Positions 1 to 58,834 of a stretch of DNA of 58,834 nucleotides are shown here, in pieces. The stretch is from IMG/VR virus record IMGVR_UViG_3300025645_000083, positions 1 through 58,834 of that record; one strand, 5' to 3'. Source of the DNA: a virus. Lineage: Duplodnaviria > Caudoviricetes. Every line of letters starts with the position of its first letter. Positions within the stretch are counted from its first letter, which is position 1. Made by a program: the position numbers and the translations under genes. The notes under the pieces are model-generated. The model was not told the origin of the DNA. It did not search any database and saw only the letters and a list, made by a program, of their open reading frames with translations.

Positions 1-2
1 AA

Positions 3-2726
3 GAATCAACATTACTTAAATACGATTACAAAACATCTACTGAAGAAGGATTTGATTTCCTACACGTAATAGTCAATGGAGTTATAGTTAGAAGATACAC
101 TGGAACTAATGGTTGGACTTCAGATCAAGTTTATATACATGGTATAGGTAGTAATACTATAAAATTTGTATATTTTAAAGACGGTAGTGCCGATGGAGGA
201 ACTGATGAAGTATGGGTTGATAATGTAGGGTTGTATAATGTTGAAGAAGCTGCTATATCTAATACTCAAACAAAATTCAATGAATCTGTAACATTCATGG
301 ATGATCTCATTATAAAAGGGAATATTACTCTAAATGCTCCAGATATTAATGGTGATTTATCAATGTTCAACCCTGAGGGTTACAAAACTGTTAGACTAAC
401 TAATAAATCAGGTGGTAGTGTGTTTCAACAATATGCACCTGGAGAGCCTAGTCCTGGAACATCTATGATTACTACTAGTACTTCTACAGGTATTGGAATA
501 TTAAAACCATCTACAGGAACAGAATTAGCTAAATTAGGATCTTCGATAGGTGGAGCTTTAGATGATGGTTTTTTCTTTGCCTCTCAACTAGGATTCCAAT
601 TTAGATTAGGAGAATTTGCAGGATCAGATGCAACTAAAATATTAGTAGTTAATGGCCAATCATTATTTAGAGATGAAGTTGAATCAACTGCCTTTGTAAC
701 TACAAGTGGAACAGCGTCTCAATTCGTAAAAGGTAATGGTACGTTAGATAATAACACGTATTTAACTTCGTTTACAGAAACAGACCCTATATTCCAAGCT
801 CACGTTTCATCAGGAATTGTCGCTCAAGATATTACTAATTGGTACACAGCTTTTGGATGGGGAAATCATGCCACTCAAGGTTATTTAACATCAGAGACAG
901 ACTCACAGACATTGTCATTTGGTTTTTCTACGGGGCAACTGACGATAAGTAACGGTAATACAATATCTTTAGACGGAAGGTATCTACAGTCGTTTGATAT
1001 AACAACTCAAACAGACGCTAAGTATTTAAGAAGTGATGTAGCTGATACAGCATTAGGTGCGATTACTTTTAACAATGGAACAACTCATATTAGTGATATC
1101 AATCTTAATGAAAATGTAAAAGTTGTATTTGATATAGATGGTGATGACTTTAATAGTATAGTATATGATTCAACAGCATCTGCTATGACCTATTATTCAA
1201 CAGGTAATCACATATTTAAAAATGGAGAAGATGACGGGTATGAAACATTAGTCGCTACAGGTTATAGTACGTTTGGAGGAACTTCTAGTCAGTTCTTAAA
1301 GGCTAATGGTACATTAGATAGTAACACATATTTATTAGATACAACAGATACACTTACCGGAACATTAACGGTTACTACTGCTGTTAATAATGATACTTAT
1401 AACGCTGAAAATGGTGGTCACATCGTTTCAAAATGGGGAACTTCCGGAGTTAAGATAGGATTGAACGATGGGTTAGCTATTGGAGCGGGTGAATGGTATG
1501 GCCAACTAGTTGGTAATCAACCATCAGCAACAGAGGTCGTCTCTATTGGCTCTGAAAATGGGCTTAATATATACTCTAATACCGGAAGTAACGTGGCTAA
1601 TTGGGCTACAAGGCACACCATTACAATGAACGCTAATACCTTTACCTATGGAGGATTTGACATATATCATGAAGGTAATGCACAGTTTTTAAGCAGAAAG
1701 GTATCTGTTGCTGTTAGTCCAGGATCAACAACAAACACTTGGGTAAAAGTTGCACAAGTTGTGGGTTCTGCGTTTAAAGGAACAGGAGGTACTTACGAAA
1801 TAGTTGGTGGATCTGATTATGGTGGATCTGCCATAATCAACTGGAACATAAGATGGTCTTCTGACGGAACAATGGCAGTAGACTCAAACTCATGGATGAG
1901 AATAATGTCTAGGTCAAATAACGGATCTAGTTATGGTTCCGTACCAACTAGTGTTAAGATGGTGAGTAATGGTTCTTTTACTGCAGAATTATGGGTTAAG
2001 AATACAGGAAACTATAAAAGAGCATGCACTTGGGTTCGCTCAGAAACTGTCGATGGAACTTTTACATACTTTGATGGCTTTACACCAACTACAACAGAGC
2101 CTACTGGAACTTCATCATTTTTTGGTTCTTGGCCAAGTAAATCTGCACTCGATGTTCGTATAGAGTCTTCATCAAACACCTATCCATTAATTGTACAAAA
2201 CTCTTTGACGGCTACAAATTCTTGGACTGGAATTGAATTTAGAGTCGGCACTAGTGATTACGGAAATATAGAAGTCAAGAATACTGGCCTTGGATATGCT
2301 AATATGACATTCAGAACGAGGGCACAATCTTCTCAGATAGAACGTATAAAAATATGGGGACAACAGAATACTGTTAGTATTGGATTTCAATCTGTTGCTC
2401 CTACCGATAAGTTACAGGTAAATGGTACAGGCAAGTTTACCTCAACGGTAACTGCAACTAACTTTATATTAAGTTCAGATAAAAGACTTAAGCATAAAAT
2501 AAAAGATGTAGATTATGATGATTATATCAAAATGGACGTTAAAACTTATGAATTAAAATCTGAAAAAGGAGTTAAGAGAACGGGTGTAATAGCACAAGAA
2601 CTTGAAGTTAATCATCCTGAGTTTGTAAGAACAGATTCTGAAGGAATGAAGTCAGTAGCATACACAGATTTATTAATGGCTAAGATTGCAGAGTTAGAAG
2701 CAAGATTAGAAAAACTAGAAAAATAA
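3..2726 (+). CDS. Tail fibre/spike protein with C-terminal peptidase S74 intramolecular chaperone (5'-partial)
   Basis: Frame 3 is open from position 3 (ESTLLKYDYKTSTEEGFDFLHVIVNG...YFKDGSADGGTDEVWVDNV), so the TTG at 231 is not the true start. Fibre repeats GTxSQFxKxNGTLDxNTYL occur twice, with a TETDP...WGNHA...GYLT motif. C-terminus has SDKRLK...GVIAQE plus a coiled coil, the S74 chaperone signature. Confidence 0.9.
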   Translation, partial: ESTLLKYDYKTSTEEGFDFLHVIVNGVIVRRYTGTNGWTSDQVYIHGIGSNTIKFVYFKDGSADGGTDEVWVDNVGLYNVEEAAISNTQTKFNESVTFMDDLIIKGNITLNAPDINGDLSMFNPEGYKTVRLTNKSGGSVFQQYAPGEPSPGTSMITTSTSTGIGILKPSTGTELAKLGSSIGGALDDGFFFASQLGFQFRLGEFAGSDATKILVVNGQSLFRDEVESTAFVTTSGTASQFVKGNGTLDNNTYLTSFTETDPIFQAHVSSGIVAQDITNWYTAFGWGNHATQGYLTSETDSQTLSFGFSTGQLTISNGNTISLDGRYLQSFDITTQTDAKYLRSDVADTALGAITFNNGTTHISDINLNENVKVVFDIDGDDFNSIVYDSTASAMTYYSTGNHIFKNGEDDGYETLVATGYSTFGGTSSQFLKANGTLDSNTYLLDTTDTLTGTLTVTTAVNNDTYNAENGGHIVSKWGTSGVKIGLNDGLAIGAGEWYGQLVGNQPSATEVVSIGSENGLNIYSNTGSNVANWATRHTITMNANTFTYGGFDIYHEGNAQFLSRKVSVAVSPGSTTNTWVKVAQVVGSAFKGTGGTYEIVGGSDYGGSAIINWNIRWSSDGTMAVDSNSWMRIMSRSNNGSSYGSVPTSVKMVSNGSFTAELWVKNTGNYKRACTWVRSETVDGTFTYFDGFTPTTTEPTGTSSFFGSWPSKSALDVRIESSSNTYPLIVQNSLTATNSWTGIEFRVGTSDYGNIEVKNTGLGYANMTFRTRAQSSQIERIKIWGQQNTVSIGFQSVAPTDKLQVNGTGKFTSTVTATNFILSSDKRLKHKIKDVDYDDYIKMDVKTYELKSEKGVKRTGVIAQELEVNHPEFVRTDSEGMKSVAYTDLLMAKIAELEARLEKLEK

Positions 2727-2732
2727 AAAATT

Positions 2733-2993
2733 ATGAAAGAACTAAAATTAAAATTAGCAAAACTAGTACCAAACGATAAGTTAAACCACTTCTTTTATGG
2801 AAGTCTAATAGCTAATGCAATCACAATGATTCCAAGAATAAGACTTTGGGATGCAATGATATTAATGACTATCCTAGCGATAGCCATTGAGGTTCGTGAC
2901 TATACTCAACCAAAAGGAAGGTTCTCAGTATTGGATGTTATATTTACAATAGCACCAATGGTATTTATATTAATACGTAGCTACATAAGATAA
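2733..2993 (+). CDS. Small membrane protein (VanZ-like DKxxHF motif)
   Basis: DKLNHFFYG motif, three hydrophobic segments, coupled to the next gene by TAATG. Confidence 0.6.
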   Translation: MKELKLKLAKLVPNDKLNHFFYGSLIANAITMIPRIRLWDAMILMTILAIAIEVRDYTQPKGRFSVLDVIFTIAPMVFILIRSYIR

Positions 2994-3787
2994 TGGCAGT
3001 GCCAGACACAACAACATTTACATTTCACGATGTAACTACAGAATTATATGGAGATACAGCTGTAGGCAGGAATTTAGTTTCCTGTTTTGCTGACGCTATA
3101 GCAGGAAGCTTTGATTCTAACTACAATCCAAATGTAGACGGGACGAACAATAATCTTTTAAATTTTAGAAATTATGGAGCAACCCCAACCCCTTACGTTA
3201 GAACCGTAGTTGGTTACACTACAACAACATCAAAAACAGTTGTATACAATATTACATCGCTAGATGTTGTAGCTTTTTTACAATTAAATGTTGATAGTGA
3301 TGACTACTCGGCCGGCATTGGCACTGTAACCGTGTCTGATTCATCAGGTGCAACATGGACTAAACTAAGCGGAGGCACTAACGGTAACGTATGGTACACA
3401 ACAAATCTAACAACAACGGGTAATAGAACTATTACTGTAACACTTACAGCAACTAGCCTAGCTATAGGTGGTTTAACAATAGCTAATTGTACCACCGATG
3501 TGAGTAATAACGTTCACGCGTTTGCGGTAGCAGATACCGTTACTGTTCCGGTAACATATACAGCATTAGGTAATGTAGCGTTAAAATTTGGAGGGAGCAA
3601 CTATGGAGTTCTGTCCTCATCGGGAACTCAAGTAGTACAACAAGGCAGCGGTACTGTAATAGGCTCCGTTGAGGTTTGGGTAAGAGAAATTACTATAATA
3701 CCCGGTGGGAGCGAACTCATGGGGGCAGTAATAGGTGGTGCTTTGGAAGACCTTGACTTTTGGGTTATTGAACTAGTCAAGAGTTAA
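2993..3787 (+). CDS. Putative fibre-tip adhesin/receptor-binding protein
   Basis: Short N-terminal module ending LLNFRNYG of the kind seen after S74 fibres, followed by a Thr/Val/Gly-rich beta domain; function inferred from position. Confidence 0.55.
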   Translation: MAVPDTTTFTFHDVTTELYGDTAVGRNLVSCFADAIAGSFDSNYNPNVDGTNNNLLNFRNYGATPTPYVRTVVGYTTTTSKTVVYNITSLDVVAFLQLNVDSDDYSAGIGTVTVSDSSGATWTKLSGGTNGNVWYTTNLTTTGNRTITVTLTATSLAIGGLTIANCTTDVSNNVHAFAVADTVTVPVTYTALGNVALKFGGSNYGVLSSSGTQVVQQGSGTVIGSVEVWVREITIIPGGSELMGAVIGGALEDLDFWVIELVKS

Positions 3788-3862
3788 ATAATATACCTAT
3801 CTTTGTATAAACAGGATTACTTTCATCCATTATTGAAATAAGAGTATATCCATAGTGTAATA

Positions 3863-3917
3863 TTACATTATAGCCATAATGTGAATTAAATAAATGGACT
3901 TGTGTTTTGTATTTTTA
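3863..3917 (+). promoter_or_regulatory. Palindromic element plus -7-like box upstream of holin (candidate late promoter)
   Basis: CATTATAGCCATAATG (3866-3881), then TATTTTTA at 3910; aligns without gaps to 12003-12057. Confidence 0.6.
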
Positions 3918-3943
3918 CATATTACAAGTCCTAAAATAAAACA

Positions 3944-4495
3944 ATGAAATCAATATCTTTATTTTTTGGCAAAATGACTTTAGAGAAAAAAGCATTATTA
4001 CTAACGTTAACCCCAATCCTCACTGTCTTGCTAAATACAAAACCAATGCTAATAGGTCTTGGTATCCTTATCATTATAGATATGGTTACTGGAATCAGAA
4101 AAAGCTTACACGAAAAAAAACTTAGTTTTAATCCATTTAAATCTCACTTCTGGAAAACTGTTCATTCTAAGGGAATGAGAGATACTTGGCGCAAGACATA
4201 TGAGTATGGCGTTGGCGTCATAGTATTTGCTGTATTTGAAAGTATGGTACTTAAGTTAGATCCATTTTCAATTCAAGGAATAAGTCTTACTTTAACTGAA
4301 TTAGCAGTAGTGACTGCAACGTTAGTTGAGATATATTCCATATTTGAAAATATGGAAGCAGTTAGTGGAAATAATATTCTGAAGAGAATAACGTTTTTGC
4401 TTCCTGCCCCAATAAAGAAACTGCTTGGAATAAAAGAAAATGAAGAATCTGTTGTTAATGTTGACCATGATGTTCAACATGATTTTGAAGACTAA
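3944..4495 (+). CDS. Phage holin (holin family 4-like)
   Basis: Several TM segments, IIDMVTGIRKS and EIYSIFEN motifs, directly upstream of the endolysin. Confidence 0.8.
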   Translation: MKSISLFFGKMTLEKKALLLTLTPILTVLLNTKPMLIGLGILIIIDMVTGIRKSLHEKKLSFNPFKSHFWKTVHSKGMRDTWRKTYEYGVGVIVFAVFESMVLKLDPFSIQGISLTLTELAVVTATLVEIYSIFENMEAVSGNNILKRITFLLPAPIKKLLGIKENEESVVNVDHDVQHDFED

Positions 4496-4499
4496 AAAG

Positions 4500-4973
4500 A
4501 TGAGATATAAATTTGGATCAAATAGCGCAAAGAGATTAGCAACTTGTCATCCTGATATACAAAAGGTATTTAACCTAGTTATATCAAGAAGTAAAGTTGA
4601 CTTTGGTGTATCTGAGGGTCATAGAGATGTATCTAAACAACAGGCTTATTATGCAATAGGCAGGACTGTTCAATTACACAGAAGTACTATTACAAATGTA
4701 GATGGGATAATTAAGAAGGGTAAACATAATTATCAACCTTCACAAGCAATAGATATATACGTATATCATGCTGATAAGGCTACAAGAAAGAAAATATCTT
4801 ATGATGGTATGCATTTAAGCTACATAGCTGGCTTAATAGATTCATGTTCACAAGAATTATTTAATAAAGGAGAAATAACACATAAAGTTAGATGGGGAGG
4901 AAATTGGGATTCTGATGGAATTATAATATTTGATCAAAATTTAGATGATATGCCTCATTTTGAGATAGTATAA
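4500..4973 (+). CDS. Endolysin, peptidase M15 (L-Ala-D-Glu peptidase-like)
   Basis: EGHR...KH.....AID...RWGGNW...DMPHFE zinc-peptidase motifs; the ATG at 4500, just after the holin stop, is preferred over 4440. Confidence 0.9.
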   Translation: MRYKFGSNSAKRLATCHPDIQKVFNLVISRSKVDFGVSEGHRDVSKQQAYYAIGRTVQLHRSTITNVDGIIKKGKHNYQPSQAIDIYVYHADKATRKKISYDGMHLSYIAGLIDSCSQELFNKGEITHKVRWGGNWDSDGIIIFDQNLDDMPHFEIV

Positions 4974-4974
4974 A

Positions 4975-5871
4975 ATGAAATTAACGCAAAATCAATTTAC
5001 CGGAAAAGATGAGGAGAAAGACGGTAGGTCAATACCTGGTTCAATATATGTTGCGGTAGATACTAAGAAAATATATATTTACGACGTAAATGGCGTTCCT
5101 AAATTAATAAATTCTAACGCTCTTTCTGGAGCAAATCTTGTTGTTGACTTTTATTCAGACTTACCATCAGGAGTTGATGAAGAATCAATTGCTTTTGTTT
5201 TATATAGCCAGGGTACTCAATGGCTTCCTGGATCATTAGGAGGGACTTATTATCCATCAGGATGGTACATATATACCGCAGGAGCGTGGAAGCATAGTAG
5301 AGAGCTTGTTGACCAACAATTAGAAATATATGATGACCTAATAGCTGCAAATACAGCTTTAATTAATGGCCATATAAACAATATAGCAAATCCACATCAG
5401 GTAGACAAAAATGATGTTGGATTAGGAAATGTAGATAATACATCTGACCTAAACAAACCTGTCAGTACTGCTGTAACAAATGCATTATCAAGCAAGTCTG
5501 AGATTGGACATACTCATCTTAAGATTGATATAACTGATTTCAGTGATAGTGATTACGCTACTAATGCACAAGGCATATTGGCTAATACTGCATTACAACC
5601 AGGAGATGATATCTCTCAGCTGTTTAATGATGAAGTTTATTTACAACCTTCTGATAATATATCAGCATTAACAAATGATGCTGGTTATTTAATACCTAAT
5701 TCTGTAACAAGTTACAGAAGTGATGTAGAAGTTACCACTGTTTATAGTGGATACTTATTAAACTCAGTTATTACAATTAAAAGATGTACTGACGGAGTTG
5801 TTGCTTACGCAACAGGATTGACTGATCTAGAAACAGATTGGACAAATAGATTTAGTTTGACGTACATATAG
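4975..5871 (+). CDS. Fibre-like structural protein
   Basis: Phage fibre repeat NPHQVDKNDVGLGNVDNTSDLNKPVSTA, plus HTH and ISALTNDAGYL motifs. Confidence 0.65.
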   Translation: MKLTQNQFTGKDEEKDGRSIPGSIYVAVDTKKIYIYDVNGVPKLINSNALSGANLVVDFYSDLPSGVDEESIAFVLYSQGTQWLPGSLGGTYYPSGWYIYTAGAWKHSRELVDQQLEIYDDLIAANTALINGHINNIANPHQVDKNDVGLGNVDNTSDLNKPVSTAVTNALSSKSEIGHTHLKIDITDFSDSDYATNAQGILANTALQPGDDISQLFNDEVYLQPSDNISALTNDAGYLIPNSVTSYRSDVEVTTVYSGYLLNSVITIKRCTDGVVAYATGLTDLETDWTNRFSLTYI

Positions 5872-5922
5872 TTGTACTTTAGATATATATATATAAATAA
5901 TTAATTAAACAAAGAAACAATT

Positions 5923-7635
5923 ATGGCATTCGTAGCATTAGATTGGAGTATTACAAGGAACGGAGGAGCACTGGATGTTCGCTATATTGGCGATACACAC
6001 GCTGGAGCCTCCCCTTCATACGCCACAACAATTGAGCTCCACAGAGCTTTGGGAGATTTTGCTGATCAAGAGCAAGATTCCGGAGATGATGAATTATCCA
6101 TCATCAACAAAACACCGTCCGATAGGGGTGGTGCAGATACAAACATCACGTTATTAAACGGATGTAATTTAGATGACGCATCAGTAGAGTACATCTACGA
6201 TGGATCATTAACTCAAGACGCGGGTAATACTATCTATGATGGTATTCAGACGTTTGGTAACTCATCTAGTATTCAAGTACTACAAGATGGAGCAAGATTA
6301 GTTAATGATTTCTGGAATGAGGTTAAAATGAAAGCTGCTGTATCAGATGCATTATCTTCTACAACTCACAGATTCTTAGTTAAAGTAAGAACAGGTGGTG
6401 CTGATATAGATGGACGTAGGTTAATTGGTACTCAGAGAGTATTAGGAACAGCTTATACAGAATTCTCTATTGGTGGTGGAACAAACAGAGGTAACAACAC
6501 ATTAGCACTTACTGCCAACACGGATGGGAACAACCAGACTGCAGAAGGTACTATTGCTACTTGGACTGATATTGTAAATGACAAAGAAGGTTATTCTGCA
6601 ATTGATGCTGATGGTAATACTGTAAATGAATTTTACTACTCTGATTGGGAACTTGGTTCAAGAACTAAGAATAACTTCTATGAAAGAGGTAAATGGATTC
6701 AACGTGAAGGTTCAGCAGAAACTATATATGGTCTTGATGGTGATATCTTTAGAGGTATTACTCACCAGATTGAAATAGACAGTCCAACTGGAACATTTGT
6801 AGAGCCAGAAGCTTTATCATGGACGGGTGGTACTGGACAATTGTTGGCAATTGATTCTGTAACAGCAGGTACTCAAATGTGGATTCAATTACTTTCGGGT
6901 GTTGTTCCAACAGATGGTCAAGTGATAACAGGAGTTTCGACTGCAACAGCAACAATGAATGTTACCATAACACCTAGACTTGTACCAGCTACATTTGTAG
7001 GAACATCTACTGGTACTGCTATTAATCCAGCAGCTTATGGTGTTGGTATTGGTTCAGATGATTTAACTCAGAATGATCTTCTTGAAGATTTAACTGGAAC
7101 TAACAGAACTCCTCCAAACAACATTAGTTACTCTGTAAATAATACTGTTGCAGGAGATTATGTTATAACATCTAATAACTCAGGAGGAGACTTTGATTTA
7201 ACTCAATTGTCTATAACCAATGCAGAAGTTGGAGCATCAGTAACGTCAATAGTTTTTGATGAAACAATAACTTCAGACACTCCAAGACCAGGAGGTACTG
7301 TTCGTGTAGAGCAAGTTAATGGAAGTTATAGAAGAATAGCTTATACAAGTATTACAACTACTTCTATTACAGATGATACGATAAACTTCACAGCATTAGA
7401 TTTTTCTGGTGTAGGTGCAGGTTTGGCAATTGGTGGTAACGGATTCGTTACCTATATTGATAGAGTAGCAACTGGAACAACTGAAAGTGTTACTTATGTA
7501 TATAATGCTCCAAGAACATTATTTACTAGAGTAAGAAACGCTAATCCAGGTGTTGAGATTAAGACATTTGAAACAACTGCAGCGGTTGGATCAGGTGGTG
7601 GTGCCTCTACTGTTGGTCGTATTGATGACTTTTAA
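5923..7635 (+). CDS. Putative virion structural protein, possibly a high-copy filament subunit
   Basis: Acidic, Thr/Gly-rich, beta-rich 570 aa in the fibre region; A-rich leader; followed by a strong hairpin. Confidence 0.55.
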   Translation: MAFVALDWSITRNGGALDVRYIGDTHAGASPSYATTIELHRALGDFADQEQDSGDDELSIINKTPSDRGGADTNITLLNGCNLDDASVEYIYDGSLTQDAGNTIYDGIQTFGNSSSIQVLQDGARLVNDFWNEVKMKAAVSDALSSTTHRFLVKVRTGGADIDGRRLIGTQRVLGTAYTEFSIGGGTNRGNNTLALTANTDGNNQTAEGTIATWTDIVNDKEGYSAIDADGNTVNEFYYSDWELGSRTKNNFYERGKWIQREGSAETIYGLDGDIFRGITHQIEIDSPTGTFVEPEALSWTGGTGQLLAIDSVTAGTQMWIQLLSGVVPTDGQVITGVSTATATMNVTITPRLVPATFVGTSTGTAINPAAYGVGIGSDDLTQNDLLEDLTGTNRTPPNNISYSVNNTVAGDYVITSNNSGGDFDLTQLSITNAEVGASVTSIVFDETITSDTPRPGGTVRVEQVNGSYRRIAYTSITTTSITDDTINFTALDFSGVGAGLAIGGNGFVTYIDRVATGTTESVTYVYNAPRTLFTRVRNANPGVEIKTFETTAAVGSGGGASTVGRIDDF

Positions 7636-7654
7636 TAGTAATAAATAAACAATC

Positions 7655-7682
7655 ATACCGTCCCATTCGTTTGGGGCGGTAT
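7655..7682 (+). other. GC-rich stem-loop (mRNA stabiliser or partial terminator)
   Basis: ATACCGTCCCA-TTCGTT-TGGGGCGGTAT; no U-tract on the + strand. Confidence 0.65.
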
Positions 7683-7701
7683 AACTAAAAAATAGGATAG
7701 A

Positions 7702-9498
7702 ATGGCAGTACCTACATATACAACAGACTTAGCAACAATAAACCTCATGACAGGATCTCATGTAGAGCTTACGGGTGCGTTAGAAGGTAGGATTACTGAT
7801 AACGATCCAGACAACTACATTGCTGGTACAAATTGTGCAACGTCACAAACACGTACTGGAGGTAATGTGTCGATAGCTCATCCGTCAAATACAGTTACAA
7901 TACCAGCAGGTGCTGCTGTTTTTTCATGGACTTATCACGGAGCAATGCCAACGGTAGATACATTTGTTAATGATGGTATGAGAATATGTATAGGAAACTC
8001 ATCTGCCAATTATAACCAATTTACTATTTATGGTAGAGACACTCTTCCAAAAGGAGGGTGGTATAGTTCTGCAGTAGATCCAACAAGCACTCCGGATTTA
8101 ACACAAGGAAGTCCAACGTCAGTTACCAGCACTTTTGGCTCAAGAACTTTTATGACTTCATCAGTAAGTAAAGGTAATCCATTCGCTATTGATTATTCAA
8201 GATATGGAAGAAGTATAATAGTAGATGATGGAGAAATTGCTAACCCAGGAACTTTTCTAGGAGCAGCAACTCAAAATGATTTAGTAGCTAATAAATGGGG
8301 ATTGTTTGAAGTATCTGCAGGTGGTTTTTCACATAAAGGTTTATTTCAAATTGGAACAGTTGCATCATTAGCTTACTTTGAGGATAGTAATCAAAGTATA
8401 GTTTTAGAAGATAATATTCATTGTGCTGCAGGATTTACAGAATATGAAGTACTAAACGCAGGGTCAACAGTAAAGTGGACAGGTATTCAAATATCTGCAC
8501 TGGGAGCTACTACTAGAGGTTTGTTTACAGTAACTGATAATGCCACAGTAGAAATAACTGACTGCACTTTTAACGACATGTTAGACTTTAGTTTTCTTTC
8601 TAACACAACAGTTGTAGGGACTGTTTTTAGAAGATGCAACTTAGTTACTCAATCAGGCTCATCTATAACTAGCTCTACTTTTACAAATAGTACAGCTACA
8701 ACTTCTTTACTTGCTGACAACATGTTGTTAGTAACAGGAAATAGCTTTGTATCAGACGGATCTAATCATGCTGTAGAAATAACCAGCATTGGTGGAGGAT
8801 CATTAGATTGGGACAATCAATTGTCTGGATATGTAGCTGGAGTAGCAGCATCACCAGTTACTGCAACCTCAACAGGAAATGAAGCAATATACGTAAACGT
8901 AGCTTCAGGAACTTTAACTATAAATGTAACAGCAGGTGCATCAGTACCATCAATAAGATCAGCAGGAGCAGTAGTTAATGTTGTGGCAGGAGCAGTAACA
9001 TATAAAATAACAGTACAAGACACAGAAGGTGCAGTGATACAAGATGCAAGAGTATTCTTTCCAGTAGCAGCTGGAGGTCCTTTGTTCTTTCAAGCGTCTG
9101 TAACAATAACAAGAGTTGGTACTGTAGCAACAGTAACTCACACTGCTCATGGATTAGCAAATGGAGATAAAGTAGTAATAAGGTCAGTTGATCAAAGTGA
9201 ATATTATGGAATACATACAGTTTCAAATGTTACAACAAACACTTATGATTATACAGTAGCTGGTTCTCCCACTACTCCAGCAACAGGAACTATAACATCA
9301 ACTTATGTTCTTATTAGTGCACTAACAGATGTGTTAGGTGTAGTTCAAGGGTCTAAGACATTTGCAACAAATCAACCAATTGGAGGGAATGTTAGAAAAT
9401 CTTCTGCATCTCCTTACTATAAGACTGGGGCTATTGTTGGAACAATAAATAAGGATACAGGTTTAGACTTAACTATCACTCTTTTGAGTGACGAATAA
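7702..9498 (+). CDS. Putative structural adhesin (jelly-roll-like N-terminus, beta-helix, small beta insert, C-terminal beta-sandwich)
   Basis: Beta-helix-like repeats (ITDCTFN, VVGTVFRRC, ITSSTFTN), ATVTHTAHGLANGDKVVI module, YKITVQD...IQDARV C-terminal domain. Confidence 0.55.
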   Translation: MAVPTYTTDLATINLMTGSHVELTGALEGRITDNDPDNYIAGTNCATSQTRTGGNVSIAHPSNTVTIPAGAAVFSWTYHGAMPTVDTFVNDGMRICIGNSSANYNQFTIYGRDTLPKGGWYSSAVDPTSTPDLTQGSPTSVTSTFGSRTFMTSSVSKGNPFAIDYSRYGRSIIVDDGEIANPGTFLGAATQNDLVANKWGLFEVSAGGFSHKGLFQIGTVASLAYFEDSNQSIVLEDNIHCAAGFTEYEVLNAGSTVKWTGIQISALGATTRGLFTVTDNATVEITDCTFNDMLDFSFLSNTTVVGTVFRRCNLVTQSGSSITSSTFTNSTATTSLLADNMLLVTGNSFVSDGSNHAVEITSIGGGSLDWDNQLSGYVAGVAASPVTATSTGNEAIYVNVASGTLTINVTAGASVPSIRSAGAVVNVVAGAVTYKITVQDTEGAVIQDARVFFPVAAGGPLFFQASVTITRVGTVATVTHTAHGLANGDKVVIRSVDQSEYYGIHTVSNVTTNTYDYTVAGSPTTPATGTITSTYVLISALTDVLGVVQGSKTFATNQPIGGNVRKSSASPYYKTGAIVGTINKDTGLDLTITLLSDE

Positions 9499-9507
9499 TA
9501 AAGATAT

Positions 9508-11376
9508 ATGGCTACCACAATAGATTGGGCTAACAAAATTATAAGCGTACCAAGAGCTGACATGACTTTATTACAGTCTGTTCCTGTTGAGGTTAGAGAA
9601 CTGAATCTTAATTCATTTAGACTGGAGCTAAAAGATCTAGAAGATGATATTGAGGGAATGGCATTTATAGATACACACTCACATAACACTGAAGTATTAC
9701 TTGGTGGTATTGTGTATGCGAGAGTACTTGAAATAATAAATGGTTATACTATAACTTTTGAAGATGGACAATATGCTGTTAATTTGGTTGGTGCAAACTC
9801 TAATGTTGGTGACAACGTTAATGTAAATCAAGTATCAGTAAGGTCTGCAAATGCTGCAGGTCTTATATCTAATTCAGCAATTGAGTACTCATCTTTTAAT
9901 GGAGCTGTAACAATTGATGTCACTTCTGGCATTACTGGTACAACATTTCCAAAAGGAACTGCACAAGCACCTGTGAATAATACTACAGATGCATTGTTGA
10001 TAGCAGAGTTTAGAGGTATTACGAGTATTCATGTTATTGGAGATATTACTTTTGATACTGGAGATGATATGAGCCACTTTGACATTCATGGAGAGCACGA
10101 AGAATCTAGTACTATAACAGTAAATCCTGGAGCCAATGTAGCTGACTCTGCCTTTAATAACTGTACACTACAGGGTTCTATGGATGGATCTACTACTATT
10201 TCTCACTGTAAGTTGTTAGACGTATCAATAGTTTCAGGACTTATTGAGAAATCTATATTGGGTGGAACTTTAACTCTTGACGGATCAGGAAATACAAATA
10301 TAATTGATTGCTATAGTGGACTTGCAGGAGAAGAAACCCCTACAATTGATTTTAATGGAACTGGATCTGGATTGATAATGAGAAACTATAGTGGTGGTAT
10401 AGAACTAACTAACAAGGCAGGAACAGAAGCTGTCAGTGTAGATTTAATATCAGGGCAGGTAAAGTTAACAAATACCATAACAGCAGGTGCAATAACCTTA
10501 AGAGGTGTTGGTAAGTTGACAAATGAATCAGCAGGTGCAACCATTAATGAAGAGATGTTAGATTCAAAAAATCTAAACAGAACTTTATTTACAAATGGAT
10601 TTGTATTTCTAGATTCAACTTCAACAATAACAGGAACTGAATTCCCAAAAGGAACTCAAGGATTCCCAGTAAACAATTTATCAGATGCTTTAGCAATTGA
10701 ACTTAATAATGGTTTACATGGAATTGAAATGCTAGGATTCTTTACAGCAACTGCAGCTCACAATTTAGATAAAACAATGATACATGGAGGCACAGGTAGC
10801 TCAAATGTATTGGTGTTAGCTGGAGCTAGTACAGATCAATCTGCTTTCATGAATTTAATCTTGACAGGGGCTCTTAATGGGCTGTCTAGAATTAGTAACT
10901 GTATACTAGGAACAACAGGTCTTGGTGGCTTTACAGAAGTAGAAGGAAGGATTAAAGATTGCATTATTAATAACAGTGCAGGAATAATACAAAAGAGTAC
11001 AGGTGCAGGAACACTGTTTGATAACTGTAGCTTTATTGCTCCAGACGATCCACAGATAACACTCAATGCAAATGGGAAGGGTTTATCTTTAAGAGATTGT
11101 ACAGGTAATATTTTGTTAACAAACAAAACAGACATTGAAGATGACCAATTGCACATTATAGGTGCAAGATTAGAATTAGCAGCTTCTTGTACAGCAGGTG
11201 GCTTCACAATAGATGGTAACGGAGTATTGACAGATAACAGTGTAGGAACTACTGTAGTTAGCAATCTTTCTTCTGGAGGTGGAAGTACAGTTTGGACGAC
11301 AGCAGAAAAAGATGAATCATTAGCTTACGGTAAGAAAGCAAGTGATAATGCAGAGCAAGCAAATTTAAAATTATAA
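9508..11376 (+). CDS. Putative structural protein with duplicated beta-helix units
   Basis: ITGTxFPKGTxxxPVNNxxDALxI occurs twice, each followed by Cys/Asn-ladder beta-helix-like sequence. Confidence 0.55.
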   Translation: MATTIDWANKIISVPRADMTLLQSVPVEVRELNLNSFRLELKDLEDDIEGMAFIDTHSHNTEVLLGGIVYARVLEIINGYTITFEDGQYAVNLVGANSNVGDNVNVNQVSVRSANAAGLISNSAIEYSSFNGAVTIDVTSGITGTTFPKGTAQAPVNNTTDALLIAEFRGITSIHVIGDITFDTGDDMSHFDIHGEHEESSTITVNPGANVADSAFNNCTLQGSMDGSTTISHCKLLDVSIVSGLIEKSILGGTLTLDGSGNTNIIDCYSGLAGEETPTIDFNGTGSGLIMRNYSGGIELTNKAGTEAVSVDLISGQVKLTNTITAGAITLRGVGKLTNESAGATINEEMLDSKNLNRTLFTNGFVFLDSTSTITGTEFPKGTQGFPVNNLSDALAIELNNGLHGIEMLGFFTATAAHNLDKTMIHGGTGSSNVLVLAGASTDQSAFMNLILTGALNGLSRISNCILGTTGLGGFTEVEGRIKDCIINNSAGIIQKSTGAGTLFDNCSFIAPDDPQITLNANGKGLSLRDCTGNILLTNKTDIEDDQLHIIGARLELAASCTAGGFTIDGNGVLTDNSVGTTVVSNLSSGGGSTVWTTAEKDESLAYGKKASDNAEQANLKL

Positions 11377-12002
11377 TGGATAAAATCAAGAACTACACAA
11401 TACTAATACTTTTAGTGTTTTCAGGAGTAATGATCTACCTACATACTAGGCCTGAAGTTATTCCAGATCCTATTACAATTACTATTCCAGGTTCCTCAGG
11501 AACCTCAGGATTAGTACAAATAGATACTGTTGAGGTTATAAAAGAGGTTAAAGTGTACTTGCCTGGAAAGAAAGAAATAGTAGTTGATAACTCGTATAAG
11601 GAAGCTTATGAGAGAGCTATTGAAGACAATGATGATTTAACTGCTAAGAATCTATTCTTAGAGTCTATTAGAATTAAAGAGTATAATGAGATTGCAATTG
11701 ACAATGATACTATTAAGGTTGACCTATATGCTAAGACTAGAGGAACTCTATTAGCATATAAGATTGATTACAATATAAAAGATAAGGAATTTACGTATAC
11801 ACCAGAGGTAATGCATATAAGACCTAAGATGACTGTTCTACTTGGATTAGAGGCAGTATTACCACCAATAGGATCTGGTACGCCAGCGCTAAAGCTTGAT
11901 TTAGGATTTCAAGGACAAGGTGGAGATATATGGTCAGGAGGTATAGATACGCAAGGAAACAAGTATGTTGGCTTTAAAAAGTCTTTTACTATATTTAAAT
12001 AG
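11376..12002 (+). CDS. Membrane-anchored protein, spanin candidate
   Basis: One N-terminal TM helix, IDTVEVIKEV segment, C-terminal amphipathic beta-strands; last gene of the lysis-containing block. Confidence 0.45.
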   Translation: MDKIKNYTILILLVFSGVMIYLHTRPEVIPDPITITIPGSSGTSGLVQIDTVEVIKEVKVYLPGKKEIVVDNSYKEAYERAIEDNDDLTAKNLFLESIRIKEYNEIAIDNDTIKVDLYAKTRGTLLAYKIDYNIKDKEFTYTPEVMHIRPKMTVLLGLEAVLPPIGSGTPALKLDLGFQGQGGDIWSGGIDTQGNKYVGFKKSFTIFK

Positions 12003-12057
12003 TTACATTTTAGCTATAATGCGTACTAGAATATAGTGATTTCATTCCGTATTTTCG
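12003..12057 (+). promoter_or_regulatory. Palindromic element plus -7-like box upstream of the capsid operon (candidate late promoter)
   Basis: CATTTTAGCTATAATG (12006-12021), then TATTTTCG at 12050, the same spacing as at 3863-3917. Confidence 0.6.
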
Positions 12058-12087
12058 TATGCAAGGAGAATATATTATATATAAAAC

Positions 12088-13182
12088 ATGGAAGGATTAA
12101 CATTAGATGATCTTGCTTTTGACGAGAATGGTACAGACGGACTATTCGAAACGTTCAAAGCAAGTGACAAAGATTTAGAGAACCTAGGCAATGCCGGTGG
12201 AACTAAAGAAGAAAAAATTAAACCCAATAGTGATGGCGTAAGCCAAGAGAGCGTAGCTGCGGGAAAAGACAAACAAGTTCAGGGAGGTAAAACACCCGGT
12301 AATGATGACGGAAGCAATTCTTCCTCTCCTAAACCGAATGATACTGAACAGCTTTATTCAAACCTAGCTACCCAATTCAAAACTAGCGGAGTTTTACCTG
12401 GACTTGAAGATACATCAGAAATTAAGACCTTAGATGATCTTAATTCTGCAATTCAAAAAGAAGTAGATTCTAGATTGACTGACACACAGAGAACAATCAA
12501 AGAAGCTTCAGAAGCTGGCCTAGATGCCAGTGCAGTTTCAAAGCAACTTAATGTTGTTTCGAAGCTTAAATCTGTTTCAGAAGAGTATATCTCTTCAGAT
12601 GCAAACCTAGAATTCCGTAAAGGAGTTATTGCTCAAGATTTCTTAAGCAGAGGTTACAATAAAGAAAGGGCTGAAATTATGGCTCAGAGAAGTATTGATG
12701 CAGGCAGTGATGTAGAGGATGCTAAATTAGCACTTACTAGTATCATTGGAATAGAAGAAAAGAAAATAGCTGATGCAATTCAATCAGCTAAAGATGACGA
12801 GAATGACTCAATAAATGATATCAAATCTCATCTTGAAAAAACTGAAGAGGTAGTCCCAGGAATTAAACTCACACAAGAACAGAAAGATGAGTTATATAAA
12901 CAAATGACTACTGACTTAGGGAATAAAGAAAATGCTTTTATAAAATCTCAAAAGGAAGATCCTATCGGATCCAGAATTAAGTTAGAAGCAATATTCTTTA
13001 TAACAAAGGGATTAACTGATTTCTCAGTATTTGGTAATGCTAAAGAAACAGACATCTCTAAAAATATTGAATCTCTCTTAAGAGGAGCTGATTTCACTGA
13101 AAATGGACGTATCAATACTGATATGCCAGATGACAATGGAACTTTTACATTAGCTGATCTTAAAGATTTACAAATAGAATAG
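12088..13182 (+). CDS. Putative capsid scaffolding protein
   Basis: Acidic, disordered N-terminus and helical body; directly upstream of the MCP as in crAss-like phages. Confidence 0.65.
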   Translation: MEGLTLDDLAFDENGTDGLFETFKASDKDLENLGNAGGTKEEKIKPNSDGVSQESVAAGKDKQVQGGKTPGNDDGSNSSSPKPNDTEQLYSNLATQFKTSGVLPGLEDTSEIKTLDDLNSAIQKEVDSRLTDTQRTIKEASEAGLDASAVSKQLNVVSKLKSVSEEYISSDANLEFRKGVIAQDFLSRGYNKERAEIMAQRSIDAGSDVEDAKLALTSIIGIEEKKIADAIQSAKDDENDSINDIKSHLEKTEEVVPGIKLTQEQKDELYKQMTTDLGNKENAFIKSQKEDPIGSRIKLEAIFFITKGLTDFSVFGNAKETDISKNIESLLRGADFTENGRINTDMPDDNGTFTLADLKDLQIE

Positions 13183-13208
13183 TAACAACTTTTTTAAACA
13201 ATTAATAA

Positions 13209-14708
13209 ATGCAATTAGGTAGATTTCAGGTAACTGACGCAAAGGCTTTTGCAGGAATGATTAATCCAGAAAACACTTTAGGTGCTATTTGGAAAGCATC
13301 TCCTCAAAAGATTAACGACGCAATGATCAAACTTTTGGCAATTCACAGAGGTAAGTCTTTGGAGAATATGCTGAACATGTTTGAGACAAAGTATGTAGAA
13401 AACGATAATGAATTCTATTGGGAACTTATAGGTAGTTCTCGTAGAAATATCCCATTATTCGAGGCACGCTATAAAGGTGCAACTGTAACAAGTGGTGATT
13501 CAAACATTGGTGAAGGTGGAACAACTTTTGAGTTGGCATTCCCTGAGCAATGGTTCTTCAAAGGAGAAATCATCGTTGGTGAGAAAAATGAGGTATATCC
13601 AATCCGTGTGATTGATGATGGTCAAGCAGAAGGTAGTCTTTATGTCTACACATGTGAGACTGCAGGATCAAGCAGAGATGGTATTCCAGGTGAAGAATTA
13701 GTATCAGGTAAAAGATTCAACGAAGAGTTCGCTCCAGTTGGAAAAGGACTTTCTAGAGAAGTTGGTGGTGTTCGTAGAGTAACTCCAGTTTCAATGAGAG
13801 GTGAGCTTACTACTATTCGTATCGACCACAAATTACCAGGTGATGCAACAGGTAAAAAAGTAGCTATGGGTATTCCTGTACTTACTAAGTCTGGAGAAAA
13901 GAAAGTTTTCCCAACATTAGCTCTTTACGAAGACTGGTTGGTTGAGCAAGAATTCTCAATGTACAAAAACAAATACTTGCTTTATGGTAAGTCTAACAGA
14001 ACTGCTGATGGTGAATACCACAACAAAGATGTATCTGGAAGATCTATCAAAATTGGATCTGGTATCCGAGAACAAATGGAGCAATCAAATACTTACTACT
14101 ATAATGACTTCTCTATCGAGATGTTAGAAGAAATCCTTTTTGGATTGTCTGAAGGTAAATTAGGATTTGATCAACGTGTGTTTATCTTACGTACTGGTGA
14201 AAGAGGTGCTGCTGAATTCCACAAAGCTGTCTTACAGACAACTTCAGGATGGGCTGCTCATATGTCTACACCGGGAACTAATCCGTCAACTATCAAGAGT
14301 ACTAACTCTGAGTTACATAGTAACGCAATGAGTGCAGGATTCCAGTTCACAGAATACATGGCGCCAAATGGTGTAACTGTTAAGTTAGAAGTAGATGATT
14401 TCTACGATGACAAAGTACGTAACACTATACGTATCCCAGGAAGTAATGGTGTAGCTGAATCTTATAGATTCGATATATTTTACATCGGTACTCCAGAAGA
14501 GCCAAACATCCAATGTGTTAAGGTAAAAGGTAAAGAAGAAATCAGAGGCTACCAATGGGGCTTCAGAAATCCTTTCACTGGTGCTGTAAACAACGGTAAC
14601 ATGGGAACTTTAGAGGATGCAGGTACTATTACTAAATTCTGTCAGTTAGGTGTTGTGGTTTATGACCCAACTCGTACTGCTCAGCTTATACCATACGTAT
14701 TAGCATAA
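13209..14708 (+). CDS. Major capsid protein, crAss-like
   Basis: Motifs recalled from crAss001-type MCP: RGKSL, IGSSRRNIPLxEAR, PVSMR, TGERGA, AGFQFxEYxAPNG, RGYQWGxRNPFTG, DPTRT. Confidence 0.95.
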   Translation: MQLGRFQVTDAKAFAGMINPENTLGAIWKASPQKINDAMIKLLAIHRGKSLENMLNMFETKYVENDNEFYWELIGSSRRNIPLFEARYKGATVTSGDSNIGEGGTTFELAFPEQWFFKGEIIVGEKNEVYPIRVIDDGQAEGSLYVYTCETAGSSRDGIPGEELVSGKRFNEEFAPVGKGLSREVGGVRRVTPVSMRGELTTIRIDHKLPGDATGKKVAMGIPVLTKSGEKKVFPTLALYEDWLVEQEFSMYKNKYLLYGKSNRTADGEYHNKDVSGRSIKIGSGIREQMEQSNTYYYNDFSIEMLEEILFGLSEGKLGFDQRVFILRTGERGAAEFHKAVLQTTSGWAAHMSTPGTNPSTIKSTNSELHSNAMSAGFQFTEYMAPNGVTVKLEVDDFYDDKVRNTIRIPGSNGVAESYRFDIFYIGTPEEPNIQCVKVKGKEEIRGYQWGFRNPFTGAVNNGNMGTLEDAGTITKFCQLGVVVYDPTRTAQLIPYVLA

Positions 14709-14714
14709 TAAAAA

Positions 14715-14789
14715 TAGGTGTTCCCCTACTCTCGGGTAGGGGATTAATCCTAAAAGCTTTAGTGGAATATTGGGCTTTACCAAATCCAC
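14715..14789 (+). other. Two tandem stem-loops after the MCP gene
   Basis: TCCCCTAC-TCTCGG-GTAGGGGA (14722-14743) and GTGGAATATTGG-GCTTTA-CCAAATCCAC (14762-14789); no U-tract. Confidence 0.65.
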
Positions 14790-14842
14790 AATGTCATAAG
14801 GAGGCAAAAGGAAGAATTATTTATATTAAAAATTAGGAAAAC

Positions 14843-15745
14843 ATGGCTGTAAAAGCAAAAGTAAAGGTATCAGAGAATGTTGTTAAGGACGAAGTTCCAA
14901 TGACAGATTTTTTAAAGAACGAAACAGTAACTGTTAAGTATTTGTTAAAGACAAATGCTAATATTAAAGACCCAAAGCATGTTGGGTACGGTGGATTATT
15001 TAACGGAACAGAAATAGCAATTCCTGCTCCAACATTAGATAATAAAAAGATGAAAAACATCTTAACCGATAAAGAGAAAAATGGATTAGAATTTGCCTTA
15101 GGCGGAGAGAATCTATCAATATATTCTGAATTCTGGAAAGAAGGAGGAAAGGGTAATGGAATTTTTCCTATTTATTTAGGTAAGCAGGATTTAGTATTAG
15201 ACTTATCTGATCCATATGATTATATTAAATATAAAGTTTTAAAGATTAGCCCTCTAGTTGCTGGTGGATTAGATGAAATCAGAAACAAAGCTACATACAG
15301 ATTTGTATTAGTTGCAGAAGGTGAGCAAACTTTAAAAGATAAAGCTGCAGTTGGAAATAAAGTATTAGCATTCGAAAAGTATGTTGAATTTAAGAACAAC
15401 AAGCCAGTGTTAAGATATATTTTAAGAAACCTAGGTAGATATACTAGTAAAAGTCAAAAGATTGACTTCTTGCAGATAGAAGCTGCAAAGATGATTGAAA
15501 AAGACGCTAACTTGTTTGTGGCAATTACAAATGACAAATACATTGGAACTAAGGTTCTTTTAGAAGAGTGTCATGAGTACAATGTAATTGATAATAAAGA
15601 CAAAAAGTTTTATACTAAAGATGGAGAGCCAATCTCAGAGGGTGATACGCCAACGTTAGAAGTGGCATCAGCGTATTTATCAAGTCCATTAGGACAAGAG
15701 ATGAGGTTGACTTTAGAAGCAAAATTAAAGAATACTAAAGAGTAA
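14843..15745 (+). CDS. Conserved crAss-like capsid-module protein (gene 75 / portal-auxiliary-like)
   Basis: LDLSDPYDYIKYKVL and KATYRFV motifs; position directly after the MCP. Confidence 0.75.
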   Translation: MAVKAKVKVSENVVKDEVPMTDFLKNETVTVKYLLKTNANIKDPKHVGYGGLFNGTEIAIPAPTLDNKKMKNILTDKEKNGLEFALGGENLSIYSEFWKEGGKGNGIFPIYLGKQDLVLDLSDPYDYIKYKVLKISPLVAGGLDEIRNKATYRFVLVAEGEQTLKDKAAVGNKVLAFEKYVEFKNNKPVLRYILRNLGRYTSKSQKIDFLQIEAAKMIEKDANLFVAITNDKYIGTKVLLEECHEYNVIDNKDKKFYTKDGEPISEGDTPTLEVASAYLSSPLGQEMRLTLEAKLKNTKE

Positions 15746-15752
15746 CAACTAA

Positions 15753-16493
15753 ATGACAACACCAGAGTTTATCTCAGAATTTGATTTAGGATATAACAAC
15801 ATACTAGGGGAAGGTGCACCAGGTCTTGACAATTATGAAAGATCGGTGTACTTAACCACATCTCAAGAAGAGTTAGTTAAGGGGTTATATAGCGGTAATA
15901 ATAATTCTAGGCAAAGTTTCGAAGATACAGAAAGAAACAGACGAGCTCTAAATGAACTTGTAATAGATAGCAAATCAGTTGATCTTGCTACTACATCAAA
16001 AGGATTAGTTGCAGACTCAAAGTTCTTTATAGTACCAAGTGATATTATGTTTATCATTGCAGAGACTGCTACAATTTCAAGTACAGATTCGTGCTTGAAT
16101 GGAAAAATTATAACAGTTAAGCCTATTACTCATGATGAGTTCATGGTAAGTTATAAAAATCCATTTAGAAAGCCTAATGCTAATAAAGTGTTTAGACTTG
16201 ATATTTCAAAGGTAGGAAGCTCAAAAGTAGTAGAATTAGTATCATCTGAATTATTAAGTCAATATAATTTAAGATATGTTAAGTACCCTAATCCAATCAT
16301 AGTCAGTGATTTAACTACTGATACACAAGTTGGAGGATTAGGTTTAACAATAAATGGTCTCACAGCAGTTGCAGGTTCGGAATTAAATTCGTATCTTCAC
16401 AGAGAGATAGTTAACAGAGCGGTAGAATTAGCTGTAAGAGATTATAGAGAAAACACGCTTAAAGCTAGAATAGAAACAAATAATAGAGTATAA
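15753..16493 (+). CDS. Tail ring protein (crAss gene 74-like)
   Basis: EFDLGYNNI..APGLDNYExSVYLT, YVKYPNPII and HREIVNRAVELA motifs. Confidence 0.8.
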   Translation: MTTPEFISEFDLGYNNILGEGAPGLDNYERSVYLTTSQEELVKGLYSGNNNSRQSFEDTERNRRALNELVIDSKSVDLATTSKGLVADSKFFIVPSDIMFIIAETATISSTDSCLNGKIITVKPITHDEFMVSYKNPFRKPNANKVFRLDISKVGSSKVVELVSSELLSQYNLRYVKYPNPIIVSDLTTDTQVGGLGLTINGLTAVAGSELNSYLHREIVNRAVELAVRDYRENTLKARIETNNRV

Positions 16494-16513
16494 ATTAAAA
16501 ACAATTAAACATT

Positions 16514-17482
16514 ATGGGATTAGCTGGTCAAAACCAAGTTAGACAATTTTATCCAGGATTAGACTTTCCTGGACACGCAACAATTACAGCCTTAAAGGGT
16601 GGTACAGTAGGAGATTTAGCCTGCTTATCAGCTGACGGAACAGTAGCTGCTGCTGGAGAACCTGTTAAAATATTTAATCTTAATGCGGCTGGTAACCTAG
16701 TTGCTTCTGACAGTATTAAAGCAAGTAATTTAGTATATGCAAAATCTGTTGCTTATACGGCTCCAATTTTAGGATCTGTAACATTTAGTGCATTAGCTGC
16801 ACCAACGGTAGGTGAATTAGTAACGGTAGAAATAGTAATCAAAGGATTTGGTTCTTATTCTCCGGAAGATGAGTATGTAAAGAAAGCTTTTTACAAAGTA
16901 GTTACAGGAGATGATCAAGAAGCTGTCGTAGACGGACTTATTACTTCATTGAATCGTAATTTCTCTCGTGAAGTTGGAGCAACTGCAACATCAAACCCTT
17001 CTTTCGCATTCACTAAAACTGGATCAACAACTACTGCTGCTTTAGTTATCACTGAAAAAGATCAAATCTTAAACTACGTAGTAGGTAAGAAAGAAAGAGT
17101 AAATATTGATTTTTCAGCAGATATGAAGTCAACAGTATTACCAACCAAAACAGTTGTATCTTCAACTCAAGGAATTGGTTCTGGTAAAACAGTAGCTTCT
17201 ATGGAGTGGTACTTGAAAGGTGAAAGAAATGATTTCTACCGCGAGGCAGGATATCCACATAACTTAGAGAACTCTTACGAGATTAATCCTGCGGGAACTT
17301 ACAATCTTATCGAGTTAGCTTACTATGATGAAGGAAGAGACGAAGCGAAGAAAAGTAATAAACAAATTACTATTGCTATGCCTTTTACAAATTTAGCTGG
17401 AAATGCAGCAATCAATTTGCTTATTGCAGAATTGAATACAGCATTAGGAGCTGGTACTTTAGATGCTCTAGCAGTAATCTAA
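16514..17482 (+). CDS. Auxiliary capsid protein (crAss gene 73-like)
   Basis: NQVRQFY and GKxVAxMEWYxKGERxDxYRxAGYP motifs; followed by a terminator. Confidence 0.8.
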   Translation: MGLAGQNQVRQFYPGLDFPGHATITALKGGTVGDLACLSADGTVAAAGEPVKIFNLNAAGNLVASDSIKASNLVYAKSVAYTAPILGSVTFSALAAPTVGELVTVEIVIKGFGSYSPEDEYVKKAFYKVVTGDDQEAVVDGLITSLNRNFSREVGATATSNPSFAFTKTGSTTTAALVITEKDQILNYVVGKKERVNIDFSADMKSTVLPTKTVVSSTQGIGSGKTVASMEWYLKGERNDFYREAGYPHNLENSYEINPAGTYNLIELAYYDEGRDEAKKSNKQITIAMPFTNLAGNAAINLLIAELNTALGAGTLDALAVI

Positions 17483-17505
17483 GAATCAAAATAAATTTAA
17501 TAACC

Positions 17506-17545
17506 AAGAGGGGTAAGGAGTTAATCTCTTTACCTCTTTTTTTTT
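17506..17545 (+). terminator. Rho-independent terminator
   Basis: AAGAGGGGTAAGGAG-TTAAT-CTCTTTACCTCTT followed by a long T run. Confidence 0.85.
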
Positions 17546-17558
17546 ACTTCAAAATAAA

Positions 17559-18131
17559 ATGGCAATAACAGTTAAAACATTTATAGTATCTAATGACAAA
17601 TTAACAATTGATGTTGATTTAGAAGTTGGTGCTGGTCAACTATTCACAGGGGTCACTCTATGGACAGAGGCAACATATAAGAGTCCAACTACTGGCGTGG
17701 ACTTAAGCTCTCTATTAGCGGGAGCAACAAATACAGAGACATTTACTATTACAGCTGCTGACGTAGGTGTTAGTACTTTTGAGGGTATTTATATTGCAGA
17801 AATCACAAGTGATGATCCATTAGCTGTTATAGTAGCTACTGCTCCATTGGCTAAATACTATGCCGTTATGGCAACATTACTAGCTAACGTAGACTTATCA
17901 TGCTTAAGTTGTAATACAAACTTTCAGAACGCATTGCTATTAGACCTATATGTTGAAGCAATGAGACAGGCTTTAATACTTGGAAGATTCCAAGACGCAA
18001 TAACATACTTACAAAGAATAAATCTATATACATCAACATCATGTGATTCTTGTGACAATATTGACCCAGTGGTATCATCTGCCGGCAGTATAGTTTCAGT
18101 TGGAGTGATTGATTGTATTTTAACATCATAA
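17559..18131 (+). CDS. Putative tail hub/collar protein
   Basis: Ig-like N-terminus plus helical C-terminus with CxxC pairs; occupies the position of crAss tail-hub genes. Confidence 0.55.
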   Translation: MAITVKTFIVSNDKLTIDVDLEVGAGQLFTGVTLWTEATYKSPTTGVDLSSLLAGATNTETFTITAADVGVSTFEGIYIAEITSDDPLAVIVATAPLAKYYAVMATLLANVDLSCLSCNTNFQNALLLDLYVEAMRQALILGRFQDAITYLQRINLYTSTSCDSCDNIDPVVSSAGSIVSVGVIDCILTS

Positions 18132-18133
18132 AC

Positions 18134-19096
18134 ATGACGCCAAACAATGCAAACGTATTCTTGTCATCTGTTGCTAGAACTGATAAAAGGTTTAAGTATT
18201 ACGGAACAGGAAGCATAGAAAATATCAGCCTATTAAAAATGATTTATAAGTATGCTTGTTATGCTGGGGATTATGATACATTACAGAAGTTAGATAGACT
18301 TGTTAGCTTATTGCAACAAATGGATCCAGATATCTGTGTCAATGTTCATAATGCTGTTGGATCAGGATTCTTCCCAGAGGATAATCCAGATGTATCTATA
18401 CCAGATACTAGTAACAATACTGCTCCTACAATAACAGTAGGATCAGTTACTGTTGGTGCCGATGATAACACTTATAGTGTATTTGTTATAGGTGATTTTA
18501 CTAATTCATTTTCTGATGCTGATGGAGATGGCATTGGAGATGTAGTTATTAAAACACTACCAGCTAATGGTACGTTAACTTACAACTCAATAGATGTTAC
18601 TACTAATCAAGTTATACCAAAAGAATCAATAGGAAGTTTAGTTTATACAAGAAATTCAACTCTTGGTTATAGCACTAACTTTAACTATGCCGTGTATGAT
18701 GACAACCAAAATCCTTTACAATCTAATACGGTACAAATGGCAATTGAGGTTATTGTTGCAAGTAATCAGCCTGCTACAATAGGTGATAACACAATTTACT
18801 CTGACAATAGAGAGGTAACTATACTTACCTTAGCTATGTTTACTTCCGGACTAACGGCTCCATATAATGATCCAGAAGCGGATCTTATTGATGCTATTAG
18901 AATAGATGATATATCATCTACAAATGTAGGTGTATTTAAACTAAATGGAATAGCTATATCAGAGTTAGATATTATAACTAGAGAACAATTGAATGCTAGC
19001 TTATTCACGCACGAAGGACCAAATCAAGATACTATTAGTTCTGATGTGTTTGGATTTTCAGCACGAGATGAAGGCTCTTTAATCTGGGTACAATAA
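18134..19096 (+). CDS. Helical anchor domain plus two cadherin/Ig-like domains (last one truncated)
   Basis: NxAP/NQPA...DxDGD/DPEAD...LPANGTL...FxYxVxD repeats; ATG at 18134 follows the upstream stop. Confidence 0.75.
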   Translation: MTPNNANVFLSSVARTDKRFKYYGTGSIENISLLKMIYKYACYAGDYDTLQKLDRLVSLLQQMDPDICVNVHNAVGSGFFPEDNPDVSIPDTSNNTAPTITVGSVTVGADDNTYSVFVIGDFTNSFSDADGDGIGDVVIKTLPANGTLTYNSIDVTTNQVIPKESIGSLVYTRNSTLGYSTNFNYAVYDDNQNPLQSNTVQMAIEVIVASNQPATIGDNTIYSDNREVTILTLAMFTSGLTAPYNDPEADLIDAIRIDDISSTNVGVFKLNGIAISELDIITREQLNASLFTHEGPNQDTISSDVFGFSARDEGSLIWVQ

Positions 19097-19137
19097 TGGC
19101 AATATTCACAATAACAAATACAGGCACTAAGCCTTAA
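19096..19137 (+). CDS. 13-aa micro-ORF MAIFTITNTGTKP, resembling the N-terminal strand of the next gene
   Basis: TAATG overlap with the upstream stop, fills the gap, ends 3 nt before the next ATG; similar to MAKFNVTNV. Confidence 0.55.
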   Translation: MAIFTITNTGTKP

Positions 19138-19140
19138 TAC

Positions 19141-19887
19141 ATGGCAAAATTTAATGTAACAAATGTTAGCTCTATCAACCTGCCTCCAACCGAGGTGGGT
19201 GATATTACAATTAATATAGTTTTTGCAGTGGGCACACATGTGTTTACTCCAGCTAATTTCACGACAGAGACAGTTCCTGTTTATTCTGACCCAGAGGGAG
19301 ATGATGTATTTACAGTTAAAATTACTGCTCTTCCTACCTTAGGGTCATTAGAACTAAGTGCTGTTGCTGTTAATGTTAATGATGAGATAACTTTAGCGGA
19401 TATAACAGCGGGTAATCTTACTTACGATATTGCTGTTGCTGAGACTGCTGGATATTCTGATTCAGATATGACATTCAATATAGCTGATGATGGATCTGAA
19501 ACTTATGGAGTCATAACTGATGGTATTGTAACTTTCGCCGTGACATCTGAAATTAATTTACCTCCTAGTGATGTTGGGGACAATATCATAAACTTAACAA
19601 ATGGTGAGTTTTACACGTTTACATCAGCTAACTTTACAACAGAAACTACACCAGCGTATGTTGATCCAGAAGGAGATGCACCTTATAAGGTAAAAATACT
19701 TACTCTTCCTGCAAATGGAACATTAAAATTTAATGGAACTAATGTTATTGTAAATCAAGAAGTAACTGTTGCAGAAATTGATGCTGGACTTCTTACGTAT
19801 GTTCCAGATGTTTCAATCAAAACTGTACAATCACTTACCTTTGACTTTGCAGTATCGGATGTTGGGTCGGAAGGTTTTACTAGTTAA
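19141..19887 (+). CDS. Tandem cadherin/Ig-like domain protein (fibre or decoration)
   Basis: Two repeats of INLPPxxVGD...ANFTTETxPxYxDPEGD...VKIxxLP...VNxExTxAxIxAGxLTY. Confidence 0.8.
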   Translation: MAKFNVTNVSSINLPPTEVGDITINIVFAVGTHVFTPANFTTETVPVYSDPEGDDVFTVKITALPTLGSLELSAVAVNVNDEITLADITAGNLTYDIAVAETAGYSDSDMTFNIADDGSETYGVITDGIVTFAVTSEINLPPSDVGDNIINLTNGEFYTFTSANFTTETTPAYVDPEGDAPYKVKILTLPANGTLKFNGTNVIVNQEVTVAEIDAGLLTYVPDVSIKTVQSLTFDFAVSDVGSEGFTS

Positions 19888-19921
19888 TGAAATGTATATC
19901 AGAAGATAATGATATAAAAAC

Positions 19922-19952
19922 TTGACTTGTATAATATAAAATCGTATATTTA
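19922..19952 (+). promoter_or_regulatory. Bacteroidota sigma-A-type promoter
   Basis: TTG-N20-TATATTTA, close to the TTG...TAnnTTTG consensus. Confidence 0.6.
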
Positions 19953-19972
19953 CAAAAACAATATATTTTTAT

Positions 19973-20977
19973 ATGAGTTCAAACATCAGTAAAATTAAAG
20001 AATTTTTAGGGAGAAGACAAGGTTATTTAAAATGTGGTAATCAAAGGATTGCAGACGCTTTAGATGCTGAATACGGAGGCTTCAACTTATTTAAGCTTAA
20101 TGATATAAAGAGCGTAAAAAAACAGCTTAAAAGACGCGGAGTAAAGGCCATGGTTAAAGTAGCTAAAAGCACATCCTCAGACAGTGATATGAAAAGACAA
20201 CTGCAAGAGATGGCGAGTAAATTAGGAATGAAAGTAGTGGACAGTGAACCACAACAAATTAAACCTGGAAATGCATACTCAAGTAGAGACATTTCAAGAC
20301 TAAAACCTTATAAGAAAGGTAATATAGATAATATTCTAATTATAGGTGACTTACATGAGCCATTTTGTTTAGATGAATATTTGTTCTTTTGTAGAGAGCA
20401 ACAAGAAAAATACGATTGCGGAACAGTAATCTTTATAGGAGATGTGATTGATAATCACTATTCCAGTTATCATGAGCAAGATCCAGATGGCTATGCGGCT
20501 GGTGAGGAGCTTGATAGAGCAATTGATAGAATATCTGATTGGCATGCTATCTTTCCAAAAGCTACTGTTATAATAGGCAACCATGATAGAATGGCTTATA
20601 GAAAAGCTACAACTGCAGGTCTATCTAGAAAATGGGTAAGAGCATATAGTGATGTTCTTAATACGCCAGGTTGGGATTTTGTAGAGAACATTGAATTGTT
20701 TAATATAAACTTTAATCACGGTGAAGGCGGAACTGCAAGAACAAGAATAAAAAATGAATTGCAGTCACAAGTACAAGGACACTTGCACTCTCAATTTTAT
20801 GTTGAGTTTATAGCAGGCATGAACTTCTTGATATTTGGAATGCAAGTAGGATGTGGAGTAGACAGAGAAGCCTATGCAATGGCTTACGGAAGGAATTACA
20901 AAAAGCCCATTATTGGATGTGGAGTAGTTCTTGATAAAGGTACAATGCCAATTCCATTACCTATGAAAATGAAGTAG
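19973..20977 (+). CDS. Calcineurin-like metallophosphoesterase with basic N-terminal extension
   Basis: GDLH, GDVID, GNHD, HG and GHLH motifs. Confidence 0.9.
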   Translation: MSSNISKIKEFLGRRQGYLKCGNQRIADALDAEYGGFNLFKLNDIKSVKKQLKRRGVKAMVKVAKSTSSDSDMKRQLQEMASKLGMKVVDSEPQQIKPGNAYSSRDISRLKPYKKGNIDNILIIGDLHEPFCLDEYLFFCREQQEKYDCGTVIFIGDVIDNHYSSYHEQDPDGYAAGEELDRAIDRISDWHAIFPKATVIIGNHDRMAYRKATTAGLSRKWVRAYSDVLNTPGWDFVENIELFNINFNHGEGGTARTRIKNELQSQVQGHLHSQFYVEFIAGMNFLIFGMQVGCGVDREAYAMAYGRNYKKPIIGCGVVLDKGTMPIPLPMKMK

Positions 20978-20982
20978 AAACA

Positions 20983-21297
20983 ATGAATGAACATATCATA
21001 ATTGGCTCAATAACACTACCATATAGCCTCTCAAACACTGAGAGGCTTTTGTGGTTAGAAGACTGGATGTACGAATGCGCAGAAGGAATATTGGTAAATA
21101 GAATTATTGAAGTCATATTTACTAGAAAAGAAGCCATAGAAGACTCAATTGAATTTTTGGTAAAAAACAATACACACTGGATCCTTATGAAGGATAATGA
21201 ATTCTTAGCACCAAATGGTATAATAGTTAGATTTCATTATGACGAAGAAGGAGACAAATTATTAAGTCAAATAAGAAACACATACAAGAATGACTAA
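20983..21297 (+). CDS. Hypothetical protein
   Basis: Tightly packed ORF between its neighbours. Confidence 0.6.
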   Translation: MNEHIIIGSITLPYSLSNTERLLWLEDWMYECAEGILVNRIIEVIFTRKEAIEDSIEFLVKNNTHWILMKDNEFLAPNGIIVRFHYDEEGDKLLSQIRNTYKND

Positions 21298-21970
21298 GAA
21301 AGAATTAATATACACAGTCTTTGAGAAACTAAAAGTTAACTCTGATGATATGGATATCACAGAAGAGTTTGTTAGCTTCTTGATTGATAGCAAGCGCGCA
21401 ATGCTACTCAAGCAAAGATTTGATGCTAAGCCCTGGGCTATGCCGATAGAGACTAAACAAGAGCTTTGCTTAAGCCTAGAGGTTGTTTCTAAGGTAGCAG
21501 ACATGCCATGCTTTGGAAGAATAGTAAGAACAACTGTATCTTTACCTCCAAGTATTAAGATTAAAGGAAAAGAAGGCCCACTAACTGTTAGAAAATATGA
21601 TAGCTCAGCAATACATGTTAATATCATTCCATTAGAGAGAATACCTTTTATTGGAAACAATCAATTCACTGCCTCTATGATATATGGTACAATTGACTAT
21701 GATAATAACTTCTATTTAGTATCAGGGTCAGATAAGCTAAATCTTATGACTGAAATTAAGATAGCTGATATCTTTGAGAAGCCTGGTAATGCCGCTCTAT
21801 TAGAATGTGGTGCAGCAGATGAGGATTGTGAAGTATGGGAAAGAGAGTATCCAGTTGAACTATCCATGGTAGATGATCTGGTTAAAATAGTTGTACAAGA
21901 TTTGTCAAGAACATTTAATATTCCTGATGATAGTACTAATGATGCAGATGGCGAAAGAAAAGGACAATAG
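21290..21970 (+). CDS. Tail ring protein, crAss-like
   Basis: SDDxDIT...FLIDSKRAMLLKQ, QELCLxLE, EYP and PDDSTND motifs. Confidence 0.75.
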   Translation: MTKKELIYTVFEKLKVNSDDMDITEEFVSFLIDSKRAMLLKQRFDAKPWAMPIETKQELCLSLEVVSKVADMPCFGRIVRTTVSLPPSIKIKGKEGPLTVRKYDSSAIHVNIIPLERIPFIGNNQFTASMIYGTIDYDNNFYLVSGSDKLNLMTEIKIADIFEKPGNAALLECGAADEDCEVWEREYPVELSMVDDLVKIVVQDLSRTFNIPDDSTNDADGERKGQ

Positions 21971-22457
21971 GAGTCATATAGTTAAAGCTGATTACGGCAC
22001 AAATGACTATTATAGATACTATAAAAAAAAGTATAGAACAAATGTATCTAGACTTGTTTATGGTCAAATCATAAGAGAGTTCAATGAGCACACTAGAGAT
22101 AGGTTGTCACATAAAGGAGCTGGATGTATTATACCTTCTGGATTAGGAAAAATAGAACTGCGGAAGGTAAAGACTGAGGTTAAAATAGATGAAGATGGAT
22201 CTATAATCAACCACTTACCAACTAACTGGAAAGAAACAAGAAAACTCTGGGCTGACAATCCTAAGGCAAGAGAAAAAAGAATAAAGATTAAATTTACCAA
22301 CGAGCACACTGATGGGCATATGTTCAGAATAGTGTACTTAAGATCTAAAGCAATATATAAAAACAAAAGCGTATATAAGATGAGGTTTAATAGAACTATG
22401 AAGAGGGATCTCTCTAAGTCTATATTCCAAGGTCGTATTGATGCATTCTTAAAATAA
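21948..22457 (+). CDS. IHF/HU-like DNA-binding protein of crAss-like phages
   Basis: Basic protein with DYYRYY, PSGLGKIELRK, NWKETRKLW and NEHTDG; ATG 21948 preferred. Confidence 0.75.
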   Translation: MAKEKDNRSHIVKADYGTNDYYRYYKKKYRTNVSRLVYGQIIREFNEHTRDRLSHKGAGCIIPSGLGKIELRKVKTEVKIDEDGSIINHLPTNWKETRKLWADNPKAREKRIKIKFTNEHTDGHMFRIVYLRSKAIYKNKSVYKMRFNRTMKRDLSKSIFQGRIDAFLK

Positions 22458-22463
22458 CACACA

Positions 22464-23183
22464 ATGGCAAACACCGGAAGATTAGTAAGTATTAAAATGA
22501 TAGCTGATAGGCTAATGAGAAATCCTGTCTTAAAAGACTTAAGCTGGGAATTCATTGTTGACAATGCTATTGAAGTAATGCGCATACTAGAAACTCCTGC
22601 TCTATTTATCTCTAAGCAAGAAGCTGTTGAGATATCAAATTTCAAAGGAACTCTTCCTATTGATATAATGAAGGTAGAAGCAGTGTATAGACAAGATACT
22701 GATACTAGTGATCTTATCCCATTAAGGACTGGAACTGACACACTACACAACCACTATGATTCATATAATGATGCAACATCAGGAACTAATGGTGGTCAAA
22801 CATACACAATGAACAATAGTAAGATATTCGCTAACTTTGAGACTGGTACAGCTGTAATAGTTTATAAGGCCATAGCAATGGATGAGGAATGCTACCCTTT
22901 GGTTCTAGATAATGCAGTGTTACTTAGGTGTATTGAAAGTTATATAAAATATAGATGGTTTGACATCCTTAATGACATGGAACAAATCTCTGATAGAAAA
23001 CTAAACAAAGCTGAAGTAGACTATTTAGCTAATGTTGCGCAAGCTGATACTAATTTGAAACTACCTTCTGATGATGAGATGGAAACAATAGTTAATCAGA
23101 TCACTCAGCTAATACCATCAAGAACTCAATTTCAAGATAGATTTGCATTTTTAGGTGCACAAGAACACTTACGTATACACTAA
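22464..23183 (+). CDS. Tail ring/tubular protein (P22 gp4-like)
   Basis: FKGTLPxD, YKAIAMDEECYP and CIESYIK motifs; precedes the muzzle gene. Confidence 0.8.
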   Translation: MANTGRLVSIKMIADRLMRNPVLKDLSWEFIVDNAIEVMRILETPALFISKQEAVEISNFKGTLPIDIMKVEAVYRQDTDTSDLIPLRTGTDTLHNHYDSYNDATSGTNGGQTYTMNNSKIFANFETGTAVIVYKAIAMDEECYPLVLDNAVLLRCIESYIKYRWFDILNDMEQISDRKLNKAEVDYLANVAQADTNLKLPSDDEMETIVNQITQLIPSRTQFQDRFAFLGAQEHLRIH

Positions 23184-23186
23184 GAC

Positions 23187-26100
23187 ATGATTAAACAACA
23201 ACTACTTGGCTACAAAGGAATGTCAAAGGATCTTGCTAAAAGCAAGCAATCTGACAAATACTTTGATGCTAAAAACATAAGAATACTAGCTACTGATCAA
23301 CAAAGTTCTTTCTCTGTAACGAATGAGCATGGGAATTCTCAGGTCTTTGCTATTCCTACTCCAGTGTTCAATATTACGGATACTAGTATTGATTATACTG
23401 TTGGAACAACTGCTAAGAGTTTAGCTTACAAAACTAACACCTCTGTTATACCACGTTGTGATTTAGAGGCTAATTTCTATGGCGCCGCAGGACCGGTAGA
23501 AACTTCTGGCACACAAGTGATCATAGGAGTAAAAGAATTAAGAGATTCAGCTATCATTGTAACAACTGATAGCTCTGGCTTTGATTGCTTCTGGGAGTTA
23601 ACTAATGTAAACTCTGGATTGTTTGACTTAGAGTTGCTTTACATGAATGACCTAGGTCTTAATAAGACAAACCTAGTTCAGGTAGAGTATAACTACGAGA
23701 ATTCAATCATACAAAAAATATACTTTGTAGATGGTAAGAATCAATTAAGAACAATGAATATACGTCAAAGTATAGCTGTTGGTGACTCTAAAAATTTAAT
23801 AGATGTGCCGTCTACTGCAATTGATACAGTATCTACATTTGACTTATCTCAAGCCGTTGTTGATTCTGTAGTATCTGGTGGTGGTCACACTGCTGGAATG
23901 GTTCAATACGCGTATGGATTATATATTTTAAATGGATCACAGACTACTATATCTCCATTGTCTGAATTAGTGTCTCTTGACAAGGGTATTGGACTTGGGG
24001 GTGGTGATGTTAACGAGAATGTTGGTAGAGCAGTGATTGTAAATGTGCCGGACATTGACCAGACATTCACACATATTAGAATATACGCTATTAAATACAC
24101 TTCTTATAATGAAGAGCCTGAGGCTTCGCTTATTGCGGACAAGGAAATAGATAATTTCTCAACCTTCACATATTATGATGATGGTTCACGGGTATCAAGT
24201 ATTTCGTTAGCTGCATTCGTGTTTTTAGGATCAGATCCTATTATACCAAAACACATAGCTACTAAAGATAATAGATTATACCCAATAAACATTAAAGAAA
24301 ATACATTTGATTTTGAACTTGACACAAGATGTTATGGTCATAATTCATTTGGTCACATGTCTGTATGGGAAAATATATACTTAAATACATCTAATAATCT
24401 TAGTGGAAATATACTTCCAATAAATGGACCTTCTATTGATTATACATTAGTTCGAGAAAGACATGATTCTATTAATAGGGACTATGATGATTACAAGTAT
24501 CAATCTGATGGAACTACATTAGGCGCAGAAGGAAAGTACTTTAAAGTTGAAGTTGATCAATCTACTTTAACTGATTCAGAGGCGCTTGATAAGCAATTCT
24601 TAAAAGATAGAGAGATATATAGAATAGGAATTCAATTATACAATAGACGTGGCCAAAAGAGTGAGCCTAGTTGGATGTGTGATCTTAAAATACCTGATGG
24701 AAATCTATCAGGAAATTACAATAAGCTTAGAGTAACTTTAAAAGCTGACTTCTATGTTTGGCTAAATACTTCATCTAATTTTGATACTCCGGACGATATA
24801 CCTACTGGATATAAAGTATTAAGGGCTGATAGAACTATTACTGATAAAACAATACTTACTCAAGGTATTATAAACCCAATGGTTGCTAATATTCAGCACA
24901 CTACTAAGCATACAAATCGTTCTGAAAGAAAAACTGATGTAAATACTTCAGAGACAGATAAAATGCCTAGTGTTATTAGAACTTTTCAAACTAATGTTCC
25001 TTTTGTTAAATGTAAAGATTATCATGAGACAGCTTGGAAGGATAGTAATGATTCTACTTTTAGTGACTTAGGAAGAGGTAGAGATAGAGAAGGATTTAAA
25101 GGCGCAGCCTCAAGTGATTGGCGTGCGCAAACATTCCAGCACAATAGACTGCTTCAGATGTTTTCTCCTGAAATATTATTTACTGACATTAGCATTGACT
25201 CTTCTTATGAATTAGAGATTGTAGGACTAATGGAAGAAGATTATTCAGCTAATTGGTCAACAGAAACTAATCCAACTAGTGGTGTACATGGTCAAGAAGC
25301 TAAATTTATAAATGGATTCACATCCGATTCACCTGGCGTTACAATTAACACAATAAAAGGCAATGCTGGATACCTTAGTGATAAGGCATTTTTTGGTCCA
25401 ACCAATGACGATCATAATGTAGCAACACATCAGATGTACAGGCAGTTTAAAGGAGATTTTAGTGTAGCAACTGGTACTCGTAGATATGAACTATATGGAA
25501 CTCCAGAAGTAACAGAGAAAGGGTCAGACTTTACTACATATAATGGTGATACAAACATAAGGTATTCTAATCATCTTAAGAGTCATTTAATTGATGATTT
25601 TAGAGATAGTGATAACGCTAAAGATAATGGTGGTGATAATGCAATTCAAATATTAGGTATTACATCAGAAGGAGCTAAATGCGTTACATTCATGGAAGGT
25701 CCTGATGATAATACATATGATTTAGAAAATAGAACTCCAATTGAAGACATGCATTCTGCATCAGGTATAGCAGAAACAAATGGTATACTTGTGGCTGAAT
25801 TCGCTAAAGATAACAATACAATATATATAGGATCTATATATGGAGGTATGACATTTGAAGCTAAATCTATTAGTTCGTATATTGGTATTGGCACTTACAC
25901 GCCAATAGCCACTGATTCTATATTAATTCAATCTCCTGGAGATACCTTTGTTAACACGTTTACATTTACAAAAATAGCTAAGCAAGATACTGAAGAGACA
26001 TCACAAGCTTACAATAGAGTATGTGAAATAGTGTCAGTTAAATTAGAATCTAGTATAGATTTAAGAAATAGAAATGATTTATCTCTTTCAGAATGGGATA

Positions 26101-27266
26101 ACAGATACCAGCCTAGATACGAAGAGTATCAAAGCTATAACAGAGTTTATTCTCAGCAACCTTCATTAGTTAAGAGTTCAGAGACTGGATTTAAATCTAA
26201 AAAGATACAGGAGTTTGACACAAGACTAATGGCGTCAAAAGAAAAAATACCTGGAGAGAGTGTAGATTCTTGGACAGATTTCTTACAAAATGAAACTATG
26301 GACCTAGATGGTCAATATGGCCCAATAAACGCCGTAGTAAATGCAAATGATGAGATATATTGTTTACAGGATTCAGGTGTTGCGCATATATCAGTAAACC
26401 CTAGAGTTCAAACCTCAGGAGCTGATGGAGTTGCGATAGAGCTTGGTGTTGGTGGTATACTTCATGATTATCAATATGTAACAACTAAATCCGGATGTTT
26501 AAATAAATGGGGCGTAGTTGCTACACAAACAGGATTCTATTACATAGATATCCTTAATAAAGGGATCATACAGTTTAATGGACAAATTAAAGGCTTATCT
26601 GATCAAGAAGGGTTTCATGCTGAGTTCAACAACTCAATGATATACAATGACCTTGTGTTAGACAATGCTGTAAACTCTTTTGGAGTTGCAACAGGATACA
26701 ATAGTGTAAATAATGATGTTTACTTTTCTATGAAAATGTCAACAGGAAGCTTTACAATAGCATACAACGAAGCTACTGGCAGTTTTGTAAGCTATTATGA
26801 TTATATTCCAGCCTGGTATATAAATAAGGGGGCTCGAATGATTACATCAAATCCTGCTAATACACAAATATGGGAGCACTTCCAAGGCTCTAAGAATCAC
26901 TTTTATGGTGTACATTATCCTTCTACAATAGAATTTAATGTTTCTCCACAAGGAGAAAGAGACGTTGTGTTTAATAATGCTTCTTATAAGATGGAAATGA
27001 TTAATAGTGCTGGATCTGACCAACCTAATACTGGCCTTACTAAAGTAAGAGTGTACAATGACTATCAGGATAGTGGTGAAATAGCACTTGCTCTTAGAGA
27101 CAACATGTTTAAGAAATTCAGATCTTGGAAGGTTAACTTGCCAAGAAATGCTGGATCAAGAGATAGAATAAGAAACCCTTGGAGTTTTATTGAATTTACA
27201 TTTGATAACACCTCAGGCAACAGTATGGTCTTGCATGACATGACTATTCATTACACAGAGTATTAA
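23187..27266 (+). CDS. Tail stabilisation/muzzle protein (P22 gp10-like)
   Basis: KGMSKDL...FDAKNIRI, KIYFVDGKNQLR, EIYRIGI, GDTF, DSWTDF, YGPIN, KKFRSW and RIRNPW motifs. Confidence 0.9.
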   Translation: MIKQQLLGYKGMSKDLAKSKQSDKYFDAKNIRILATDQQSSFSVTNEHGNSQVFAIPTPVFNITDTSIDYTVGTTAKSLAYKTNTSVIPRCDLEANFYGAAGPVETSGTQVIIGVKELRDSAIIVTTDSSGFDCFWELTNVNSGLFDLELLYMNDLGLNKTNLVQVEYNYENSIIQKIYFVDGKNQLRTMNIRQSIAVGDSKNLIDVPSTAIDTVSTFDLSQAVVDSVVSGGGHTAGMVQYAYGLYILNGSQTTISPLSELVSLDKGIGLGGGDVNENVGRAVIVNVPDIDQTFTHIRIYAIKYTSYNEEPEASLIADKEIDNFSTFTYYDDGSRVSSISLAAFVFLGSDPIIPKHIATKDNRLYPINIKENTFDFELDTRCYGHNSFGHMSVWENIYLNTSNNLSGNILPINGPSIDYTLVRERHDSINRDYDDYKYQSDGTTLGAEGKYFKVEVDQSTLTDSEALDKQFLKDREIYRIGIQLYNRRGQKSEPSWMCDLKIPDGNLSGNYNKLRVTLKADFYVWLNTSSNFDTPDDIPTGYKVLRADRTITDKTILTQGIINPMVANIQHTTKHTNRSERKTDVNTSETDKMPSVIRTFQTNVPFVKCKDYHETAWKDSNDSTFSDLGRGRDREGFKGAASSDWRAQTFQHNRLLQMFSPEILFTDISIDSSYELEIVGLMEEDYSANWSTETNPTSGVHGQEAKFINGFTSDSPGVTINTIKGNAGYLSDKAFFGPTNDDHNVATHQMYRQFKGDFSVATGTRRYELYGTPEVTEKGSDFTTYNGDTNIRYSNHLKSHLIDDFRDSDNAKDNGGDNAIQILGITSEGAKCVTFMEGPDDNTYDLENRTPIEDMHSASGIAETNGILVAEFAKDNNTIYIGSIYGGMTFEAKSISSYIGIGTYTPIATDSILIQSPGDTFVNTFTFTKIAKQDTEETSQAYNRVCEIVSVKLESSIDLRNRNDLSLSEWDNRYQPRYEEYQSYNRVYSQQPSLVKSSETGFKSKKIQEFDTRLMASKEKIPGESVDSWTDFLQNETMDLDGQYGPINAVVNANDEIYCLQDSGVAHISVNPRVQTSGADGVAIELGVGGILHDYQYVTTKSGCLNKWGVVATQTGFYYIDILNKGIIQFNGQIKGLSDQEGFHAEFNNSMIYNDLVLDNAVNSFGVATGYNSVNNDVYFSMKMSTGSFTIAYNEATGSFVSYYDYIPAWYINKGARMITSNPANTQIWEHFQGSKNHFYGVHYPSTIEFNVSPQGERDVVFNNASYKMEMINSAGSDQPNTGLTKVRVYNDYQDSGEIALALRDNMFKKFRSWKVNLPRNAGSRDRIRNPWSFIEFTFDNTSGNSMVLHDMTIHYTEY

Positions 27267-27285
27267 CTTTGTGTGATAGTCAATA

Positions 27286-27316
27286 TTGGAATTAGGTGTT
27301 GTTTTTAATATATTTG
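27286..27316 (+). promoter_or_regulatory. Bacteroidota sigma-A-type promoter
   Basis: TTG-N20-TATATTTG, an exact TAnnTTTG match; ATG follows after 5 nt. Confidence 0.7.
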
Positions 27317-27321
27317 TAACT

Positions 27322-28005
27322 ATGAGAAAGATTAAAGCGTGTATAAATTGGTTTGTTGGGTTCTTTTTTTCTGGAGCATTAGGCTTATTAACTGAGTGGT
27401 TAATGTTCCCAATAGCCTGGTTATTCAAGGGGTACGGTAAGAAGTCACCTTTCTGGATATGGATGGATGACTCAAGATTTAATGATGGAACATATAATGG
27501 TTTCATGCCTGATTACTCATCGTATTTAATTCTTAATGGGTCAGAAGATGAAGAAACCTTTCTAATTGCTTACAAATGGCACTTAAGAAATTCTGTTTGG
27601 AACTTAAAAAGTCTACTTAAACCAACTATGCTTCCTTTTAAAACGGACGGAAACAATAATATAATTATAATTGAGACCATAATAGACGAGTTATATACTT
27701 ATAATGATAATTGGATACCACAAGATGGTAAGTGGGAATCTATTGCAGGATTGAAATACATCCCAATAGACCCTAATCAAGACAAGTGGCAAGTTAATCA
27801 AGGAGATGAGATCTCAATTGAAACATCTATACTAGGTACCGGATTCATTTGGTATGAGGTTCTAGGTGATTTGTCATTTAAATACTCTCAATGCATAGAA
27901 GTTAACTATCTATTCTGGAAAGGATATAGAACAATACAATTAGGAACCAGTCAATCTGGATTCAGATTCACAATAAAGCATCAGGCTATTAAACCCTGGA
28001 AATAA
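27322..28005 (+). CDS. Hypothetical Trp-rich membrane-associated protein (moron-like insert)
   Basis: Hydrophobic N-terminus, FWIWMDD and YKWHLRN motifs; has its own promoter. Confidence 0.6.
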   Translation: MRKIKACINWFVGFFFSGALGLLTEWLMFPIAWLFKGYGKKSPFWIWMDDSRFNDGTYNGFMPDYSSYLILNGSEDEETFLIAYKWHLRNSVWNLKSLLKPTMLPFKTDGNNNIIIIETIIDELYTYNDNWIPQDGKWESIAGLKYIPIDPNQDKWQVNQGDEISIETSILGTGFIWYEVLGDLSFKYSQCIEVNYLFWKGYRTIQLGTSQSGFRFTIKHQAIKPWK

Positions 28006-29897
28006 TGTCAGACAAGAAAGATAAAGATAAAGGATTTGATAGAGAGGCATTTAAACGTGCTATTGCTCATGTGGAGTCTAGTGGTGGAAAGTACTTAAGT
28101 AATCCAACTAGCTCTGCTGCCGGTAGATATCACTTCTTATATAGATATATAAAAAATACTCCTATACTAAAGGGTGTAACTATACGTGAATTTATAAATA
28201 GACCCGAGCTTCAAGAGAAGATTATGGATATGGCCATAGACGGTACATTACCTGGATACCCTAGTTATAGTGGATATGCGCAAGAATTAAAGTCTAAGTT
28301 TAATTTAGACATGGATCTTCATGAGATTGCAGCTCTTACTCATTTCCTAGGTAAAGGTGGTGCAAAGAAGTACTTGTCTAATCCATCAGGATTTGTCGTA
28401 CCTGGAAAGAATGCTAGTGTACAACAATATATTACTAAGTTTAATAAAGCTTTTGGGCCCAAAGCCCCTGGAAATAAAAATGTAATTAAAAAGATTTCAC
28501 CTGAAGAGGCAGGTCATAATGTAAAAGTACAAGATAAGACAGCTGTTAAGCAACCTAAGGAGAGTAAAATAATTAGAACTGATACATTTCAAGCAGGAAG
28601 TGACGAGTATATAGAATACTTGAATAGTCAAGGCGTAAGCAAAGAAGCACCAGAAGTTTCTGAAGAGGGTGAAAAACCTGGTCCCACTGTCCAACCTGAA
28701 ACAGCTGAGCCAACTATAACAGATGAGCCAATAAATGAAGAGGCTGAATCAATTGCTAGATTAATTCCAAATGAGCCTAAAAGGATGGCTCCTGTCTCTG
28801 GTGAACTAGCTGGCAAACCAATGGAGGATCAGCTTGGATTCATGAATACACTTGCAATGGGTGGATTCGCTGGTCTTAATGGAGAAAAAGAAATTATACC
28901 AATAGAGAATGGTGGTACACACGAGCAGAATCCTTACGGAGGAGTTCCTATGGGAACAGGGTCCAATGGTAAAATGAATACTGTTGAAGAAGGTGAAGTA
29001 AAGTTCGGAGACTATATATTCTCGAATAGACTTGCTTTAGGTGGATTTATGAAAAGTGTAGAAGATGCAGATCCTAACGTATTTGCTACTGGTGGTGATT
29101 TAACAGATCCAAAAGAACCAGTTGGTAATCCTATTACTGACCCAATATTTGGACCAGGTAAGGAACTTAAGTTTACTAAGTCTGAAATGAAGCCAGTTGG
29201 ATTAGGATTAAAGAAAGTATCAGAAGAATTCACTGTACCGGATGTGAGAGAAGATTTCATGGATAAGAATTATGTATCAACAGGACCTCAAGATACTGTA
29301 AACTTCCAGAGCGCAGTGCAAGATGAAGGAGGTATGGAGTTCTTAAATAGATACAATGATCCTAAGACTAGAAAGCTTATGATGGAGCAAACTGGTCTTA
29401 GTAGTAATGATATAGATAACATGATACTACGTGGTTTATCTCCTGAAAAAGTAATAGGTGGTAATGAACCAGACTCTAAAGCTTCTGTCAACAGAGAGGG
29501 TAACATCATCAATGTTGCTGAGAAGTATAACAATGCTCCTGGTGTTGAAACACACGAAAGAGTTCACTCTTCTATGTTTGACGCCGCGCAAGGTGAAAAC
29601 TTGCTTGATGTATTAGGAAGCCCTTTTCAACAAGAAGGTAAAAATACATTTAATAAATTTAAGAGTTATATGAAGCTTCCACACGAAGCTTACGGTAACT
29701 TCTCAGAATTCAGAGAAAAGATTGGTCTTAAGCCAGGTGAACAAATCACTGAAAAAGAATTAAAGAAAAGAGTAAAAGCAAAAGGTCTTGATGATGAGAA
29801 CTTTTACAAGGTATTCAATGATAAAAATATAACTAAAGCATTAAACACAATAGCTTCAACAGGTGGTCAATCTGATGATGAATATAGATTAGCATAA
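28005..29897 (+). CDS. Virion cargo protein: lysozyme/SLT-like domain, crAss cargo motif, zincin-like domain
   Basis: AIAHVESSGG...SSAAGRYHF; GGTHEQNPYGGVPMG...VEEGE...YIFSNRL; HERVH...HEAY. Confidence 0.75.
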   Translation: MSDKKDKDKGFDREAFKRAIAHVESSGGKYLSNPTSSAAGRYHFLYRYIKNTPILKGVTIREFINRPELQEKIMDMAIDGTLPGYPSYSGYAQELKSKFNLDMDLHEIAALTHFLGKGGAKKYLSNPSGFVVPGKNASVQQYITKFNKAFGPKAPGNKNVIKKISPEEAGHNVKVQDKTAVKQPKESKIIRTDTFQAGSDEYIEYLNSQGVSKEAPEVSEEGEKPGPTVQPETAEPTITDEPINEEAESIARLIPNEPKRMAPVSGELAGKPMEDQLGFMNTLAMGGFAGLNGEKEIIPIENGGTHEQNPYGGVPMGTGSNGKMNTVEEGEVKFGDYIFSNRLALGGFMKSVEDADPNVFATGGDLTDPKEPVGNPITDPIFGPGKELKFTKSEMKPVGLGLKKVSEEFTVPDVREDFMDKNYVSTGPQDTVNFQSAVQDEGGMEFLNRYNDPKTRKLMMEQTGLSSNDIDNMILRGLSPEKVIGGNEPDSKASVNREGNIINVAEKYNNAPGVETHERVHSSMFDAAQGENLLDVLGSPFQQEGKNTFNKFKSYMKLPHEAYGNFSEFREKIGLKPGEQITEKELKKRVKAKGLDDENFYKVFNDKNITKALNTIASTGGQSDDEYRLA

Positions 29898-29898
29898 T

Positions 29899-31461
29899 AT
29901 GAAAAAGAAACAAGACAGCATAATGGATAAGTTTAATCTTCCTTCTTATACAAAAGGTAAGACTTTTGCTGAAGCGAGCAAGGCCATTGCTAAGAAATTT
30001 GAAGGCAGAAAGGACAAAGAGTCTACTGAGACACTTCAGGAGCTTCAAGGAAGATTACAACAAGCTCAAGAGTACGTTAAGGCTAAGTCACAGCCACAAC
30101 AAGCTCCACAACAAGCTCCACAACAAGAACAGCCTCAAGATCCAATGTCTATGGGTGGTCAAATTGGTGGAGAGTCTAATGATTACTTCCTAGGGGGTAT
30201 CATGAGTAGTCTTGGTGGTGCTGGAGGTGCAGCTGCAGGCGCGGCGGGAGCGGGAGCAGCAGCAGGCGGTGCATCTGGATTACTAGGTAAAGTTGGTGGA
30301 GGTGCTATTCCTGGAATGGGATTACTAAGTAAAGCTCCAGAAGCTATTGGTCATTTTAAGTCTGGTAATGCTGCAAAAGGCATAATGAGTGCAGCTAGTG
30401 GTGCGGCTAGTATGATTCCTGGTGTAGGAGCGATAGCTTCTCCAATTTTAGATATGGCAACAAAATTTGTTGGTAATGGACAGGCGAAGCAAGAAGCACA
30501 AGATTTAGCAGTTAATGATACTGCAACTAAAGCCAAGCAATTTAACAATCCTTTTGCTAATGGTGGATTTATGGATAGTACAGATCCAAATGAACTAATT
30601 AGTATGTTAGGTGAAACAGATCCAACTAAAGATTATTTTGCAGGTCAAGCAGATAAAAGGGCTGCATTTGATGCTAGTAATGATATGTTTGCCGGAGAAG
30701 CTGATAAAAGAGCGGCATTTGACGCAAGTAATAATTATTTTGCAGGTGAGGCTGATAAAAAAGCAATGTCAGATTCTAAAGATGCGGCACATAGCGCAAG
30801 TAATGATGCTTTTGCTGCTGAGGCTGATGCTAGAAAAGCTGCAAATTATAGTACTGAAGAAGAAGGTAATGTAGAAGGTAATGTAGAAGGTAAATATGAC
30901 CCTTCTAGTTTGTTAAGATACGCTCCTGCAGTTACAGATGCTTATCAATTAGCTACATTAGATAAACCTGATCAAGTGTCAAGAAACAAACTTGGAAATA
31001 CTTATGATCCACAAAGAGTAGATGAGAGACAATTAGTTAAAGGAGTTCAAGAAGGTGTAAACAATCAAAGAGATGCTATTCTAGGATCTTCTGGTGGTTC
31101 TCAAGCAGCTGCTAGAGCCAACTTACTTGGATTAAGCTTACAGGGAACTAAAGCTTTATCTAGTGCAATGGCACAAGCTGGTTCAGAAAATAGACAAGAG
31201 AATAGAGCAGGACAACAATTCAATTTAGGAGTTGATCAAACTAATCTTCAACAATCTAATGCTGAGCAATTAGCTAATGAACAAAACAAAGGAGCATATG
31301 ATGCTCAAAAGAGTCAGTTAATATCTCAATTAGGTTCTAATCTTGGAGAAGTTGGAAAAGAACAGTTGTTTAAAAAGTATCCTGAGTTAATGGGTATGGA
31401 CTTTGATGCACTTGGTAAATACATGAAAACTAAGAATAAAAAGAAAAAAGGTAAACTATAA
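29899..31461 (+). CDS. Ejected cargo protein (crAss cargo-1-like)
   Basis: KTFAEASK...LQQAQE, Gly/Ala-rich hydrophobic region, LRYAP, Gln/Ala-rich helical C-terminus. Confidence 0.7.
   Translation: MKKKQDSIMDKFNLPSYTKGKTFAEASKAIAKKFEGRKDKESTETLQELQGRLQQAQEYVKAKSQPQQAPQQAPQQEQPQDPMSMGGQIGGESNDYFLGGIMSSLGGAGGAAAGAAGAGAAAGGASGLLGKVGGGAIPGMGLLSKAPEAIGHFKSGNAAKGIMSAASGAASMIPGVGAIASPILDMATKFVGNGQAKQEAQDLAVNDTATKAKQFNNPFANGGFMDSTDPNELISMLGETDPTKDYFAGQADKRAAFDASNDMFAGEADKRAAFDASNNYFAGEADKKAMSDSKDAAHSASNDAFAAEADARKAANYSTEEEGNVEGNVEGKYDPSSLLRYAPAVTDAYQLATLDKPDQVSRNKLGNTYDPQRVDERQLVKGVQEGVNNQRDAILGSSGGSQAAARANLLGLSLQGTKALSSAMAQAGSENRQENRAGQQFNLGVDQTNLQQSNAEQLANEQNKGAYDAQKSQLISQLGSNLGEVGKEQLFKKYPELMGMDFDALGKYMKTKNKKKKGKL
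30631..30849 (+). repeat. Intragenic 51-nt (17-aa) tandem repeat, about 4 copies
   Basis: DYFAGQADKRAAFDASN / DMFAGEADKRAAFDASN / NYFAGEADKK... / DAFAAEADARK. Confidence 0.9.
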
Positions 31462-31473
31462 TAAACAAATAAG

Positions 31474-31665
31474 ATGACAAGAGCGTATTTATTATTACTC
31501 AATATAGTAGATAATGACGATATCTACATAGATCACAAGAAGAAAAGATTCGTACTCACCTACAATGATGAAAAAATTGTCATCAATCGTGAGGATGTTA
31601 AGGATTTTATAACTATATTTATGAACGATAAAGACGCACTGTTAGAAAAGCTTAACAATAATTAA
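31474..31665 (+). CDS. Small hypothetical protein
   Basis: Fills the gap between two cargo genes; A-rich leader. Confidence 0.55.
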   Translation: MTRAYLLLLNIVDNDDIYIDHKKKRFVLTYNDEKIVINREDVKDFITIFMNDKDALLEKLNNN

Positions 31666-31666
31666 T

Positions 31667-33955
31667 ATGGCAAATAGATTTAGTAACATAACAACAGCAG
31701 GATTTAAAGGTCTTTCTCTAGATGAGATAATGGCAGTGCCTTTAGCTAAACAAGCTAGGCAAGATGCTTCATTGGCTGCAACTGATGAGCTAGAGGCTCT
31801 TGAGACAAAAAGACTTGAAGGTGATGCAGGTGTTGTTGATGCAGAATTAGAAAGAATCAGAAAGGAATCTGAGCAGATATCCAAAGATTTGATGGATCGT
31901 GGAGTAGACAGAGGTTTGTCAAATAAGCTTCGTAAATTGAGATCATCTCAAAAGAAATCTTTCGGTGCTTCTGGCGTTGTAGGTCAAGCTAAAGCTAATT
32001 ACACTTCTGCACAGAAATATATAAATGATCTTGCCACTAAGAAAATATCACAAGCAGGTTGGTCACCACAAGAGGCAAAAGTATGGGCTACAAAGCAAGT
32101 AAGTGATTTTGGTAGTTCTTTTGATGAGTTAGGTAATTTTAAACAGTTTTCAGGAACTGGCCTATCTACTAAAGTTGGTACTAATGATTGGATTAACAAA
32201 AATTTAAAGCTTGTACAGGCAGATGCCTCGCAAGATGCAATGAAATATACAGGTAACTTAGATCAGTTTACACAGGCTTATGCTTCTGGTATAATAAAAG
32301 AAAGAGATTTCAATAAGATTATGTCTTCCTTAACCACTATGGCTTCTAATGATCCTGATTTACAGGCCTCATTGAAACAACAACAATTCTTTGACCCTAA
32401 TGCAGGTGATGCTAGAAATATAGGTAAGTGGGAAGTTAGATATAGAGCTGACGGAACTAAGAAAGATGTATTTATTCCAGGTAATCAATTTGGTAGACAA
32501 CTATTTGGAGCCGCTGCAGGTGGGCAATCTAGAGAGCAAAGTTTAAAATATCACTTTAATACTGATACAGCAGCTAAAGAGTTACACGAAAGAGGACTTG
32601 ATGCTAGAGAAGCTGCTGATCTGGTTAGAGCTGCTAATGGTGTTCTTACCACAGTTACACCTGATAATATTGATGAAATTAAAGAAAATACAGGATTGGC
32701 CCTTAATGAGCTTGAGAGACAGACATCAGAAAATAATGCATTTTGGGGAACTGATGAACAAATGCTTGACCCTAACTTTGATAAAGCCAAGAAAGATGAA
32801 TTTGAAGCTAGAAGAAAGTCTAATCCTGTTGCTTTTGAACAAGCTAAAAAAGAACTTAATGATTCTAAAGTAAAGTATCATAAATTAAACAACCTTATTA
32901 ATAGAGTTGAAACTAAAGCGTTAGAAGGTTTTACAGATGAAGAAAAGAAAGAATACGAATTTGCTGAACAAATAAGTGAGCTTAGAACTCAAGATGAAGC
33001 TACTAAAGTTGACTACTTAGAAAAAGAGCTTATTAAGCTTGGGGTTAATCCTGATGATTTAGATATAACTGGAGAAGGGAGAGTATTAAATAATAAAACT
33101 GGTAATTATAATATTGTTCCGGTAAATAAATCTGATGAGTTACTTAGGCATTATTTAGATAAAAAGAATATAACTAACAGATTTGTTGGAAATGAATTAG
33201 ATCCTAGAGGGGCTTGGGAATCATTTGATGATATTAAAAGTAGAGCTAATGATCTCGTAAGAAAGCATTTAGAGTCTAGTCAGAACTTATACTCTGAGTC
33301 ATATACAGAATTCAGTGCTCTTAATAATGGTAAGTACTCAAGTAAGATTGGTGGATTGAATGAAGTATTGAGTGATGGATTTAAGGGATCAGGTTATTCA
33401 GAAGCTTATTCAGGTAAAGATATGTTCTCTTACTTGTCTGAGACTTATCCACCGGATCCAAGTACTGGTGAAGCTAAAGTTGATTATGATGTTAGGGTAA
33501 CTGATGGACATGATGAAAAAGGATATCCTATTGAGCACTTAGTTGTTAAGGATAAGAATGGATCTGTAATAGAGGTTAAAACTATAACAAGAGGAGATCT
33601 TGGTAAATCAACACAACTTAGTGCTGGAAAAGAACTAGCTGTTTCTAGTGACCCAGGATTAGCTGCTAAAGGCAGAAAGATGATTGCCAGTGCAGAATAC
33701 ATGCCTAAGATTAAAGCTTCTGAAATAAGAAGTGGCAATATTGAAGGAACAGTGCAAGGTAAGAATATAAAAATAAAAGGAGTTGAAACTCCAATTTCTT
33801 GGGTTAAGGCTCAAGTTGGTTCCAGAGATGTCTGGAGAATAAAAGTTGGAGAATTCCAATCAAGAGAGTTGTTTGGAGAGGCAGATATGGCTACGTATTT
33901 GTATGAAGAATTAGTAAAAGACTTAAAGAAACAAAATGGCGGAAACACAGAATAA
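31667..33955 (+). CDS. Ejected cargo protein (first of the RNAP-associated trio)
   Basis: MANRF...LSLDEIMAVP N-terminus, helical composition, synteny with the RNAP. Confidence 0.7.
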   Translation: MANRFSNITTAGFKGLSLDEIMAVPLAKQARQDASLAATDELEALETKRLEGDAGVVDAELERIRKESEQISKDLMDRGVDRGLSNKLRKLRSSQKKSFGASGVVGQAKANYTSAQKYINDLATKKISQAGWSPQEAKVWATKQVSDFGSSFDELGNFKQFSGTGLSTKVGTNDWINKNLKLVQADASQDAMKYTGNLDQFTQAYASGIIKERDFNKIMSSLTTMASNDPDLQASLKQQQFFDPNAGDARNIGKWEVRYRADGTKKDVFIPGNQFGRQLFGAAAGGQSREQSLKYHFNTDTAAKELHERGLDAREAADLVRAANGVLTTVTPDNIDEIKENTGLALNELERQTSENNAFWGTDEQMLDPNFDKAKKDEFEARRKSNPVAFEQAKKELNDSKVKYHKLNNLINRVETKALEGFTDEEKKEYEFAEQISELRTQDEATKVDYLEKELIKLGVNPDDLDITGEGRVLNNKTGNYNIVPVNKSDELLRHYLDKKNITNRFVGNELDPRGAWESFDDIKSRANDLVRKHLESSQNLYSESYTEFSALNNGKYSSKIGGLNEVLSDGFKGSGYSEAYSGKDMFSYLSETYPPDPSTGEAKVDYDVRVTDGHDEKGYPIEHLVVKDKNGSVIEVKTITRGDLGKSTQLSAGKELAVSSDPGLAAKGRKMIASAEYMPKIKASEIRSGNIEGTVQGKNIKIKGVETPISWVKAQVGSRDVWRIKVGEFQSRELFGEADMATYLYEELVKDLKKQNGGNTE

Positions 33956-36900
33956 TCAAGATTTTGCTGGCACACCAGATGCTATTGTAGTGGAGAATGA
34001 ATTCACTGAATTAGACAAGACAGAGCCTGTAAAAGACACTGCTGACATATCTATTGTTGATACTGATCCAGTCGAGGTTGAGAAAACTGATCCTAAAGAT
34101 GATGAGATTTCAATTGTAGACGACGGTCCTAGTATCATGGAGGATAACAGGTACGAAGGTTTAGATGTAGAGGATTACACTGATTATCTTGGTAGTACTA
34201 TATTTATGCCTACTGGTGGCGTTGAAGAATTAAATAGACGTCGTGGTGAGTTACAATCAGGATGGCAACAAGCTGGTAATATGATTGGTCAAGCTGTTGT
34301 TGGTGAGATAATTGGTGGTACTGTTGAAGGATTAGGTTACTTACTTGACTTAGGCAGTGTTATGGATTACATGACTGGTAACGAGACTGAGTGGGGAAAC
34401 TTTATGACAGATGCTGGTAAAGGGTTAAGAACATGGGGACAAGACGCTATGGCTATTCATCAAAAAGCACCTGGTAAGTTCGATCCTTCTGATTCAGGAT
34501 GGTGGTTCAGTAACGGAGTATCTGTTGCTAGTACATTAAGCATGCTTATACCTTCTATGGCTGCAACTAAAGCTTTAGGATTTCTAGGTAAGGGAGCTTC
34601 AAAGCTTGGTGGAAAATTTTCTCGCGTACTAGATGTTGCTGAAAACATGGGTAAAAAGTCTACATGGATGACAGAGGGTATATCCCAAGCTGTTGTATCT
34701 AGACACATAGAAAACTCTATGGAAGCATCCGGTACATTTGAATCTAAACGTGAAGAGTTATTAAATAAAATAGATAAAGAAACAGGCTTACCTTTCACAG
34801 AAGAGAAAGCTACTCAAATAGCATCAACAGCTGCGTCTGATAACTATAATAAAGGTTGGGCCATGTTATTACAAGATATTCCTCAATATCTAGCACTTGG
34901 TAAGATATTCAATCCTCACACTAGTAGGATGGAGAATGCTTTGTCTAAAGCATCTAGTAGAGGTCTTGGAGTTAAAATGAAACCTTGGATGCAAAAAGTT
35001 TCAGGTGGAGTAGGTACTTTCGTTTCAGAAGGTGCTGAAGAATCTTATCAATACTTAATTGCTGAGAATGCCAAAGCTATGGCTGATCTTAATGCTGGGA
35101 TTATTACAAGGGAAAAGTATGACGAAATAATGGAAGATGCCATGGGCTCAGATGAAATGAAAACATCTGCATTCTTTGGTGGTCTTGGTGGTAACTTATT
35201 TCATTTTGCAGGTAAAGGTTTGAGTGAACTTAAAAAGGGAAAGAAAAAAAGAACCTTTGAAAAAGAATATGAGAAAACATATGCTACGACTCTAAATGAT
35301 AGAGCTCGTAACTTTATGTCTATGCAACAAAAATTATCAGATGCTGATAATAACAACAATCTTGAAGCAAGAGAGATGGTATTGGATGAGATGATGTTAA
35401 TGATGACTACTGATTCATTACATCGCGGTAAATTCGATCAACATATTGAAGCTTTAGAAGGTATTGCAAGCATGACTAAAGAAGAGGCTGCTGCTTTAAA
35501 AGAACAAGGAGGTAGTGATTTCAACCTAGAGTTAGCTAAGAAAAATATACCATCTGTTATTAAAAAGTCTGAAGAGATGAGGATGGATTATTTAAAATTC
35601 TCTAATAAGTATGATGCTAACATTGCGGCTAAAATGGCCCAAAACAATTATAGAACAAAAAGATTTGTAGAGAACTCTGCCAAGATGGATGAAAAGATTC
35701 AGAAGGTTACTTATGGAGTTCCTAATGCTAGTGCTATATCGACTACTCAAATGGAAAAGATTGAGGGTCTTATGAAGGTTAAGGCTTTGACTCAAATGAA
35801 TGAGACATTTAAGAAACAACTTGAACAAGAAGGTGTTAGTGAGTTAAGAAAACCACATATTGAGAAATTAATAAAAGACAATGAGAAGCGTATTGCTAAG
35901 ATGACGCTTGACTATCAGGCTATCAAAGGTGATGACCCACGAGATGCTGAACAAAAAAGAAAAGATGCTAGACTTGCTCAAGGCTTCGATGAAGACGTTA
36001 CTGCTGAACTAACAGAGGCTTACATGATTAAGGAGCGTAACAACGCAGAGATATCACTTAATCAATCAGAGAATGGAGATATTCGTAAAGAGTCTTATAG
36101 AAAAGGTCTTAAAAAGCAAGAGCTAACTCATAGAGTTAATACTCCACTTGAAACTGAAGAGCAAGGACAAGAACTTCAGAAAGAAATAGAGGAGTCTGAT
36201 TTTTTAACTAAAGATGAGAAGATTAAGAATGCAGCTGTTGTTAATGAAAACATAGAAGAGCTTGCTAATGAAGAAGCTGTTGCAAGAGAGTATGCTAATG
36301 ACGATGCCAGAGAGGCTGAAAGATTAGCTGAAGAAGCTGCTAGATCTGCTAATACAACAACTGTAAGTAACGCTAACAAAGCTAGTGTTGCAGATAATAT
36401 TGAAGATGAGCATGCAGAAGACTCAACAAATGTAACTAAGACTACTAAGTCTCAAGAGAAAGGAAAGGATAGAGCTATTAATACGGATAAAGTTAGTAGT
36501 AATATCAAGGTTCCTTTATACGCTAACTTAAATGGACCAGGCTGGAAAGACTGGGTATTTAATGGTAAAGATAAAACAGGAGCTAAAGATGGTAAGCCAG
36601 TATTGCTTGACTATGTTGTTGGAACTCCTGGTGGAATACATTCTAAACTAGGACAACAAGCTATTGAGATATTCAATAAAGCCAAGAAGAATCCTAAGAT
36701 AAAATTAACAGCTGAAGAGAAAGATATTTTATTTAATCATCTTCCTATTAAGATACAACTTACTGATGATATATGGTCACATATACCTGCTTATAGTAAG
36801 ACAAATGCATTTTATAAAACTAATGAACTTCCTAAAAGAGAGAATATCATTAGACAAATGTTCTTGGGTAATACTCAAACACAAGTTACTCATCAATTTG

Positions 36901-39068
36901 GTGGTAATTTAAATGTTCAGGAAATTAAAGAAGAGAATGGCGCTATACCTGAAAACAATGTAATGCAATTTCCATTTATTAATGGAAGTATGGGTAAGGT
37001 TGACTTAATGGTTACAAATGAGCACGGCACTTTAGTTAGAGCTAGTGACAAGTCTGATCATCCTGACTTTGAAGGATTACAAATAGATGTAATAGGTGTT
37101 CAAGATGATAATACAAACCCGGTTCCTTATAAAGGCGGAGTGTTTTTAAACATTCCTAAGGCTAATGGTGATCCTTTTCCATTGAAACTTAATCTTAGAA
37201 AGCCTAATATAGCAGAGTCTACTTTTGTAGCAGATATATTGATAGCTATTATGCTTAAAAAGATTGGAAAAGAAGCATTATTAAGTAGTGATGCTGATTT
37301 ATTCAAAACATTTAAAGAAGATCATCCTAATGAATTTGCTGTACTAGGTAAAGATGCTAAAGTTATGGATGTAGCTAAGCTATTTGTTCATATGACATCT
37401 GAAACTGCAGGTAAAGCCACACATTTACATTTAAGTGGTGAATGGATTAGATATGGTTTAGACCCTGATACTGAAGGTGGTTTTAAAGGTATTGTTACAC
37501 CTGATAATGTTGGTGATAATAGAGAAGCTTTAATAGGCTTTATAATGAATGAGAAGAGACGTCAGCTGAATCTTAATCAATGGAACCATGGTAGTTATGG
37601 AGCTAAGTACAGAGAAATGATGCTTAACACTGTTATATCTACTGATGCTGTTGTTGGGTCTGAAAATACTACTTTCTCAGAGAATGAAACTATTGGTCGT
37701 GAAAATGAACTAGGAGCATTCAAGTCTGATATTATGTTCAAGGTACCTGACGGAACTCCTGAGGCAACAAAGGTTGTGCCTAAGAACCCAACAGCTGTTA
37801 ATAAGAAAGTTTCCGAAAGAGAAGCTCTATCTAACAAGGCTGGTGTAGTTAATGAAAGAGAAAAAGGCTTTGCCGGTGTATTCTTTGATAAACAAAGAAA
37901 TAGAATTCCTGTATACGGAAAGAATGAAGCACATGTTAAAGAACTTATTAAAGCTAGATATGATGCAGAGAGATTAGATGCTCCTGCTCAGAAAGCTGCA
38001 ACTGTCATTAAAGAAGTTCCCGATAGTGAAACTGATGAGAGCTTATATGAGAGAGCTAAGAAAATAGTCATTGATGCCGCTAGTGCTAGTGCATCTCTAA
38101 TTCAGAGAAAACTACAAATAGGATACGAGCAAGCTGGTAGAATAATGGATCTTCTTGAAAAAAGAGGTATTGTTTCTAAGTTTGATGGGGCTAAAGGTAG
38201 AACAGTAGTTGGTAATTTAGATGTGGCAAATGATGCAAGAGATTCTGAGTTAGATAAATTTAAAAAAGCTAAAGAAGATAGAGCTAAAGTTGAAATAGAT
38301 AAAATAGAAGCTGAAAGAAAAGCTGAGTTAAAACAATATCCTTACTATATAATTGTAAAGGATAGTGATGCAAGTATGCCGAATTCAAAGCATTATAGCT
38401 TGATGAGTACTTCTGACAATCATAGACCAGATACAACTCCAACTTATAGTTCATTAGAAGCTGGTAATTTCTCGTATGAACCAAAATTTTCTCCTTATCT
38501 AAAAAATAAAGAAGAATTTAATAAAGCAATTAGTTCTAAAACAATTAAAAAAATAAATGAAATCAATACTAAGTATGATGCTAAAATAGCTGCTTTAGAA
38601 CCAACACAACAAACTAGTGGGGTTGTTAAAGAGTCTCCTGAATATGAAGGATTTGATGAATCTTTTGATGGATTCGCTGCAGAAAGAGCTAAAAGTAATG
38701 AACCAATATCAAATGATATCTGGAAGAAGTTTGTAGACAATGGCACCGTATCTAAAATGCAGTTAAATAAGATTGCTAATAAAATTATGTCGAATGATTT
38801 GCTTTCTACCAGAGAAAAGGCTATATTTACAGACAAGACTGCTGAGGTTAATAAAATACTAGTTGATCTTAAAGCAAAAGATGAAGTAATAGCTAGAAAC
38901 AAGATGGCAGAAAGAGAGATGAAGATTAAGCAAACAAATATTGAGTTTGAGTCTGCTAATGAAGCTAAACAAGCTGAAGAAATAAGTAAAGAAAGAAAAA
39001 TTAAAGAAGAAGATCCTAATAAAGACGAAGGTTTCACTGAACAAGGTGAGTGGGATTGTATATTATAA
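33936..39068 (+). CDS. Large cargo protein (RNAP-associated) with an FtsK-gamma-like insert
   Basis: ELQSGWQQ, SEGAEESYQY and AFFGGLGG motifs, coiled coils; lies directly before the RNAP. Confidence 0.75.
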   Translation: MAETQNNQDFAGTPDAIVVENEFTELDKTEPVKDTADISIVDTDPVEVEKTDPKDDEISIVDDGPSIMEDNRYEGLDVEDYTDYLGSTIFMPTGGVEELNRRRGELQSGWQQAGNMIGQAVVGEIIGGTVEGLGYLLDLGSVMDYMTGNETEWGNFMTDAGKGLRTWGQDAMAIHQKAPGKFDPSDSGWWFSNGVSVASTLSMLIPSMAATKALGFLGKGASKLGGKFSRVLDVAENMGKKSTWMTEGISQAVVSRHIENSMEASGTFESKREELLNKIDKETGLPFTEEKATQIASTAASDNYNKGWAMLLQDIPQYLALGKIFNPHTSRMENALSKASSRGLGVKMKPWMQKVSGGVGTFVSEGAEESYQYLIAENAKAMADLNAGIITREKYDEIMEDAMGSDEMKTSAFFGGLGGNLFHFAGKGLSELKKGKKKRTFEKEYEKTYATTLNDRARNFMSMQQKLSDADNNNNLEAREMVLDEMMLMMTTDSLHRGKFDQHIEALEGIASMTKEEAAALKEQGGSDFNLELAKKNIPSVIKKSEEMRMDYLKFSNKYDANIAAKMAQNNYRTKRFVENSAKMDEKIQKVTYGVPNASAISTTQMEKIEGLMKVKALTQMNETFKKQLEQEGVSELRKPHIEKLIKDNEKRIAKMTLDYQAIKGDDPRDAEQKRKDARLAQGFDEDVTAELTEAYMIKERNNAEISLNQSENGDIRKESYRKGLKKQELTHRVNTPLETEEQGQELQKEIEESDFLTKDEKIKNAAVVNENIEELANEEAVAREYANDDAREAERLAEEAARSANTTTVSNANKASVADNIEDEHAEDSTNVTKTTKSQEKGKDRAINTDKVSSNIKVPLYANLNGPGWKDWVFNGKDKTGAKDGKPVLLDYVVGTPGGIHSKLGQQAIEIFNKAKKNPKIKLTAEEKDILFNHLPIKIQLTDDIWSHIPAYSKTNAFYKTNELPKRENIIRQMFLGNTQTQVTHQFGGNLNVQEIKEENGAIPENNVMQFPFINGSMGKVDLMVTNEHGTLVRASDKSDHPDFEGLQIDVIGVQDDNTNPVPYKGGVFLNIPKANGDPFPLKLNLRKPNIAESTFVADILIAIMLKKIGKEALLSSDADLFKTFKEDHPNEFAVLGKDAKVMDVAKLFVHMTSETAGKATHLHLSGEWIRYGLDPDTEGGFKGIVTPDNVGDNREALIGFIMNEKRRQLNLNQWNHGSYGAKYREMMLNTVISTDAVVGSENTTFSENETIGRENELGAFKSDIMFKVPDGTPEATKVVPKNPTAVNKKVSEREALSNKAGVVNEREKGFAGVFFDKQRNRIPVYGKNEAHVKELIKARYDAERLDAPAQKAATVIKEVPDSETDESLYERAKKIVIDAASASASLIQRKLQIGYEQAGRIMDLLEKRGIVSKFDGAKGRTVVGNLDVANDARDSELDKFKKAKEDRAKVEIDKIEAERKAELKQYPYYIIVKDSDASMPNSKHYSLMSTSDNHRPDTTPTYSSLEAGNFSYEPKFSPYLKNKEEFNKAISSKTIKKINEINTKYDAKIAALEPTQQTSGVVKESPEYEGFDESFDGFAAERAKSNEPISNDIWKKFVDNGTVSKMQLNKIANKIMSNDLLSTREKAIFTDKTAEVNKILVDLKAKDEVIARNKMAEREMKIKQTNIEFESANEAKQAEEISKERKIKEEDPNKDEGFTEQGEWDCIL

Positions 39069-39093
39069 ACAAATTTAAACGCTATAAAAACAA

Positions 39094-42000
39094 ATGGGTA
39101 ATAAATCGAATTGTATAGGCGCCATGAAATTTGAAGAGAAGTTGGTTGATGTTCTAGGTACACTAGAGTTAGCTAATGCAGAGGCACGTAAAATTGCATC
39201 TGACGAATTCAAAGAAGTATTTGGTGACTGGGAAGGAAACAAAGAAGCAAACTGGGTTGATAAGTACGGTGCTTTAAGACAGGATGACAATGGTTATCCT
39301 AAATTATACAAGTCTGGTAATGAACACTACTACAAACTTGCAGACGGGAAGAAACATTTTTTAAATAAAATTAAGTTTCCTGAAATAGATCCTGATGATG
39401 TTTACGAAATTACTAATCAACTTAAGTATGAATTATTCTCAACTAAAGAAGGGTTTGATTTCAATAACATTGATGAGATTAAGGGTCTTAAAATAGGTGA
39501 ATCAATACAATCTAGTATTGACTCTTACAGGTCAGAGAATGCAGGAGATCCTGACGCAATACAACGGGCAGATCTAGTCCAAAAATACAAAGAAGATTTT
39601 ATAATTGAAGTAAGAACTCAGATAGAAGACATGGGTCTTACATCTAGCAAGCGTATTAAAGCAGGAGCTAGAAAAGATCAGATTCAAGATCTTACTGATG
39701 AGCAGGGTAATCCTGAAAGTGAAATATCTGAAGAGGATAAATCTACTGGTATGAACTTTGCTGAAAACTTCACAAAGAACTCTAAAGATAGCGCATCTGT
39801 AAATGTAAAATTATTATTATCTACCGTATTAGATTCAGAAGTTGTTGTTAGAAAGAATGCTGACGGCAGTGTATATATAAATAATAATGGCAAGACTGAA
39901 GCTAAACTTGATACTGTTTCAGGTAGGTTTCTAGGTAAGCCTCAATTTGTTGAATTCGATGATGTATGGACTACATTGGAGCCTATGTTATCTGATTTAG
40001 TAAACTTTAACTTAGGTGGAGATGTTCAAGACGTATTTGACCTTATGGTTGAGAAAATTGATGGATTAAAATTAGTTAAGCCATGGACTAAGGGATTAGC
40101 TGATAGGTTAAGAGAGTTAAACACTTCTGATAAGATTGGTGAGAGAAACAAAATCACTGAATTCTTTCAAGCGTTTTCAAAAGCAAGCCTTACATATTAT
40201 GTAACTGAAGTTGATGGTAGAAATATTAAAGTAATCAACGCTTCTGCTACTAACTCTAGAACTAGTAAGCTTAAAGGTGAATGGGGACGTGGATTTAGAA
40301 AAAAGTTCTTAACCAATAAGGGTAAGATGAAAAAGGCTCTTGATGTAGATCAAATTTCAGATCTAATTACCGAGTCTAAGAATAAGTTTATTAAACAAGC
40401 TGGTACTAGAGGTACTGCTGCTTCTCAAATAAAAAGTATTAGTGAGAATCTACCTATATTAATGCAAGCTATGAACGCTCTTGGTATTAATGTTAATAGC
40501 CTTGACATGCGTAATTTTATACTTCAAGTTGCTGATCCTAAAAAGAGATATGGAGAAGTAAAAGCATTGTATGAAGGAATGGAGGAAACTATGAAGCATA
40601 TAAAAGATGAGAAATCTCCTTTTGTAACTACTGTTGGTGAATTCAAAAATCCATTTGACTTTCAGAAAGTATTAAGTAGAGTTGCTGGTGCTCAAGCATT
40701 AAGTGCTATACAATTATCTGAGAATACAATAGTAGGTAATGAAGGTAAGACATATTGGACCTATTCTTCTTTAAGCTATTTACATAACAAAATAAATGCC
40801 TGGAAACAGCAAGCTGGAGATGATAGTACAATTGATATCAAAGAACTAGCTGGTCAAACATATAACAAAAACTCTAGATGGTTGAAGTTCTTATTAGCTT
40901 CTGACATAGTTAATGACAGTGAAAGAGAAGCAAAATCATTAGAAAGAATAAAATCTGTTGAAATAAGTCTATCTAGTTCTATTAAATCTAAAAATAAGAA
41001 TGATGGTGTTGACAATACCAAGATAACAATTGCTGATGCTATTAATGATAGTATGGTAAAGATTCTTGGTAAGAAAGGTACATTACAAAAATCTATCTTT
41101 CCTACTATTGTTCCAGCGGACAAGTCCCGTAAGATGGATATTGGTGGATTTGACATGCATCAAACTGGGATAGTATATACTAAAGGGAAGGGTGTGAGCA
41201 TTGATAATGCTACTATTGAAATCTTTGTAGACTATTTTGAAGATGAGTATAACAGAATGTCTGAGGCAGCTGATGAGATAGCTAACTTACCTGATTCAGA
41301 AAAGATAGAGCACTATCATACTAAAAGCATGAATGCGCTTAAGTCTCAACTATTTCCAGAATTTAATCCTTCTGAAGCTGAGCCTAAACTTAAGGCCATC
41401 TTATATGATAAGAATGGACATCCTAAGAAGTCTACAATGACTGGTTTAACTAGTTCTCAAAAAGAAGCATTAAAGCCATTTGTTGAACAAGCTATTAAAG
41501 ACAGGATGAAAGAAACTCTTGTTGAATTAAGAACAAATAGAATCATAGAAGTAAATCCTAAAGCAAAAGGCGAATTGAAACCACTTACTATTGATAACAC
41601 CTTGATGGAAAGTTATGGGACACAAGAATCTCCTATTCACACTATGGTAGGTGACTATGTTGTAAATGGATTAATATCTACAATTGAATATACTAAGTTA
41701 TTTTCAGGTGACCAAGCTTATTACAAGAATCAAAGTGATTTAATTAAGCGTGTACCTGCTACATATACTGATGGACTACAATTAAGACTTAGTAAGAATG
41801 ATCACAAGTACTTTAACCAGGCTACTGTTAATGGAGTCGAGGTTGCTTCTTCTTATATTAAGGAGATTCAAGATTCACTTACTGACAAAAGCTTAATAGA
41901 GGCATATAAGAACATTAACACTACTGATGCTCAAGCATGGATAACTCCTCATAGATGGAAGTTTCTTAAAGAGAGATTAGGTAAATGGGGTGCTCAGCAT

Positions 42001-45000
42001 GAAAAGGTATTTGATAAGATGATGGCAGGTAAAGAGTTAGAGCCTAAGGAGCTTAAACTTGCTGCACAACCACTTAAGGGTGTATACTTTGAAATTAATG
42101 AGGGACGTCCCGTATATTTGAAATATTCTCAAGCTGTACTAGTTCCTAGTTTAGTCAAAAATACTCCAATGCAGAAGATGTATGATAAGATGACTATTGA
42201 TCCTGCAACTAAGAAGCCTTATGAGAATAAGAAAGATGAACTTCATGAGGTTATTACTCGAGATGGTGTAAAAGTTGGAGCAAAGGGTATTACAGATATA
42301 CATAAGCCAGGTACACTGGAATTAATGGATGAATTCGAACTTAATTCAACACCTTTACTTAATGGTGGATGGAAGTTACAACAAGATTTACCTACTAAAC
42401 TTATACATGATACTTTAACTGGATCTCAAATTCAGAAAAATATATTAGCTGGTATTGATTTAACATCCGGTGATGCTAATTATGAGTTGAATGGTGAACC
42501 TAAGACTGGTGGAGAAATTATGGAGTTAATTCATGATACTATTGGTTCTTTAGTTAGCGAAGGCAGAGCCTCACTGCAAGAAAGGTTTGGAATAGGAGAA
42601 GATAATAAGATTACTGACATGACTGGAGTCTATGATGCGCTAATTGATGAATTTAAATCAAGAGGTGGAGATGAAAATATCATCTCAGCATTAGAGAAGG
42701 AAATGAGATTTGATGCAATACCTCAATTATCAGGTAGAGTGCAGAGCATCTTTATGTCTATTTTTAACAAAGAACTTGTTAAAGTTAAAACCAATGGCGG
42801 TAGTTTTATTCAGGTATCTCCATTTGGACTTGAGTCTGTACAAGAAATTGTAAAAGATTCGTCCGGTAAAGGACCAGCTAAAGTACTTAGATCAGGTATA
42901 AAAATAGTTAGTGATAACTACGATGGTAAAGGTTTAAAACCACCACGTATAGAAAATGGTAAAGTATTGCCAGGACAAGCTATGTTGCCTTACAGTGCAA
43001 TAAGAGCTACAATTGATAAGCATAATAGATCATTAGAGAAAGGTGATCTTAACAAGATTGAGGATCACCCAGACTTTATCAAGCCATGGAACATGACGGC
43101 TGAGAAGCTTAAAGAAATCTTAGACCCTAGCGCTCTACAAATGGTTTCATATAGGATACCTAATCAAGGTATGAGTTCGAATGATGCTTTAGAAATTGTA
43201 GGTATACTTCCTCCAGAGCTTGGAGATAGTATAATTGCTTACGATGCGGTGCCAGGTAAGACAGGTTCAGATTTTGATATTGATAAGATGTATGTTATGA
43301 CTCATCACCTTGAGGTGAAAGATGGTAAAATACAGAAAATACCAAGTAATACTGATTCTAAGAAAGGTAAACAGAACATGTTAGTAGATTTATATTCTAG
43401 TGTGTTGTTGTCACCTCATACCTATGATGCAATGATGACTTCAATTGACGCAGGTTTCTTGAAAGATGACATGCAGGATCTTTTTCCTGCACCAGAAATG
43501 AAGTCTCTTCAGTTTATGAGCCCTATACAACAAATTAAAACTAAGTTTCAATACTTAAGTGGTAAGTTTGGTGTAGCTATGATTGCTAATCAATTAGTTG
43601 ATCACGCTTCTAATCAGAGTTTAAATATAAGTCTTCAAGGTTATTTAGGCATTGGACATAAAGATTCTAAAGGTCATACTAAATTTGATAGAACACACGA
43701 TACAAATGGTAAGAATAGTGTTAGTGATGTGTTATCTGCATTCTTGAATGCATATGTTGATATAGCTAAAGATCCTTATATATCTAGAGGTAATCATAAT
43801 ATAACTACATCCAATGTAACATCTATGCTTATACGCGCAGGTGCCCCTATATCATGGGTTAATAGACTTATAGGACAGCCTATACTTAAAGATCTTGTTG
43901 AGATAATCAACATGTCTGAAGGTAAGACTGCTCAAAGACTAGTATTCCAAAAAGATGGTAAAGGAAAGACTGTTACTCCTTATGAGTATGTAAGATTAAA
44001 GTATAAAGTGAATGAGTCTGAGGCTAACGAGATAGATGTAGCTGGTTTAAGTGAGTCTAAAATGGAGGCTGCTATAAGAAGAACAGGACCATTAACTACT
44101 GAACAGAAAATTGAACAAGGTAAGATATTAGATATATTTGAGTTCTTACAAGATCATTCTAAATCTTTTAGCGCTTCTGTTAACGCGGCAAAAGCTGATA
44201 CCAAAGGTAACGGAGGTGGAGTTGTAGCTAGACAGATTGCTGAGAACAAAGTTAACGAGGTTCTTAATTCTGGAAGAATACTAGGATTTGAAACTAAAGG
44301 ATTCACTGGTAAGCATCTTAATGAAACAATGATGGGTCATTATTACAAACAAGCAGTATTGTGGGTTGGTGATATATTACAAGCTAGTGATTTATTCTTA
44401 GTTGGTAAGAATGAGGTATTAAGTGCTTTCAATGAGATATCTATAACGCTTGGAAAAGGAGTATTAAAAGACCCAGAGCTTGGAAGAGTTTTAGAAGCTT
44501 CTTTTAGAAGTTATTCTATGTCAGGATTATCTGTGTTTAAGAACAACAATGCTGATCATGATTACTTATTTAAACAATTACCTGAAAAGATACATGCTTT
44601 AAAAGAGGCTGGTTCTACTAATTTTCTAGTTAAGGAATTAAGAATAGACTCTTCTGGAGGATATGAATTCTTAGGTATAGATTCTAGAGCTGCAACTAAG
44701 AGTTTTAATAATAAAATGTACAGAGCATGGTCTAGGTTACTTAATTCTTCTGATCCAAGTGAGAAAGAACTTGGAATAGATTTGATAAGATACGCTTACT
44801 CCCAGTCAGGGTTTAACAATAATCTTAATCAATTCTTTGCTCACATACCTCATAACTTTTTTGCGGAGAATGGTATTAATAGAGAGATTGATGAGATGTT
44901 TAGAACTGCTGACAAGATTGTTGGAGGTGAGGATTTTCAAGACCAAATGATAAGACATCAGTGGGATAACAAGACTATTGGGTACAAGCTAGTTCCTGAA

Positions 45001-48000
45001 TTAAGATTTGATAGAGTTAAAGGATTTGGAGGAACATATAGTAATGGAACAGGATTCATAAGTGATGAATCTAAATCATCAATAGCTCTTGAAGAAGACA
45101 AAGATACTGGAATAAAATTATTTCCTAAATTTGTTAAAGTAGATATTAGTGAAAGAGATGCTTCAATGCCAAACTATGCCTTGTTTATCTTTAGAGGAGA
45201 AAAAGAAGGGAATCCTATATACACTCGTACTCATAAGTTAGGACATAAGTCTGGTAAAGGAAGTATCTTTGAATATAATGAAAAGAACACTCCTGCTAAG
45301 TCTGTAATAGAAGGAAACAATATACCTGTTGCTATTAATAAAGAGATTACGAAAGTGATGTCTGAACTTAGAAGTGATCCTTTATTTTGGGAGGGCTCAG
45401 CTACTATCACTAAAGATACAGCTCCTTCTAAGAATGTTCGTGAAATATCTACAATGGTATTAGATCCTAATGATATAACTGCATTTAAAAATTATCTTTC
45501 AAAGTCTGGAGGAAAGTTTCCTAAAACATTCTTTACTAATATGACTAAGTTTGCTGAAATTAAAGATAGCAAAACTGAAGGTAAAGGTAAAATGCTAGAT
45601 AGTCATTTATGGATGATTAATAAGAACGAGAGATATGACATGATTGACCAGATTACTGGTGAGTTCGTAGTAGTTGATGTTGATTTACAAACTGGATTAC
45701 AATACACAGAAGTTAAACTTGATGACTTAAGTGATGGAGTTCAAGAGGAAAGAATGCTATCTAGTAGCAATGATTACCTTCTTGAAGAGCTTAGTGTGTT
45801 TAATGCTAAGATTGCTCATATGCAAAAAAGCATGAATGTAGAAGTTATCATGGATCCTACAATCCCTACTTCAAGGGTATTATCCGCTAATGACCCAAGA
45901 ACTATTGCTGCAGGAAAACCTGTTATACTTATTAATCCAAAAGCTGTATTCAAGACGACTGCAATACATGAGTTTGCTCACGTTTTCATTGATGCATTTC
46001 CAGGTGGACTTAAAAATAAAAGGCTTCAGAGAGCTTTAAAAGACCTTGAAGGAACTGCTTTATATGACGAAGTTAAGGAAGCGTATCCTGAATTAGATAA
46101 TGAAATGTTCCAGAAAGAACTTTTAGCTACTGCAATTGGTAGAGAGGGTGCTGATATATGGGATAGTAAAGAAAAAGAGAGTATGTGGACAGCATTCAAG
46201 GATTGGTTCTTTGACTTCTTACGCAGAACTTTTAACTTGAAACAAAGTGAGGTTACAAGTCTTACTAAAGAGTTATTGAGTAATACTGTTAAGTCTGATT
46301 TATTAGATAATTTATCTAATTTTGCTCAGCAAGAAAAGAACTTTGGACAGAAAAAGAAAGATCCAGAAGCGGTAATTTTAGATAATACATATGAGCAAAT
46401 CATATCGTCTATATCTAACTTAAGACAAGCTATTGAGCCTCGTACTAAGAATGAAATTGCTGCTGAAGAGCTCAAAAAAGCTGGTCTAGATAAAGGTGAG
46501 AAAACTAAATTTCAAGAAGTTAAAGACTTAGATAAGAAATTGACTGAAGAGATGGATAAGCTTAATAATACAGCTAACGCTAGAGCTATGATTAGGTATG
46601 TTGACTTCTCTGAGAAGAGTGTCAATCAATATAAAGCTCTTGTTAGTAGATTAGCTGAAAGAGGTAAACTTACACCTGAGGAAATAAAAAACATCAAGTT
46701 CTTTACTTCTGTATTTACTATGATTCCGGATGTTAAGCAATTAATGCTTGAACAGTATAATAAAGGATATCTTAAGAATGATAATGGTCAGAAGAAAAAG
46801 AGAATGGACGTATTGGATAAGATTATTGCTGATTATGATACTTTAAATCAAGAGATGCTAGGTGTTTCTAGAAGAATCTATGCTAAAACAATGGTAGATA
46901 ATTCTAATGAACATGTTACAGTATGGAGAACTAAGTATGAAAAAGAATATGCTGAGTTAGAAGCTAAGAATTCTAAGCCTGATGAAAGTATTCATGTTTG
47001 GGTTAATGAAAAGATGATAGCTAATGCTGATACAATACAAGCAGAAGCATTCGAATTCTATGAAGAACAAGCTAAAAAGAGTTTGTCTGATATACACGCG
47101 TCAACAGGTTGGTTAGTTTCTGAAAAGAATATTGCTAATGCTGAGATTCAAACAGTATCTGCAATGATAGATGCTGCAGATTTCGAAGTTGATAGATGGG
47201 TCCAGTCTCAAGCTAAATTAGTTGAAGAAGCTTATGAGAATTTCTCTAAAGCATACCCTAGTTCAATTGGAAGCGAAGAGAGATATAGAAAATTTATTGA
47301 TCAAACTGATGAGGGCTCGTATTTAATATCTGAATATAACCCAGGTTTCCTATCTAAATACTATGAGGCTAACTCGTGGATGAACAGGTCTGTATATGAG
47401 GAGAAATTTAAAGGAATAGAGATATCAGAAGATGGCTCATACACATTGAATGGAGAAAAGAAAAGCCTTCATTTACCAAGTAATGGATTAAAGGTAGAAG
47501 GTACTCATGTGTTTTATACCGAAGCTGGAATAGTTTACTCAATGACCTTGGAAGAGGCCATAGGAAAGACTGAGCGTGCTAACTGGATTGAAGCTAATAC
47601 TGATTCTAAAAAGACTACATATGGTCTAGATATTAAACCTAAAAAGAAACTTTGGTCTAATAAGGCTTATGATGCTTTATCTGTAAAAGATAGAGAACAT
47701 CTTAAGGCTATGAAGAAGATGATAGTTGATGCTAATGTATTGACTGGAGGTAAGCAGAGTTTAATAGAGAAAGCAGGCGTGGTAGACTTTTATAGATTAC
47801 CAGGTATAACTAGATCTAGTCAAGCTCGAGCTATTGCAGGTGATTTAAAATCTCTTGTTAGTGACAGTGTGACTGACATGTTTAAGAAGAAAGAAGATGA
47901 ATTCGAATTAGAAGATACAGGAACTAAAGCTGAAAATAAAGGAAAAGATTCTATTAAAAGAATGGCTGACTTAACTAATAAGCAGAAGTTTGATGTGCCT

Positions 48001-49671
48001 ATTCCTTTTAGATCTAAATTAGCTAAGTCTGATCAGAGTTTAGATGTACATACTATTTTACTTATGAACCTGAAAGAGGCTAAGAATTATGAGCAGAAAA
48101 AGAAACTTGAGGCTCAAGTACATGTTATGATTGATGTAATGAGTAATAGACTTATTCCTAATCATTCAGGATTACAGAAGCTTGCGGTAATGCACGGGTT
48201 CAGTAGAGATAAAGAGATACAGATGCATTTACCTAAGGAGCAATTACCTGAGGATGTTAAGACTCTTATTTCTATAATGGAAAGTAGAATCTATGGTATA
48301 AAAGAGAAAGATGCAGGTAGCGCGGCTGGTGTAAATATGCAGAAGGCAACTACTACTCTCTTGAAATATTCTGGTTCTGTTGCACTTATTGGTAACTTCG
48401 TTAACTCATTTGTGAATGCTACTACTGGTACAGTAAATAACTTAATAGAAGCATGGGGCGGTGAAACATACGGTATGAAGAACTGGAAAAATGCAGGACT
48501 TAAGTACTGGAAAGATGCAAAAGGTTTAGTAGGAGATATGGGTAGTAATACTCACTCATCTAGAACTAACATGATGCTAGATATATTCAACGTACTTGGA
48601 TCAAGAGAAAGTTTAAATAACAACTTCGAGGATAACTCTAGACTTAAGTCTATGATAAAAACAAGCAAGTTAAGACCTATTGCACAGGGTGGTGAACATA
48701 TGATGCAGGCTAAAGTAATGTACGCGGTCTTGGATAGAATTAAAGTCCTTAACAAGAAGGGGGAATTTTTAACAAAGGACGGCAAAGTGACAAAAGATGT
48801 CGACAAGGCTGCTACATTAGATGAAGTGATGTATTTTGAGAAAGATAAGAAAGGTGAAGCACACATGAAGTTGCCTAAATGGGCCGCTGCTACAACTTTT
48901 TCTCCTCAACCAGGTAAACAAGATGATATTCTTACAGAGGCTAGGGGACTGATCAAAAAGAAAATTATAGATCTTCACGGTAACTATGACAATGACTTAA
49001 AAAATCAAGCTCAGAGAGAATGGTGGGGTAAATTACTTTTCTTCTTAAAGAAATGGATGGAGTCAACTACTCTTCGTAGATTCAGAGGATATGCTACGGC
49101 ACTTAAAGCTTCTGAAGAATTACGCGATGTTGATAGGTTCTATTCTGAAGATATGAAGCAATATCAAGAAGGTTATTATGTAACAGCATTTAGATTTCTA
49201 AAGCACACATTACCTCAAGCAGTAAAAGAGTTTAAGTTTGAAGTAATTACAGGTAACTATAAAAACTTATCTAAGCATGAGAAAGCTAATATTCGTAGAA
49301 TAACGGCAGAGTTTGGTATGATGGCATTAACTCTGTTAGCTTATACTGCTATGGGAGGATTTGATGAAGAGCCAGATGATGATACTTTACTTGCTAGGTA
49401 TTACCTAAGAAGAGAACTATCAGAACTTACTTTCTATCTTAATCCTGCAGAGACCATTAAGCTAATGAAGAATCCAACAGCAAGTATCTCTGTTATAGAG
49501 AGATTTACTAAGATTTTAGGCCAGATGACATCTCCTACTGAAGTATATCAACAAGGTAAGAATGAAGGTAGGCTTAAACTATGGGTTAAGACTAAGAAAG
49601 CTTTTCCATGGTGGGCCCAAACTGAGAAGGATTACAAAGCATCGTTACGATTCTTACAGATCATGGACTAA
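39094..49671 (+). CDS. Virion-packaged DNA-dependent RNA polymerase (phi14:2 gp66-like) with C-terminal zincin and large helical extension
   Basis: TTDAQ, YRIPNQ, catalytic GSDFDIDK (DFDID at 43270-43284), YVDIAKDP; HEFAH at 45967-45981. Confidence 0.92.
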   Translation: MGNKSNCIGAMKFEEKLVDVLGTLELANAEARKIASDEFKEVFGDWEGNKEANWVDKYGALRQDDNGYPKLYKSGNEHYYKLADGKKHFLNKIKFPEIDPDDVYEITNQLKYELFSTKEGFDFNNIDEIKGLKIGESIQSSIDSYRSENAGDPDAIQRADLVQKYKEDFIIEVRTQIEDMGLTSSKRIKAGARKDQIQDLTDEQGNPESEISEEDKSTGMNFAENFTKNSKDSASVNVKLLLSTVLDSEVVVRKNADGSVYINNNGKTEAKLDTVSGRFLGKPQFVEFDDVWTTLEPMLSDLVNFNLGGDVQDVFDLMVEKIDGLKLVKPWTKGLADRLRELNTSDKIGERNKITEFFQAFSKASLTYYVTEVDGRNIKVINASATNSRTSKLKGEWGRGFRKKFLTNKGKMKKALDVDQISDLITESKNKFIKQAGTRGTAASQIKSISENLPILMQAMNALGINVNSLDMRNFILQVADPKKRYGEVKALYEGMEETMKHIKDEKSPFVTTVGEFKNPFDFQKVLSRVAGAQALSAIQLSENTIVGNEGKTYWTYSSLSYLHNKINAWKQQAGDDSTIDIKELAGQTYNKNSRWLKFLLASDIVNDSEREAKSLERIKSVEISLSSSIKSKNKNDGVDNTKITIADAINDSMVKILGKKGTLQKSIFPTIVPADKSRKMDIGGFDMHQTGIVYTKGKGVSIDNATIEIFVDYFEDEYNRMSEAADEIANLPDSEKIEHYHTKSMNALKSQLFPEFNPSEAEPKLKAILYDKNGHPKKSTMTGLTSSQKEALKPFVEQAIKDRMKETLVELRTNRIIEVNPKAKGELKPLTIDNTLMESYGTQESPIHTMVGDYVVNGLISTIEYTKLFSGDQAYYKNQSDLIKRVPATYTDGLQLRLSKNDHKYFNQATVNGVEVASSYIKEIQDSLTDKSLIEAYKNINTTDAQAWITPHRWKFLKERLGKWGAQHEKVFDKMMAGKELEPKELKLAAQPLKGVYFEINEGRPVYLKYSQAVLVPSLVKNTPMQKMYDKMTIDPATKKPYENKKDELHEVITRDGVKVGAKGITDIHKPGTLELMDEFELNSTPLLNGGWKLQQDLPTKLIHDTLTGSQIQKNILAGIDLTSGDANYELNGEPKTGGEIMELIHDTIGSLVSEGRASLQERFGIGEDNKITDMTGVYDALIDEFKSRGGDENIISALEKEMRFDAIPQLSGRVQSIFMSIFNKELVKVKTNGGSFIQVSPFGLESVQEIVKDSSGKGPAKVLRSGIKIVSDNYDGKGLKPPRIENGKVLPGQAMLPYSAIRATIDKHNRSLEKGDLNKIEDHPDFIKPWNMTAEKLKEILDPSALQMVSYRIPNQGMSSNDALEIVGILPPELGDSIIAYDAVPGKTGSDFDIDKMYVMTHHLEVKDGKIQKIPSNTDSKKGKQNMLVDLYSSVLLSPHTYDAMMTSIDAGFLKDDMQDLFPAPEMKSLQFMSPIQQIKTKFQYLSGKFGVAMIANQLVDHASNQSLNISLQGYLGIGHKDSKGHTKFDRTHDTNGKNSVSDVLSAFLNAYVDIAKDPYISRGNHNITTSNVTSMLIRAGAPISWVNRLIGQPILKDLVEIINMSEGKTAQRLVFQKDGKGKTVTPYEYVRLKYKVNESEANEIDVAGLSESKMEAAIRRTGPLTTEQKIEQGKILDIFEFLQDHSKSFSASVNAAKADTKGNGGGVVARQIAENKVNEVLNSGRILGFETKGFTGKHLNETMMGHYYKQAVLWVGDILQASDLFLVGKNEVLSAFNEISITLGKGVLKDPELGRVLEASFRSYSMSGLSVFKNNNADHDYLFKQLPEKIHALKEAGSTNFLVKELRIDSSGGYEFLGIDSRAATKSFNNKMYRAWSRLLNSSDPSEKELGIDLIRYAYSQSGFNNNLNQFFAHIPHNFFAENGINREIDEMFRTADKIVGGEDFQDQMIRHQWDNKTIGYKLVPELRFDRVKGFGGTYSNGTGFISDESKSSIALEEDKDTGIKLFPKFVKVDISERDASMPNYALFIFRGEKEGNPIYTRTHKLGHKSGKGSIFEYNEKNTPAKSVIEGNNIPVAINKEITKVMSELRSDPLFWEGSATITKDTAPSKNVREISTMVLDPNDITAFKNYLSKSGGKFPKTFFTNMTKFAEIKDSKTEGKGKMLDSHLWMINKNERYDMIDQITGEFVVVDVDLQTGLQYTEVKLDDLSDGVQEERMLSSSNDYLLEELSVFNAKIAHMQKSMNVEVIMDPTIPTSRVLSANDPRTIAAGKPVILINPKAVFKTTAIHEFAHVFIDAFPGGLKNKRLQRALKDLEGTALYDEVKEAYPELDNEMFQKELLATAIGREGADIWDSKEKESMWTAFKDWFFDFLRRTFNLKQSEVTSLTKELLSNTVKSDLLDNLSNFAQQEKNFGQKKKDPEAVILDNTYEQIISSISNLRQAIEPRTKNEIAAEELKKAGLDKGEKTKFQEVKDLDKKLTEEMDKLNNTANARAMIRYVDFSEKSVNQYKALVSRLAERGKLTPEEIKNIKFFTSVFTMIPDVKQLMLEQYNKGYLKNDNGQKKKRMDVLDKIIADYDTLNQEMLGVSRRIYAKTMVDNSNEHVTVWRTKYEKEYAELEAKNSKPDESIHVWVNEKMIANADTIQAEAFEFYEEQAKKSLSDIHASTGWLVSEKNIANAEIQTVSAMIDAADFEVDRWVQSQAKLVEEAYENFSKAYPSSIGSEERYRKFIDQTDEGSYLISEYNPGFLSKYYEANSWMNRSVYEEKFKGIEISEDGSYTLNGEKKSLHLPSNGLKVEGTHVFYTEAGIVYSMTLEEAIGKTERANWIEANTDSKKTTYGLDIKPKKKLWSNKAYDALSVKDREHLKAMKKMIVDANVLTGGKQSLIEKAGVVDFYRLPGITRSSQARAIAGDLKSLVSDSVTDMFKKKEDEFELEDTGTKAENKGKDSIKRMADLTNKQKFDVPIPFRSKLAKSDQSLDVHTILLMNLKEAKNYEQKKKLEAQVHVMIDVMSNRLIPNHSGLQKLAVMHGFSRDKEIQMHLPKEQLPEDVKTLISIMESRIYGIKEKDAGSAAGVNMQKATTTLLKYSGSVALIGNFVNSFVNATTGTVNNLIEAWGGETYGMKNWKNAGLKYWKDAKGLVGDMGSNTHSSRTNMMLDIFNVLGSRESLNNNFEDNSRLKSMIKTSKLRPIAQGGEHMMQAKVMYAVLDRIKVLNKKGEFLTKDGKVTKDVDKAATLDEVMYFEKDKKGEAHMKLPKWAAATTFSPQPGKQDDILTEARGLIKKKIIDLHGNYDNDLKNQAQREWWGKLLFFLKKWMESTTLRRFRGYATALKASEELRDVDRFYSEDMKQYQEGYYVTAFRFLKHTLPQAVKEFKFEVITGNYKNLSKHEKANIRRITAEFGMMALTLLAYTAMGGFDEEPDDDTLLARYYLRRELSELTFYLNPAETIKLMKNPTASISVIERFTKILGQMTSPTEVYQQGKNEGRLKLWVKTKKAFPWWAQTEKDYKASLRFLQIMD

Positions 49672-49695
49672 CAGCTAAAAGTAGTTGTGGACAAT

Positions 49696-49736
49696 AAAAA
49701 AAAACTCTGTTGGTTATAAGCCTTCAGAGTTTTTTT
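49696..49736. terminator. Bidirectional terminator at the convergence of the two genome arms
   Basis: A9-CTCTG...CAGAG-T7 inverted repeat. Confidence 0.8.
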
Positions 49737-50337
49737 GTATTTTATAATTAAGCTTGTCTCCTTTACGTAAATTATCTTCAGCCCATAAAGGCTGTAAATT
49801 CGTATAGTGACAGAGTTTTGCCAATTCTTCTTCAGTCTTAGCTGAAGCTAATGGTATTATGTGGTCAATGTGCCACTCAGATCTATTGTCCCAAGACATA
49901 CCTTCTGTAAATTGTTTTTCTATATGTTTATGTGCTGTTTTAAAATCACATCCTAACATTGATAAATTGCTTGAATTTTTTATCCATTTTTTTGACTTAA
50001 AAGCCCTTAGAGTTCTCCTCCTTATTCTAGATGTCAGATTGTATAAGCTGTCTTCTTTGTGTCTTTTTCTTCTGTGTTTATTTCTTGCATCTTTTACTTT
50101 TTTAGATTTTCTATATTTTTTCATATATTCTAATCTTTCCTTTTTTCTTTCATTTGAAAAATCCTTGTATGATGGAAATTTTACACCATCATTTTTCATT
50201 TTAATATATTTTTTACTATTTATTTTTTTCATGCAGTATTTGCAAATTGAATATACACCTCCTTTTCCATAATCATTTTTACTAAACTCACTTAATTCTT
50301 TTTCTTCATTACAATTTGTACATGTCTTCTTCTCCAT
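49714..50337 (-). CDS. Free-standing HNH homing endonuclease with N-terminal Zn finger
   Basis: CTNC...CKYC; WHIDHIIP...HYTNLQPLWAEDN. Confidence 0.9.
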   Translation of the reverse strand: MEKKTCTNCNEEKELSEFSKNDYGKGGVYSICKYCMKKINSKKYIKMKNDGVKFPSYKDFSNERKKERLEYMKKYRKSKKVKDARNKHRRKRHKEDSLYNLTSRIRRRTLRAFKSKKWIKNSSNLSMLGCDFKTAHKHIEKQFTEGMSWDNRSEWHIDHIIPLASAKTEEELAKLCHYTNLQPLWAEDNLRKGDKLNYKIQKNSEGL

Positions 50338-50357
50338 TCTCTCTTTCGTCTTTAATT

Positions 50358-50387
50358 AAAAAACCCCAAGATTTCTCTCAGGGTTTT
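50358..50387 (-). terminator. Rho-independent terminator upstream of the HNH gene
   Basis: Minus strand AAAACCCTGAGA-GAAA-TCTTGGGGTTTTTT (GNRA loop, U tract). Confidence 0.8.
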
Positions 50388-50449
50388 AGCGGTCTTTCAA
50401 AACACAGCCAAGGAACTACTTAGTAGTCCCGAGTATTCCATCTATATTT

Positions 50450-50938
50450 TTATTTATTGAATAATTTTTTTAAAAAGCCTCCTGTTTTAGTTTCTGGAGG
50501 TGTTGGCGCTTGTGGTGGTAACTGTATAGGTTGATTGCGTGGATTTATTGCTGTCGCGGCTTTAACAAGACCATTAACATTCTTTGTCATACCTGCCATC
50601 ATAGATTGTGCTGCCTGAGCAACATCTGCTTCTTCTGATTTCTTTACAATTCCTCTTTCTTCCAGGTCTGACCATGTTGTTTTGTGTTTTAATAACACAA
50701 CTCTACCACCATCTTGAGATGCTCTTATTGCTGCTTTAAAGTTCATAACACCAAAATGTTCCTCATCTAAACTCAATATACCTGTCCCAGGTTCATACCT
50801 ATATATTCCTTCAGGAACACCTTTGAATTCTTTAACATGAACATGTGTTATATCATAACTTTTTGTGACTACTTCACAGTCATCTAAGAAGTAGTCGTTG
50901 TAAGCCCCATATGACTTCTTTTCTTTTTTTTTTAACAT
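50450..50938 (-). CDS. Hypothetical protein with C-terminal amphipathic helix
   Basis: Ends KTGGFLKKLFNK after a Pro-rich linker. Confidence 0.7.
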   Translation of the reverse strand: MLKKKEKKSYGAYNDYFLDDCEVVTKSYDITHVHVKEFKGVPEGIYRYEPGTGILSLDEEHFGVMNFKAAIRASQDGGRVVLLKHKTTWSDLEERGIVKKSEEADVAQAAQSMMAGMTKNVNGLVKAATAINPRNQPIQLPPQAPTPPETKTGGFLKKLFNK

Positions 50939-51204
50939 TATTTTTCTAATTTACTATCTAATTTGAACCATTCTCTGTAAGAGTGATGATCTTCATCAGC
51001 TACTATATTAAATGAATGATCCATGTACATTTCGTCTATAATAAAGAACTCATCTTCTGTTCTTTTTGTTATCTTGTATGCTTTACCGGAATAGGAAAAT
51101 TTATATCCACTTCCTTTCATAACACCATCTTTTATTGCTATAAGATGTGTTGCTGTCGCTTCGTGTGGATCTAATACTGCTTTCTTTTTTCTTAATCCTA
51201 CCAT
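50938..51204 (-). CDS. Hypothetical protein
   Basis: Overlapping start/stop with neighbours. Confidence 0.65.
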   Translation of the reverse strand: MVGLRKKKAVLDPHEATATHLIAIKDGVMKGSGYKFSYSGKAYKITKRTEDEFFIIDEMYMDHSFNIVADEDHHSYREWFKLDSKLEK

Positions 51205-51509
51205 AGTTCATCTGAATTATCTCTTGTTATATACCCTTTAGCAAATTTAGATTTCACTATGTACTTTCTTGTTTCTAAATTCATTGTTGCAGTACACGCG
51301 TTCTCATGAACTGAATCAAACATATTTAATATGAATAAATAATCATCGTCTATATTATACATCCCTAATATTCTTACTACTTTTCCAGCAACATAACCAT
51401 GTGTATCATCGAAATTATCCCACCAGTATGCCACGCACTTATCTTGAACCTCCTTAAATATATGATAAGGTGGAGCGGTATCATATATACTTCTTTTCTT
51501 CTTTAACAT
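51198..51509 (-). CDS. Hypothetical protein
   Basis: Packed ORF in the minus-strand operon. Confidence 0.65.
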   Translation of the reverse strand: MLKKKRSIYDTAPPYHIFKEVQDKCVAYWWDNFDDTHGYVAGKVVRILGMYNIDDDYLFILNMFDSVHENACTATMNLETRKYIVKSKFAKGYITRDNSDELW

Positions 51510-51511
51510 AA

Positions 51512-51838
51512 TTATTTTTTTAAGTTATAAATTCTCTCATATTCAGCATCTATAACCGCTATATAAGAAATTACTTCATTAGGTTCATTTTGATTATATT
51601 CTATGTCATTAAGTGGTAAAAACTTTTCTCCTTTCTGTTTAAATACCTTAATATAGGAACTATTGTGTGCTTGTGCCGCTGCATATAAGGTAAATCCCTC
51701 TTTATTGCACCAGAGCTGAGCCTCTATGTTCCTATGATAGTATCTTCTTTTCTCTTCAGCCTTTATAGCTTCTTCTTTACGGCGTTGCTGTTGCTTTTGC
51801 TTTGAAGTCATACGTGTTTTTAGGCATAAACTTATCAT
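51512..51838 (-). CDS. Hypothetical protein
   Basis: Packed ORF in the minus-strand operon. Confidence 0.65.
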   Translation of the reverse strand: MISLCLKTRMTSKQKQQQRRKEEAIKAEEKRRYYHRNIEAQLWCNKEGFTLYAAAQAHNSSYIKVFKQKGEKFLPLNDIEYNQNEPNEVISYIAVIDAEYERIYNLKK

Positions 51839-51933
51839 TAAATCCTTTCATTGCTCTCTCTTGTTTCTTCTTCTTCAATAGATTCATCTTCACATATTTT
51901 TATCACCTCATCTAATGTTAATTGTTTTCCCAT
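51838..51933 (-). CDS. 31-aa acidic micro-ORF (MGKQLTLDEVIKICEDESIEEEETRESNERI)
   Basis: Not in the ORF track; fills the 51839-51917 gap, TAATG-coupled downstream, overlaps the end of the upstream gene. Confidence 0.55.
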   Translation of the reverse strand: MGKQLTLDEVIKICEDESIEEEETRESNERI

Positions 51934-52364
51934 TTTAATGAAATATTCTTTTTGTCTAAATTATAATTACTGTTAGAGGTCTCTATTACTTGTCTAAATC
52001 TTCCTGCTTGATAAGATATAACAGAGTCTCTCTCTCTCCATCCATTAACGAGTAAAGTTAATTTACTCTTACTTACAGTGAATGATTTTTTCTTTTGAGC
52101 TGACATTAATGCCTTTTCTGCCCAATAACCATCTCCGTCGAATGATAAAGGTAGGACTCTACATAAGTCTTCTTGATCAAATACGTCGGTATCTACTACA
52201 TATAATACATCTGCATCAGCTAAGTGTATAAACTTAGTATTCCATTGTTGTCCATTATTTGATAGGTAGTTTTTCTTTTTTTTCATTTCTTTTTTTAAAT
52301 CATCTGGTATAATACAAAATGATCCTTGACCAACCGGTCTCATTGCTTTTTTACTTAAAAACAT
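51918..52364 (-). CDS. Hypothetical protein
   Basis: ORF downstream of the RNR terminator. Confidence 0.65.
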   Translation of the reverse strand: MFLSKKAMRPVGQGSFCIIPDDLKKEMKKKKNYLSNNGQQWNTKFIHLADADVLYVVDTDVFDQEDLCRVLPLSFDGDGYWAEKALMSAQKKKSFTVSKSKLTLLVNGWRERDSVISYQAGRFRQVIETSNSNYNLDKKNISLKWENN

Positions 52365-52381
52365 ATTCTTTCTATTATGTT

Positions 52382-52412
52382 AAAAATAGGGATGGCATTA
52401 CACCATCCCTAT
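52382..52412 (-). terminator. Rho-independent terminator after RNR
   Basis: ATAGGGATGG-7nt-CCATCCCTAT with a T tract on the minus strand. Confidence 0.85.
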
Positions 52413-52422
52413 AAAATTAAAA

Positions 52423-54327
52423 TTACTTAATTGGGCATCCTCCGATACCACATGCACCTAAGTCTTCGATGTCATCTTCATTAATCTCTACTGAGGTTAT
52501 TGGGACAACTCTTTCCATTAAGTACTTATATTGCTCCTTAGTAATAGATTCTTCAGGTATTTGCTTAAATCCTGAAGCAGATCCTTTTAATAAGAAACTA
52601 AGCGTTTTGAAGTTTTCAGAAAAATTCTCTTCTACATACTCCTTTAACGCCGGTAAATCCTCTTTGGAATAGTAAGCAGTAACTGATACAGAGTTATCTG
52701 ACCAATTCTTCTGCATAAATTTAACTGTATCTAATTGCTCAAATACTGTCATATCCTCAAATGATACTACTCCGTCCGGGTATTTACAAGGAAATTCCAC
52801 TATCATGCTAGATCTATCTAGAGTACCGTCAAAGTTTTCTTTATACTCAACATGGAATCCATGAGACTTACATACCTCTATTAAAGGTGATGTTGATCCT
52901 ATGGTTATTCTTCTAATGTAATATTGCCCTGCAACTGAGGGATGTACTCCCGGTGTTACTCCTGCTAATAATGATAATGTTCCACTTGGTTTTACCGTAG
53001 TAAGCTTAATGCTTTCTGGGAATCCCATCGCCTTAGAGTATGTTTTATCATATTCTCTTAAGTACGTGTATCCTGGATCTAACCAACTTAATTGCTCATC
53101 TGAGCTCATCATTACTCCTGTTATGCCAATTCCCATTCTCATATTGGTATTCACTACTTTCTGAGTCTCTGGGTGATGACATTTTAAAGCTAACGAATGT
53201 TTGTTAACTCTATATAGCATAGTCATTACCTCCTTAAACCTTTCGTAGGTTTTAATATTAGGTAAGTAAATTTCTGCTAAACAGCATGTTTCTTTATCCT
53301 CTAATGATTGCTCAGCACAAGGATTGTATCCCTCTACTCTTGGATCAGGATACTTAAAATCTCCTGTTCTCCCAATCTTTTTTGATAAAGCTACATTAAC
53401 TAGACCATAAGGTTCGCCCTGCTTATACGTATCCCAAAACTCTTGAGGTAGTAATTTTGCATCTGGGCAATCAACAGAATTATTAGACATATTTCTCCAA
53501 TTCGGCACTTGGCCAAGGTCCCACCTTTTGGCTCTTAAAAACTCTAGGTCATCGTAATCACCTATTGCTATTTGAGCGGAACGTCTAACATTTCCTGCTA
53601 CAACTATACTTCCAATGATGTTCATAATATCTAAACAATCAATAGGATGCAGTTGCTTACCTCTTCTATTTTGTAGGACTGTGATAATCTTATCAAGTCC
53701 TTCTACAAGAATAGTAGGTCCAGAAGCTACTCCACCAAATCCTTGTATATCTTCACCATAGCCACGTATTAATTGACAGCTATAAGTGAATCCCTTACCG
53801 CCATAAAAGTGTGCCTTAAGTACTTTTCCAAGTAACTTAACCCATCCTTCTCTAGTATCTGGGACTATGTAATCAGCTTGCTTGTCATCAAACCTCTCTA
53901 TTTTTAACTTTTTGTTATTCACTTTTGGTAATTTATAAACATGCTCACGCTTTATAGAGTAACCTACTCCACTTCCTAGCATTAACATGTCCATACACCA
54001 TGTGAATGGTCTTATAGGATCATCTACAACAGTAAAGGCACAGTTTTGTAGACTAGGCAAACCTAATTCATCAACTGTTTTTGTACCTAACTGCCACATG
54101 AATCTTCCTGCCACAGATCCTTCCATATTGTGTCTCATGTCTCGGTAGAATTCCTTCTCCTCATCATTAAGAGTAAGTTTCAACTGCCGAGAAATTCCCG
54201 TTAGTTCGCGCTCAACACCTTCTGTAAAAGTTTCTTTACTTCCATCTTTTTTTGTTCTAGAATATGTTCTAGCATGGGTGATGTAACCCAATGGGCCCCA
54301 TTTAACTTTTCTCTCCTTCATTTTCAT
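52423..54327 (-). CDS. nrdJ: Class II adenosylcobalamin-dependent ribonucleotide reductase (monomeric RTPR type)
   Basis: RTYSR, LQNC, AGNVRRSA, NPCAEQ..CCLAE, TTVKPSGT, C-terminal CGIGGCPIK. Confidence 0.93.
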   Translation of the reverse strand: MKMKERKVKWGPLGYITHARTYSRTKKDGSKETFTEGVERELTGISRQLKLTLNDEEKEFYRDMRHNMEGSVAGRFMWQLGTKTVDELGLPSLQNCAFTVVDDPIRPFTWCMDMLMLGSGVGYSIKREHVYKLPKVNNKKLKIERFDDKQADYIVPDTREGWVKLLGKVLKAHFYGGKGFTYSCQLIRGYGEDIQGFGGVASGPTILVEGLDKIITVLQNRRGKQLHPIDCLDIMNIIGSIVVAGNVRRSAQIAIGDYDDLEFLRAKRWDLGQVPNWRNMSNNSVDCPDAKLLPQEFWDTYKQGEPYGLVNVALSKKIGRTGDFKYPDPRVEGYNPCAEQSLEDKETCCLAEIYLPNIKTYERFKEVMTMLYRVNKHSLALKCHHPETQKVVNTNMRMGIGITGVMMSSDEQLSWLDPGYTYLREYDKTYSKAMGFPESIKLTTVKPSGTLSLLAGVTPGVHPSVAGQYYIRRITIGSTSPLIEVCKSHGFHVEYKENFDGTLDRSSMIVEFPCKYPDGVVSFEDMTVFEQLDTVKFMQKNWSDNSVSVTAYYSKEDLPALKEYVEENFSENFKTLSFLLKGSASGFKQIPEESITKEQYKYLMERVVPITSVEINEDDIEDLGACGIGGCPIK

Positions 54328-54889
54328 CCTTGTTTAAAAATTGATCAATACTGAACTTTGTTACACTACAAAAATTAGAAAAATCCTCATTATTTAAATC
54401 AGGTTTACTTGACAATTCATGATTAGGATCTATTTTGACCTTTAATGCCTGATTCATCTTTATTCGTAACCCTTCATCTCTTGAGAGTATTTTCATAATC
54501 TTAGCCCTATTAGAGGCTCCTTTCTTTTTCAAGAAATTATCTATTGCAGTCTTGTGTTCGTCACTGAACATACTATATTTTCCATTAATAAATAAAGTCT
54601 TTGCATCCTTCATATTTGATGATAATCTGAACTTATAAAGTACCATATTATCATAGTCTTCATGACCAATATAAAGATGACTTTCCATTAATTCTTTTTC
54701 CCATGCTGTGTATTGTGGATTTGAACTCCATTCATACAACACGCAAAACTCATCTAATTCTCCATTACTTAAATACGAATTTCTAAGTAAATGTAAGTAT
54801 TTGAAGTCTATTTGTGCATCAACCATAGGTAGAAAATAAGTAAGACTTTTATTAAGAATGATTTCTATTTTATTCTTCTTTATATTCAT
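54302..54889 (-). CDS. Hypothetical protein (replication module)
   Basis: NKSLTYFLP, FINGKYS and ELSSKPD; overlaps both neighbours. Confidence 0.7.
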   Translation of the reverse strand: MNIKKNKIEIILNKSLTYFLPMVDAQIDFKYLHLLRNSYLSNGELDEFCVLYEWSSNPQYTAWEKELMESHLYIGHEDYDNMVLYKFRLSSNMKDAKTLFINGKYSMFSDEHKTAIDNFLKKKGASNRAKIMKILSRDEGLRIKMNQALKVKIDPNHELSSKPDLNNEDFSNFCSVTKFSIDQFLNKDENEGEKS

Positions 54890-55964
54890 CTACTATTCCA
54901 TCTAACATTATTCTTCCTTCATTTTCATACACCTCTTGCAAGTACTCACAATATCTGCCATCTTTGCAGTTATAGTAATCCTCTAAAAGGCTAGTCACTC
55001 CTCTATGTTTATACCCAAATACATCTTTAAAACCATTCATGGCATTCACATGTAATTCTTCAGGCATAACCCAGACGATTGGCTTATATGGATTCATTTT
55101 AGAGATATAAAGAAATTCAAACTCCTCTACTGTATATCCAACAAGGTCAGGGTCATTAGCCACAATAGTACGCAAGGCCTCTTTGTATAGAGCTCCTTGA
55201 ATGTAATACTTGTGTATAAGAATAACTTCATTAAACTTTTCAGCAGGAGATTCTCCTGTCTTTAAATCTACTGGATAGATTTTCTTTTCATTGTGGTCTA
55301 TCATAACACAATCTAGCATGCCTTTACATTGCACACCTCCTACTTCAGTAACAAACTTATATTGGTATATAAGATCAATGCCACTTTGATTCTGATCAAA
55401 ATACTTTGAAGAGAAATCATGCGTAATAAGAGTTTGTGCTGTCTCATAGGCTAATGCCCACATTTCAGGCTTAATTAACATCTTACCTCTTGCTTGTAAT
55501 TTATCTTTAAAATAATCTTTTCCATTGTTGACTGCCTCTAATGTTTTTGTGACAGTGTAATTTTTGTAAATTCCTAACGAAGTTGCTATATCACAAATTT
55601 GTTGTTTATAGTCATCTAAGTTATCTGTTACTACTTGTGATTTTTTACCTCCTAATATACCACTAGTACTATTAAAATCTCCTATTGGAGCATTAATAGT
55701 ATCAAGTAGAGCATCAAGTATGTTCTTAACATTTGTGGTAGGATTCTTTACTGACTTTCCGGTATAATACTTGCTAGATAACGTAAGTGGTTCGAAACAC
55801 ATATCATCTACTAAGCTACCAAATTTCAATACAAATCCTCCTGTTTTAATGCCATTAACGACATCAACTCCATGTTTAGATATAGATGCAAGCATACTAT
55901 AAGATGGTAAATCCAAGTCCCTATACTCCGATACCGGAATATTTAAATTGTGATCTTCTATCAT
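54870..55964 (-). CDS. PD-(D/E)XK exonuclease (RecE/ExoVIII-like)
   Basis: SYS, FGSLVD, KGMLD...DLKT, YYIQGALY. Confidence 0.85.
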   Translation of the reverse strand: MIEDHNLNIPVSEYRDLDLPSYSMLASISKHGVDVVNGIKTGGFVLKFGSLVDDMCFEPLTLSSKYYTGKSVKNPTTNVKNILDALLDTINAPIGDFNSTSGILGGKKSQVVTDNLDDYKQQICDIATSLGIYKNYTVTKTLEAVNNGKDYFKDKLQARGKMLIKPEMWALAYETAQTLITHDFSSKYFDQNQSGIDLIYQYKFVTEVGGVQCKGMLDCVMIDHNEKKIYPVDLKTGESPAEKFNEVILIHKYYIQGALYKEALRTIVANDPDLVGYTVEEFEFLYISKMNPYKPIVWVMPEELHVNAMNGFKDVFGYKHRGVTSLLEDYYNCKDGRYCEYLQEVYENEGRIMLDGIVDEYKEE

Positions 55965-56212
55965 CTCTCTTCTTCATATTGTGTAACAGCATTATCGAAG
56001 TTTCTACAATGCTTATAATGATCAAATAACACGAAGTCACAGTCACCTTTATAAACACTATCTAATACCTCATCCTGAGCTAAGAATAATTTCTTCTCAG
56101 ATATCCTCATTAGAATTTTAATTTGATCATTTGTAATCAAATCTAATACTTCATTCCAATCCTCTTTATAGAAGATCTTTGCTGCTAATTGTAATAATTG
56201 TTTTTTTTCCAT
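55961..56212 (-). CDS. Hypothetical protein
   Basis: Coupled on both sides (TAATG and ATGA). Confidence 0.65.
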   Translation of the reverse strand: MEKKQLLQLAAKIFYKEDWNEVLDLITNDQIKILMRISEKKLFLAQDEVLDSVYKGDCDFVLFDHYKHCRNFDNAVTQYEEER

Positions 56213-56721
56213 TAAAATATTTTTAAATATACTCCTGGATTCTCTTTATCGACAGAGTAGAATTCTTCATTTGCTCTTATATTCTTAGCATTAGGTAGTT
56301 CACCCTTAATTGTCATTGGGACAGGAAACACAAACTTAACATTATCATCTTCTATGAACCCGTGAGCAGTTAATAAATCCTGTATTATCTCTACGCTGTT
56401 ACTAAAATCAAACAATCTCTTGCTGTTTCTTACTTGGTGATACCCAATTACTATTGGATCACTTTTTCCTGCTTTCATTGCCGCAAATTGCGACCTCAAA
56501 GCTTCAAATTGATTAGGCCTAAGTGGATCAGCATATCCTTTTACCTCCTGTTTAGAGGATGAGAATTTCTGTATACCTAGTTTCCTAATATATTTGTTTA
56601 CAGTAGGAGAACTAAATATTCCTCTACTAGTCTTTACTTTACTGTTCTTTAATGAGGGCACATTCCCCGGGATGAATATCATCTCAGGGAATTTTACCTC
56701 TTTCTTATTCTTCTTTAACAT
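56212..56721 (-). CDS. RusA-like Holliday junction resolvase
   Basis: GNVPSLKN, RLFDFSN...QDLL..GFIEDDN, DKENPGV. Confidence 0.8.
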   Translation of the reverse strand: MLKKNKKEVKFPEMIFIPGNVPSLKNSKVKTSRGIFSSPTVNKYIRKLGIQKFSSSKQEVKGYADPLRPNQFEALRSQFAAMKAGKSDPIVIGYHQVRNSKRLFDFSNSVEIIQDLLTAHGFIEDDNVKFVFPVPMTIKGELPNAKNIRANEEFYSVDKENPGVYLKIF

Positions 56722-56724
56722 AAA

Positions 56725-58179
56725 TTATTTAGTTACATAATCAAACTTATTTGCACCACTATTATATGTTACACACTGTCTCATGGATTTGTAAGTAGCA
56801 AAAGCGCCTTCTCCACCCCAACCATGAAATTGTGTTCCACCAACACCAACCCAGAAAATATTTTTCTTATAATCAGAAACAGAATCTTCTCCGTCTGTGA
56901 TTACAACAGAATTTCTTCCATTTTGTGCGCATTGTAGTGTGACGTTGTCAAAGTTAGTTCCACCAGATCTATCAAAACCTAATATAGTAAACTCATTAAT
57001 GTTCTTGATCTCATAAATTTGAGAATCAAAGAAATATAACTTGTCTATCATATTCATTCTGTATAGAACCATTGCAATACCTTTAACGAGGTCAATCATT
57101 CTTATGTTAGTTCCTTCAAATTTCTCGTGTGAGCCCATTGAACCTGAGCAATCTAAATATAAATCTAGTTTGCCTTTGTATACCCTTGTTGCGTTACCAG
57201 GTGAAAGAAGCTCAGCATTTCTGAATATTGGGTGTAGAAATTCTAAACCAAATAAATCATCAAACTGCTCTGCCTCAAACAAGGTTTCTTCAACGGTATG
57301 GAACTTTTGTGAGAAATAGTTTTGAGACTCATCTAGGATCTTAACAAGAACTTGCTTAATGCTTTCTTTGTTTATAGATACTCTATCTAATGCCCCTTTA
57401 ATTTTCTCAATGCTGTTTAAGAAATCAGCGTCATTATTAGCTAAATCCGCTAAAGCCTCTTCTCCTAATTTCTCTGTAAGATCTTTCATAATCTTATCAG
57501 CATTATTCATAGCTTGTTCTAGTTGTTGCTCATTTTGAGCACTATCTAAAACTTTATCAGCCATGTCCTCCAAGTCTCCGTGTTTACCTTTGTTGTGGTC
57601 TTTTGATACTCCTTTACCTCCAGGCGTTTGCCCTTGGCCTTCTTCATCTCCATCACCAGGTTCTCCTTCTCCTTGTCCTTGTCCATCATCTTCCCCTTCG
57701 TCGTCTCCGTCGAAAGGTGATCCTGAACCTCCACCATTTTTCTCTTGTTCCTCTTTGAGTTCTCTCTCAATCTTTTGCATATACATAGCAAGTTCACGAG
57801 TTAAAACTTGTGAGAACAATGGTGAGTCTTCTGTTACAACCTTAGTTAAAGAATTATATACTTTATCCATTACCTTTTGCTTAACAACATTGGTTCTGTC
57901 AACAGGCTTTCTCTTGATATCTTTGTTGACGTACATTGAATATACATCATCAATCATATGCTGAGGAAGAGTACACTCTTCACCTGTTTTTTCTTCTACA
58001 TAATCTTTAATCTTTGTAAGCCTGAGTGACTCCCAGCTTGTTACGCCGGGAAGTATCACATGCTTATCTTTTTTCATTCCTAGGAATCCACTACCAGCTG
58101 AACTCCAGGTTCCGTAAGGATCCCAGCTAGGAGCTTTGAACTTCTCCCCGCTGTTTTCCCTTTTGCTGAATAGACTCAT
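56725..58179 (-). CDS. von Willebrand factor A (MIDAS) domain protein, typical partner of a MoxR AAA+ ATPase
   Basis: LDCSGSM, GGTNF and ITDGED; acidic Gly-rich linker. Confidence 0.85.
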   Translation of the reverse strand: MSLFSKRENSGEKFKAPSWDPYGTWSSAGSGFLGMKKDKHVILPGVTSWESLRLTKIKDYVEEKTGEECTLPQHMIDDVYSMYVNKDIKRKPVDRTNVVKQKVMDKVYNSLTKVVTEDSPLFSQVLTRELAMYMQKIERELKEEQEKNGGGSGSPFDGDDEGEDDGQGQGEGEPGDGDEEGQGQTPGGKGVSKDHNKGKHGDLEDMADKVLDSAQNEQQLEQAMNNADKIMKDLTEKLGEEALADLANNDADFLNSIEKIKGALDRVSINKESIKQVLVKILDESQNYFSQKFHTVEETLFEAEQFDDLFGLEFLHPIFRNAELLSPGNATRVYKGKLDLYLDCSGSMGSHEKFEGTNIRMIDLVKGIAMVLYRMNMIDKLYFFDSQIYEIKNINEFTILGFDRSGGTNFDNVTLQCAQNGRNSVVITDGEDSVSDYKKNIFWVGVGGTQFHGWGGEGAFATYKSMRQCVTYNSGANKFDYVTK

Positions 58180-58180
58180 A

Positions 58181-58834
58181 CTAGATGTTGTTAGCCATTT
58201 CAGTTAATACATCTTCCTCTTTCTTAAGGAATTCTAACTTATCCTCTTGCTCATCAACTCTGTTCTTGATATCAGCGACATCATCTGGCTGTACATAAAA
58301 TCTTCCTCTACCTGCATTAAACATTGATTCAATCTCTGCCTTATCACGTGGCCTGGCAGGTTTAAGTTTTATAGTTGCAACTAATTTTTCAGGAAAATCC
58401 TCAATAGTATTAGCACCTTCAAATGCTATATCACAATCTGTCATTGCAAGATTTCCTAATACCATAATAGGATTAAGTGGATTACCAACAGTAAGGTGCC
58501 ATTGGCCCGTAGGATCACCTGTTAATAATGATTGTGCGGCCTGTCCTCCTCCTGGTGTATTAAACATTTTCATTAACGGTCCACCTATTAGGTTGTTTAG
58601 CATTTTATTCTTTCCTAGATTCTTCCAATTTGCCGGATCAAGTACACTTTCAAAGGTTTTACCTAAATCCTCAATAACGGATCCTAGGAAACCCGCATAG
58701 TCACCTGATTTAAGTTTATTAAGATTACCAAGTGGTGGAACTACTGATCCTCCGGATCCACCTCCAACATATCTAACAGAACCTCCCCAAAAGGGTGCAT
58801 TGTTATATGTTAGTGCCAATAGATTTGCCAACTG
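58181..58834 (-). CDS. 5'-partial ORF, probably chimeric (large-myophage-like structural domain joined to an unrelated acidic tail)
   Basis: Open to the window edge; LTGDPTGQWHLTVGNPLNPIMxxGNL...DFP...PRD...IESMFNxGxGRFY followed by a charged helical tail. Confidence 0.5.
   Translation of the reverse strand, partial: QLANLLALTYNNAPFWGGSVRYVGGGSGGSVVPPLGNLNKLKSGDYAGFLGSVIEDLGKTFESVLDPANWKNLGKNKMLNNLIGGPLMKMFNTPGGGQAAQSLLTGDPTGQWHLTVGNPLNPIMVLGNLAMTDCDIAFEGANTIEDFPEKLVATIKLKPARPRDKAEIESMFNAGRGRFYVQPDDVADIKNRVDEQEDKLEFLKKEEDVLTEMANNI

Follow-up and report, generated by a model that had tools for sequence, protein, structure and literature searches.

How phage proteins whose last domains stop short of their closing strand are joined to their neighbours is the question raised by positions 18,134 to 19,887 of a 58,834-nucleotide contig, the whole stretch of DNA that was analysed (hereafter the window). 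Here two genes on the + strand, named 18134 and 19141 after their first positions, flank an ORF of 13 codons, and a first-pass annotation of the sequence had read the three as a pilus-like fibre built by donor-strand complementation. The source seems to be a marine crAss-like phage with split-protein tail-collar arms, and the best explanation, to which we give a probability of roughly 0.6, is a split-domain plug-and-socket joint in the tail-collar fibre-docking module of this phage.

The window is a crAss-like phage contig whose nearest named relative is Cellulophaga phage phi14:2, and it covers about 60% of the genome. The Pfam families Crass_capsid, CrAss_Ring_3_4, crAss_AuxCP, CrAss_Ring_2, CrAss_Ring_1 and crAss_MUZ were found in it, and the genes that carry them follow the order of gp32 to gp44 of phicrAss001. 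Around the locus the order is AuxCP (16514), 17559, 18134, 19141, a phosphoesterase gene with a 104-residue ORF, and ring protein 2 (R2, 21290); the phicrAss001 counterparts run gp36, gp38, gp39 and gp40, with 18134 in the position syntenic with gp39. This is the position of a tail hub protein B (THB) type gene, between AuxCP and tail hub protein A (THA) on one side and R2 on the other, with 19141, the phosphoesterase gene and the 104-residue ORF intervening before R2 in the window. More broadly, the likeness to phicrAss001 extends over the order AuxCP, THA, THB, R2, x, R1, MUZ. Both 18134 (E = 1.4e-44) and 19141 (E = 5.7e-52) match the profile of PHROG 22884, a virion structural protein. The closest relative contig encodes a protein (P0002) 91% identical to the anchor 18134.

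In phicrAss001 the tail fibre docking hub consists of THA (gp38), THB (gp39) and the fibre gp22, as described by Bayfield et al. 2023 (PMC10172136). We found a probable THA counterpart, on position and a motif seen by eye, in the 190-residue product of 17559 (17,559 to 18,131, + strand). AuxCP (Pfam crAss_AuxCP, E = 2.5e-38) precedes this gene and 18134 follows it, just as gp36 and gp39 flank gp38 when the homing endonuclease gp37 is disregarded, and by eye the two proteins have in common an N-terminal I.S.D..L.IDV motif and a Cys-rich helical C-terminus. Because BLASTP gave no match between 17559 and gp38, we infer the THA assignment from these features.

The first 66 residues of 18134 (18,134 to 18,331, + strand) form a predicted three-helix domain that may correspond to that of THB, with helices at residues 3-23, 29-43 and 47-63 in the AlphaFold2 model. 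In a VIA-align comparison with 48,161 chains, residues 2-72 matched best on 7qoj_I (71 aligned residues, rmsd 2.1 Å) at Z 8.4, in a range, below Z of about 13, where helical bundles can match by common arrangement. The chain is a 107-residue component of the phicrAss001 tail barrel entry 7QOJ and, going by that length alone, would be THB. At the level of sequence the phicrAss001 hub proteins show no similarity to 17559 or 18134: hhalign of the 18134 family alignment (A1) against gp39 gave a probability of 0.05%, phmmer with 18134 residues 1-95 returned no crAss entry from the PDB, and PDB sequence searches with A1, 17559, 20983 and 18134 residues 1-95 returned nothing relevant. The earlier description of 18134 as a helical, hub-like anchor is supported by computation, through a helical-bundle match that is best on a phicrAss001 tail barrel chain and through its syntenic position. 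The domain is followed by a flexible linker (residues 70-91; 18,341 to 18,406, + strand), with pLDDT below 50 and a variable, gapped alignment in A1. THB of phicrAss001, of 114 codons, has a C-terminal segment that interlocks neighbouring hubs, whereas 18134 has in its place this linker and two cadherin-like domains; the phicrAss001 hub is an A2B assembly on rings R1/R2.

The first cadherin-like domain in the 18134 model (AlphaFold2, pLDDT 82.6) spans residues ~95-208 (18,416 to 18,757, + strand) and is complete: DSSP assigns strands from E103-107 through the F strand E179-189 and then a cis G strand (E200-206, TVQMAIEVIV), and residues 94-210 match cadherin and protocadherin structures with Z 6-8. 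The second (residues 209-320 and the stop codon; 18,758 to 19,096, + strand), which we call the socket, is a conserved cadherin-like domain without most of its G strand, as DSSP places the F strand at E306-312 and after it merely a two-residue bridge at 318-319, with the protein ending at residue 320. The socket is the most conserved part of the 18134 family; W318, two residues from the C-terminal end, does not vary among the 41 sequences of A1, and the region is 71% identical in DNA to g083 of phi14:2. Among proteins of 561-2000 residues no homologue with the socket domain was found, nor any in which it continues in cis, which is weak evidence that this domain is always terminal. The invariant C-terminal tail, ..IWVQ, might itself cover the groove in part.

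The 19141 protein (AlphaFold2, pLDDT 94.8) opens with a segment that we call the plug (residues 1-12; 19,141 to 19,176, + strand), an orphan G-type strand by its coil state in the monomer model, its place in the interface of the complex model and its alignment. Residues 1-16 (MAKFNVTNVSSINLPP) are unpaired coil in the monomer model (pLDDT ~65). They align without gaps to the G strand and linker between the two domains of the same protein, and also to the cis G strand of a fused homologue, which bears out the first-pass reading of an orphan strand. Among the listed window ORFs of at least 80 aa, 19141 is the only one with a plug at its N-terminus. By AlphaFold2 and DSSP, domain 1 (residues 13-137; 19,177 to 19,551, + strand) is complete, with F at E105-116 and a cis G strand at E128-134 (GIVTFAVTSEI), while domain 2 (residues 138-248 and the stop codon; 19,552 to 19,887, + strand) is a second open socket without a G strand, with F at E236-240, pairing at 246-247 alone thereafter, and the end of the protein at residue 248.

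Complete repeats in both proteins consist of the F strand, the G strand and then NxP(P), reading FNYAVYDD..TVQMAIEVIVASNQPA in 18134 and FNIADD..GIVTFAVTSEINLPP in 19141, so that a pattern noticed by eye coincides with the DSSP assignment. Both models end in an Ig-like sandwich that is predicted to lack the C-terminal G strand, as the pilin domains of chaperone-usher pili do. That the last domains stop before this strand, as had been proposed, holds in so far as they have no G strand and end 8-10 residues after F, and is slightly overstated because each keeps a short tail in cis (LIWVQ or GFTS). The 18134 protein has no Pfam match at all; Cadherin_3 aligns to residues 184-240 of 19141 with E = 3.4e-5 and 24.2 bits, under the cut-off of 25.5 bits, and precomputed domain lists give PF16184, PF17803 or PF17963 for the cluster of 19141 and several relatives. 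On the basis of this sub-cut-off score, the family lists and the structural matches at Z 6-8, the fold class is cadherin-like, at the border of the Cadherin_3 (PF16184) family.

A complex of 18134 residues 205-320 with 19141 residues 1-135 was predicted from alignments made for this analysis. It scored 0.69, whereas the best of three controls, which were unrelated proteins and not scrambled plugs, scored 0.00. Of 80 solved complexes 58 reach this mark, as do 2 of 110 mismatched pairs, counts that apply only roughly here because of the alignments used. The runs share at least 92% of their contacts, with a partner pLDDT of at least 76. On the 19141 side the contacts involve residues 1-11 alone, lying between strands A and F of the 18134 socket, and on the 18134 side they involve residues 216-225, 298-310 and 320. 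The plug runs antiparallel to the F strand (residue pairs 306-4, 304-6 and 302-8) and parallel to the A strand (219-4, 220-5 and 222-7). In the prediction an N-terminal extension thus completes the fold of its neighbour in the manner of pili, and the strand of 19141 fills the groove of 18134, as the first-pass annotation had expected. A donor-strand joint between 18134 and 19141 is supported by these computations, from which we infer that plug and socket actually bind. Structure prediction may add any strand-prone peptide to an Ig-like fold that is left open, and it could be reproducing donor-strand complexes of pili that have been solved.

Natural fusions place the plug in the same role. In the fused homologue P0225, residues 186-427 align to 19141 residues 1-248 (43% identity, E = 8e-52), with M1 on M186, and residues 8 to ~193 align to 18134 residues 8 to ~205; the plug segment is here a cis G strand. 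Three other homologues (P0133, P0136 and P0238) are built alike. In P0225 the part resembling 19141 is fused to a hub protein's first cadherin-like domain, the conserved socket domain being absent; P0225 therefore shows the plug as a cis G strand within the family but not in the exact socket of 18134. Its ending homologous to 19141 domain 2, SDVGASCFTA, runs on in cis into GGQMSMTVNSYINQP.

The same pairing recurs in the gene order of relatives. Among 36 distinct junctions downstream of anchor genes (homologues of 18134), 33 have a plug-opening ORF within 50 nt, two have a small membrane ORF and then a plug gene, and at one the ORF opens with MIISITT. The plug-bearing cargoes that follow the anchor range from 8 to over 1,600 residues, one of them a DUF5122 beta-propeller (E = 5e-21). 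Across the related loci, 93 of 696 distinct + strand ORFs of at least 90 aa begin with the plug motif, compared with 3 of 74 on the - strand. Furthermore, a plug-bearing tip gene lies at the side of the 19141 homologue. In lineages where that homologue begins MLYTITN, the tip gene (113-132 residues, opening MGxIxI) is downstream; in L008, L060, L061 and L066 it is upstream (95-103 residues). These neighbours suggest a defined chain of hub, arm and tip rather than a polymer.

The phi14:2 genome has an array of this kind, in which g083 is the anchor homologue (ending ..ARDEGSKIWVS), g082 a small plug-bearing protein of 44-48 residues, g080 a two-domain plug protein homologous to 19141, and g079 a tip protein opening MGTFSITV. 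BFVD matches to the phi14:2 homologues had E values of 1.4e-29 and 2.8e-13, and the annotation lists g083, g081 and g080 as proteins of the virion detected by MS/MS. Where phi14:2 has a full small adaptor and a 557-residue fibre gene (g081), the window has a stub of 13 codons, and the phi14:2 anchor gene adjoins tail-spike genes, not AuxCP as in the window. The phi14:2 annotation of g083-g079 gives no assembly mechanism, and we found none in the literature searched.

The stub (19,096 to 19,137, + strand; MAIFTITNTGTKP) encodes a plug and nothing else. Its start codon overlaps the stop codon of 18134 (TAATG) and its end lies 3 nt before the ATG of 19141, in agreement with the first-pass description of a coupled ORF that encodes only a strand. 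The junction and the first 10 codons of the micro-ORF align to the starts of a 101-residue gene in L066 and a 98-residue gene in L008, with about 270 nt missing. From this orthology to the start of a gene of about 100 residues, the micro-ORF is, as judged from sequence, the deletion remnant of a plug-plus-tip gene, which is the very scar that the first-pass annotation had set against its own proposal of a capping peptide. A chance origin was ruled out by the L066 orthology and the strand bias of the plug motif. With its start region unchanged and its end 3 nt before 19141, the micro-ORF is probably still translated, keeping 19141 translationally coupled.

Conservation in relatives is partial: a plug-only ORF follows the anchor at 7 of the 36 junctions, in four lineages, and is absent from the other 29. 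These ORFs, of 8-17 codons, fall into four groups (the window; L007, L064 and L067; L025 and L027; L024), and six of the seven end at, or at most 3 nt from, the next start codon; the 8-codon stub of L024 is separated from the gene that follows and seems decayed. When L016 is compared with L064, 3 of the 27 nt in the first 9 codons differ; the changes affect two codons and are synonymous in each (one CGT to AGA), whereas DNA identity of the flanking genes is 69-75%. The micro-ORF and 19141 share a frame, separated by TAA and TAC. Stop-codon read-through as a general idea was rejected, the L016 stub being in a different frame from its neighbour; nor are these phages known to reassign TAA. The internal GGTACAAATGGCAAT and the junction GGTACAATAATGGCAAT are identical over 15 nt. 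This shows by example that a strand could be split through a change of 2 nt, and is not counted as evidence because the same residues and codon bias would yield it anyway.

Under the plug-and-socket reading, 17559 would be the THA counterpart and 18134 the THB counterpart, with its helical N-terminal domain in the collar and an arm of two cadherin-like domains where THB of phicrAss001 has a short C-terminal segment. The domain at the end of 18134 would be a split one: most of the final G strand is missing from its gene, which leaves an open socket, and the 19141 plug, M-A-x-F-x-[IV]-T, would be the missing strand. It would enter antiparallel to F and parallel to A, directly after the C-terminal residue of 18134, so that the joined chains would resemble one nicked polypeptide (..IWVQ followed by MAKFNVT.., compared with the cis ..NTVQMAIEVIV..). 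The C-terminal end of 19141 would offer a second open socket. In relatives, the sockets of the anchor and of the 19141 homologue would be served by changing plug-bearing cargoes, among them small tip domains, adaptors of 44-59 residues that precede long fibres, proteins of more than 1,000 residues and a protein with a beta-propeller, plug and socket acting as a universal connector that permits exchange of receptor-binding modules. In the window, the gene of about 100 residues between 18134 and 19141 would have lost about 270 nt, leaving its start region and plug. The folds, the missing strands, the interface as predicted, the fused homologues, the synteny and the deletion are computational observations; the location of the arm proteins in the collar, and their copy number, are putative.

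A reading with no strand donation, in which each terminal domain is a stable sandwich of six strands, sealed by its own short tail, and the N-terminal motif docks elsewhere (for example in the THA/THB hub) or is a conserved start region, appears unlikely. In phicrAss001 the fibre docks in the hub via gp22 residues 1-26 (PMC10172136), the 18134 tail with its invariant W318 makes a short bridge in the monomer model, and the complex score may reflect a general tendency toward Ig-fold completion. However, the plug aligns residue for residue to cis G strands, those of fused natural proteins included; the modelled contacts keep to residues 1-11 in native G-strand geometry with controls at 0.00; socket gene and plug gene are adjacent at 33 of 36 junctions; and the gp22 N-terminus is unrelated to the plug. 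The full model of the first-pass annotation, with 18134 nucleating, 19141 polymerising head to tail and the 13-residue peptide capping at an extender-to-cap ratio that sets fibre length, we consider very unlikely. It draws on 19141 carrying both a plug and an open terminal socket, on 19141 being the only plug-bearing gene among the listed window ORFs of at least 80 aa, and on the micro-ORF retaining the start region of a gene functional in L066; against this, the 19141 homologue of relatives is flanked by a tip gene, which suggests a defined chain, the micro-ORF is deletion-derived and missing at most junctions, and with about 60% of the genome in the window, tip genes may lie outside it.

Somewhat less doubtful, though still unlikely, is a defined chain in which the plug-only peptide is kept as functional, completing the open last domain of 19141 after loss of the tip or blanking sockets. 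Its recurrence in four sequence groups, mostly abutting the next start codon, the purely synonymous differences between L016 and L064, and the resulting two plugs for two sockets in the window all speak for it, as does the instability of Ig-like domains of chaperone-usher pilins when no donor strand is present. The comparisons are tiny, however, with 27 nt and two or three pairs that are independent. The synonymous pattern could be older than the truncation, or selection could have acted on the start region or on coupling. Moreover, the L024 stub looks decayed, and a free plug would compete with 19141 for the anchor socket. We would entertain only tentatively that the micropeptide is a working stand-alone donor strand with its own gene, reached or kept in four phage lineages, which after loss of the tip domain completes the otherwise open Ig-like domain at the end of the arm, or else blanks sockets and thereby sets the number of extended arms.

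The plug-and-socket joint resembles chaperone-usher pili (FimH, FimG), where an Ig-like domain without a G strand receives, antiparallel to F, a strand from the N-terminal extension of the next subunit, as is predicted here. Foldseek against the PDB with the 18134 and 19141 models gave generic tandem beta-sandwich matches of low TM; FimH and CsuE were among the weak ones (E 2.5e-5 to 1e-3, TM 0.2-0.38), and homology to them was not accepted. Neither protein matched a fimbrial Pfam family, and among 16 window proteins scanned with Pfam there was no PapD-like chaperone or usher. In contrast to pilins, to which they have no sequence relation, the phage subunits have a cadherin-like fold, are unlike modules (hub, arm, tip, adaptors) and have a short cis tail in the first part of the G position; moreover, the phage arm must assemble on the virion in the cytoplasm, where phage virions are assembled. 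To the phicrAss001 hub the likeness includes fibre attachment through a short N-terminal peptide, predicted here, although gp22 is trimeric and its N-terminus, MFFTQEDY.., is without the plug motif. A strand from one subunit also completes the sheet of the next in type V pili of Bacteroidota, TasA fibres, archaeal threads and sheath handshakes, type V pili and archaeal threads being known strand-exchange assemblies. For the contractile sheath, donor-strand exchange is described in PMC13266070. Those assemblies are homopolymers or sheath meshes, whereas the joint proposed here links different tail-appendage modules of a podovirus and looks like a cargo-swap connector.

Within the limited literature searched, we found no description of a donor-strand joint in a phage appendage, and tail fibres are the least resolved part of the sole crassvirus atlas (PMC10172136). 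The plug-and-socket joint bears on how crassvirus receptor-binding modules are attached and exchanged. If true, it would extend donor-strand complementation from secreted pili to a virion assembled in the cytoplasm without a chaperone, which raises how the open domains stay soluble before assembly. It would also explain how one conserved collar protein carries very different cargoes across phages and why genes shuffle freely just downstream of the anchor, and host range could then change by the swapping of a gene that needs only a ten-residue N-terminal plug. For annotation, the plug motif offers a practical rule by which appendage genes of marine Crassvirales can be recognised.

All the ORFs and strands that the first-pass annotation had described around 18134 and 19141 were found in the sequence, as was the 13-codon micro-ORF between them. 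The confident AlphaFold2 model of 19141 built from family alignments (pLDDT 94.8) begins with coil at residues 1-16, continues with a first cadherin-like domain that has an F strand at 105-116 and a G strand at 128-134, and ends with a second domain whose F strand (236-240) is followed up to the C-terminus by a two-residue bridge only. The model of 18134 (pLDDT 82.6) has three helices within residues 3-63, a disordered linker at 70-91, a complete domain (F 179-189, G 200-206) and a last domain in which F at 306-312 is followed by the bridge 318-319 alone. Because neither model has a G strand after the last F, both proteins terminate as an open sandwich, or socket; the N-terminus of 19141 is, as modelled, a strand without a domain of its own, or plug. 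Both proteins keep a short cis tail beyond the last F strand; that of the 18134 family has a Trp at two residues from the C-terminus in all 41 sequences.

A complex of 18134 residues 205-320 (family alignment A1) with the first 135 residues of 19141 (family alignment A2) was predicted with a score of 0.69, compared to 0.00 for the best of three controls. That mark was attained by 58 of 80 solved complexes and by 2 of 110 mismatched pairs, counts that are only rough because own alignments were used. Runs agreed in at least 92% of contacts, with a partner pLDDT of at least 76. As the annotation had anticipated, the N-terminal strand of 19141 fills the groove in this model: contacts to the socket involve residues 1-11 only, with the 18134-19141 pairs 306-4, 304-6 and 302-8 running antiparallel to the F strand and 219-4, 220-5 and 222-7 parallel to the A strand, a predicted placement that is native G-strand geometry. 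The C-terminal residue 320 of 18134 adjoins the start of the plug, and therefore the two chains resemble a single nicked chain; the junction IWVQ / MAKFNVT is similar to the cis strand NTVQMAIEVIV in the preceding domain of 18134. The complex model thus supports, though it does not prove, binding of 19141 by 18134.

Natural fusions provide independent support for the plug acting as a G strand. Eight homologues of 19141 have at least 359 residues, and among the seven examined (all except P0227) four, P0133, P0136, P0225 and P0238, carry a hub-type helical domain at the N-terminus. In these four, the plug (for example NMATFSIIINQSVNQCP) lies in cis and forms the G strand of the cadherin-like domain that belongs to the hub protein. 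P0225 aligns through residues 186-427 with the full length of 19141 (43% identity, E 8e-52; M1 on M186) and through residues 8 to about 193 with 18134 residues 8 to about 205, with the caveat that P0225 has no copy of the conserved socket domain. Its 19141-like ending (SDVG..FT.) runs on into a further Met-initiated G strand (GGQMSMTVNSYINQP). The other three, P0155, P0202 and P0220, are three-domain plug proteins, and all seven stop soon after an F strand.

The window (58,834 bases, estimated completeness 60% in its IMG/VR record) is placed in Crassvirales by Pfam matches to the major capsid protein (13209-14708), ring protein 3/4 (15753-16493), auxiliary capsid protein (16514-17482), ring 2 (21290-21970), ring 1 (22464-23183) and muzzle protein (23187-27266), and its genes are arranged as in phicrAss001 from gp32 to gp44. 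Cellulophaga phage phi14:2 is the sole named relative at the DNA level, with 71% identity over 348 nt within the last domain of 18134; the annotation of its homologues g083 and g080 lists both as virion proteins, with detection by MS/MS. A calcineurin-like phosphoesterase gene (19973-20977; Pfam Metallophos, E 3.1e-9; phrog_221, E 4.5e-54) and a 104-residue ORF that is conserved but has no family assignment (20983-21297) lie between 19141 and ring protein 2, a tail-module position that both hold in many relatives.

Next we examined the identity of 18134 and of the 190-residue protein 17559 upstream of it. When 48,161 solved chains were searched by a method independent of Foldseek, the top match of 18134 model residues 2-72 was 7QOJ chain I, which is 107 residues long and belongs to the phicrAss001 tail barrel (71 residues aligned, rmsd 2.1 Å, Z 8.4; for helical bundles, a Z below about 13 may reflect no more than a common arrangement). 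Judged by its length we take this chain to be tail hub protein B (THB; gp39, 114 codons), which according to PMC10172136 reaches residue 107; in phicrAss001 the fibre-docking collar is made up of tail hub proteins A (gp38) and B (gp39). Sequence methods gave no link of 18134 to THB, and a bundle match can reflect common arrangement, so the assignment stands on top rank and synteny. By gene position 17559 is the probable counterpart of tail hub protein A; compared by eye, it shares with gp38 a motif at the N-terminus and a helical C-terminus rich in Cys, but BLASTP gave no match between them.

We then analysed the loci around anchor (18134) homologues (51 IMG/VR, 13 metagenome and one MAG) and 79 loci around 19141 homologues. 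A scripted scan flagged a plug-type ORF next in 35 of 36 distinct anchor junctions. In L005 and L006 the flag is an internal Met inside a 61-69-residue membrane ORF, with the true 98-residue plug gene coming after, so that a plug gene directly follows the anchor in 33 of 36; in L092 the next ORF opens MIISITT, outside the search pattern. The regular expression missed five anchors (L015, L028, L038, L048, L060), four of which have the plug gene next and one, L038, farther along. Across the collected loci the plug motif, hydrophobic at positions 4, 6 and 8, opens 93 of 696 distinct plus-strand ORFs of at least 90 aa, compared to 3 of 74 minus-strand ORFs. Behind the plug the cargoes are of very different kinds: two-domain cadherin-like proteins, Cys-stapled proteins of 95-132 residues, a DUF5122 beta-propeller protein, proteins of 388 to more than 1,600 residues, and small proteins of 44-59 residues, each encoded immediately before a long fibre gene, the product of which opens INxGTxxNxxDGD.

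The small plug proteins are phi14:2 g082 (L001 5338-5472) and seven others (L028 5977-6144, L029 5660-5803, L032 5623-5763, L041 5944-6102, L043 6018-6158, L152 4897-5052 and L036 6011-6157). Each gene is flanked by the anchor and long fibre genes; most products have (T/S)SN(M/I)N mid-protein, several end in EQ(E)W(L/S)GN, and they look like adaptors supplying a plug to a plugless fibre. Between adaptor and fibre genes, the MAG contig L152 (5054-5680) has a 208-residue ORF opening MKKEGYIYKIISPSGKIYIGQT, presumably, from its motif, resembling a GIY-YIG homing endonuclease. The hydrophobic 61-69-residue ORF (MFSRLITSRKLWGALIGSACIMILVV; L008 5957-6166, L059 3957-4142, same position in L005, L006 and L009) starts in a TAATG overlap with the anchor stop upstream of the 98-residue plug gene, and is missing from the window and L066. 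Tip proteins with paired Cys (e.g. L012 5913-6311, L034 8597-8938, L016 6851-7654, L008 6141-6437) fall into two small-tip families without BLASTP similarity to each other; both have one Cys about 25-30 residues in and one at most three residues from the C-terminus (H.G..C, RCEA, TCK), which suggests a disulfide staple.

The annotation had further proposed that 19141 polymerises head to tail on 18134 and that the micropeptide caps the fibre, a model not supported as stated. In favour of polymerisation, 19141 is the sole ORF of at least 80 aa opening with a plug within the window, which covers 60% of the genome; against it, relatives nearly always have a gene for a plug-bearing tip protein beside that of the two-domain protein. 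Relatives, unlike the window, also encode at another genome position a second plug-bearing two-domain protein, which opens MG(T/L)ITL or MA(I/T)FT(L/V)T (L109 3001-4438, L099 3016-4475, L107 3001-4325, L087 3001-4125). This second copy has no adjoining anchor gene and is followed by a plug-bearing 127-239-residue protein; it is preceded by an 804-residue ORF in L109 and by a homologue of window 9508-11376 in L099.

The micro-ORF (19096-19137) is a deletion remnant of a plug-plus-tip gene, because the 18134 end, the TAATG overlap and its first ten codons can be aligned to this junction in L066 and L008, where the counterpart ORF extends to 101 and 98 residues; the window lacks about 270 nt by comparison. 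At 7 of the 36 junctions the anchor is followed by a plug-only ORF (13 codons in the window and L064, 17 in L007 and L067, 10 in L025 and L027, 8 in L024). By sequence these seven make up four groups, namely the window, L007 with L064 and L067, L025 with L027, and L024; six of the seven end at the next start codon or within 3 nt of it, the exception being L024, whose stub looks decayed. When L016 is compared with L064, the genes on either side share 69-75% identity, 3 of the 27 nt in the first nine codons are changed, which affects two codons, both synonymously, and the remaining stub has in-frame indels. This hints at constraint, in a sample far too small, and fits equally selection on the start region, translational coupling or a peptide; a stand-alone donor strand is a possible role. 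The micro-ORF and 19141 (19096-19887) share a reading frame with TAA and TAC alone in between, such that read-through of the stop would yield two tandem plugs in one protein; nothing comparable occurs in other lineages.

Taken together, three independent kinds of computational evidence back the donor-strand joint that the annotation had placed at its centre, between the hub-like anchor and the next protein. The donor-strand mechanism is already known from pili; we found no description, in the literature searched, of a phage tail collar that employs it as an exchangeable connector. The anchor cluster P0002 (91% identical) and the 19141-homologue cluster P0122 (67% identical) both list a 56,695-base longest contig. 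If the two lie on one contig, the anchor would have been kept while the arm was swapped or diverged fast, which would indicate mosaicism at the joint.
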